A stretch of DNA of 64,000 nt from an uncultured Clostridia bacterium (GCA_947628085.1 CANQYM010000004.1:114134-178133); one strand, 5' to 3'; counted from the stretch's first letter, positions 1 to 64,000 are shown. The notes: generated by a model not told the origin, from the sequence alone. Numbers and translations are program-made.

Positions 1-438
1 AAATCTGCATCTACCCAATCGTAGATAGCACCATCGTAGGTACTAAAACCTTCACTACCTCTTATTCCTACAATGGCATTATCATCAGATGTTTCAATTA
101 CACACCCATAAAAACCATTTTGCATATTAGTATTATGAATATCTACAATTTTCCATTTAAAAGTTTCATTACTAAGCTCAGCAATCAATTCTTTATCTCT
201 GTCATCTAAGTCCGAATACTGAATCATTGATTGAAGTGTAGCATTGTCAAAGTCTAATCCATCTGCTTCCATAAGCTCCTTAATATCTCTCACATTAATA
301 CTTGACATAATTAAATCTTTAACTGTAAAAGGACCTTTTTTTCCATCCAATATTAAATTCTTTTCGCCTTTTTCTAAACATTTTAAGTATGCTACTCGTG
401 TTGAATCTATTAATAGCTTTTCATTGTTAGGCATATAC
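1..438 (-). CDS. Hypothetical protein, 5' part only (the rest lies past the window start); weak lipase-class-3/DUF2974-like 'IVGIRGSEGF' motif
   Basis: Open frame on the minus strand runs to the window edge; start near 438 with RBS gaaggtga; motif similarity only. Confidence 0.35.
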
Positions 439-452
439 ATCACCTTCTTATT

Positions 453-1148
453 TTAATAAGATTCAATTATTCCGTTTTCCATTTTGAATATTTGTTTGCT
501 CTTTGCTTTAAAGTCTTCCACATAACTCATTGGAAAATAATCCATATTTTTACTTGCTTCATAAAACATTGAAAACTCATCAGGTAACATTTCATATACA
601 AGTAATTTTAATTTTATATTATTATATGTACTATTTAATTCATTTAAAAATTCTATAAAGTTATTTGATTCATGTTTTTCTACAATTAATGTGGCAATAA
701 AAAATTCATCTTTATACTTTTCTAAAAATTTCGAAGTTTTATATACATTATCTAATGCATTTTTCGTTGCTATCTCAACTCTAACAATAGAATTAACATT
801 TCTTAAAATTTTATTTATTTCTTTTTCAACGAAAAAACATGTACATCTAATTAGAAAATTATCATAAACAAGTTTTTCATCCACCATATTATAAGTAGCT
901 CTAAATATACATTCATGAAAATTTTTAACGGTACAAAGTACAGTTACCTCATTGGTAATTTCTGTTCCATATCGTTCTCCTATTTTGACAATTTCAAATT
1001 CCCTACCATATTTTTCTTTTAAAATTTTTATAATAGAATTTGCAACGTATTCCGTATTAAAACTATTATCAGCAAAATCATAAACAATATTTCCCATAAT
1101 TAACCTCTCATCTATATTAATTTTATCATATTTTTTATTAATTGACAA
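453..1148 (-). CDS. Hypothetical protein (231 aa), no recognisable motif
   Basis: ORF track; AT-rich codon usage like the host; sits just upstream (in transcription order) of the partial ORF at 1..438. Confidence 0.4.
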   Translation of the reverse strand: MSINKKYDKINIDERLIMGNIVYDFADNSFNTEYVANSIIKILKEKYGREFEIVKIGERYGTEITNEVTVLCTVKNFHECIFRATYNMVDEKLVYDNFLIRCTCFFVEKEINKILRNVNSIVRVEIATKNALDNVYKTSKFLEKYKDEFFIATLIVEKHESNNFIEFLNELNSTYNNIKLKLLVYEMLPDEFSMFYEASKNMDYFPMSYVEDFKAKSKQIFKMENGIIESY

Positions 1149-1246
1149 ATTATGTAACTTTAGTAAAATTTTAGATCAAAATAGAAAGAAACAGCGCTGT
1201 TGGCTGTTCCTTTCTATACTTATTCAAATCTTTGTAATCCTTGATA

Positions 1247-4031
1247 TTATTGATTTTTACCACAACAATTCTTATATTTCTTACCACTACCGGCATGGAC
1301 AAGGATCATTTCTTCCAATCTTTGGACCACTATTTACTATTGGTTGAGGTTTTGAAGTTTGATTTGTTTTTGGCACATTGTTCTCGCCTTCAATGTTCAT
1401 ACTATTTATTGCTGAATTATCTAATCCAGCATTTGTAATATTTACAGTAGAACTTCTTTGGATTGGTCCGCTTGATTTAACAACATGAAGCATAATTTTT
1501 GCAACTTCCAATTTAATTTGAGCTATCATTTCATCAAACATTTCCCCGCCTTCAAATCTATATTGAACAACAGGGTCTTTTTGACCATAAGCTCTTAAGC
1601 CAATACCATTTTTTAGCTCGTCCATTGCATCAATGTGATCCATCCATTTTCCGTCAACTACTTTTAAAAGTACTATTCTTTCTAGTTCTCTAATATCATC
1701 TCCAAATTCTTTTTCTTTAGCTTCATAATTTGCTAAAGTCTTTTCCTTCAATTCTTTTAAAAGTTTATCGGCATTAATTTTTTCTTCTTTTAATGCATCT
1801 ACTTCTCCAATGTTTAATGTAACTTTTATTTCATTAAGTAAAGCATCTTTATTAATTTTATTTTCTTCAATTTCTTGTCTATAAGTGTCTACTATCATTT
1901 CACAAGCAGACTCTATCATGTCTACGATATTATTTCTAATATTTTCTCCATCAAGAACAGATCTTCTTTGTGTGTATATGATGTCTCTTTGAACGTTCAT
2001 AACATCATCATAATTTAAGATATTTTTCCTTATTGAAAAGTTTCTTCCTTCAACCTTACTTTGAGCACTTTCTATAGTTTTAGAAATTATTTTTACTTCT
2101 ATAGGTAAATCTTCTGGAATGTTTCCTTTATCAAATATTCTAGTAATCATATCCCCACCGAAGATTTTAAGAAGATTATCGTCTAATGCTAAGTAAAATC
2201 TAGTTTCACCAGGATCTCCTTGACGACCACTACGACCACGAAGCTGGTTATCAATTCTTCTTGATTCATGGCGTTCTGTACCAATGATTTTTAATCCGCC
2301 TGCTTCAATTACTAGTCCTTTTTCATATTTTATTTCATCATCAAATTTTTTCTGTAATTCTTTAAAAGTTTTTCTTGCAGATAGAATTTCTTCATCATCT
2401 GTTTCATTAAATGCTGTTGCTTGCTCAATTAAATATTCTTCATATTTTTGCTTTCTCATTTCTTGTTTTGCAAGATACTCACTATTACCACCAAGCATAA
2501 TATCAGTACCACGTCCTGCCATGTTAGTTGCAATAGTAACTGCACCATATTTACCAGCTTGGGCTATAATTTCAGCTTCTTTTTCATGGTTTTTAGCATT
2601 TAATACTTCGTGTTTTATTCCTTCATTTGATAATAATTTACTTAATTTTTCTGAATTTTCTATTGAAACAGTACCAACTAAAACTGGTTGTCCTTTTTCA
2701 TGGCTTTCCTTAATATCATTAATTACAGCTCTAAATTTTGCAGGTTCATTTTTATAAATAATGTCTGTTTGATCTTTTCTAATTAATGGTTTATTTGTTG
2801 GAATTTCAATAACATCCAAATTATAAATTTCTCTAAATTCTGCTTCCTCCGTCATTGCAGTACCAGTCATACCAGATAATTTAGTATATAATCTAAAATA
2901 ATTCTGGAATGTAATAGTTGCTAAAGTTTTTGATTCATCTGCAATTTTTACATTTTCCTTAGCTTCTATTGCTTGATGAAGTCCATCATTATATCTTCTT
3001 CCATACATAATACGTCCTGTAAATTCATCTACAATAAGAACTTCTCCATCTTTAACGATATAGTCAATATCTCTTTTCATAATTCCATTTGCTCTTAATG
3101 CTTGTGTTATATTATGAACTATATCTGTGTTTTGAATATCATTTAAATTTTCAAGATTAAATTCTCTTTCTGCCTTTTCAATACCTTTTTGAGTAAGTGA
3201 TGCAGACTTTGCTTTTAAATCGACAATATAATCATATTTTTCATTATCTTCACTTTGATCTATGTCTTTAACATCCTCTTCTATGATTACTTTTGCTTTT
3301 AATCTTTTAACAAAATTATCAGCTCTTTTATATAAGTCTGAAGATTTGTTTGCTCTACCAGAAATAATAAGTGGTGTACGAGCTTCATCAATTAAAATAC
3401 TATCTATCTCATCTACGATAGCATAGTTTAATTCTCTTTGAACCATATCTTCTTTATGGATAACCATATTGTCTCTTAAATAGTCGAATCCAAATTCATT
3501 ATTCGTTCCATAAGTGATATCTGATCTATATGCTTTTTGCTTTTCTTCGTGTGGCATTCTTCCATAAATAAGTCCAACAGAAAGTCCTAAAAATCTATAA
3601 ATTTTACCCATCCATTCACTATCTCTTTTAGCTAGGTATTCATTAACTGTAATAACATGAACACCTTTTCCTGTAAGAGCGTTTAAATAAACTGGTAATG
3701 TTGCAACTAAAGTTTTTCCTTCACCTGTTTTCATTTCGGCAATTCTACCTTGATGTAGAATAATACCACCTATTAATTGAACATCAAAATGTCTTAACCC
3801 TATAACTCTTCTTGATGCTTCCCTAACTACTGCAAATGCTTCTGGTAATATATCATCTAAAGTTTTGCCTTTTGCTAATTCTTGTTTAAAATATTCTGTT
3901 TTTGCAGTTAACTCTTTATCTGTTAATTTCTGCATTTCTGGCTCTAAACTATTGATTTTTTCAACAATTGGCATTACTCTTTTTACTTCTTTTTCACTAT
4001 AATTTCCAAAAATCTTGCCAAAAAGTCCCAT
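1247..4031 (-). CDS. secA: Preprotein translocase ATPase SecA, with an apparent +1 frameshift near 1291 (ORF track calls 1287..4031)
   Basis: SecA DEAD-motor and wing/scaffold motifs throughout (MGLFGKIFG…, [21 protein letters not shown]). The tracked ORF ends …GRNDPCPCR*. Deleting one base of the plus-strand accGgc restores the canonical zinc-binding tail [22 protein letters not shown]. Confidence 0.9.
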
Positions 4032-4180
4032 TGTTTCCTCCTCAAATTCTTTTTTTAAACATAAGTTACTATATCACTTTTTATTGTTTTTTGCAAGGAA
4101 TTTTGATTATAGAAACTATTTAGTATATTTTTTAACATTTGGGCATAAAATTTACAAAAAAACAAAAGGAGATTTTGCTA

Positions 4181-4734
4181 TGTTAGTTTGTAATATTAAA
4201 ATTAATAAACAAAATATTTTCAAAACTTGTTTAATTATAATGATTATTGCTTCTATTGTAATTGCAATTATTTCTTTATATAAGCTTTTATCCTCTTCTA
4301 ATTCTGAAGATAAGAATTTAGTTAATGATACTATTCCTTCAAAAGAAGTTGCTGAAATTGAAAGTGAAAATTATACAAATATTTTAAATATTGTACATAG
4401 TAATATTGATAAATATGTTGGTCAGAAAATTTCTTTTTCTGGCTATATTTATAGACTATCTGGGTTTTCAAAAGACCAATTTGTATTAGCTCGTAATATG
4501 GATATTAGTAATAATCAATCTTTAATTGTTGGTTTTCTTTGCTCTTCAGATAAAGCTAGTGATTTTGAAATGTATTCGTGGGTAAAAATTTCTGGAGAAA
4601 TAACTAAAGGAACTTATAATAATGCAGATATTCCTATTATAAAAATTACAAGTATTGAACAAATTTCAAAACCTGAAAATGCAAATGTGCCACCACCAGA
4701 TGATTCTTTTGTTCCTACAGCAGTTATATATTAG
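4181..4734 (+). CDS. Small membrane-anchored hypothetical protein; the tracked ORF 4015..4734 is probably 5'-extended
   Basis: Internal ATG at 4181 preceded by RBS aaaggagatttt; the N-terminal TM helix follows; the 4015-4180 extension overlaps the secA start on the opposite strand. Confidence 0.4.
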
Positions 4735-5810
4735 TCATCAACTAAAGAATTTATTATTCCTTTATCTAATACCTCAGCAAAAATATTTTTTAAAATAATA
4801 AGTATTATTGGACCTACAAGTAATCCTATAATGCCTATTATTTTAAAACTAGTATACATCGCTAGAAGTGTAAAAATTGGATGTATTCCAATATTGTTGC
4901 TTACAAGTTTTGGCTCTATTAATTGCTTTATAGCTAGTATAAAAACATATAATCCCAAAATTGAAAAAGCCAAATGATTATTAGCTTTTAAAAATAGAAA
5001 TACTGCCCATGGAATCATAATGCTCCCTGCTCCTAAAATTGGAAGAGCATCTACAAATCCAATAAGTAATGCAACTAAAATAGGATATTCTATATCCATT
5101 CCTATTATATAAAAAATGTTTAATCCTGTTAAAACTATAATAAAAGTTATGAAACTTAAAGTAATTTCTGCTTTTATATACCCACCAAGAGAAGAAATTA
5201 TAGATTTAGCATGAGTAACTATTTTCCCAACCATTTTTTTAGATAAATGATGCTCCATTCTATCTAAAATATAGAATTTATCTGAACTTATAAAATAAGT
5301 TGCGAGTATTGTTATAATTATATTTATAAACATATTAGGTATTGATGTTATATAATTTAATATTTTGCTTAATAAATTCTTTATTTGTTCTGCAAGAGTA
5401 TTTAAAAAGTCATTTGCTGAATTTTTAAAAATAGAAATAACCTCTTCTGATAAATTTATTTTTTCTAAGTTTATACTAGAAGTTTTTTCACTAATAAAAT
5501 TTACTGCTATTTCTAAATAATTATTTAATCCTGATAATAGATTTGTTGTTTCACCAACAAGTTTTATAATTCCAAAAGTACTTATAGCAAATATAATTAA
5601 AAATAAAGTTACAAGCACAATAATACTGCTTGTTTTTCTACTTAGGCTTGTCCTTCTATTTATAAATTTTATTATAGGGTCTATTATTACTGAAATAATA
5701 TAAGCTATTAAAAAAGGTACATAGAAAAAAGTAAGTTTTAAACAGATAAAAAATATAATAATTAGAAATACTCCTATAAGTATTTTCTTAAATATACTAA
5801 AATAATCCAT
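4731..5810 (-). CDS. AI-2E family (PerM/YhhT-like) permease
   Basis: Eight-TM profile and the conserved C-terminal …LLAMYTSFKIIGIIGLLVGPIILIIL… region typical of AI-2E transporters. Confidence 0.65.
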   Translation of the reverse strand: MDYFSIFKKILIGVFLIIIFFICLKLTFFYVPFLIAYIISVIIDPIIKFINRRTSLSRKTSSIIVLVTLFLIIFAISTFGIIKLVGETTNLLSGLNNYLEIAVNFISEKTSSINLEKINLSEEVISIFKNSANDFLNTLAEQIKNLLSKILNYITSIPNMFINIIITILATYFISSDKFYILDRMEHHLSKKMVGKIVTHAKSIISSLGGYIKAEITLSFITFIIVLTGLNIFYIIGMDIEYPILVALLIGFVDALPILGAGSIMIPWAVFLFLKANNHLAFSILGLYVFILAIKQLIEPKLVSNNIGIHPIFTLLAMYTSFKIIGIIGLLVGPIILIILKNIFAEVLDKGIINSLVDD

Positions 5811-5874
5811 ATTAAAATTATATTCAAAAAATATTTAAAAATTCATTAATAAATAAGATATTTTATTTTTATAA

Positions 5875-6058
5875 AAGCTATATTATATTCATGAATTGAA
5901 GGAAGCGAATCGAGAGTAACTGAGGTAGAATTGGTTAATACATTTTTTGGAAAGAGTTCATCTCCTGATGGAAGGGTGCCAAAAAATGCCATTTACCAAT
6001 TCTACGTGAGTTAGCTTGAGCGAGCAACTGAAATGAATGAATATAATATAGCTTTATA
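5875..6058. repeat. Long imperfect palindrome / candidate structured RNA: an AT-rich outer inverted repeat (5875-5893 with 6041-6058) encloses a G+C-richer ~140 nt core with nested stems (GGTAGAATTGG/CCAATTCTAC; CATTTTTTGG/CCAAAAAATG)
   Basis: Inverted repeats read directly; intergenic, between the AI-2E permease start and the upstream ORF; same architecture as the repeat family at 8989/14572/50444/55771 but a different core sequence. Confidence 0.5.
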
Positions 6059-6072
6059 TAAATTACTTTTAT

Positions 6073-6666
6073 TTAAAAGTTTTGACTATACCCCATTTGA
6101 TTATAATAAGGATAATAACTTGCACTACAATTATGTCTTGAAAGAATTTCTTTTAAAATAAGAATTTTTATAATATCTTTAAGTAAATTATCATTTTTAT
6201 TAGGTCTTGAATTACTAGTTTGTGAACTTCTTACATCTGATACTTTAGACATAGTAGTGTTTGAAGAATTATTAGAGCTTTGAGAATTTGTTTGAGCATT
6301 TTCTACACTTTGAGAACTATTTTTCTCATAATCAATTTGACTTTCCACAATATTAAAAACTGTATCTGTCATATTATTTAATGCCTCTTCATTTAAAAAT
6401 TGATAATTACTATTTGCAATTACTTTTGAAACTACAGGACTTATTATTTTATAAGTATCTGGATATAAATTATTTGGATTTTGTCTTATTTGATTTGCAG
6501 AAGCGTTTTGATTATACATATTAGGTCCCATCATATTTTGCCAAGGTGCATTATTTGCATTTGGCATATTATTTATCATATTATTTGGAAAATATGTATT
6601 ATTAGGTGTTTGATTGTAAAAATAAAAATCTTGCATATAATTGTCATTATTATTTGAATAAAACAT
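6073..6666 (-). CDS. Asn/Gln-rich low-complexity hypothetical protein
   Basis: ORF track; SD aaggagg lies 9 nt upstream, inside the 3' arm of the murD terminator hairpin. Confidence 0.4.
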   Translation of the reverse strand: MFYSNNNDNYMQDFYFYNQTPNNTYFPNNMINNMPNANNAPWQNMMGPNMYNQNASANQIRQNPNNLYPDTYKIISPVVSKVIANSNYQFLNEEALNNMTDTVFNIVESQIDYEKNSSQSVENAQTNSQSSNNSSNTTMSKVSDVRSSQTSNSRPNKNDNLLKDIIKILILKEILSRHNCSASYYPYYNQMGYSQNF

Positions 6667-6669
6667 AAA

Positions 6670-6727
6670 AAAACCTCCTTTTTTCCATTATATGAAGGAG
6701 GTTTTTATTTGAGAATAAAATTTAAAA
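6670..6727 (-). terminator. Rho-independent terminator after murD; its 3' arm carries the SD for the next gene
   Basis: Stem aacctcctt…aaggaggtt followed by a T-run on the minus strand. Confidence 0.5.
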
Positions 6728-8146
6728 TTATTTTACTATTTCGTTAACATATTCTTTAAATATTCTTCCACGTTCAGCAAAATTTGCAAACATATCAAAA
6801 CTAGCACTTGCTGGAGAAAATAATACTATATCTCCTGTTACTGCAACATTGTTTGCCTCTTCTACTGCTTGCTTTAAAGATGTTGTGTTATATATAGGTA
6901 ACGTTTGCTTTGTTTTTTTAAGCTCATCTTGAACAGCTTTTTCTATTTTTCCAGCAGTTTGACCAAGCAAAATTAAAGCTTTGCAATTATCTATTATTGG
7001 CTTTGCAAGAACAGTGTAATCTAAGTTTTTGTCATATCCACCTGCTATTAAAACTATGTTTTTAAGAGCAAATGCGTTTAGCCCAGCAATTGTTCTAGTA
7101 GGACTAGAGCTAACAGAATCATTATACCATTTTATTCTATTTTTAGTTTCTTTTATAAGTTCTAGTCTATGTTCTACTCCTTTAAATTCAGTTAATACTT
7201 TATCTATTGAATCTTTTTTAACTAAATCTTTTGTTGCAATAATTGCTGCACACGCATTTTCAAAATTGTGTACTCCACGAAGTTTCATATATCGAGTATC
7301 GAATACATGTTTTCTTAATCCGTTTTCGCAAACTTTAATTTTTCCATCATCGCTGTCATATATATATCCATTAGGAATTTTTTCTTTACTACTAAAGAAC
7401 ATTACTTCTCCTGGAGCTTCTTTTGCACATTCTCTTGTTATTTCATTGTCATAATTTAATATAAGCAAGTTGTCTTTTTCTTGATATTTAAAAATTGTTT
7501 TCTTAGCTTCAATATATTCTTCCATATCTGTGTGAACATTTAAATGATTTGGAGTTATATTAGTAATTACAGAAATTTTAGGACTTATTTTCATATTCAT
7601 AAGTTGAAAACTGCTTAATTCTAGAACTACTATATCTTCTGGTAGCATTTCAGATATTCTAGTAAATAGAGGTGTTCCAATATTTCCACCTAAAAAGCAA
7701 TTATACCCATCTTGTTTTAAAATTTCATATATTAATGTTGTTGTGGTGGTTTTTCCATCACTTCCTGTAACACCTATTACTAAACCTGGGCATAATTCTA
7801 TAACCATTTCTATTTCTGTTGTAATTATTGCTCCTCTTTTGGCCTCAGCAACTAGTGCTGGTGTATTTGGCAAGCAACTTGGTGAACGGAAAATTATTTC
7901 AAAGCCTACTAACTTTTCCAAGTAATTTTTTCCAAAAGAGAAGTTCATGCCATAATCTACTAATTTATCTAATACTTCTTTTTCTACATCATCATATTCC
8001 TTAGAATCAAATACAGTTACATTAGACTTTAAATCGTGCAAATAATCAATTAAAGGTAAATTGCTAACTCCAAGTCCTATTACAGCAACTTTTCTTCCTT
8101 TTAGATAATTATTAAATTCTAATAGTTTTTGATTTATGTATTTCAT
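6728..8146 (-). CDS. murD: UDP-N-acetylmuramoyl-L-alanine--D-glutamate ligase
   Basis: N-terminal Rossmann VAVIGLGVSN and Mur ligase P-loop GVTGSDGKTTTT; length 472 aa. Confidence 0.85.
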   Translation of the reverse strand: MKYINQKLLEFNNYLKGRKVAVIGLGVSNLPLIDYLHDLKSNVTVFDSKEYDDVEKEVLDKLVDYGMNFSFGKNYLEKLVGFEIIFRSPSCLPNTPALVAEAKRGAIITTEIEMVIELCPGLVIGVTGSDGKTTTTTLIYEILKQDGYNCFLGGNIGTPLFTRISEMLPEDIVVLELSSFQLMNMKISPKISVITNITPNHLNVHTDMEEYIEAKKTIFKYQEKDNLLILNYDNEITRECAKEAPGEVMFFSSKEKIPNGYIYDSDDGKIKVCENGLRKHVFDTRYMKLRGVHNFENACAAIIATKDLVKKDSIDKVLTEFKGVEHRLELIKETKNRIKWYNDSVSSSPTRTIAGLNAFALKNIVLIAGGYDKNLDYTVLAKPIIDNCKALILLGQTAGKIEKAVQDELKKTKQTLPIYNTTSLKQAVEEANNVAVTGDIVLFSPASASFDMFANFAERGRIFKEYVNEIVK

Positions 8147-8161
8147 AATACCTCCTAAATC

Positions 8162-8854
8162 TTATACTAATTCTGGCATTTTAATTTTACTTAGTACTAG
8201 TTTTGTAGATTCTTGAGCTGATTTGCAATTTGTAACATCAATTTCTGTTGTGATGCTACTGTATTCATAAAATCCAGCTTTTCTTTGTAATTCATCACGC
8301 TTTGTAATGTTTTCTCTTATTTCTTGAGGTGTTTCTTTATTATTATATTGATTGCATTTTCTTTTAATTCTTTCTTCTAAATCTGCAACTATAAAAAAGT
8401 GATAATCACAGTCTGGATAAATTTTCATTACACTTCTACCAGAAACTATTACATTATTTTCTTTTTTTAATTCATTAATTAAATTTCTTGCAAAAATAAA
8501 TAAATTTTTATTTTCTGCACTGCCTCCAATTGTTGAAACAGCAAGAGAAGATTCTTTTGATTGAAGGGCTTCTTCATCTGCTTTTTTTCCATCTATATAT
8601 ATTATTGTTTCATTATTTTCAATTTTTATTTCGATTTTAAAAAAATCCATCATTTCTTTTATATCAAGGGTTTTACCTTGTTTTTTTAGCTCTTCTAACT
8701 CTTTTCCATTTTTTATCATACAGTAAACTATTGCTCTATATAAATTCCCACCATTTAATAGAACAGTGTTTGGAATTTCTTTTATAAGTTCTCTACATAT
8801 ACTAGTTTTTCCAGCTCCAACTAAACCTTCGATTCCTATAACTATATTTGACAT
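8162..8854 (-). CDS. cmk: Cytidylate kinase
   Basis: P-loop GIEGLVGAGKTS, GGNLYRA, and the lid/C-terminal region VSGRSV…IVADLEERIKRK…ITKRDELQR matching Cmk. Confidence 0.7.
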   Translation of the reverse strand: MSNIVIGIEGLVGAGKTSICRELIKEIPNTVLLNGGNLYRAIVYCMIKNGKELEELKKQGKTLDIKEMMDFFKIEIKIENNETIIYIDGKKADEEALQSKESSLAVSTIGGSAENKNLFIFARNLINELKKENNVIVSGRSVMKIYPDCDYHFFIVADLEERIKRKCNQYNNKETPQEIRENITKRDELQRKAGFYEYSSITTEIDVTNCKSAQESTKLVLSKIKMPELV

Positions 8855-8988
8855 TTATTTTTCCTTTCATGTAGAATTCTCTAAATTTATTGAATTATAT
8901 CAAATTTTTAAAATTTCTTCAATACATAAAGAGTTTATTCTTTTATGCTTTAAATGTTTACATATTTATACATTTTTTAGTTTATATT

Positions 8989-9150
8989 GCTAGTTTATTA
9001 TGTTTATATACTTTTATAATTGACGCGTAAGCGACCAACCGAAGCGTAAGCGAAGGGCGATTGGAGCAATCTTCCTTTTTAATTAATTTTAAAAAAAGAA
9101 GATTGCGACACCAAGTCAATAATAAAAGTATATAAACATAATAAACTAGC
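8989..9150. repeat. Palindrome-centred repeat element, copy 1: core 9021-9118 (TGACGCGTAAGCGACCAACCGAAGCGTAAGCGAAGGGCGATTGGAGCAATCTTCC…GGAAGATTGCGACACCAAGTCA) flanked by a 32 bp copy-specific inverted repeat
   Basis: Core is about 90% identical to copies at 14599-14694, 50480-50574 and 55800-56012; the flanks 8989-9020 and 9119-9150 are reverse complements with 1 mismatch. Confidence 0.85.
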
Positions 9151-9233
9151 AAATTTAAAATAAATATAAAAAAAGAATATTTATTTAAAAATTACAAATA
9201 CTATTTTTGAGTCAAAAGGAGGTGCTTTCTAAG

Positions 9234-9329
9234 ATGTCAAAGAAAAACAATAATTCAAAAGGATCTAATAACTCAAACTCAAATAACAATAACAACAATA
9301 ATAACAGCGACAAAATGTCAAAAAATTAG
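9234..9329 (+). CDS. Candidate small ORF (31 aa, MSKKNNNSKGSNNSNSNNNNNNNSDKMSKN), Asn/Ser-rich
   Basis: Consensus SD aaaggaggtg 8 nt upstream of the ATG; followed by the terminator at 9412; below the ORF-track length cutoff. Confidence 0.35.
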   Translation: MSKKNNNSKGSNNSNSNNNNNNNNSDKMSKN

Positions 9330-9411
9330 TTTTAAATAGTAACTTTTTAAGCTTTAAATACATTAATTACTAATTCATAATCTTATTGTTTAATTAGATA
9401 CTATTTAAAAT

Positions 9412-9450
9412 AAAGCCTCTTCTAAAATTAATAGAAGAGGCTTTACTTAT
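9412..9450. terminator. Bidirectional rho-independent terminator
   Basis: aaagcctcttctaaaattaatagaagaggcttt hairpin with T/A runs on both sides; lies between the small ORF (+) and the end of the 9452 gene (-). Confidence 0.7.
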
Positions 9451-9451
9451 T

Positions 9452-18796: not shown

Positions 18797-20764
18797 GTGT
18801 TTAAGTCGTGAGAGAATTTTTCTAATTCTTTAATTTTGTCCCTTAATTCTGCTGCTTTTTCAAATTCCATTTTTCTAGCGAACATAAGCATTTCATCTGT
18901 TAATTTTGAAATAATCTCTTCAATGCTTTCATCTTCATTAATATCATATTTACTTTGAATGTCTTCAACTATTGTTGCTTTGATAGTATCACGAACCGAT
19001 TTTCTAATTGTTTGTGGTGTTATATTGTGTTCAACATTATACTTTTCCTGCAAAGCTCTTCTTCTATTTGTTTCAGAAATTGCTTTCTCCATTGACTCAG
19101 TTAGCTCATCTGCATACATTATAACTCTACCTTCTGTATTTCTAGCAGCACGACCTATTGTTTGGATTAAAGAACGTTCTGAACGTAAAAATCCTTCTTT
19201 ATCTGCATCTAGAATTGCAACTAAAGATACTTCCGGAATGTCTAAACCTTCTCTTAAAAGATTTATTCCAACTAGAACATCAAATTCTCCAATACGTAAA
19301 TCTCTAATTATTTCCATTCTTTCTAATGCTTTTATATCTGAATGCATATAACGTACTCTAACACCTGCATTTCTTAAATATGCTGTTAAATCTTCTGCCA
19401 TTTTTTTAGTAAGAGTAGTTACTAAAACTCTATCACCTTTTTCTACTTGTTTATCTATTTGTTCCATTAAATCATCTATTTGATTTTCTGTTGGTTTTAC
19501 TTCTATTTTTGGATCTAAAAGTCCTGTTGGACGAATTATTTGCTCTACAACATTACCTTTGCTATGCTCTTTTTCATAATCTGCAGGTGTTGCACTAACA
19601 AAAATACATTGATTTATTCTTTCTTCAAATTCTTCAAATTTAAGAGGCCTATTATCAAAAGCAGATGGAAGTCTAAATCCATAATTAACTAATGATTCTT
19701 TTCTTGCTCTATCTCCATTATACATTGCTCTTACCTGTGGAATTGTTGCATGTGATTCATCTATAAGTAAAAGAAAATCTTTTGGAAAATAGTCGAATAG
19801 TGTATATGGTGGACTTCCTGGTTTTCTACCACTAATATGTCTTGAATAATTTTCTATTCCTTGGCAAAATCCAGTTTCTTTAAGCATTTCAATATCAAAA
19901 TTTGTTCTTTCTTCAATACGTTGTGCTTCAATCAATTTCTTATTTTGCTTAAAATATTCTACTCTTTCTTCCATCTCTTCTTCTATTGTTTCTAAAGCTC
20001 TTTCAAGTTTATCTTTACTTGTTACATAGTGAGAATTTGGATATATCATAACATGTTCTCTAGTTGCTATGGCTTTACCTGTAAGAGGATTTATTTCTGA
20101 AATTTTATCTATTTCTTCTCCCCAAAATTCAACTCTTATAGCTGTTTCTTCTTTATTAGATGGAAAAATTTCTAGAATATCTCCTTTTGCTCTAAAAGTT
20201 CCTCTTTTAAAGTCCATTTCATTTCTTGTATATTGCATATTTACAAGTTTTCTCATTATTTCATTTCTATCTCTTTCCATTCCAGGGCGAAGAGATACTA
20301 TCATATTTTCATAGTCTATAGGATCTCCTAATCCATATATGCAAGATACTGAAGCGACTATTATTACGTCTCTTGTTTCAAATAATGATGCTGTTGCAGA
20401 ATGACGAAGTTTATCTATTTCATCATTAATAGAAGCATCTTTTTCAATGTAGGTATCTGAAGAGGCAATATATGCTTCTGGTTGATAATAGTCGTAATAT
20501 GATACAAAATACTCAACATTATTATTTGGAAAAAACTCTTTGAATTCACTATAAAGTTGTCCGAGCTAGTGTCTTATTGTGTGCCAAAACAAGAGTAGGT
20601 TTTTGCACTTTTTCTATTATATTTGCCATTGTGAAAGTTTTTCCTGAACCTGTAACACCAAGAAGTGTTTGAAACTTTTTTCCTTCTTTAATTCCATTAC
20701 TCAAATATTCAATTGCTTCTGGTTGGTCACCAGTTGGTTTATATTCTGATATTAGTTTAAACAT
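18793..20764 (-). CDS. uvrB: Excinuclease ABC subunit B, interrupted by a +1 frameshift near 20563 (track pieces 20549..20764 and 18793..20304)
   Basis: N-terminal piece ends …[14 protein letters not shown] where UvrB has …NKTLAAQLY. Deleting the G of the plus-strand tccGagc restores …[35 protein letters not shown]… continuous into the second piece (helicase motifs, UVR domain at the C-terminus). Confidence 0.9.
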
Positions 20765-20806
20765 ATCTTCTCCTTTGTGACCGATTTAAATATTGATATC
20801 TTTTGT

Positions 20807-20835
20807 ATTTTACCATTTTTTCATAAAAAATACAA
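20807..20835 (-). promoter_or_regulatory. Putative uvrB promoter TTGTAT-17-TGgTAAAAT
   Basis: Minus strand reads TTGTATtttttatgaaaaaaTGgTAAAAT about 45 nt upstream of the uvrB ATG (RBS aaaggag). Confidence 0.4.
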
Positions 20836-20879
20836 GGTATATAATTTCTTTTAACTTATCTAAAAACTCTCATTTTAGC

Positions 20880-20908
20880 TTGAAACTATAATTTACACAT
20901 GATAAAAT
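20880..20908 (+). promoter_or_regulatory. Putative promoter TTGAAA-17-TAAAAT for the rhamnosidase-family gene
   Basis: cTTGAAActataatttacacatgaTAAAATat, 70 nt upstream of the ATG at 20978. Confidence 0.35.
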
Positions 20909-20977
20909 ATATTTGATTTTTAGGTTTATAGATTTTGCCCTACTAAAAATCTAAATCTTTATCATAAGGACAATTAA

Positions 20978-23362
20978 ATGAATAAAAAAATATTATTTAT
21001 AATAATTCCATTAATTATTATTTTTATTGCTATATCATTAATTTACATTAATACAATTAACAATAATGATCATATTGAAACTTTCGACAGCTCAGCAAAA
21101 TACATCTGGATAAATGATGGAGATATTTTTGATAAAACACAGGAAAATGAAGATAATCCAAATCCTAACAGAAATTCGTGGGTTTATTTTAGAAAGAATT
21201 TCAATATAAAAAATAAAAGAGATATTAAAAATGCAACAGCACTAATAGCAGCTGATTCAAAATATTTCTTATATATTAATGGAAATATTGTAATTCGTGA
21301 TGGTGAATTAAAACGTGGCGAAAAAGAAAATTCAATTTACTATGATGAAATTAGTATTGAAAACTACTTACAAAAAGGTGAAAATAATATTTCAATTTTA
21401 GTATGGTATTTTGGAAAAGATGGATTTTCTCACATTGATTCTGGAAAAGGTGCCTTATTATTTGAAGCACAAATTGGAAATACTTTGCTTGTAAGTGATG
21501 AATCTTGGAAAGCAATTAAAAGTCCTTCTTTTCTAGATGATAATACTTTAAAAAATGGTAGATTAAGTGAAACTAATATCCTTTATAATTCTAACTTAGA
21601 ACTAAATGGTTGGACAGATAAAGACTTTGACGATGCTTCTTGGAGTAATGCTTATTGCTATGGAAGTGCGGGTGACATGCCTTGGGGCGAGTTAATAAAA
21701 AGAGACATTCCGTTTTTTAAATATTCTGATATAAAAAAATATGTTAATTCTCAAGATTATGAAAATAAAACTTTTGATGAAGATACTTTATTAGAAATGA
21801 AATTAGATTATAATATACAATTAGTTCCATATTTTAAAGTTAGTTCAAATGCTAATGAAAAAATTATTATTTCTAATGATAAAAATTTAGATAATTCTAC
21901 TTTTTATGGTAAAATCTCATACATTACAAAAAGCGGTGAACAATCTTTCGAAGCTCCTACTTGGATTAATGGTGATAAAATTTATTATTACATTCCAAAA
22001 GGAGTAAAAATATTAGAACTTGGCTTTAGAGAAACTGGATATGATGTTCAAAGCTCTGGAAATTTTGAATGTGATAATAATAATTTTAATGTTTTATGGC
22101 AAATGGCAAGAAAAACCTTATATGTAAATATGAGAGAAACATATATGGACTGTCCTGATAGAGAAAGAGCTTTATGGATAGCTGATGCTAGTAGCTCTAT
22201 GGAACAATCTTTATATTCATTTGATTCAAGTGTTAATGCTTTATATGAAAAATGTATTAAAATGTTTATTGGTTGGAAACATGAAAATGTTATTCCGACT
22301 GTGGCACCTTCTTATAATGCTAGATTACACCTTCCTGTTCAAAATTTATTAGCAATAAGTTCCATGAATACATACTATGAACATACTGGAAATACAGATT
22401 TTCTTAAAACGGTATATCCAAGTATAAAAGACTATTTAAATTTATGGCAAATAAATGAAGATGGCCTAACTTATGGAACTGGAAACTACTACTTTGATTT
22501 AATGAAATGGTATGATTCTCAAGGAGAATCCGATACTTCTATTGCAGAAAATATTTGGTATTACTATGCTTTAAAAAATGCTTGTGACATTGCTTCTGCT
22601 TTAGAATTAGAAAGTGATGTTAGCGAATATAAAGATAAAATGCAAAGAATCTCAAATGGTATTAATAATAATTTTTGGGATGGAACTGGATATAAATCAA
22701 AAGATTTTAATGGCTATGACAATAGAGCAAATTCAGTAGCAGTTTTATCTGGAATTGCAGATGAAAGTAAATATGAAAGTATTTATTCTGTTATAAAAGA
22801 AAATTATGATAATTCAGTTTTAATGGAAAAATATGTTTTAGAAACACTTTGCAAAATGGGAAAAATTGAAGATGCACAGTCAAGAATTCTTTTCAGATAT
22901 GAAGGAATGATAAATAGTCAAGATTTTAGTACTACTCTTTGGGAATACTGGAATAATGATGTTGGTTCTAAAAATCATGCTTGGGCCGGTTCTCCTTTAA
23001 TTATAATGTCTAAATATTTTGCTGGTATACAACCCTTAAAGCCTGGTTATTCTGAAACTTTAATTAAACCAGATTTTGGAACTTTAAATAAAATGTCATC
23101 TTCTGTATCAACTGTTAAAGGAATTATAGATTTAAATGCCAATAAAACTGAAAATGAAATTAATTTAGAATTTTCTACCCCATCTAAAACTTTAGTAGCA
23201 ATAGAAAAAATTTCTAATGATTTTAATATTAATATAAATAATACAGATGTTTATAAAAATGGGGCTCAAATAAATTTTGAAATAGCAAAATTTGAAAAAG
23301 AAGATTCTAAGTACATATATCTATACTTAGAGCCTGGTGAATATAAAATAATTTCAAAATAA
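20978..23362 (+). CDS. Alpha-L-rhamnosidase family (GH78-like) protein with N-terminal signal/anchor
   Basis: N-terminal KYIWINDGD…SWVYFRKNF and catalytic-domain LYVNMRETYMDCPDRERALWIADA motifs characteristic of GH78 six-hairpin glycosidases. Confidence 0.6.
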   Translation: MNKKILFIIIPLIIIFIAISLIYINTINNNDHIETFDSSAKYIWINDGDIFDKTQENEDNPNPNRNSWVYFRKNFNIKNKRDIKNATALIAADSKYFLYINGNIVIRDGELKRGEKENSIYYDEISIENYLQKGENNISILVWYFGKDGFSHIDSGKGALLFEAQIGNTLLVSDESWKAIKSPSFLDDNTLKNGRLSETNILYNSNLELNGWTDKDFDDASWSNAYCYGSAGDMPWGELIKRDIPFFKYSDIKKYVNSQDYENKTFDEDTLLEMKLDYNIQLVPYFKVSSNANEKIIISNDKNLDNSTFYGKISYITKSGEQSFEAPTWINGDKIYYYIPKGVKILELGFRETGYDVQSSGNFECDNNNFNVLWQMARKTLYVNMRETYMDCPDRERALWIADASSSMEQSLYSFDSSVNALYEKCIKMFIGWKHENVIPTVAPSYNARLHLPVQNLLAISSMNTYYEHTGNTDFLKTVYPSIKDYLNLWQINEDGLTYGTGNYYFDLMKWYDSQGESDTSIAENIWYYYALKNACDIASALELESDVSEYKDKMQRISNGINNNFWDGTGYKSKDFNGYDNRANSVAVLSGIADESKYESIYSVIKENYDNSVLMEKYVLETLCKMGKIEDAQSRILFRYEGMINSQDFSTTLWEYWNNDVGSKNHAWAGSPLIIMSKYFAGIQPLKPGYSETLIKPDFGTLNKMSSSVSTVKGIIDLNANKTENEINLEFSTPSKTLVAIEKISNDFNININNTDVYKNGAQINFEIAKFEKEDSKYIYLYLEPGEYKIISK

Positions 23363-23367
23363 ATTTA

Positions 23368-23400
23368 AAGCAAGGTAAAATAACTACCTTGCTTTATTTT
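23368..23400. terminator. Bidirectional intrinsic terminator
   Basis: aagcaaggtaaaataactaccttgctt followed by TATTTT. Confidence 0.7.
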
Positions 23401-23418
23401 TAGTTAAAATTTACTAAT

Positions 23419-24330
23419 TTAATTTCCAACATATTCAGAATTCTTAATTATATTTGTGAAAGCCTTTAGTGCAAGTTTATAATCTACATTTGCATCTGTA
23501 ACAATTGCAAAATCAGTAGTATAAGTTTCATCTAAATCTACAGAACAATAATATGCATCCTTACTTCCTAAACCATCTCCACTTTGCATAACTAAATATT
23601 CTACATTATCTATTTCTTCTGTTGTTGTTTTTGAAGAATTTGTTCCCATAAAATTCATAAGGCCATTAGCAAATGATCCAACTTCTTTTACTCCATCTAT
23701 CATCTCTTGAACACTACCTTCTTTAACTTCTATTATTACTATAGTCCAACCTTCATCGCTATTTATTATTCTTAAATTTTGTGGAGTATTGTTATCTACT
23801 TTATATTTTAAATTACTAGGAATTTCAAATAAGAAGCCACCATAACTTACTTCGGCCTTTGAATTAATATTACTACTACTTAATGAAGTATTTTCATTTA
23901 AAGTTGTATCTATAGTGTTCATATTAGTAATTAAATTTTCATTGTTATCACTATTTATTTCAGTATCATTTTCATCTTCTTCAATAATGCTTAATAAATT
24001 TATTTGATTCTGAGCAGAGTTATTATTACCAAAAATTTTTGATATTTTTGAAAAAGCAAAACAAGCCAAGCATACTACTATTAATACTATAGCAATAATG
24101 ATTATCAATATAAATATTCTATTTTTGTTTTTATTAACATTATTTTGATCGTTATTATTAAAATTCCTATTTGAATTAGCATTATTTTGCTTGTTGCTAT
24201 TAGAACTATTATTACTTTGATTTGTTGTATTTGTTTCTACATTTGTTTGATTAGAATTTGTAGGCCTTTCATAAGTAAACATATCATTATCGTTATTTTC
24301 ATTCATAATATTTTCTCCTTCATTTACCAA
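23419..24330 (-). CDS. Asn-rich single-TM membrane protein, possibly a BatD-like component of the Bat operon
   Basis: ORF track; TM helix IFILIIIIAIVLIVVCLACFAF; overlaps the upstream TPR gene by 7 nt. Confidence 0.4.
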   Translation of the reverse strand: MVNEGENIMNENNDNDMFTYERPTNSNQTNVETNTTNQSNNSSNSNKQNNANSNRNFNNNDQNNVNKNKNRIFILIIIIAIVLIVVCLACFAFSKISKIFGNNNSAQNQINLLSIIEEDENDTEINSDNNENLITNMNTIDTTLNENTSLSSSNINSKAEVSYGGFLFEIPSNLKYKVDNNTPQNLRIINSDEGWTIVIIEVKEGSVQEMIDGVKEVGSFANGLMNFMGTNSSKTTTEEIDNVEYLVMQSGDGLGSKDAYYCSVDLDETYTTDFAIVTDANVDYKLALKAFTNIIKNSEYVGN

Positions 24331-24932
24331 TTTTTCTTGTTTTTATTAAATTCTGAATTTCTATATTTATATTTATCTTCTACTGCTCTTTCTTCTTTAA
24401 TAGCTTGTTCTTTTAAGTCTTGTATTTGCTTTTCTATAGCTTGTGTTTGCTCATCTAATTCATTTTTCTGCTCTTCATCATTATTATTTTCGTCTTTGTT
24501 TTCATTATTTTGATTTTGATTATTTTTTGACTGCTTTAGTCTGTTTATTTCATCTTGTATGTCTTTTTTTAATGTTTCTGCTTTTTCACTATGACCTAAA
24601 TTATCATTTTTATTTGCACAACCTTTTTCTGTTAAAACATCTATAGCAGATTCATAAAGTTCTATTGCATTTTCTATAGATTCTTTATCTGATTCATCAA
24701 GTTTTACTGTTTTACAAATTGCTAAGGCATAATTAATTCTAATACTACATTCCTTTTCTTTTGGTGGAAAACCTTTTAAAGCTTTTTTATATTCTTCAAT
24801 TGCTTCTTCATATTTTTCTTTTTGGTATAAAATATTTCCATAGTTATAATTTGCTATATAGCTTTCTGGAAAGTTAAAATATGTTAAGCTTTTAGCACCG
24901 AGTTTCTTGATAGTTTCCATTATTATAATCAT
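24324..24932 (-). CDS. TPR-repeat / coiled-coil protein (BatC-like)
   Basis: TPR-type YNYGNILYQKEKYEEAIEEYKKALK and ALAICKTV…AIELYESA repeats; charged coiled-coil tail. Confidence 0.5.
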   Translation of the reverse strand: MIIIMETIKKLGAKSLTYFNFPESYIANYNYGNILYQKEKYEEAIEEYKKALKGFPPKEKECSIRINYALAICKTVKLDESDKESIENAIELYESAIDVLTEKGCANKNDNLGHSEKAETLKKDIQDEINRLKQSKNNQNQNNENKDENNNDEEQKNELDEQTQAIEKQIQDLKEQAIKEERAVEDKYKYRNSEFNKNKKNW

Positions 24933-25025
24933 TTATTAGATTATTATTTTTTACAATATTATATAAAATTTTAAAAGTCATAAGTATTAAAATAACATAT
25001 ATCGCAATTAATACTTTTTTCTTCA

Positions 25026-26069
25026 TTACATTCTCCTCTTTTGAATTATAAAGTGTATTATTAGTAAAATTGCTAATGGAACTGCAAAATAATAATATAT
25101 ATCTTTATATGTTTTAATTTTTTCTTCTGCTGTTTGCGCATTAAGTGACTGCTCTTTTATTTCTTTTATTTTGTAATCAATATTTGAAGTTTTATCCATA
25201 TGTATGTAATCTATTCCCATTTCACTTGCTACTTGTTTTAAATTGTTTTCATCTATTTTTGAAATTGCTGTTACTTGACTATTATTTTCATCATAATAGT
25301 AAACGTAATATGATGGGCTAAGAGGATTATCTGCATAAAGAGAGCTTACCATTTTTCCACCATCTTTAGTTCCATATCCAAGAACTGCTCCATTAGACAC
25401 ATATTTTTTTATGCCTGAAAATGACTCAAGTTTTTCATTTTCTTTTGTTATTTCTCCATCAGATATAAAAAATACTACTGATTTTGCATTTCCCTCTTCT
25501 CTTTTACTTTCATCACTTAATAATTTTTCAATTTCAGTTTTTGCTATGTTTAAAGAGCTTCCTTTAGCATAAGTATCATTTTCTAATGTTATAGCTTTTA
25601 ACTCTGCTTGTACCATATCTGTATCTGTAGTAAACGGAATTAATCTTTGAGCTGTATCTCCAAAAGTTAAAATTGAAAATTTACAATTAGAAAGTTCATC
25701 TACAATATAGCATAAATCGTTTACAACTCCCTCAAATCTTTCTTTATTTCCGTCATAATCTAATGCTCTCATACTAACAGTTGTGTCTATTACAAATAAA
25801 ATATTTAAATCTGAGTTTATTGCAGTAGATTCTCCATCTGGCACCATTATTCTTAAGTTTATAACAAATAATAAAATAATAATAAATATTTTTATAAGCG
25901 AGTCGATAGCATACTGCTTAATTAAACTTTTTTGTCTAGCAGTTCTTTCGCCGTTTTCTTGTTTATTAGAAATAATATTTTTAAGCTGTTTATTATACAG
26001 TATAAATATTATTGTACCTATGCTAATTACAGTCATAAGCCAAATTGGAATTATTGGATTTATTATCAT
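25026..26069 (-). CDS. vWA-domain membrane protein (BatB-like)
   Basis: MIDAS-like DTTVSMRALD…, vWA fold, N- and C-terminal TM helices; overlaps its neighbours by 4 nt. Confidence 0.6.
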   Translation of the reverse strand: MIINPIIPIWLMTVISIGTIIFILYNKQLKNIISNKQENGERTARQKSLIKQYAIDSLIKIFIIILLFVINLRIMVPDGESTAINSDLNILFVIDTTVSMRALDYDGNKERFEGVVNDLCYIVDELSNCKFSILTFGDTAQRLIPFTTDTDMVQAELKAITLENDTYAKGSSLNIAKTEIEKLLSDESKREEGNAKSVVFFISDGEITKENEKLESFSGIKKYVSNGAVLGYGTKDGGKMVSSLYADNPLSPSYYVYYYDENNSQVTAISKIDENNLKQVASEMGIDYIHMDKTSNIDYKIKEIKEQSLNAQTAEEKIKTYKDIYYYFAVPLAILLIIHFIIQKRRM

Positions 26070-27112
26070 AATCTAACTCTTTTCTCAATAATAATTAATA
26101 TTATAAATGATATTATAATACACTTAACAAATATTTCTGGATGATCCACAACATATGTTTTCTTGCTTGTTTTTAATAAAGATGATTTGGTTTCTTTTAT
26201 TTCATTTGCTATATTTGTTGACATTTTATCTAAATCACCTGTGTAAAATTTTCCGTTTCCGTTTTCTTCTACTGCTTTTTTATAAGAAGCTATTTTTTCT
26301 GCTGAAGTATAACTATTCATCTCAACAGTTGGGCAATATGCATAAAGATTAACATTATATTTTTTACATAATGCACAAGCATCTGCTAAAGTAACAGTTT
26401 CTGTTCCTCTAACATCATTATCTGTTGCAAAGATAATAATTCTTGTTCTTTTCTCATCTTCTTTTAAATCTGGAAAAGAAAACAGTGTTCCTGAAAGTCC
26501 ATCTCCAACAAGAGAGCTTCCTCTTTCCAAAGAATTTAAAGATATTCCTCCATTCCAAATTGTTGGCAATTGTTCTCCATTTTGTTCATATGTATTTGGA
26601 GGATATAAATTATTTTCTATAGTTATTTTGAATTGTTCTTCTAATGCGCTTAAACGTTCATTTATATAGTCATAGTCAGTAGTTAGTGGAGAATATACAA
26701 CAGGAGCTGTATTGTAAATCATAATTCCTATTCTGTCTCCTTTAATTTCAGGAATTATTTTTTTGAATTTATTTATTAATTCTATATTTACTTCTGATTC
26801 AGTTGTTGATGCATCTAAACTTAGAAAAATATCTCTATTGTATTTATCTTCACTTCTTGTTTCAACTGTTATTGGTCTTGCAATAAGAATTGAAGTTAGT
26901 ATTATACAAATTAAACAAAAAACTTTAATAGAATTTGATAAAATTTTATATTTCGTCATCTTCTTTTTATAGTATTCTGTTTCTTTTATAAATTGAGTAT
27001 TAGCAACTTTTTTTCCATTAGTGTATTTTGTTTTATGATTCAAATTTATAAAAAACAATATAATTCCAACTATAGAGCATATAATTATAGCTAGTGGATA
27101 TGATAATTCCAT
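26066..27112 (-). CDS. vWA-domain membrane protein (BatA-like)
   Basis: N-terminal TM pair followed by a vWA domain (DASTTESEV… region); operon context with MoxR/DUF58. Confidence 0.55.
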   Translation of the reverse strand: MELSYPLAIIICSIVGIILFFINLNHKTKYTNGKKVANTQFIKETEYYKKKMTKYKILSNSIKVFCLICIILTSILIARPITVETRSEDKYNRDIFLSLDASTTESEVNIELINKFKKIIPEIKGDRIGIMIYNTAPVVYSPLTTDYDYINERLSALEEQFKITIENNLYPPNTYEQNGEQLPTIWNGGISLNSLERGSSLVGDGLSGTLFSFPDLKEDEKRTRIIIFATDNDVRGTETVTLADACALCKKYNVNLYAYCPTVEMNSYTSAEKIASYKKAVEENGNGKFYTGDLDKMSTNIANEIKETKSSLLKTSKKTYVVDHPEIFVKCIIISFIILIIIEKRVRL

Positions 27113-27579
27113 TGTTTTATAACTCCCCTTGCTTTGTTTATAGAAGCTTCAAAGTCTCCTACTGTTGATTTACTTGCAAATTCTGGCTCGTAATATTCTT
27201 CAATTAATTCATAAAGATGTGGTATTTTTAGTTTTTTTATTTCTGATAAAGAATAGTTTTGTGTTGTAATATCTGTAATTTCAAAAACAAACATTCTTAT
27301 AGCTTCACTAATTTGCTGGTATGCTGTTCTTAAAGTAATTTCATTATTTTTGTATTTATATTCTATTGAATCTAGTAGATTAATATATTTTCCTTTTATA
27401 ACTGGTATATTTTTAATATTTTTTTCTGGAATTTCTTTTACACTTGTTGTTTTCTTTGATTTCTCTCTTATTTTTAGACAAATTAAACAAAATGTTATTA
27501 AAAAAATAACACTTAGTAAAATTATTAATGGAATTACAGAATATTTAAAAGGGTCTTGCAATTTAATGGATGTCTGCAT
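27091..27579 (-). CDS. Small membrane protein of the Bat/MoxR operon (DUF4381-like position)
   Basis: ORF track; single TM; overlaps both neighbours. Confidence 0.4.
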   Translation of the reverse strand: MQTSIKLQDPFKYSVIPLIILLSVIFLITFCLICLKIREKSKKTTSVKEIPEKNIKNIPVIKGKYINLLDSIEYKYKNNEITLRTAYQQISEAIRMFVFEITDITTQNYSLSEIKKLKIPHLYELIEEYYEPEFASKSTVGDFEASINKARGVIKQWNYHIH

Positions 27580-28432
27580 TTTTTCGCCTTTCTAATAATT
27601 TTATTACATCATTTACTATATCTTTTTGTTTGTTTATTGTAGTTGTAGTTATTTTATATTTTTTAAATTTATTTTTTGTTTCTTCATATATTTTTGTTTT
27701 TATTTCTAATTCAATATCTTTTAGTTTTTCATCATCTAAAATGTAATCTGGTATATAACTATTTTCATCAACATCAAAAGCATTATATCCTGTCATAAGA
27801 GCATCAGAAATATTTATGAACATTACATCATGTAGTAAAGAAAGCTTTCTTAATATATCTTCAGAAAGTTTACTCATTCCATCTATATCTGTAACAATGA
27901 AAATAATCATTCTTCTTCTAATAAACTTTAAAACATAATTTATTAAATTTTCTAAGTTATTTTCTATACCTATTTCTTTTTCATATGAATTTAAGATTTT
28001 TTCTATATTGTATAATCCTGTTTTAAATGGAAATAATTTTATTCCATTTTTTCCATTATAGATTGCACTAACTGAATCTCCATGCTTGTCTATCAAATAT
28101 GAAATTGTTCCTGTTGTCATTAAAGCAACATCTTTTTTGGAATCTAGTTCTCTAGTGTCTGCTAACATCTTTTTTCCAGAATCTAATATAAATAATATGT
28201 TATGCTTTTTTTCTGCAACATATTGCTTTATTAATATTTTATTTGATCTTGCTGATGCTTTCCAGTCTATATCTTTAACATTATCACCAACAACATATTC
28301 TCTTAAGTCCTCAAAATTCATACTTTTGCCTTTATAAATAGAATTATAAGAACCTTCTAAAATGTTTGATGTTTTTTTCTTAGTATAAATTGATAAATTT
28401 GCTTTTACTTTAGCAATATACTTCATATTCAT
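27563..28432 (-). CDS. DUF58-family protein (MoxR-associated vWA-like)
   Basis: Conserved position directly after MoxR; …FEDLREYVVGDNVKDIDWKASAR… matches the DUF58 hallmark (D…R.Y..GD…IDWK). Confidence 0.6.
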   Translation of the reverse strand: MNMKYIAKVKANLSIYTKKKTSNILEGSYNSIYKGKSMNFEDLREYVVGDNVKDIDWKASARSNKILIKQYVAEKKHNILFILDSGKKMLADTRELDSKKDVALMTTGTISYLIDKHGDSVSAIYNGKNGIKLFPFKTGLYNIEKILNSYEKEIGIENNLENLINYVLKFIRRRMIIFIVTDIDGMSKLSEDILRKLSLLHDVMFINISDALMTGYNAFDVDENSYIPDYILDDEKLKDIELEIKTKIYEETKNKFKKYKITTTTINKQKDIVNDVIKLLERRKNADIH

Positions 28433-28455
28433 AACAATTTTCTCCTTAAATCATA

Positions 28456-29442
28456 CTAAGGTGTTTTTATTGAAGCAATTATTGCATCTATTATTGTTTC
28501 AACTTTAACTTCATCTGCAATAGCTTCAAAGCTTAAAGCAATTCTATGTCTTAATATACTATAACTTAACATTTTAATATCATCTGGTGTTACATAAGTT
28601 CTTCCATTCATTAAAGCTAAAGCTTTACTTGCATCCATAAAAGCAATTGATGCTCTAGTACTTGCACCACTTGTTATATATTTTGCAAGCTCTGGTTTTA
28701 TTACTTTTGAAGCAAATCTAGTTGCACATACAATATCAATAATATATTTTTTTATAGATTCATCTATATACACTCTTTTACTTAACTCTTGCAAATATTT
28801 TATGTCTTCTAAGTCTGCAACTTTTTCTCCTTTTTCAAAAACATTTTTTTCAATTCTATTTAACACTTCAAGTTCTTCACTGCTAGTTGGATAATCTAAT
28901 GTTTCTTTAATTATAAATCTATCTTGTTGAGCTTCTGCTAAAGGATATGTTCCCTCCTGTTCTATTGGATTTTGTGTTGCAATTACTATAAAAATTTCTG
29001 GTAGTTTATATTTTTTTCCACCTATGCTTACTTGTCTTTCTTGCATAGCTTCTAGCATCGCACTTTGTGTTTTTGAACTAGATCTGTTTATTTCGTCTAA
29101 AAGAACAAAATTTGCATATACTGGACCTATTTTAGTTTCAAAATCGCCTGTTTTTGCATTATAAGTTTGAGTACCAATAATATCGCTTGGTAATAAGTCT
29201 GGTGTACATTGAATTCTTGAAAATTTGCCACCACAACTTTCTGTTAGTACTTTTGCAGCAGTTGTTTTTGCAAGTCCAGGTACTGATTCAACTAATATAT
29301 GACCATTTGCAATTAATGATATCATTAATGAAATTTTTAAATTCTTTTGTCCTACAATTCTTGCAGTATAGTATTCAGCAACTTTTTTTACTATTTCGTT
29401 ACTCTTTTGCATTTCTTCTGAAGAAATATTACTATTATCCAT
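28456..29442 (-). CDS. MoxR-family AAA+ ATPase
   Basis: Walker A VPGLAKTT, Walker B FVLLDEINR, sensor regions; 328 aa. Confidence 0.8.
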   Translation of the reverse strand: MDNSNISSEEMQKSNEIVKKVAEYYTARIVGQKNLKISLMISLIANGHILVESVPGLAKTTAAKVLTESCGGKFSRIQCTPDLLPSDIIGTQTYNAKTGDFETKIGPVYANFVLLDEINRSSSKTQSAMLEAMQERQVSIGGKKYKLPEIFIVIATQNPIEQEGTYPLAEAQQDRFIIKETLDYPTSSEELEVLNRIEKNVFEKGEKVADLEDIKYLQELSKRVYIDESIKKYIIDIVCATRFASKVIKPELAKYITSGASTRASIAFMDASKALALMNGRTYVTPDDIKMLSYSILRHRIALSFEAIADEVKVETIIDAIIASIKTP

Positions 29443-29570
29443 TTTTTATTCCTCTCTTTTGTATTTTTATAACTTAAATTAATACACTTGTATTTTATAA
29501 TAAGCATTATTTTTTGTATACTAGTTTAAGTAAAATGAAAAACAAAAATAATATAATTGTTAAAAAATAA

Positions 29571-29604
29571 AAATCTCTTAAGTAATTTAAGAGATTTTTA
29601 TTTT
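29571..29604. terminator. Bidirectional intrinsic terminator
   Basis: aaatctcttaa-gtaatt-ttaagagattt followed by TTATTTT. Confidence 0.6.
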
Positions 29605-29635
29605 GGGGATTTTATTTTGCTAGCTTTTTATTTGC

Positions 29636-31739
29636 TTAGTCTTCTTCTTTTATAATATTTTTGCTTCCAAAATATGAAGCCATAAAATATGCGCCATATA
29701 TAACTGTTATTATAATTGATGTTGCTATAATTGATGGTAATAATTCTTTAGATTTTGCAATTCCAGATAAAAGATTTAATGCAAATTGTATTCCAAAAAT
29801 AGAATGAATTATAGCTAAAGCAAGTGGCAAGATGAAAAATATTCCTATTTGAATAAATAAAGATTTATTTATCATTTTCTCATCACAACCTATTTTTCTT
29901 AAAATAGTATATCTTTGTTTATTATCAGAGCTTTCAGTTAGTTGTTTTAATGCTAAAATAACACTACTTGCTATTAAGAATATAGTTCCTAAATAAATTG
30001 CAATAAATATTATTATTGTTACTAATCCTAAACTTGCCTCAACAAGTGAAATTTTAGTCATTCCATCTAAATTTATTCCATTCTTATCTAGTGATGTTAT
30101 TAAACTTGAAGTTCCACTATTTCCAGAAAATATTTCTTCTATTTTCTCTTTTTCCTCATCAGTTTCTGCATTATAATTTGCAGTTAAAAAATATGTTTCT
30201 TTCATATCTTCTGTTAAATTGCAGTTATCTGGAACTAACAAAAATCCTATGTTTGTATGAGAACTAGACATTTCATAGAATCCTTTTTTACATTCATTAT
30301 ATTTTGATTTATATGTTTTTCCTGCTATTTGTAAAAAGTTTTTTCCATCCGCTAATGCTCTATTTCTTATATCTACTTGATTTTCAAATTCACATACCAT
30401 AATATATTCATCATCATTTAACTCATATTTTTCTATTCCATAGGCTTCTGCTATTTTATTATAATCAGAAATTTTTATAATTTTTTCAGCTGATGAATAA
30501 ATAAGATATGGAAATTCTTTATCAATTTCTTCAAACTGATCTCCTAAAAAAGTTTCTATGGTTAAATCATTTGTAGCATAAATTGGAATTTCTACAATAT
30601 CTTTTAAAACGTTCATATCAAATCCATTATTTTTTAAAGTTTCAGATATAGGCATTTTTGAATCTTCTCTTTGTGCTTCAGTAGATTTTACTTTTCCACC
30701 ATAAGCATTTCTATAAATTTCGGGAATATTTGCCATTTTTTCTAAGTTAATATCCATTGGTGTCATTTCAATCAAATCTTTTTGCATAGAATTTCTTAGA
30801 GCTAAACTTGATGATAAAATTGTGATTGTCATAAATAACATTAAACAAATTACGCTCATACTAATTACTGTTGTATTTATTTTATTATTTATTTGTCTTA
30901 ATACAAACATATTTGTATCTTTTAAATACACTTTTTTAAGCTTTTGAATAGTTGTTAAAATAAAACCAGATAATGACCAGAATATTGCAATAGTTCCAAA
31001 TATTCCCATTAAAATTGGTTTTAGAAGATCTACAGAAACTCTTAAAGTATTTGCTCTTGCAGTTACTATATAATAAGCATATCCTAAAACTACTACTCCT
31101 ACTATGAAAACAAAAATTGCCAAAATAGGATTTCTAAATTTTACAGTTTCATTTTTCTTGTTTGCATTTAATAAATTAATTAGTTTATATCTAGAAATAG
31201 TTATTGTATTAAAAAACATTACAGCAATATACATTACAGCAAAATAAATGCAAGTTTTTATTGTGCTATCTTTTGAAAACACAAATTTAAATTTACTCAT
31301 ATCTGCTTCAAATAATTTTGCAATAATTATAGACATAAATTGTGATGCAAAAATACCTATTATAAGTCCAATTATAAGAGATATTATTCCAACTAAAATT
31401 GTTTCAAGTAGTATTATTTTAGATATATCTCCCTTTCCCATTCCGAAGAGTCATATATATTCCAAATTCTTTTTTCCTTCGATTTATTAAAAAATTGTTT
31501 GCATATACTATAAGTAGTCCTAGCACTATTGCTACAAAAACAGATACTATTCCAAGCATTGAAATCATTAATTTTATTAGCTCATGTGTACTTTTAGACA
31601 CTTCAAGCATTGCTTCTTGACTATCTAAAGAATTAAACATATAAAAAATTGCTACACCTAAAACTAATGTTAAAAAATATATAGCATAATCTTTTATACT
31701 CTTTTTCATGTTTTTAAGAGATAATTTAAAAACAAGCAT
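29636..31739 (-). CDS. BceB-type ABC permease (FtsX-like, 10 TM with a large extracellular loop), interrupted by a +1 frameshift near 31445 (track pieces 31419..31739 and 29636..31441)
   Basis: N-terminal piece ends …FGIYMTLRNGKGRYI*. Deleting the G of the plus-strand ttccGaag restores …FGIYMTLGMGKGDISKIIL… continuous with the second piece. Confidence 0.75.
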
Positions 31740-32494
31740 TTAAATCACCTCCAAGAAGTGTTTGAACATCAATTATTTTTTCGAAAAAATCTTTTCTTGT
31801 ATCTGTTCCTTTTATTAATTCATTAAAAATTTTTCCATCTTTAATAAATAAAATTCTATTTGCATAAGAAGCTGTAAAAGCATCATGTGTAACCATTAAT
31901 ATAGTTGCATTTAAATTTTTATTTAAGAATTCAAAATTTTCTAATAATTGTCTTGCTGATTTTGAATCTAATGCTCCTGTAGGCTCATCTGCTAAAACCA
32001 TTTTAGGATTTGTTATAATTGCTCTACAAGATGCTACTCTTTGCTTTTGACCACCTGAAATTTGATAAGGATATTTTTTTAGAATATCTCTTATCTCTAA
32101 TTTATCTGCAATATTTAAAACTCTTTTTTCAATTTCATGTGGATTTATTCTTTGAATTGTTAAAGCTAAAGCAATATTTTCATAGCAAGTTAATGTATCT
32201 AATAAATTGAAATCTTGAAAGATAAATCCGAAGTTCTTCTCTTCTAAATTTATTTAAAGAGTTTCCTTTTAGTTTTGTAATTTCTTTGTTTCCTACAAAA
32301 ATGTGTCCACTTGTTACTTTATCTATTGTAGCTATACAATTTAAAAGTGTTGTTTTTCCAGAGCCTGAAGCTCCCATTATTCCGACAAATTCTCCTGAGT
32401 TTACATCAAAACTAATATTATCTATTGCTTTTGTTAAATTAGATTTATTTCCATAATATTTTTCGATGTTTTTTACTTCTAAAATTTTTTCCAT
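31726..32494 (-). CDS. BceA-type ABC ATPase, interrupted by a +1 frameshift near 32230 (track pieces 32180..32494 and 31726..32001)
   Basis: Walker A GASGSGKTT in the first piece; deleting the G of the plus-strand atccGaag restores …EELGFIFQDFNLLDTLTCYENI…YPYQISGGQKQRVA…KMVLADEPTGALD (signature plus Walker B) continuous to the C-terminus. Confidence 0.8.
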
Positions 32495-32607
32495 TTAAAA
32501 ACCTTCCTTCAATATAATAAATTTTAAGACTAAATTTATTATAAAAATTCTTTTAAAAAGCTACAATCGATTTTACTTACAGTTTTCTTACTTTTTTGTA
32601 AGATTAC

Positions 32608-33627
32608 TTATTTCATATCTATATAACTGCTATTTGGAAAAACTAATTTTGCTTCTGTTCCAATGTTTTCTTCTGAAGATATACTTATTAAAATTCCAAG
32701 CTTGTCACATAATTTTTTACAAAGAAAAAGTCCTATTCCTGTTGATTTTTTATTTATAATTCTACCATTTGTTCCAGTAAAACCTTTTTCAAAAACTCTT
32801 GGTACTTCTCCTTGCTTTATTCCCATTCCATTATCTTTTAGATATAAAGCTATGTTTTCTTTTCCTTCATTTGCATATATTTCTATTTCTAAATTTTCAT
32901 TTAGCTTTTTATATTTAATACTATTTTGAATAATTTGATTTAAAATAAAAACAATCCATTTACTATCTGTGTTTATATTTAAATCTAAATCATGTAAATT
33001 AACTGAAACTTTACCCTCTAGCATAAAAGATTTGTTTTTTAAAATTACTTCATTTACAATTTCACTAAAAGAAGTTTTTCTTATGTAGTAATCTTTTTCA
33101 ACTGTATTGCTTCTTGCATAGAAAAGAGCTTGTTCTACATAGTTTTCTATTTTATCTATTTCTTCATCTATGTTTTTGGTTACTTCATTTTTATTGTTTT
33201 CGACTATCATTTTACTAGTAGCTATTGGAAGTTTTATTTCGTGAATCCACATTTCAATATATTCTTTATAATCTTCTAGAGAATATTTATATTTATTAAC
33301 ATTTTCAATCATTGATTTGTTTACTTCTTCCAAAATTTCGTTCATTACTTTTCCTTCAGCAAAATTTGATTTCTCAGTAATTTCATTAATTAAATATTTA
33401 TCATCTAGTTCATAAAGTAATGTAAGTAGTTTCTTATAATATCTATTTTTATTTACATATTCAACAATAATTGATGCAAAATAAAAACTTAAAATACATG
33501 TTGGTATATAAATTTTTAAAAATTTTCCAATAGGATATATCATTAAAAATATTTCTATTGTAATTAAACCAAATATTAATAAACTTATTTCTATAAGTTT
33601 ATCTTTAATAAATTCTTTAAAACTCAT
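32608..33627 (-). CDS. Intramembrane-sensing histidine kinase (BceS-like)
   Basis: Two N-terminal TM helices with a minimal loop; HisKA (EIKLP… region) and HATPase_c (…LKDNGMGI…GTGIGL). Confidence 0.7.
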   Translation of the reverse strand: MSFKEFIKDKLIEISLLIFGLITIEIFLMIYPIGKFLKIYIPTCILSFYFASIIVEYVNKNRYYKKLLTLLYELDDKYLINEITEKSNFAEGKVMNEILEEVNKSMIENVNKYKYSLEDYKEYIEMWIHEIKLPIATSKMIVENNKNEVTKNIDEEIDKIENYVEQALFYARSNTVEKDYYIRKTSFSEIVNEVILKNKSFMLEGKVSVNLHDLDLNINTDSKWIVFILNQIIQNSIKYKKLNENLEIEIYANEGKENIALYLKDNGMGIKQGEVPRVFEKGFTGTNGRIINKKSTGIGLFLCKKLCDKLGILISISSEENIGTEAKLVFPNSSYIDMK

Positions 33628-33644
33628 AAAAACCTCTTTTATAA

Positions 33645-34337
33645 TTATTTTTGAATTAAAATATAGCCTTGCCCTCTTTTAGTTTCTAATATTTCTTTTA
33701 AGTTCATTTCTTCTAATTTGTTTCTAAGCCTTGTAATGTTTACAGTTAAAGTATTGTCATCAACAAAGCTCTCACTATCCCATAAATAGTCCATTATTTC
33801 CTCTCTTGAAACTATTTTATTTTGTCTTTCTAGCAAATATTTTAAAATTTTAAATTCATTTTTTGTAAGTTCTATTTCTTTTCCATCTTTTTCTATTACA
33901 CTTCTAGATATGTTTAAAATAAAGTCTCTTGCTTCAATCTTTTCCTGCAATGTTAAGGTACTTCTTCTTAAAAGAGAAGCAATTTTAGCAAGTAAAATTT
34001 GAATATTAAAAGGCTTTGTAATGTAATGATCTGCACCATAATTTATAGAAAGCAATTCATCTATTTCATTATTTTTAGATGTTATTATTATAATTGGCAT
34101 ATTAGAAGTTTTTCTAATTTCTTTGCAAACAAATTCACCATCTACACCTGGCAGATTTATATCTAACAAAACTAAATCTGGTCTTTTATTTAGTATATCT
34201 AAAATAGTGTTATTAAAAGTCTTTAAACTTTCTACACTATATCCATTATTAGTTAAAAATATTTCTAATTCATTTCTTAATTTTTCATCATCTTCTACTA
34301 TTAATATTCTTTGCATTTTTACCTCCTTTTTGGTCAT
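33645..34337 (-). CDS. OmpR-family response regulator (BceR-like)
   Basis: REC domain (ILIVEDDE…DLVLLDINLPG) and winged-helix C-terminus (…LTKNEFKILKYL…). Confidence 0.8.
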   Translation of the reverse strand: MTKKEVKMQRILIVEDDEKLRNELEIFLTNNGYSVESLKTFNNTILDILNKRPDLVLLDINLPGVDGEFVCKEIRKTSNMPIIIITSKNNEIDELLSINYGADHYITKPFNIQILLAKIASLLRRSTLTLQEKIEARDFILNISRSVIEKDGKEIELTKNEFKILKYLLERQNKIVSREEIMDYLWDSESFVDDNTLTVNITRLRNKLEEMNLKEILETKRGQGYILIQK

Positions 34338-34399
34338 TATAACATAATAGATAAAAAATAACCTTACAAATTTGTAAGGTTATTCTAACATTTCTAGGA

Positions 34400-37039
34400 T
34401 TATCTATTCTTTAGAACCTCTTTTAGCATTTTTATAAGTTCTGGTATGTCTATTGGTTTAGAAAGATGTCCATTCATTCCAGCTTCTTTAGCTGCTTTTT
34501 TATCTTCATCAAAAGCATTTGCAGTCATTGCTAAAATTGGTATATTAGCTAATTCTTTATTTTCAAATTTTCTAATTTCTCTTGTTGCTTCATATCCGTT
34601 CATAATTGGCATTTGAATATCCATAAGAACTAAATCAAAAAATCCAGGATTAGAATTTTTTAACATTTCACAAGCTTCTTTTCCATTTTCAGCATTTTCT
34701 ACTAAGAAACCAAAATCTTGTAGATACTCTGTTGAAATTTCTCTGTTCATCATATTATCTTCAACTAAAAGAATTCTTTTTCCCTTAAAGTCGTCTTGCA
34801 TTACTAAGTCTGTAACTATTTCTTCATCTTTAGTTTTTCCATAAGCTCGTTTTAAGCTTCGTTCTAAATCAGATAGGAATAAAGGTTTTCCAACAAAATC
34901 TGTTACTCCAGCTTCTTTTGCTTCTTTTTCAATTTCAGACCAATCATAAGCAGAAAGTATTATTATTGGTGCATCTTTTCCAACTAAATTTCTAATTCTC
35001 CTTGTTGTTTCAATTCCATTCATATCTGGCATTAGCCAGTCTATAATATAAATTTCATATTTATCTCCAATTTGCATTGCTTCTTCAGTTCTAGCCACAG
35101 CTTCTTTACCATACATTGTCCATTCAGATTTCATTCCCATTTGTCTTAACATATGGCTAACACTTTTACAAGCATCTAAATCATCATCTACAACTAAAGC
35201 TCTTATTCCTTTTAAGCTTTCTACTTCTACAATTTTTTTACTTTCTTTTTGTAGTCTTAAATTTAATGTAACAATAAATTCTGTTCCTTTTCCCACTTCA
35301 CTTTGAACTTCAATTTTTCCATTCATCATATCTACAATATTTTTTGTTATTGCCATTCCAAGTCCGGTTCCTTGAATTCCGCTTACTGTTGAATTTCTTT
35401 CTCTCGCAAAAGGTTCAAATATTGCATTTAAAAAATCTTTTCCTATTCCTATACCAGTATCTTTTACTCTAAACTCATAAGTTGCAACACCTTTTTTATT
35501 AACATTTTTTTCAGTAATAATAAGTGAAATTGTTCCACCTGGAGGTGTAAATTTTAATGCATTTGATAAAAGATTTAAAAGAACTTGATTTAGACGTAAT
35601 TTATCACAATAAATATCTTCATCAACAACATTAACTGTATTTATAAAAAATTCTAATTGCTTTGCATGAATGTCAGCTTGTATAATATTTCTAATTCCAT
35701 GAAGAATATCAGCCATATTTTCTTCTTTTTCTTCAATACTTACTTTTCCTGACTCTATTCTGCTCATATCTAACACATCATTTATTAATGATAATAAATG
35801 ATTAGAAGATTGATTAATTTTTTCTAAATAATCTTTAATTCTTTCTGGGCTATCAATATGAGTGATAGCTAAATTCGTAAAACCAATAATTGCATTCATT
35901 GGTGTACGAATATCGTGTGACATATTATTTAAAAATGTAGTTTTAGCAATATTGGCTTGCTCAGCTAACATTAAAGCTTCTTGTAATTCATCACGGTGTT
36001 TCATTTCAACATTTATTAATTTCTTTTGTGATTTATTTCTAAGTACTACTAATAATAAAATTGTCATTGTAAATAAAATTCCTAAAGTTAAAATTAATAT
36101 AATTTGAAAGAAACTATTACTTTGAACTTCTAAAACTGCTCTAGGAACTACCATAACAAAATACCAATCGATATTGCCGTTCATAGGTGTAAAAGTCATT
36201 AATCTTTCTTCGTTTTCAAAGTAATATTCAATATTAAATGACTCATTATTTTTCATTTTTTCTCTGATTTGATCTATTGTTAAATCTCCATGTATATCGG
36301 CCTTTTCTATTATGTTAAAAAAATTGTCTCTTTCATAAATATCGGTATCTTGTTTTTCAGAAACAATATAATTTCCATCAAAGTCTATAACACTACTATA
36401 ACCTGTATTATTAAAGCTTTTTATCCTTAAATCATCTCTTAATGAATTTGTATCATAGTAACAAGCAGCATAAACAAAATTTTTATCCTCAACTGTAAAA
36501 GGTTCTATTCTTATTCCTAATAACAAAACATTCTTTGTTTCACCTGTTTCTGGATCTTCAATATTTTTTGTAGTTAAAAATCTATCTTCCTGACTATTTG
36601 CATAATCTAGTAGTTCTTTATCTTCAGTAACTTCAAATAAACTATTAAGTTTTGTACCATCATCTGCAACAAGCACTGCATCTAATCCATTTAAAGTTTC
36701 AACTTTTATATCTAAATATTCAAGTACATCTTCAATATTATCATATTCTAATAGTCTTACTACATTTGCAAGACCTTCTATTTCTCTAAATCTATATTCC
36801 AAACTTGATCTTATATTTTTTTCATCATGTCTTGATAATTCATTCATATTACTAAGTGAGTTTGAAATTATTCTATTTGCTATTGTTTTATATATTAAAC
36901 TAAATATAAATAAAACCACAAAAATAATAATTAATGTAACAATTGTTGTTATAAAATTACTAATTTTCATTTTTTTAATAGCATCTTTGTTTTTCTTTGT
37001 ATTGGCCTTTATTTTTTCGTTTGTCTTTTTACTATTCAA
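34400..37039 (-). CDS. Hybrid sensor histidine kinase with an extracytoplasmic Cache-like sensor and two C-terminal receiver domains
   Basis: TM-bounded periplasmic region, HisKA (…MSHDIRTPMNAIIGF), HATPase (…DTGIGIGK…GTGLGMAI), then REC (RALVVDDD…IIDWLMPDMNG) and REC (ILLVEDN…VLMDIQMPIMNG). Confidence 0.8.
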   Translation of the reverse strand: MNSKKTNEKIKANTKKNKDAIKKMKISNFITTIVTLIIIFVVLFIFSLIYKTIANRIISNSLSNMNELSRHDEKNIRSSLEYRFREIEGLANVVRLLEYDNIEDVLEYLDIKVETLNGLDAVLVADDGTKLNSLFEVTEDKELLDYANSQEDRFLTTKNIEDPETGETKNVLLLGIRIEPFTVEDKNFVYAACYYDTNSLRDDLRIKSFNNTGYSSVIDFDGNYIVSEKQDTDIYERDNFFNIIEKADIHGDLTIDQIREKMKNNESFNIEYYFENEERLMTFTPMNGNIDWYFVMVVPRAVLEVQSNSFFQIILILTLGILFTMTILLLVVLRNKSQKKLINVEMKHRDELQEALMLAEQANIAKTTFLNNMSHDIRTPMNAIIGFTNLAITHIDSPERIKDYLEKINQSSNHLLSLINDVLDMSRIESGKVSIEEKEENMADILHGIRNIIQADIHAKQLEFFINTVNVVDEDIYCDKLRLNQVLLNLLSNALKFTPPGGTISLIITEKNVNKKGVATYEFRVKDTGIGIGKDFLNAIFEPFARERNSTVSGIQGTGLGMAITKNIVDMMNGKIEVQSEVGKGTEFIVTLNLRLQKESKKIVEVESLKGIRALVVDDDLDACKSVSHMLRQMGMKSEWTMYGKEAVARTEEAMQIGDKYEIYIIDWLMPDMNGIETTRRIRNLVGKDAPIIILSAYDWSEIEKEAKEAGVTDFVGKPLFLSDLERSLKRAYGKTKDEEIVTDLVMQDDFKGKRILLVEDNMMNREISTEYLQDFGFLVENAENGKEACEMLKNSNPGFFDLVLMDIQMPIMNGYEATREIRKFENKELANIPILAMTANAFDEDKKAAKEAGMNGHLSKPIDIPELIKMLKEVLKNR

Positions 37040-37063
37040 AATACTTTTCCTCCAACTAATTTA

Positions 37064-38131
37064 TTAATTCACTTTTTCAGTGTGTGAAATTATTTCATCT
37101 TTAGCTGCATCAAAACAATGCAATAATTTAGGTGAAAAAATACCACACTTTCCTTCATGAATCATACTAATAGCTTCTTCTATTGAAAAAGAAGCCTTAT
37201 AAACTCTTTTGCTAACAAGTGCATCATAAACATCAACTATTGATACTACTTGTGCCCAAATAGGTATTTCATCTCCTTTTAATCCATCTGGATATCCTCT
37301 ACCATCATATCTTTCATGATGATATCTACAAATGTCATAACAATATTTATAAAATTCATTTTCTTCTTGTTTAAAGTTTTCTAACATTTGACATCCGTAT
37401 ATAGTATGTTTTTTCATTTCTGCATACTCTTCGTCTGTAAGCTTTCCTGGTTTCATTAAAATATTATCTGGTATTGCAATTTTCCCTATATCATGAAGAG
37501 CTGATGCATTAACTATTAACTCTATTTGATCATCTGAAAAATTATCTTCTGGATATAGTGCTTTCCAATATTTTAGCATTATTTTTGTAAGTTTTTTAAC
37601 TCTTTGAATATGCTCACCAGATTCTAAGCTTCTAAATTCAACTACAGAGCTTAATGCATTAATTAAAAAATCATTGCTTTGTTCTAGTTTTTTCTTGCTT
37701 TCAAAGAGCTCTTCTGTTCTTTGTTCTAATTCCTTTTCAATTGACATTCTTTTTCTAAATAATTCAATTATATTTTTTGTTCTACGCTTTACAACAGCAG
37801 GTTCAAAAGGCTTATAAATAATATCTGATGCACCTAATTCATAAGCTTTAACATCAGTTTCTGCTGTTGCCTCACCTGTAATCATTATTACAGGAATAGT
37901 GTTCATCATATCATTTAAAGACATATGTACCATTACATCTAGTCCTGTTTTTATAGGCATAACTAAATCTAAAAATAATAAAGCTATTTCATCTTTATGT
38001 TCATCTAGCAATTTTATGGCTTCTTCACCATTTGTTGCTTCTAATAATTTATATTCGTTTTCGAATATGTCTTTTAATAATTCTCTATTAATCATTACAT
38101 CATCTGCAATAAGTAATGTATCTCTTTCCAT
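37064..38131 (-). CDS. Response regulator with HD-GYP phosphodiesterase output domain
   Basis: REC (LLIADDV…FLDLVMPIKTG) then HD-GYP (…ALHDIGKIAIPDNILMKPGKLT…HHERYDGRGYP). Confidence 0.8.
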   Translation of the reverse strand: MERDTLLIADDVMINRELLKDIFENEYKLLEATNGEEAIKLLDEHKDEIALLFLDLVMPIKTGLDVMVHMSLNDMMNTIPVIMITGEATAETDVKAYELGASDIIYKPFEPAVVKRRTKNIIELFRKRMSIEKELEQRTEELFESKKKLEQSNDFLINALSSVVEFRSLESGEHIQRVKKLTKIMLKYWKALYPEDNFSDDQIELIVNASALHDIGKIAIPDNILMKPGKLTDEEYAEMKKHTIYGCQMLENFKQEENEFYKYCYDICRYHHERYDGRGYPDGLKGDEIPIWAQVVSIVDVYDALVSKRVYKASFSIEEAISMIHEGKCGIFSPKLLHCFDAAKDEIISHTEKVN

Positions 38132-38145
38132 ATTTCTTACCTTCT

Positions 38146-38496
38146 TTACATTTCTACAATTTTTTTAATTTCACTAATAACTTTTTCATAAGTTTTTTCT
38201 ATTTCTGGGAATAAACTTGTTGCTGTTTCTAAATTTCCAGCTCTTAGTTCTTCTGTAATTTCAATTACTTTTGTAGACAAAACTTCAAAAGACATATTTT
38301 GAGAAACACCTTTTAAAGTATGTGCTCCTTTAAATGCTTCTTCACAATTTTTGCTTTCGATTCCATTTTTTAATTGAGAAAAAGATTCATCATAAAGGAA
38401 AAATTTTAAATATTTCTTTATTCTTTCATCATCTTGCATTCTTCCTATTGCTTTACTATAGTCACCGCCAATATTGTTATATAATTCTTCTACCAT
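38146..38496 (-). CDS. Hpt (histidine phosphotransfer) protein
   Basis: AHTLKGVSQNMSF phospho-histidine motif; 116 aa. Confidence 0.75.
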   Translation of the reverse strand: MVEELYNNIGGDYSKAIGRMQDDERIKKYLKFFLYDESFSQLKNGIESKNCEEAFKGAHTLKGVSQNMSFEVLSTKVIEITEELRAGNLETATSLFPEIEKTYEKVISEIKKIVEM

Positions 38497-38687
38497 AACA
38501 AATTCCTTCCTATAAATAAATATATATAATAAACTTATACTATACTATTTAAAAAGTCAATTAAATTTTCGTTACTTTTAAGCCTATTTGTAACAATATT
38601 GTTTCAAAGCTATATAAAATTTAAGATAAAAAAAGAATTCAATCTACTAAATTTTTATTTAATAAATTGAATTCATTTATATTTTTA

Positions 38688-39587
38688 TTAACGTTTATTT
38701 CTTCTATTATTCATATTAACATTTAAAATTTTTAATTTATAGAAATAAACTATTCCTATAACAATTGCTATAACAATTAATCCAACAACAAACATACTTC
38801 CACTACCTGTTTTAGGTATAGATTTATTTACTAAGTTATCACTTTGATTTGAAGTATTACTTTTTGAGTTATTTGTATTAGTATTTGTATTGGTATTGGT
38901 ATTTGTGTTTGTATTTGTGTTATTATTACTATTATTATTACTATTGTTATTATTGTTATTATTGTTGTTATTATTTCCACCATTATTATTTGTGTTTGTA
39001 TTTGTATCTCCTGAGCTAGGTGTATCTGGAGTATTTGGATTATCTGGATTGCTTGGATTATCTGGTTCCTCAATTCCAGGGCCTTCTGGACCACTTGGAT
39101 TTTGAGATTGACCACTTACTATTGAAACTGTAACAGTATCTGTTAAATCAGTAACAGTTCCATTTCCTCCATCTCCAGCTTCAAGTCCTGTTAAAGTTAT
39201 TTTCACATTACTAGCTTGATTTTTTGCTTTAAATGTTATTGTAAAAACATCAGCTTCAAAAGACTCTATCTTACTTCCAGTTGTAACAAATTTTCCATTG
39301 TCTGGATTAATAGAAGGTGTATCCCAACCATTTTGTCCTTGCATTCCTATGTATTCAAGATTATTCTTGTCATATTCTAGATAACCACCAATAGCTATTA
39401 TTGGATCATTTGCTTTTACATGAAGAGTTACTACAAACTCTTCTCCTACTTGGAAACTTGTTTTAGAACTTTTTAATTCCATAGTAACATTTAGCTTAGT
39501 TGTATCTGCATTTACAGTTGTTGATACAGCAACTAACGTAACTATTAATAACATTACTAAAGAAACTAATTTTTGTATAGTTTTCAT
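38688..39587 (-). CDS. Sortase-anchored surface protein with an N-terminal cohesin-like beta-sandwich and a Thr/Asn-rich stalk (IPKTG sorting signal, TM, R/K tail)
   Basis: Signal peptide; …FVVTLHVKANDPIIAIGGYLEYDKNNLEYIGM… resembles cohesin; C-terminal SIPKTG plus hydrophobic stretch plus RRNKR. Confidence 0.55.
   Translation of the reverse strand: MKTIQKLVSLVMLLIVTLVAVSTTVNADTTKLNVTMELKSSKTSFQVGEEFVVTLHVKANDPIIAIGGYLEYDKNNLEYIGMQGQNGWDTPSINPDNGKFVTTGSKIESFEADVFTITFKAKNQASNVKITLTGLEAGDGGNGTVTDLTDTVTVSIVSGQSQNPSGPEGPGIEEPDNPSNPDNPNTPDTPSSGDTNTNTNNNGGNNNNNNNNNNNSNNNSNNNTNTNTNTNTNTNTNTNNSKSNTSNQSDNLVNKSIPKTGSGSMFVVGLIVIAIVIGIVYFYKLKILNVNMNNRRNKR
38870..39000. repeat. Coding simple-sequence repeats: (GTATTT/GTGTTT)n encoding (TN)n, and (ATT/GTT)n encoding poly-Asn
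   Basis: Read directly inside the 38688..39587 gene. Confidence 0.7.
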
Positions 39588-39660
39588 TTTTTCTCCTTTA
39601 GAATAAATAATTTATTTTAATCATTAGGTAAGAATAATTCCTACCTAATGATTGATTTTA

Positions 39661-42600
39661 CTAATTTTCTTTTGGAACTTGTACACTGCCTATATATATT
39701 AATTTCATTTTTGCTAAATCGTTAAGATCTATATCATCGTCTCCGTCTAAATCTGCAGCCATATAATATACTCCTAATAATTCTGTTTTATCAATATAAT
39801 GTAATTTAATTCTACCTATATCATTTACTCCCATTGATTGTCCATCGCCATCAACATCACCAGTAATTATAACTGTGCATGTTATATCATTGCCAACTTT
39901 AATTTTTGTTCCTGTTGTAACTAAATCATTGTCATTTAGATGTTCTTCTTTTCCATCTGCTGATGTTTTTGTTATTACAGGTTCTTTTGAGTAAGATAAG
40001 TTTTCTTTAAATTGAGCAACAGTTGTATTTGATTCAACTTTTGTTATGTAGTGTTCTCCAACATCATAAACACTTGATGTTAATGTATCTTTTTCTACAA
40101 CTTTTTCAATGTTAACACTTACTTGTGTACCAACTGCAGTTGCTTTAGTAGGTGTAATTTCTTCTTCAGCACCTTTAATTCCTGCTGAACCTTCTAAGTC
40201 TATTAATTGAATAGAGGTAAATCCTTCTGTTGTAACATCAGATTTTACTCTAAATCTAATAGTAAATACTTCACCTGGTTCTTTTATATATTTATTGCTA
40301 TCTGTAATAAATTTAAAATTATCTAAATTATAATTTTCTTGAGATAAATTCCAGTTATCATTTCCTTTTAAAGATCCATCAACTACTTCTAATATAGAAG
40401 TATCAAATGTAAGTTTTCCTCCAACTGCAAGTAATCCTTCTCCAACATCTGTAAGTGAATCTATTGATGCTGTAACTGTAAATTCTTCTCCTGGAACTAA
40501 TTTATCTGTATCTGATAAATCTGTTGTAAGTTTAACAGTAAATTTAGGTTCTGCAACTACTGGTTGAGCTACAACTTCTAATCCGCTTTCTTTTTCTGTT
40601 TCACGAGTTGCTACTGTAGCAAATGCTGCTTTTACCATAGTTGTTTCTTCTGTTAAATCTTCATAATTAATTGTTATAGTATTTTGTAAATCTTTTACTT
40701 GATCTCCAACTACAACTTCGTCTAATTCATATCCTTCTGTTGGATTTATATTAACTGTTAGTGATTCTTCTGGTTCTAATGTGAATACTGTTTCATTTTC
40801 TTGACCACTTACAGCAATTGTTCCACCTGTAGTACCAGAAAGTACAACTGTTTTTGTTTGAGATGGTTCTTCTTCTTTTGCTTCAACTGCTGCTATTGTG
40901 AATGGACTAAATGAATCGCACATAACGATTAGTCCAAGTTTTGTAACAACAACAGGTATTTCTTCAACACTTATTATTTGTCCTTGATCATTTTTGGTGA
41001 AGTGGTATGCTTTAAATGTAACGCCTTCATCTTCAGGACCATATCCTGGAGGGAATCCAAGACGAACTCTAACCTTTTGTCCTGTACTTATAACTTGTTT
41101 TTTACATAATGTAAGTTTTATATTATATGTTTCTTCTGATAGAACTGTATCTTGTCCAGTTGTTTCATCTTCTCCTAAAACTTTATTCATTTCTTTAACT
41201 TGTGCATCATCTGCTCTTATAGCAACAAGAGCCATTCTGTGTTTTAGAGAATCTGCTAAATCATCTAAAGTTTCTCCTTCACTTGTTTGCCATCCATTTG
41301 TAGAAAGGTCTGTATTTTCCATTAATTGTGGTTTACCAAATACATTCCAATCAACTCCTTGTGAAGCTCTTAAAGCATAAGCATCACATCTATGAGCACA
41401 GAAGTAAGATAAATCATTTGGAACTTTTCCACTTCTTGCTCCAACAACACCTTTGAAAGATATTAGATAATATACTGAATCATCTTCATACATTTCACTT
41501 GGTGTGAAATCAAATGAAAATGTGCTTATTCCATCAAATTCAAAATTTTCTACTGTATAGTATTTATTTAAATCATTATTTGGAGAAGAAGGTACAGAAA
41601 CTGTCATTTTTATATCTTCTTTACTTCCAGTTGGTATTAATACATCATCATATTCTACTGTTACACGATATGTACTTCCAATATATAATGTTGAATTTAC
41701 TATTGGTGTAACTGTTTTAACATAAGGTGGTGCAACATAATCTCCATTTGGATTATATATTTTATCTGACATTACTATAAATGAACTTGGAGTTCCAAAA
41801 TAAGTTGTTTCTCTAGCAATTTTGTTTGGATCTCTTTCTTGTGGATTATGTGGTGCAGGTGCAATATCTGTAACTGCAACTTGTATATATTTACAATTTG
41901 AAATAGATGTTTGTAAATATGAATTTCCGTTTTCATCTGTTATATCTTCAATTGGATATAATTCAAAGTCTGTACGTAAATATCCCCATCCAGACTCTAT
42001 CCAGTTATCTGTTCCTGGATAATATTGATAATAATTTGCTACTATGTAGTATCCTTGCTCTGCAGCAGCTTTATATCCCATATTTTTATAACTTATTCTG
42101 AATATACCTGCATCTACATCCTCATCTTGATCATAAGCTTCGTCATCTAATTCAACAAGTAATCCATCTGTGTTGTAAACTGGTTCAAATTTATCACTTG
42201 TTGTTTGAAGTTTTGGATATGTAAATTCATAATTTGATTCAGACATTATTCCTGTTGGAACATGTTTTGCACCTACTTTATCATCTCCTACTAATAGGTA
42301 TTCTGATTTTTCAGTTCCTGTAGATGGGTCATCAAATGTTGCATCAACTGCATACCATTTTCCATCTTCTAGTTGAACATAATTCCACATATGTGGTTCT
42401 AGTTCTTCTTCTGTATGTTTGTAAATTCCAGTTACTAGAATACAAGGAATATTTAATTTATCTAAAACCATTTTTACAGCTCTAGCATATCCTTCACAAA
42501 CCATTTGTCCATTTGCTTTTGTTTCAGGATTGCTATCTAATATGTTTTCTTCTCCTGTTTCATTTGCAACAAATGCACCATAAACATTTCTTACGTTATA

Positions 42601-43257
42601 GTCACTTGCTCCGTCTTTTGCTTCGCCTTCATAAGTGTAGTCTGCATTATAAATTATTTGGTCATGAACATATTTTACTTGTTGTTCAACCATATTTTGA
42701 TTTTCTTCAATTTGAAGGTCTTTAGCACCTTGAACAATTTCATCTACTCTTTTATTAACAGCTGAAATTGATTTTTCTATTTCTTGAACACTTTTATTTA
42801 AGAATGCTTTATTACGATATGTGTCTCCTCTACCTGTTCCTAATGTAGCATGATATGTTCCTTCTTTTGAAGTTACTCTTAATGTTAAATAATCAAAATC
42901 TACATAGAATACATCTGGGTGATCAGCTACAAACGCATCTCTTGCTGCTCCCATTGATAAAAGTAAATCTTGTGAACCGTTTGCATAAGCTGAAAGTTGT
43001 TCTTGTGTAACACGATTGTTTTCTACAAGATCATAATTTGTATTTCCTGTTTTGAAACTTCCATCTTCAAGCATTTCTTCCATTGCATAATAAAATTCTT
43101 TTGACTCTTTTGTTAATTGGTTAAAAAAGTATTTTGTTGCAACTGTTTCTTTAATATCATCAGCTGCATATACTTTATTGTTGAATTTTAACCATGCAAA
43201 TTGTGCAACTAGTATTACAGCAATTATTAAAATTACAATAAATCTTTTTAGTTTCAT
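39661..43257 (-). CDS. Large secreted protein (1198 aa): transglutaminase-like cysteine-protease core, cohesin-like module and C-terminal type-I dockerin
   Basis: Signal peptide; Cys-His-Asp triad context (CEGYARAV…, HMWNYVQLEDGKWYAVDATFDD); LAVGGKLTFDTSILEVV cohesin-like; tandem Ca-binding dockerin repeats DVDGDGQSMGVNDIGRIK / DLDGDDDIDLNDLAKMK. Confidence 0.6.
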   Translation of the reverse strand: MKLKRFIVILIIAVILVAQFAWLKFNNKVYAADDIKETVATKYFFNQLTKESKEFYYAMEEMLEDGSFKTGNTNYDLVENNRVTQEQLSAYANGSQDLLLSMGAARDAFVADHPDVFYVDFDYLTLRVTSKEGTYHATLGTGRGDTYRNKAFLNKSVQEIEKSISAVNKRVDEIVQGAKDLQIEENQNMVEQQVKYVHDQIIYNADYTYEGEAKDGASDYNVRNVYGAFVANETGEENILDSNPETKANGQMVCEGYARAVKMVLDKLNIPCILVTGIYKHTEEELEPHMWNYVQLEDGKWYAVDATFDDPSTGTEKSEYLLVGDDKVGAKHVPTGIMSESNYEFTYPKLQTTSDKFEPVYNTDGLLVELDDEAYDQDEDVDAGIFRISYKNMGYKAAAEQGYYIVANYYQYYPGTDNWIESGWGYLRTDFELYPIEDITDENGNSYLQTSISNCKYIQVAVTDIAPAPHNPQERDPNKIARETTYFGTPSSFIVMSDKIYNPNGDYVAPPYVKTVTPIVNSTLYIGSTYRVTVEYDDVLIPTGSKEDIKMTVSVPSSPNNDLNKYYTVENFEFDGISTFSFDFTPSEMYEDDSVYYLISFKGVVGARSGKVPNDLSYFCAHRCDAYALRASQGVDWNVFGKPQLMENTDLSTNGWQTSEGETLDDLADSLKHRMALVAIRADDAQVKEMNKVLGEDETTGQDTVLSEETYNIKLTLCKKQVISTGQKVRVRLGFPPGYGPEDEGVTFKAYHFTKNDQGQIISVEEIPVVVTKLGLIVMCDSFSPFTIAAVEAKEEEPSQTKTVVLSGTTGGTIAVSGQENETVFTLEPEESLTVNINPTEGYELDEVVVGDQVKDLQNTITINYEDLTEETTMVKAAFATVATRETEKESGLEVVAQPVVAEPKFTVKLTTDLSDTDKLVPGEEFTVTASIDSLTDVGEGLLAVGGKLTFDTSILEVVDGSLKGNDNWNLSQENYNLDNFKFITDSNKYIKEPGEVFTIRFRVKSDVTTEGFTSIQLIDLEGSAGIKGAEEEITPTKATAVGTQVSVNIEKVVEKDTLTSSVYDVGEHYITKVESNTTVAQFKENLSYSKEPVITKTSADGKEEHLNDNDLVTTGTKIKVGNDITCTVIITGDVDGDGQSMGVNDIGRIKLHYIDKTELLGVYYMAADLDGDDDIDLNDLAKMKLIYIGSVQVPKEN

Positions 43258-43430
43258 AAATCCCCCTTAAATATTATTATTTGTACAATTATCGTAAGAT
43301 ATTATATCATTTCAAACCTTTCTTCGTCAACAATTTTATGCTTTCTTTTCCCTAATTTAATATTTTTGTAATAATTATTTCACACTATTTAAAAAAAGCA
43401 TCATATCATATAACAAAGGAGGGATTATTT

Positions 43431-43814
43431 ATGTTTAAAGAAAAAAACATTATATATAATTTTATTATTAGCTTGTTTTTAGCTATTTCAATCTCTGCTT
43501 TATTTTATGCTGAAAAAATAACTTCAATTTTAACATTAGTTTATATCACTTTAATATTCGGAATACTTGGAATATTTTCAATAATTGTTTCAGTTTTTTG
43601 TAATAATAAAAAAGAATGTGAATTAATTTATAAAACAAATTTAGTAGCTAATTCCTTAGGTGCAATAATTAGCAGTTTTTTTGCTTTAACAATTTGCTTA
43701 AAACCTTGTTTAATATCTACTACTTTTCTTGTTGGAGTTGTAGCATTTTTCTTAGTCTCTACAATTATAAGTTTAGGAGAAAAAATAATTTGTACTTTTT
43801 GTTGTAAGTATTAA
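43431..43814 (+). CDS. Small four-TM membrane protein with a Cys-rich tail (CTFCCKY)
   Basis: ORF track; hydrophobic profile. Confidence 0.4.
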   Translation: MFKEKNIIYNFIISLFLAISISALFYAEKITSILTLVYITLIFGILGIFSIIVSVFCNNKKECELIYKTNLVANSLGAIISSFFALTICLKPCLISTTFLVGVVAFFLVSTIISLGEKIICTFCCKY

Positions 43815-43817
43815 AAA

Positions 43818-43860
43818 ATATCTCTATTTAGTGTTTTTACTAAATAGAGATATTTTTTTA
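43818..43860. terminator. Bidirectional intrinsic terminator
   Basis: aaaatatctctatttagt-gttttt-actaaatagagatatttttt palindrome between convergent genes. Confidence 0.65.
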
Positions 43861-45882
43861 TTTTTCTATATTTAATTTTTTGATTTCTTCTAAGCTATTT
43901 AAATCATAAGAAACAATTTGTGTATCTGCCAATGTATATAACTTATTTTCTATATAAATTGCTCTATCAATGTTTGTTCTATAATCTATTTCTTGTAATA
44001 TTTCTCCATGTTTTTCAAATTTTCCATTTTCTAAGTCAATTTTAAAAATTATAAATCCATTTCTATCATTTTTATAATTTGATTCTCTAAGAGTTATTGG
44101 AAATCCTATTAAGTCTTTTGTTTTGCTATAAAATAAAACTTTATGATTATATTCTAGTTCTGAATATGCATAGCTTCCGCCTATATCTTCTGAGAAAATT
44201 TCTTTAGGATTTTCTAAGTCTGAAACATCAAACATAGATATTTTCATATTTGTATTTGTTATTCCTCCACTACTGTTTTGTTTTGTGTTATGACCAATTC
44301 CAATTATGTGATTTTCATCATAAGGATGTAGATATGAGCTATATCCTGGAATTTTTAATTCTCCTTTTATTACAGGATTTTCAGGATTTGATAAATCAAT
44401 TACAAACAATGGATCTAATTCTTTAAAAGTAACAATATATCCAATTTTTCCCATAAATCTAACTGAATATATTTGCTCATCTGGAGCTAAATCATCTATT
44501 TTTCCTACTTCTTTTAGTTCATCATTTAATATAAATAATGCATTTTTAGTTTTTCTTTCTCCAATGTTAACTGTAACAGTCTTTTCATCTCTCACTTCAC
44601 TTATTGGTTCATCATATGTTTCAATAGTTGTAGCAATTCTTAAGAATCCATCATATTCATCCATTGAAAATTGATTCTTTATATGTCCTTCAACTTCTCC
44701 TTTTGCCACTAAATTAATATTAGTAGAATCTAAGTCAAACTTATAAATAATTGTTTTGCATCCATTATAAGTATAATTTTTTCCATAAGAAAGTTGTGTT
44801 ATATATAAACTTTTCTCACTTGCATACACATCATTACTTGCTCCAAAAAAGCTTTCTACTTTTACTTCTTCTTTGTTGTTTATATTAAATCCACCAACTA
44901 ACATATAGTCATAATTTTGAGTACCTGAAAAATATGCAATGTCTTTATAAGAAATATTTGAATATCCCTTTGACATTGAAGAATCATAAGTTACTGGTAA
45001 AATTTCCTCATCTTTTAATTCATCACTATAAAAACTAAAATATTTTCTGCTTATAAAATATATGTTATCTCCAATCATTCTAGAATTAATATAGGTTCCA
45101 TCTAATCCAACTTCTCTTATTATTTCAGGATTGCTTCTATCTGTGATATCATAAACAATTGCTTTTGCTATATTTTTATTGCTTATACTTACATAGTCAT
45201 AAGCAATGCTTGCTTCAGCTCTTGAAGTATTTTCTGTGTATTCACAATAATTTCCTAAAACTATCATTTTATTTTCGTTTATATATAACTGATAAGGAGA
45301 AAATCTTGATGTTTGATTATCATCATATTTTAAAAATGTAATTAGGTCTAGACTGTCTGCTTTAATAATATAAACTATATTGTTAGTAATATAATAGATG
45401 TATGTTCCATCAGTTTTTACAATGTCTGCCTCATCAACATTTTCTACTTGCGTATTTGTTCTAGAATAATCTAAACTTGATTTTTCTTCATAAAAAGCAA
45501 CATCATTTGCTGTAGTTGATTTAGCGATTGAATCAGTAATAGTTTCTTCTTGTAATTCTCCGTTATATCCTCGTGTGGCTTTTTGGTTTTCACTTAAAAC
45601 TTCTCTTAGCTCTTCCATACTTTCAAATCGTGGAAGATTGTTTTTTGCTAGCATTTCTGTATTAGTAATTGGAGTAGTAGTTTCATTTTCTTCGTGTTTT
45701 AAGTTTTGAAATTCAAAAATTGAAACTGAAAATACTATAACTACAACTGCCACCATTGATAAAATTTTTATAACATCTATTTTTTTATGATTATTTATTT
45801 TTTCAAAAGTTTTTTCTTTTAATTTATCACTTGCATGAATTTGGTCTAAGGCTTTTTTATAATTATCTTTATTCATCTTCAA
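43858..45882 (-). CDS. Membrane anti-sigma-factor-like protein with an extracytoplasmic beta-propeller domain
   Basis: Short cytoplasmic N-terminus, one TM (ILSMVAVVVIVFSVSIF), then long repeats of YYI/…NNKIY… blades; overlaps the ECF sigma gene by 14 nt. Confidence 0.5.
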   Translation of the reverse strand: MKMNKDNYKKALDQIHASDKLKEKTFEKINNHKKIDVIKILSMVAVVVIVFSVSIFEFQNLKHEENETTTPITNTEMLAKNNLPRFESMEELREVLSENQKATRGYNGELQEETITDSIAKSTTANDVAFYEEKSSLDYSRTNTQVENVDEADIVKTDGTYIYYITNNIVYIIKADSLDLITFLKYDDNQTSRFSPYQLYINENKMIVLGNYCEYTENTSRAEASIAYDYVSISNKNIAKAIVYDITDRSNPEIIREVGLDGTYINSRMIGDNIYFISRKYFSFYSDELKDEEILPVTYDSSMSKGYSNISYKDIAYFSGTQNYDYMLVGGFNINNKEEVKVESFFGASNDVYASEKSLYITQLSYGKNYTYNGCKTIIYKFDLDSTNINLVAKGEVEGHIKNQFSMDEYDGFLRIATTIETYDEPISEVRDEKTVTVNIGERKTKNALFILNDELKEVGKIDDLAPDEQIYSVRFMGKIGYIVTFKELDPLFVIDLSNPENPVIKGELKIPGYSSYLHPYDENHIIGIGHNTKQNSSGGITNTNMKISMFDVSDLENPKEIFSEDIGGSYAYSELEYNHKVLFYSKTKDLIGFPITLRESNYKNDRNGFIIFKIDLENGKFEKHGEILQEIDYRTNIDRAIYIENKLYTLADTQIVSYDLNSLEEIKKLNIEK

Positions 45883-46351
45883 AACCTCCTTCTAATTTTT
45901 CCTTCAAAATTTCTCTCGCACGAGATAGCCATGTTTTCACTGTATTTTCGTTTGTATTCATAAGACTTGCTATCTCTTTTACTTTATATCCTTCATAATA
46001 AGAAAGATATATAACTGTTTTGTAGTTTAGAGGAAGTTCACACACTGCAGAAAAGACATCTGCTTCTTCTTTTTCTTCAAAAGGAATATTTTCATCTAAA
46101 AAAACAACTCTTTTATTCCAATTATTATTTTTAATATTTTTCGTTAAATTTATTGTAACTCGAATGAGCCAAGCTTTTTTATGCTCATCACTTTCAAACT
46201 TAGGCATTTTTTCACTAAATTTTAAAAATACTTCTTGAAATATATCTTCTGCATTTTCAATAGTTCCACATCTTGTAATAGCTATTTTATAAACCATATC
46301 TGCATATTTATTGATTGTTTCTTTAATATAATTTTCCTTTTGTTTCTGCAT
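45869..46351 (-). CDS. ECF-type RNA polymerase sigma factor
   Basis: Region 2 (…AEDIFQEVFLKFSEKM…) and region 4 HTH (…EGYKVKEIASLMNTNENTVKTWLSRAR…). Confidence 0.75.
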   Translation of the reverse strand: MQKQKENYIKETINKYADMVYKIAITRCGTIENAEDIFQEVFLKFSEKMPKFESDEHKKAWLIRVTINLTKNIKNNNWNKRVVFLDENIPFEEKEEADVFSAVCELPLNYKTVIYLSYYEGYKVKEIASLMNTNENTVKTWLSRAREILKEKLEGGFEDE

Positions 46352-46419
46352 TTAAAATTCCTCCTATCTACTATTAATACAAATTAGAATAGGTTTTGGT
46401 TTCAAAAAATATAATTTTT

Positions 46420-48444
46420 TTATTTATTTAATACATTTTTAATTTTTGAAATTACATAATGACTTCCACCACTAGTATTGTTTTGCACATTTTCTACCAT
46501 ACCAACAATAAGTAAGTTTCCACCTTCACGATTTAATGTTATACAGTTAAACCATCCTAAAGTTCCACTTTCTGTATCGTCTTTTGATTTTTTAAGTTCT
46601 GCAGTTCCAGTTTTTCCTAGCATTTCAAGTCCTTGTATTTTAGCATCATGTGCAGTTCCTTGTGGTGTTTCAACAACTTTAAGTAATGCAGTTTTAACTT
46701 TTTCTATTGCTTCATTTGAAAAAACATTTTCTTTTATATATTCTGGTTTATTATCATATTTAAATTCCAAATATGGTTTTATCATTTTTCCATCATTTAC
46801 AAGCATAGAATATATTGATGCCATATGAATAGGATTTACCAATACATCTCCTTGTCCATATCCAGAATTTGCAAGCTTTGCTTCTGTAAATTTACTATCT
46901 TTATTTAAATATTGAGAAGCTTTTAAAGTAATTGGAAAATCTATTTCTTCTCCAAATTTTAATTCATTTAATTTTTCTGAAAATTCATCTTCTCCTATTT
47001 TTAAAGCAAGTTGTGCAAAGAATATGTTATCTGAACGAATTAATGCATTTTCAACATTTTTAGCTTCATTATATTGTGTTAAAGTAGTAATAAAGTAATC
47101 TCCCCAGCCTTTATCTTTTTGCCAACTTGTTCCTGAATAAGTAAATTCAGTATTAGAATCTATTACTCCTTCTGATAGACCAATTAAAGCTGTTATAGGT
47201 TTAAAAGTTGAACCTGGGCAATAGCTTTGTTTAAAACGATTATATAAAGGTTTATTTTCATCTACATTTAATGAATTCCACTTTTCAGTAGTCATACCTA
47301 AAATAAAGTCATTAGAATCAAATGAAGGTGTGCTAACTAATGCTAAAACTTCTCCAGTTTCTGGATTCATTACAACAAAGAAGCCTTTATCATTTTTCAT
47401 TTGATCATAAAAACTTTTTTGAAGATCAAAATCTATAGTAGTTTGAATACTTTCTCCGTCTTTCTTATCTTGAGTTACAATTGTTTTTACTCTATCTCCA
47501 TTTTCATCTTCAATATATATTTCTGCTCCATCTATTGCTCTTATTTTTTGTTCAAAAGCATATTCTAGGCCAGATTTACCAATTAAACTAGAAGATGTAT
47601 AATTTTGTCCTTCATGGCTTTCTAATTCTTGTTCATTAATTGGTTGAATATATCCTACTAGATGTGCTGCTTCTTCTCCTAAATTATAAACTCTTCCGTC
47701 TATGCTATTTATCAAGACTCCTGGAATTTGTAGTAATTGTTCTTTAATAGGAGAATTTTTAGATATTTTTTTTATCGGAACAAAAGTATCATCTTTAACA
47801 TAAGACGCACTAAGTGAATTTTCTATTTTTTCTACTGAAACATCTAATAATTCTGAAATTTTAGATATATTTTGTTCTTTGTTATCTCCTAATTTTCCTG
47901 GCACAATTCCAACTTGAGAAATAGAGCCATCATAAGCTAATTCTTTGCCGTTTCTATCTAAAATTGAACCTCTTTTTCCTCTTAAAGTTGATATTCTAAC
48001 TTTATAATTTTCTTCTAATTCTGGGAAAATTAATTTTGAAGACCAGTTTATTTTATATTCTTTTTCTTCTTTTACAATTTGAGCTTTATTGTCTAAATTT
48101 ATTTCTCCAGCAGATGTATAGAATTTTTCTTTATAAGATAAATTAATTTTATTGTCTTCTTTTTCAGTTATTTCTAAATTATTTATTTCAAGAGAAGCTG
48201 TTCCTATTCCTTCATAAATGTTTTTATTTCTTGTTACAAAATCTTCTTTTGAAAACTTATCTTTAGATTCTTTTGAAAGCATTTCATACATTTCTTCATA
48301 TTTTTGTTCATTTATGTATGAATAAAATGTTTTTATAGTTTGCATTTGATTTTCTTTTGCCTTATTAATAGAAAATACAACCCCAAAAACTACTAAAAGT
48401 ATAAATACTAAAATTAGAACAAAAATTATAATTTTCTTTTTCAT
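46420..48444 (-). CDS. Class B penicillin-binding protein with an N-terminal NTF2-like (MecA_N-type) domain
   Basis: SxxK (SCPGSTFKP), SxN (SDN) and KTG (KTGTAE) motifs; N-terminal anchor. Confidence 0.75.
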   Translation of the reverse strand: MKKKIIIFVLILVFILLVVFGVVFSINKAKENQMQTIKTFYSYINEQKYEEMYEMLSKESKDKFSKEDFVTRNKNIYEGIGTASLEINNLEITEKEDNKINLSYKEKFYTSAGEINLDNKAQIVKEEKEYKINWSSKLIFPELEENYKVRISTLRGKRGSILDRNGKELAYDGSISQVGIVPGKLGDNKEQNISKISELLDVSVEKIENSLSASYVKDDTFVPIKKISKNSPIKEQLLQIPGVLINSIDGRVYNLGEEAAHLVGYIQPINEQELESHEGQNYTSSSLIGKSGLEYAFEQKIRAIDGAEIYIEDENGDRVKTIVTQDKKDGESIQTTIDFDLQKSFYDQMKNDKGFFVVMNPETGEVLALVSTPSFDSNDFILGMTTEKWNSLNVDENKPLYNRFKQSYCPGSTFKPITALIGLSEGVIDSNTEFTYSGTSWQKDKGWGDYFITTLTQYNEAKNVENALIRSDNIFFAQLALKIGEDEFSEKLNELKFGEEIDFPITLKASQYLNKDSKFTEAKLANSGYGQGDVLVNPIHMASIYSMLVNDGKMIKPYLEFKYDNKPEYIKENVFSNEAIEKVKTALLKVVETPQGTAHDAKIQGLEMLGKTGTAELKKSKDDTESGTLGWFNCITLNREGGNLLIVGMVENVQNNTSGGSHYVISKIKNVLNK

Positions 48445-48507
48445 ATATTTTTTCCTTTATTAGAATAAATTTAGGTTTTTAACTATGGCTTTACCTATAA
48501 ACCTTTA

Positions 48508-50293
48508 TTACTCAACTACAATAGCTTGACTATATAGTCTTTTCCAATTACTTATAAATTTACTCCTACTTTGTTTTACATTACTTCCAGCAGAAGGATC
48601 ATTTAAATAAACATAATCTTCATCATATCCAATTAAAACTGCACAATGTTCTCCAACTAATTCTTGAAAAGTTCCACTTCTATCCTCATAAGTCCATGTT
48701 ACACCTTCGCTTAAATTACCAGCATTTTTTACACACCAAACAACTACTGGATTACCTTTACTAACACAATTTAATAGAGCTTTTTCAGAGCATCCAGAAA
48801 TGTTTTTAACTTTTTCTCCTGCATAATTAGACATAGCACTTGCAATAGGTTTAGCAAAAACTCCATAAGAGCCTTTACTTAATCCTAAACTTGGATTTCC
48901 AACAAACTCTTCAAAAGGATTTCCACCATACCAGTTTCCGTCTTCGCCTTTATATTTCTTTGTTCCTAATTTCATATTATCTATAATATTTTTTGTTGAA
49001 ACATCAAATCCTTTATATTTTAATACCATAGTTGCTGAAACAGCTTCGCAACCTGTTGGATAGCCTAAAGATATTTGATTTAAATAAGGAACATTTTCTA
49101 TGTGATAGCTCGTTACTAAATTTTCTGGTTCTTCAACAGATGTATTTGTAGGTTCTTCTGGCTTTTCTTTAAGATAATAATTTGATTTTACTAGAGTATA
49201 TCCAACAACACCCTTTTCGTTTCTAACTTTTTTCCAACCATTTTTTGTGTCTTGCAAAAATTCAATTTGTTCATATTGAGATGTTGTAGCTAAAATTGTA
49301 TAGTCTGTGCTTGCACCAGTTCTAATATTGTATCTTCCATTTGCATATAATTTTGTATTTGAAGGAGCATCTTTTGAGACATTAACTGTTAAGCTAGCTT
49401 CTTTTTCTCCTTGATCTGTTACTGCTGTTATTTTTGCAGTTCCTTCTAATAGAGCTTTTATTTTTCTATTATTTATTGTTGCAATATTTTCATCTGAGCT
49501 TTTCCATTCAACATCTGTATATGTAGCTTCTATTGGCATAACTTTGGAATTTATAATATATTCTTGTCCTTTTCCAAGAGTTACTTCTGTATCATCTAAT
49601 GTAATTTGCTCAACAGGTATTTTTTTAACTTCTATATCAAAACTTTTTAATACGTTTTCTTTATAATCTTTTATAGTAATTGTAACTTGTCCAATTGCAT
49701 TTGCAATTATGTTTCCATTATCATCTATGCTTGCGATTTCAATATTTGAAGACTCATAAGTTAAATCTTTATAAGTGGAATCTTCTGGAAGTACTTTTGT
49801 TTCTAGTTTATAAATATCTCCTAATTTCAAACTATCTATAGCATTTGTTATTTCTACATCTTTAATTTTAATTAAACATTCTAAGTCTAATTTATTACTA
49901 GAAATTTCTGTTTCTCCAGAATCATCAGTTAAATAAATGCTTGCTTTTCCATTTTGTTTAGCTGTGATTTCTCCGATCTACAACTTCAATAATGTTTTCA
50001 TCTGTACTATGCCAAACTAAATTGCTTTTTGTAAAATCTTCTGGTGTAATTTTTGTATTTATATCAGCTGTTTCTCCTGGTTCTAATTCGTTGTTATCTA
50101 AACTGATTTCAATATTTTCTATTCTTATTGGTTTTATAAATAAATATGCTTTATGTATTAAATCAAATTTCAAAACTACAACTGCTAAAGTAATAGTCAA
50201 TATTACTAAAATTACTAAAAGTACCTTCTTTTTATTTAGTTTATTGTTTTTTTCATATATTGTCTCGTGTTTTGCCAACTTTTTCTCCTCCAA
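48508..50293 (-). CDS. Secreted Big_2 / SH3b / C39-like cysteine-peptidase domain protein, interrupted by a +1 frameshift near 49975 (track pieces 49958..50293 and 48508..49830)
   Basis: First piece ends …IIEVVDRRNHS*; deleting the G of the plus-strand ctccGatc gives …IIEVVDGEITAKQNGKASIYL… continuous into the Big_2 repeats, SH3b (…GYTLVKSNYY) and the C39-like domain (YPTGCEAVSA…EHCAVLIGYDEDYVYLNDP). Confidence 0.65.
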
Positions 50294-50443
50294 TATATTA
50301 AAAATACTATATATTTATAATACATTTATTAGATACAAAAAGTTTCATAAAAAGTTTCATCTACTCATTAAATTTACATTACAATTATATAACATAAGAC
50401 ATATTTTTTCATTAGAAAAATATATTTTTTACAAAAAATTTAT

Positions 50444-50612
50444 TTTTAAAAAAGTAGTACTTATATATTACTTTATAAGTGACGCGTAAGCGACCAACCG
50501 AAGCGTATGCGGAGGGCGATTGGAGCAATCTTCCTTTTATTTGTTTTAAAAAAGAAGATTGCGACACCAAGTCACGAGATAAAGTTATATATAAGTACTA
50601 CTTTTAAATAAG
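50444..50612. repeat. Palindrome-centred repeat element, copy 3 (core 50480-50574)
   Basis: Core as in copies 1 and 2 (2-3 substitutions); its own flanking inverted repeat gtagtacttatatattactttataag / cgagataaagttatatataagtactac. Confidence 0.85.
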
Positions 50613-50658
50613 AAAATATAAAAAAGAAGTCAATTTCTTAAATCGACTTCTAAAAATT

Positions 50659-64000: not shown

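Follow-up and report, generated by a model that had tools for sequence, protein, structure and literature searches.

A dispersed hairpin repeat of gut Clostridia that keeps its shape while its sequence drifts

Copies of the repeat in the window

The window analyzed here is a stretch of 64,000 nucleotides from an uncultured Clostridia bacterium, with a G+C content of ~27% and genes that lie nearly all on the - strand. It contains exactly five copies of an element of ~130-175 bp (typically ~165 bp) in which AT-rich arms surround a conserved core, and all five copies are on the + strand and intergenic. An earlier note, made from the sequence alone, had proposed five intergenic copies that are about 90% identical. 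Each part of that proposal is borne out: the median core identity between copies is 0.90, and the positions are recovered by the sequence itself, by two conserved 17-18-mers and by a covariance model. The 17-18-mers occur five times each, compared with the 0.09 and 0.01 occurrences expected from dinucleotide-preserving shuffles. The covariance model, derived from 71 members of the family and applied without filters to the entire window, scores the five copies at 74-118 bits, and all further matches in the window are at or below 21 bits and represent noise.

Copy 1 extends from 8989 to 9150 on the + strand and consists of a left arm (8989-9020), the clamp and core (9021-9118), and a right arm (9119-9150). 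The evidence for it comprises an inverted repeat (8965-9024/9115-9174), a model match of 114.5 bits and the presence of the same element in strain L165. Between copy 1 and the DUF7657 gene is a 31-aa, Asn-rich ORF (9235-9329, + strand) with a strong ribosome-binding site, which is called as a gene in all relatives, element-free ones included. Copy 2 (14572-14721, + strand) has its clamp and core at 14599-14694, matches the model at 111.2 bits, and is framed by an inverted repeat of 37 nt that is 95% complementary (14566-14602/14691-14727). A 17-nt sequence repeated 4.5 times in tandem (14726-14802) begins no more than a few bases from the right arm of this copy. Other tandem repeats that abut elements are a ~33-nt minisatellite in L148 (~1120-1290) and a 14-nt duplication in L001 (~2560-2590), and their position suggests slippage next to the hairpin. 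Further along the window, uvrB (18793-20764, - strand) is fragmented into a 71-aa N-terminal piece (20549-20764) and the rest of the gene (18793-20304), which are separated by ~245 nt in no frame.

Copy 3 (50444-50612, + strand) matches the model at 118.3 bits, and has its clamp and core at 50480-50574 and an inverted repeat at 50438-50476/50579-50617. Adjoining copy 3, and outside the element, is the intrinsic terminator of the upstream gene (50625-50651, - strand), which is of the ordinary type. Copy 4a (55771-55898, + strand) belongs to a short subfamily in which the upper part of the third hairpin of the core is gone (GCAATCTTTGATTGC); its clamp and core are at 55800-55869 and its inverted repeat is at 55755-55803/55866-55914. 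Copy 4b (55926-56042, + strand; 86.7 bits) has a degenerate left arm and 5' core, an intact 3' core, and a right arm at 56013-56042. Inverted repeats had been claimed for every copy, which holds for four of them; the copy originally placed at 55926-56012 has a right arm only. Next to this pair of copies, accA (- strand) consists of two ORFs that overlap, 56069-56536 and 56505-56906. The same split is seen in L146, L150 and L152 and in all close relatives, while the more distant species has a single ORF of 270 aa; the split could be a conserved frameshift or a real split gene.

The arms of the four copies are AT-rich and complementary over ~30-37 bp. They had been described as perfect palindromes, and the long complementary arms are indeed present, but the pairing is near-perfect, with 1-3 mismatches or a 1-nt bulge that usually take the form of a small bubble 2-5 nt from the core. 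The border between stem and core has also been moved, in that the stem reaches 4 nt into what had been assigned to the core (TGAC/GTCA) and these pairs covary between copies. Local alignment of the left arm with the reverse-complemented right arm of the same copy gives a median score of 54 out of 72. Arms of different copies give a median of 17 compared with 14 for shuffled arms, with 25% of the arm pairs above the 95th percentile of the shuffled controls. Local alignment scores are used for these comparisons because identity with free end gaps gave 0.68 for shuffled AT-rich arms and was dropped; an automatic arm-end finder overran into the AT-rich flanks (median 41 nt), and its value was not used. 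The claim that the outer stems differ from copy to copy is therefore largely correct, except that the inner ~8 nt (TTTATAAG) are semi-conserved and an outer TCTCTTA-like motif recurs, as judged by eye, in about a third of copies. A T-run after the arms is not consistent. Predicted G·T pairs in the arms number 103 on the + strand and 90 on the - strand, and arm mismatches are mostly A·A and T·T, with 27 A·C compared with 20 G·T. This lack of strand asymmetry indicates that complementarity of the arms is kept by a process which treats both strands alike.

Fold and orientation of the core

The order of parts on the + strand is the same across clades: a variable outer arm, a clade-conserved inner arm, a purine-rich bubble, a clamp of 4-5 bp, and the core. 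Following the clamp, the core of ~90 nt reads GCGTAAGCGA (hairpin 1), YCAA, hairpin 2, GCGATTGGA, hairpin 3 and GAC(AC)ACAA in the 5' to 3' direction, after which come the clamp, the bubble and the arm again. The first unpaired base past the clamp is an invariant G. Hairpin 1, which in copy 1 is a GC-GTAA-GC mini-hairpin at 9025-9032 (+ strand), is invariant in the 71 sequences, with GCGTAAGCGA being part of the pattern by which the metagenome subset was collected; loops of GTA and GCA occur in other copies. The unpaired joiners are nearly invariant in the aligned set, in which the bases of the search patterns (GCGTAAGCGAYCAA and GCGATTGGAGCAAT) are fixed by construction.

Hairpin 2 of copy 1 (9039-9056, + strand) reads CC-GAA-GC-GTAA-GC-GAA-GG and has a purine-purine internal loop of the tandem G·A type. 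In its general form, hairpin 2 consists of a C-G or A-T pair, a C-G pair, a tandem G·A or GAA/GAA loop, a helix of 2-4 bp that is GC/GC, AC/GT, AT/AT or GCAG/CTGC depending on the clade, and a free loop. Hairpin 3 (9066-9106 in copy 1, + strand; GCAATCTTC...GAAGATTGC) has the consensus GCAATYnnC...GnnRATTGC and an AT-rich tip that varies in length from 3 nt in the short subfamily to ~95 extra nt in L020 and L098. Inserts of ~95 nt in this tip (L020, 1729-1919; L098, ~3400-3600; L100; L106) carry a terminator-like hairpin of their own (AAATGGTT-GATA-AACCATTTTTT) and may be a nested element or a small transcription unit.

Several comparisons support this fold, with the limit that the pair and covariation counts are not phylogenetically independent and are inflated by related sequences. 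Standard pairs occupy 94.3% of cells in the 71 distinct sequences, compared with 80.8% in shuffles and 27-34% when the partners are slid, and the covariation score of 0.373 (0.143 in shuffles) was reached by none of 500 shuffles. All five pairs of the clamp are changed on both sides, as are all five pairs of hairpin 2, which has C-G (28 sequences) or A-T (42 sequences) as its outer pair; four of the nine pairs of hairpin 3 covary. RNAalifold independently finds the clamp, hairpin 1, a CCAA/TTGG helix (27-30/61-64) and hairpin 3. The RNAalifold pairing 32-59/33-58 was discarded in favor of 32-54, which has six compensated C-G to T-A changes. The core had been interpreted previously as one hairpin whose 36-nt one-sided bulge contains a tandem GCGTAAGCGA repeat; two small hairpins within a junction of several helices are a better description.

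Within the clamp and core helices, the + strand has 35 G·T compared with 7 A·C, or 23 compared with 7 if the uncertain CCAA/TTGG helix is subtracted, and the conserved G·A pairs of the core would read C·T on the opposite strand. Both observations indicate that it is the + strand which folds, as a single strand. On these comparisons, the clamp and core form a one-strand structure made up of the clamp, two small hairpins, possibly a CCAA/TTGG helix, and a third hairpin whose tip is free. No promoter- or terminator-like signal is conserved within the element; a - strand hairpin (GTGAC..GTCGC) followed by a T-run is present only where the clamp is TGAC.

The orientation of the folding strand is strongly biased. 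At loci with co-directional flanks it is antisense to the flanking genes in 33 cases and sense in 6 (binomial p = 1.4e-5), and it is on the C-rich strand at 36 loci compared with 14, a bias in which the effects of replication and transcription are not separable in these loci. Genes occupy the G-rich strand at 29 of 30 such loci, which makes the C-rich strand the leading-strand template. A comparable placement is described for sedentary chromosomal integrons, where the bottom (folding) strands of attC sites belong to the leading-strand template in 25 of 30, which limits folding and excision (PMC5371416).

Distribution, occupied sites and change in place

Contigs of the rabbit-gut MAG 'uncultured Clostridia bacterium Lapin-005__bin45' match the window at 93-98% identity. 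The earlier note proposed that copies be counted beyond the window, and a scan with one genome per species gives at least 41 copies in at least 30 8-kb blocks of Lapin-005__bin45; among the matches listed in that scan are copies in six other gut Clostridia MAGs. A scan of metagenomes adds 52 further copies on 51 contigs, including human-gut assemblies and a shrew sample. The combined core pattern has no match in viral contigs, where a 14-mer has 120 chance matches and the element is present in none, and blastn against phage and plasmid collections gives no match. Rfam assigns no family to the window at gathering thresholds, and at E <= 10 copy 1 yields only generic hairpin or AT-rich matches, all far under their own thresholds. 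The exact core sequences have no match in the literature searched, and a survey of structured RNAs in the human microbiome has none in its first 200 supplementary files. The family is real and apparently represents an undescribed ~165-bp repeat of low-G+C gut Clostridia. Copies lie near cmk, uvrA, purC, accA/fabI, topA and aspS, and are found downstream of the same housekeeping genes (topoisomerase, aspS, copper ATPase) in different species, which may reflect either long retention or repeated insertion into safe sites.

Several groups of copies have the same arms at different loci. The deletion in copy 4a, which had been taken for a natural loop deletion, is not private to that copy, as the same 32-nt arms and the same deletion in hairpin 3 occur at two other MAG loci, L070 (three times) and L081 (twice). 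Further pairs with the same arms and unrelated flanks are L053/L083a and L034/L082. In same-arm copies the arms end at the same base, and there is no complementarity into the locus-specific flanks. On this comparison of loci, the arms appear to belong to the element and to move with the core.

Two sites are available with and without the element. The accA-fabI gap is 18-25 nt without the element (L150-L159) and 245-388 nt with it, and the region upstream of cmk is 21 nt in L171 and L172 compared with 24+162+66 nt in the window. An empty site had been expected to consist of the palindrome without the core. Neither of the two element-free sites (L150/L151 and L171/L172), whose alleles are diverged, has a palindrome or a single copy of an arm. 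Filled alleles hold additional AT-rich DNA that is unalignable, so that neither insertion boundaries nor a target-site duplication was readable. Homologue searches and 11 locus contexts yielded no clean empty site, the empty alleles being too diverged for base-by-base alignment. Same-arm copies define the ends of the element, and their flanks give AT matches at chance level alone. At the site of copy 1, L174-L177 (~1330-1360) have 106 nt of other AT-rich DNA with a small core-free palindrome (ATAACAAAATTTGTAAATTTGTTAT), which is either a remnant or unrelated.

Orthologous copies have changed in place. Over 420 nt at copy 1 the window is 98% identical to strain L165, and the six differences within the element fall into three compensated pairs. 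In the arms, T/C is matched by A/G; in hairpin 2, C-G is replaced by T-A; and in hairpin 3, a T-run and an A-run of the upper stem are both shorter by one base. Copy 3 differs from its ortholog in L001 (Lapin-005__bin45) by a T/G difference that is present in both arms, and in L001 the core and inner arms of this copy are inverted between collinear flanks; a second, degenerate copy is also present there. Copy 4a is missing at the orthologous locus in L031, where the ortholog of copy 4b is one intact copy, and the junction of 4a and 4b is identical to a tandem-array junction in L070, which together indicate recombination between copies.

Imperfect inverted repeats are subject to template switching, an established type of replication error that homogenizes the arms, inverts the spacer and is able to lengthen the arms, as three reports describe (PMC8604942, PMC7202029, PMC13100816). 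Such switching accounts for the compensated changes, for the equal treatment of both strands in the arms and for the inverted core. It leaves unexplained the persistence of the bubble and of the G·A pairs, so that selection for the fold is also needed. In-place strand switching between the arms is the best explanation of the retained complementarity, and compensation in the arms is better explained by template switching than by selection alone.

Possible nature of the element

The reading favored here, with a probability of roughly 0.5, is that the repeat is a hairpin element of the non-autonomous kind, with a core that is read as single-stranded DNA. The element would be MITE-like in its size, copy number and intergenic location in low-G+C gut Clostridia, and the core would be the part which is read by a trans-acting factor, most probably at the replication fork and in the form of single-stranded DNA. 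The arms would move with the element yet carry little sequence information. Their complementarity would be kept by a strand-symmetric DNA process, template switching during replication (quasipalindrome correction), in which a switch turns a new arm mismatch into a compensated pair or reverts it. The same process would be able to invert the spacer and would be accompanied by slippage beside the hairpin, while selection for a foldable hairpin would preserve the bubble and clamp. Template switching across a spacer of 98 nt is an assumption of this scheme. One of three explanations offered in the earlier note, a structured single-stranded site whose outer stem is kept by compensation, agrees with the favored reading and is upheld by the three compensated pairs in copy 1 and the covarying helices.

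Some observations count against a DNA element. Neither a transposase, a recombinase nor a reverse transcriptase (RT) is encoded by the window ORFs that were scanned against Pfam (most ORFs of the window, those at 51420-54865 and 56948-63974 not among them), and the same ORFs include no integrase or invertase. Across ~775 kb of element-bearing loci, clustering of ORFs into paralogues returned orthologous housekeeping genes only, no insertion sequence sharing the ends of the element and no multi-copy ORF was found, and a crude motif scan detected no RT-like ORF. A gene of the HUH type, tnpA or RAYT was not seen in the window or beside copies. The arrangement of copies 4a and 4b looks like tandem-array recombination rather than transposition, and the occurrence of copies at the same genes in different species could reflect long retention for a host function.

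More specifically, though only tentatively, the repeat may represent a new class of structure-dependent mobile or recombining elements, in which all sequence-specific recognition resides in the folded single-stranded core and is carried out by an enzyme or by a retron-like RT in trans, with arms that drift and are rebuilt by template switching. Such an arrangement would be the reverse of that of classical transposon ends and of attC sites. Structure-recognized sites offer the closest parallels. Like attC sites, the element would be recognized through the shape of one folded DNA strand and not through its sequence, and it has unpaired bubbles or extrahelical bases, a variable tip and a bias in orientation that assigns the folding strand to the leading-strand template (PMC5371416). 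The attC sites, however, are conserved at the base of the hairpin (R''/R' boxes, RYYYAAC/GTTRRRY) and variable in the middle, whereas the element is variable at the base and conserved in the middle; attC sites also occur in cassette arrays beside intI, whereas copies of the element are scattered among housekeeping genes. REP/BIME-RAYT sequences and the IS200/IS605-derived PATE are likewise short repeats that form single-stranded DNA hairpins, depend on an HUH/Y1 enzyme in trans and behave in a strand-specific, replication-linked manner. REP sequences are imperfect palindromes of 20-40 nt with a conserved 5' GTAG and flank a RAYT gene, however, and the element is 4-5 times larger with a structured center of 90 nt, while PATE have subterminal hairpins and lack the long terminal inverted repeats that the element possesses.

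The Correia repeats of Neisseria, the pneumococcal BOX and RUP and the enterobacterial ERIC/IRU resemble the element in length (~100-170 bp), lack of an ORF, tens of intergenic copies per genome, a long hairpin formed from terminal inverted repeats, tandem or nested arrangement, and presence or absence among strains. They differ in having conserved terminal repeats and a variable center, whereas here a center conserved on one strand is flanked by drifting complementary arms, with neither a target duplication nor a parent insertion sequence found. Similarly, the element is short (<300 bp), non-coding, multi-copy and dispersed as MITEs are, but the conserved terminal repeats that MITEs share with a parent insertion sequence have no equivalent in arms that are barely above shuffled similarity between subfamilies. 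Quasipalindrome template switching explains homogenization of the arms, compensated doubles and spacer inversion without selection, as described in passages of the three reports cited above, but it is a mutational process rather than a family of elements, is known mostly for short repeats with short spacers, and leaves the conserved core, the bubble and the dispersal unexplained. By analogy, the element would work like attC- or REP-type structure-recognized sites and look like a MITE, while lacking defining features of each.

Alternatively, the + strand could be transcribed and the clamp and core could be a functional RNA, either protein-binding or a retron-like template RNA, in which the arms pair into a closing double-stranded stem that RNase III may process, and copies spread by duplication and recombination. 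This alternative is less probable than the favored reading, yet it is a serious rival. Strand-specific covariation, loops of the GNRA type (GTAA, GCAA, GAAA, GTGA), tandem G·A pairs and near-invariant joiners are the usual signature of a functional RNA. Single-stranded DNA and RNA are indistinguishable by sequence, and the GNRA-type loops and tandem G·A pairs are typical of RNA too. The layout resembles that of a retron ncRNA (msr-msd): a closing stem (a1/a2 in retrons) is followed immediately by a G, two small hairpins lie on the 5' side, and the 3' hairpin varies at its tip. In different species, copies have been retained downstream of the same housekeeping genes. The likeness to retrons is a resemblance only, as a retron is a single locus with an adjacent RT, and the element has >40 copies per genome, arms of 30-35 bp and no RT-like ORF near any copy by the crude motif scan. 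Since the folded strand is antisense to the flanking genes at 33 of 39 loci, read-through would carry the wrong strand, which argues against an RNA made in that way. Also counting against an RNA are the lack of a conserved promoter, including an inner arm (TTTATAAG) that lacks the invariant T at the end of a -10 box, the dispensable tip of hairpin 3, arms without G·U asymmetry, and the lack of an Rfam match even at E <= 10. The triloop variants GCGCAGC, GCGTAGC and GCGAAGC, which correspond to known extra-stable mini-hairpins of DNA, also weigh against an RNA.

Two accounts of the origin of the arms that were put forward in the earlier note fare much worse. It is improbable that each insertion makes its own arms by fold-back copying of the target flank (inverted target duplication). 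The difference in arms between subfamilies and the lack of a visible direct target duplication would fit such a process, and template switching can expand inverted-repeat arms according to a passage in PMC13100816. In same-arm copies, however, the arms stop at the same base and complementarity never enters the locus-specific flanks, and neither empty allele, both of which are diverged, has a single copy of an arm; as originally worded, fold-back duplication at insertion conflicts with arms that travel with the element.

Very improbable is the second account, in which the core homes into the loops of pre-existing palindromes or terminators and the arms are host DNA. It would explain why outer arms are largely unrelated between subfamilies (the medians of 17 and 14 given above) and why copies often lie shortly past stop codons. 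The identical arm-core-arm units at different loci and the lack of a palindrome at the empty sites do not support homing, and the arms also have inner and outer motifs in common. The terminator beside copy 3 makes the same point: an intrinsic terminator has a G+C-rich stem and a U-tract, whereas the arms of the element are AT-only over 30-35 bp, with no U-tract and no consistent T-run.

The least credible alternative is an inverton, in which a site-specific invertase would flip the core between the arms to control neighboring genes, since the opposite orientations of copy 3 in two strains with collinear flanks, and an inverted-repeat pair around ~100 bp, are set against repeats that vary where inverton repeats are conserved recognition sites, a core without a conserved promoter, no invertase among the window ORFs scanned against Pfam, an orientation bias (33 compared with 6) that is at odds with free flipping, and one flip seen in all.

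If the favored reading of a hairpin element with a single-stranded DNA core is correct, gut Clostridia are host to a widespread element, hitherto undescribed, in which a single-stranded fold is what is conserved and a mutational mechanism, not recognition of sequence, maintains complementarity between the inverted repeats. The element would imply a partner by which the core is read, and a rule, linked to replication or transcription, that governs which orientation survives. The family would also provide a natural record of bacterial quasipalindrome template switching, with compensated doubles, spacer inversion and slippage by the hairpin. Covariation in the arms need not mean selection, which bears on how 'compensatory evolution' in hairpins is read.

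The element also has consequences for sequence analysis. Finders of invertible promoters that are based on inverted repeats would flag it, and seven Logan unitigs (L092-L094 and L167-L170) end 161-162 nt upstream of cmk, at the border of the conserved core, indicating that the repeat breaks short-read assemblies.
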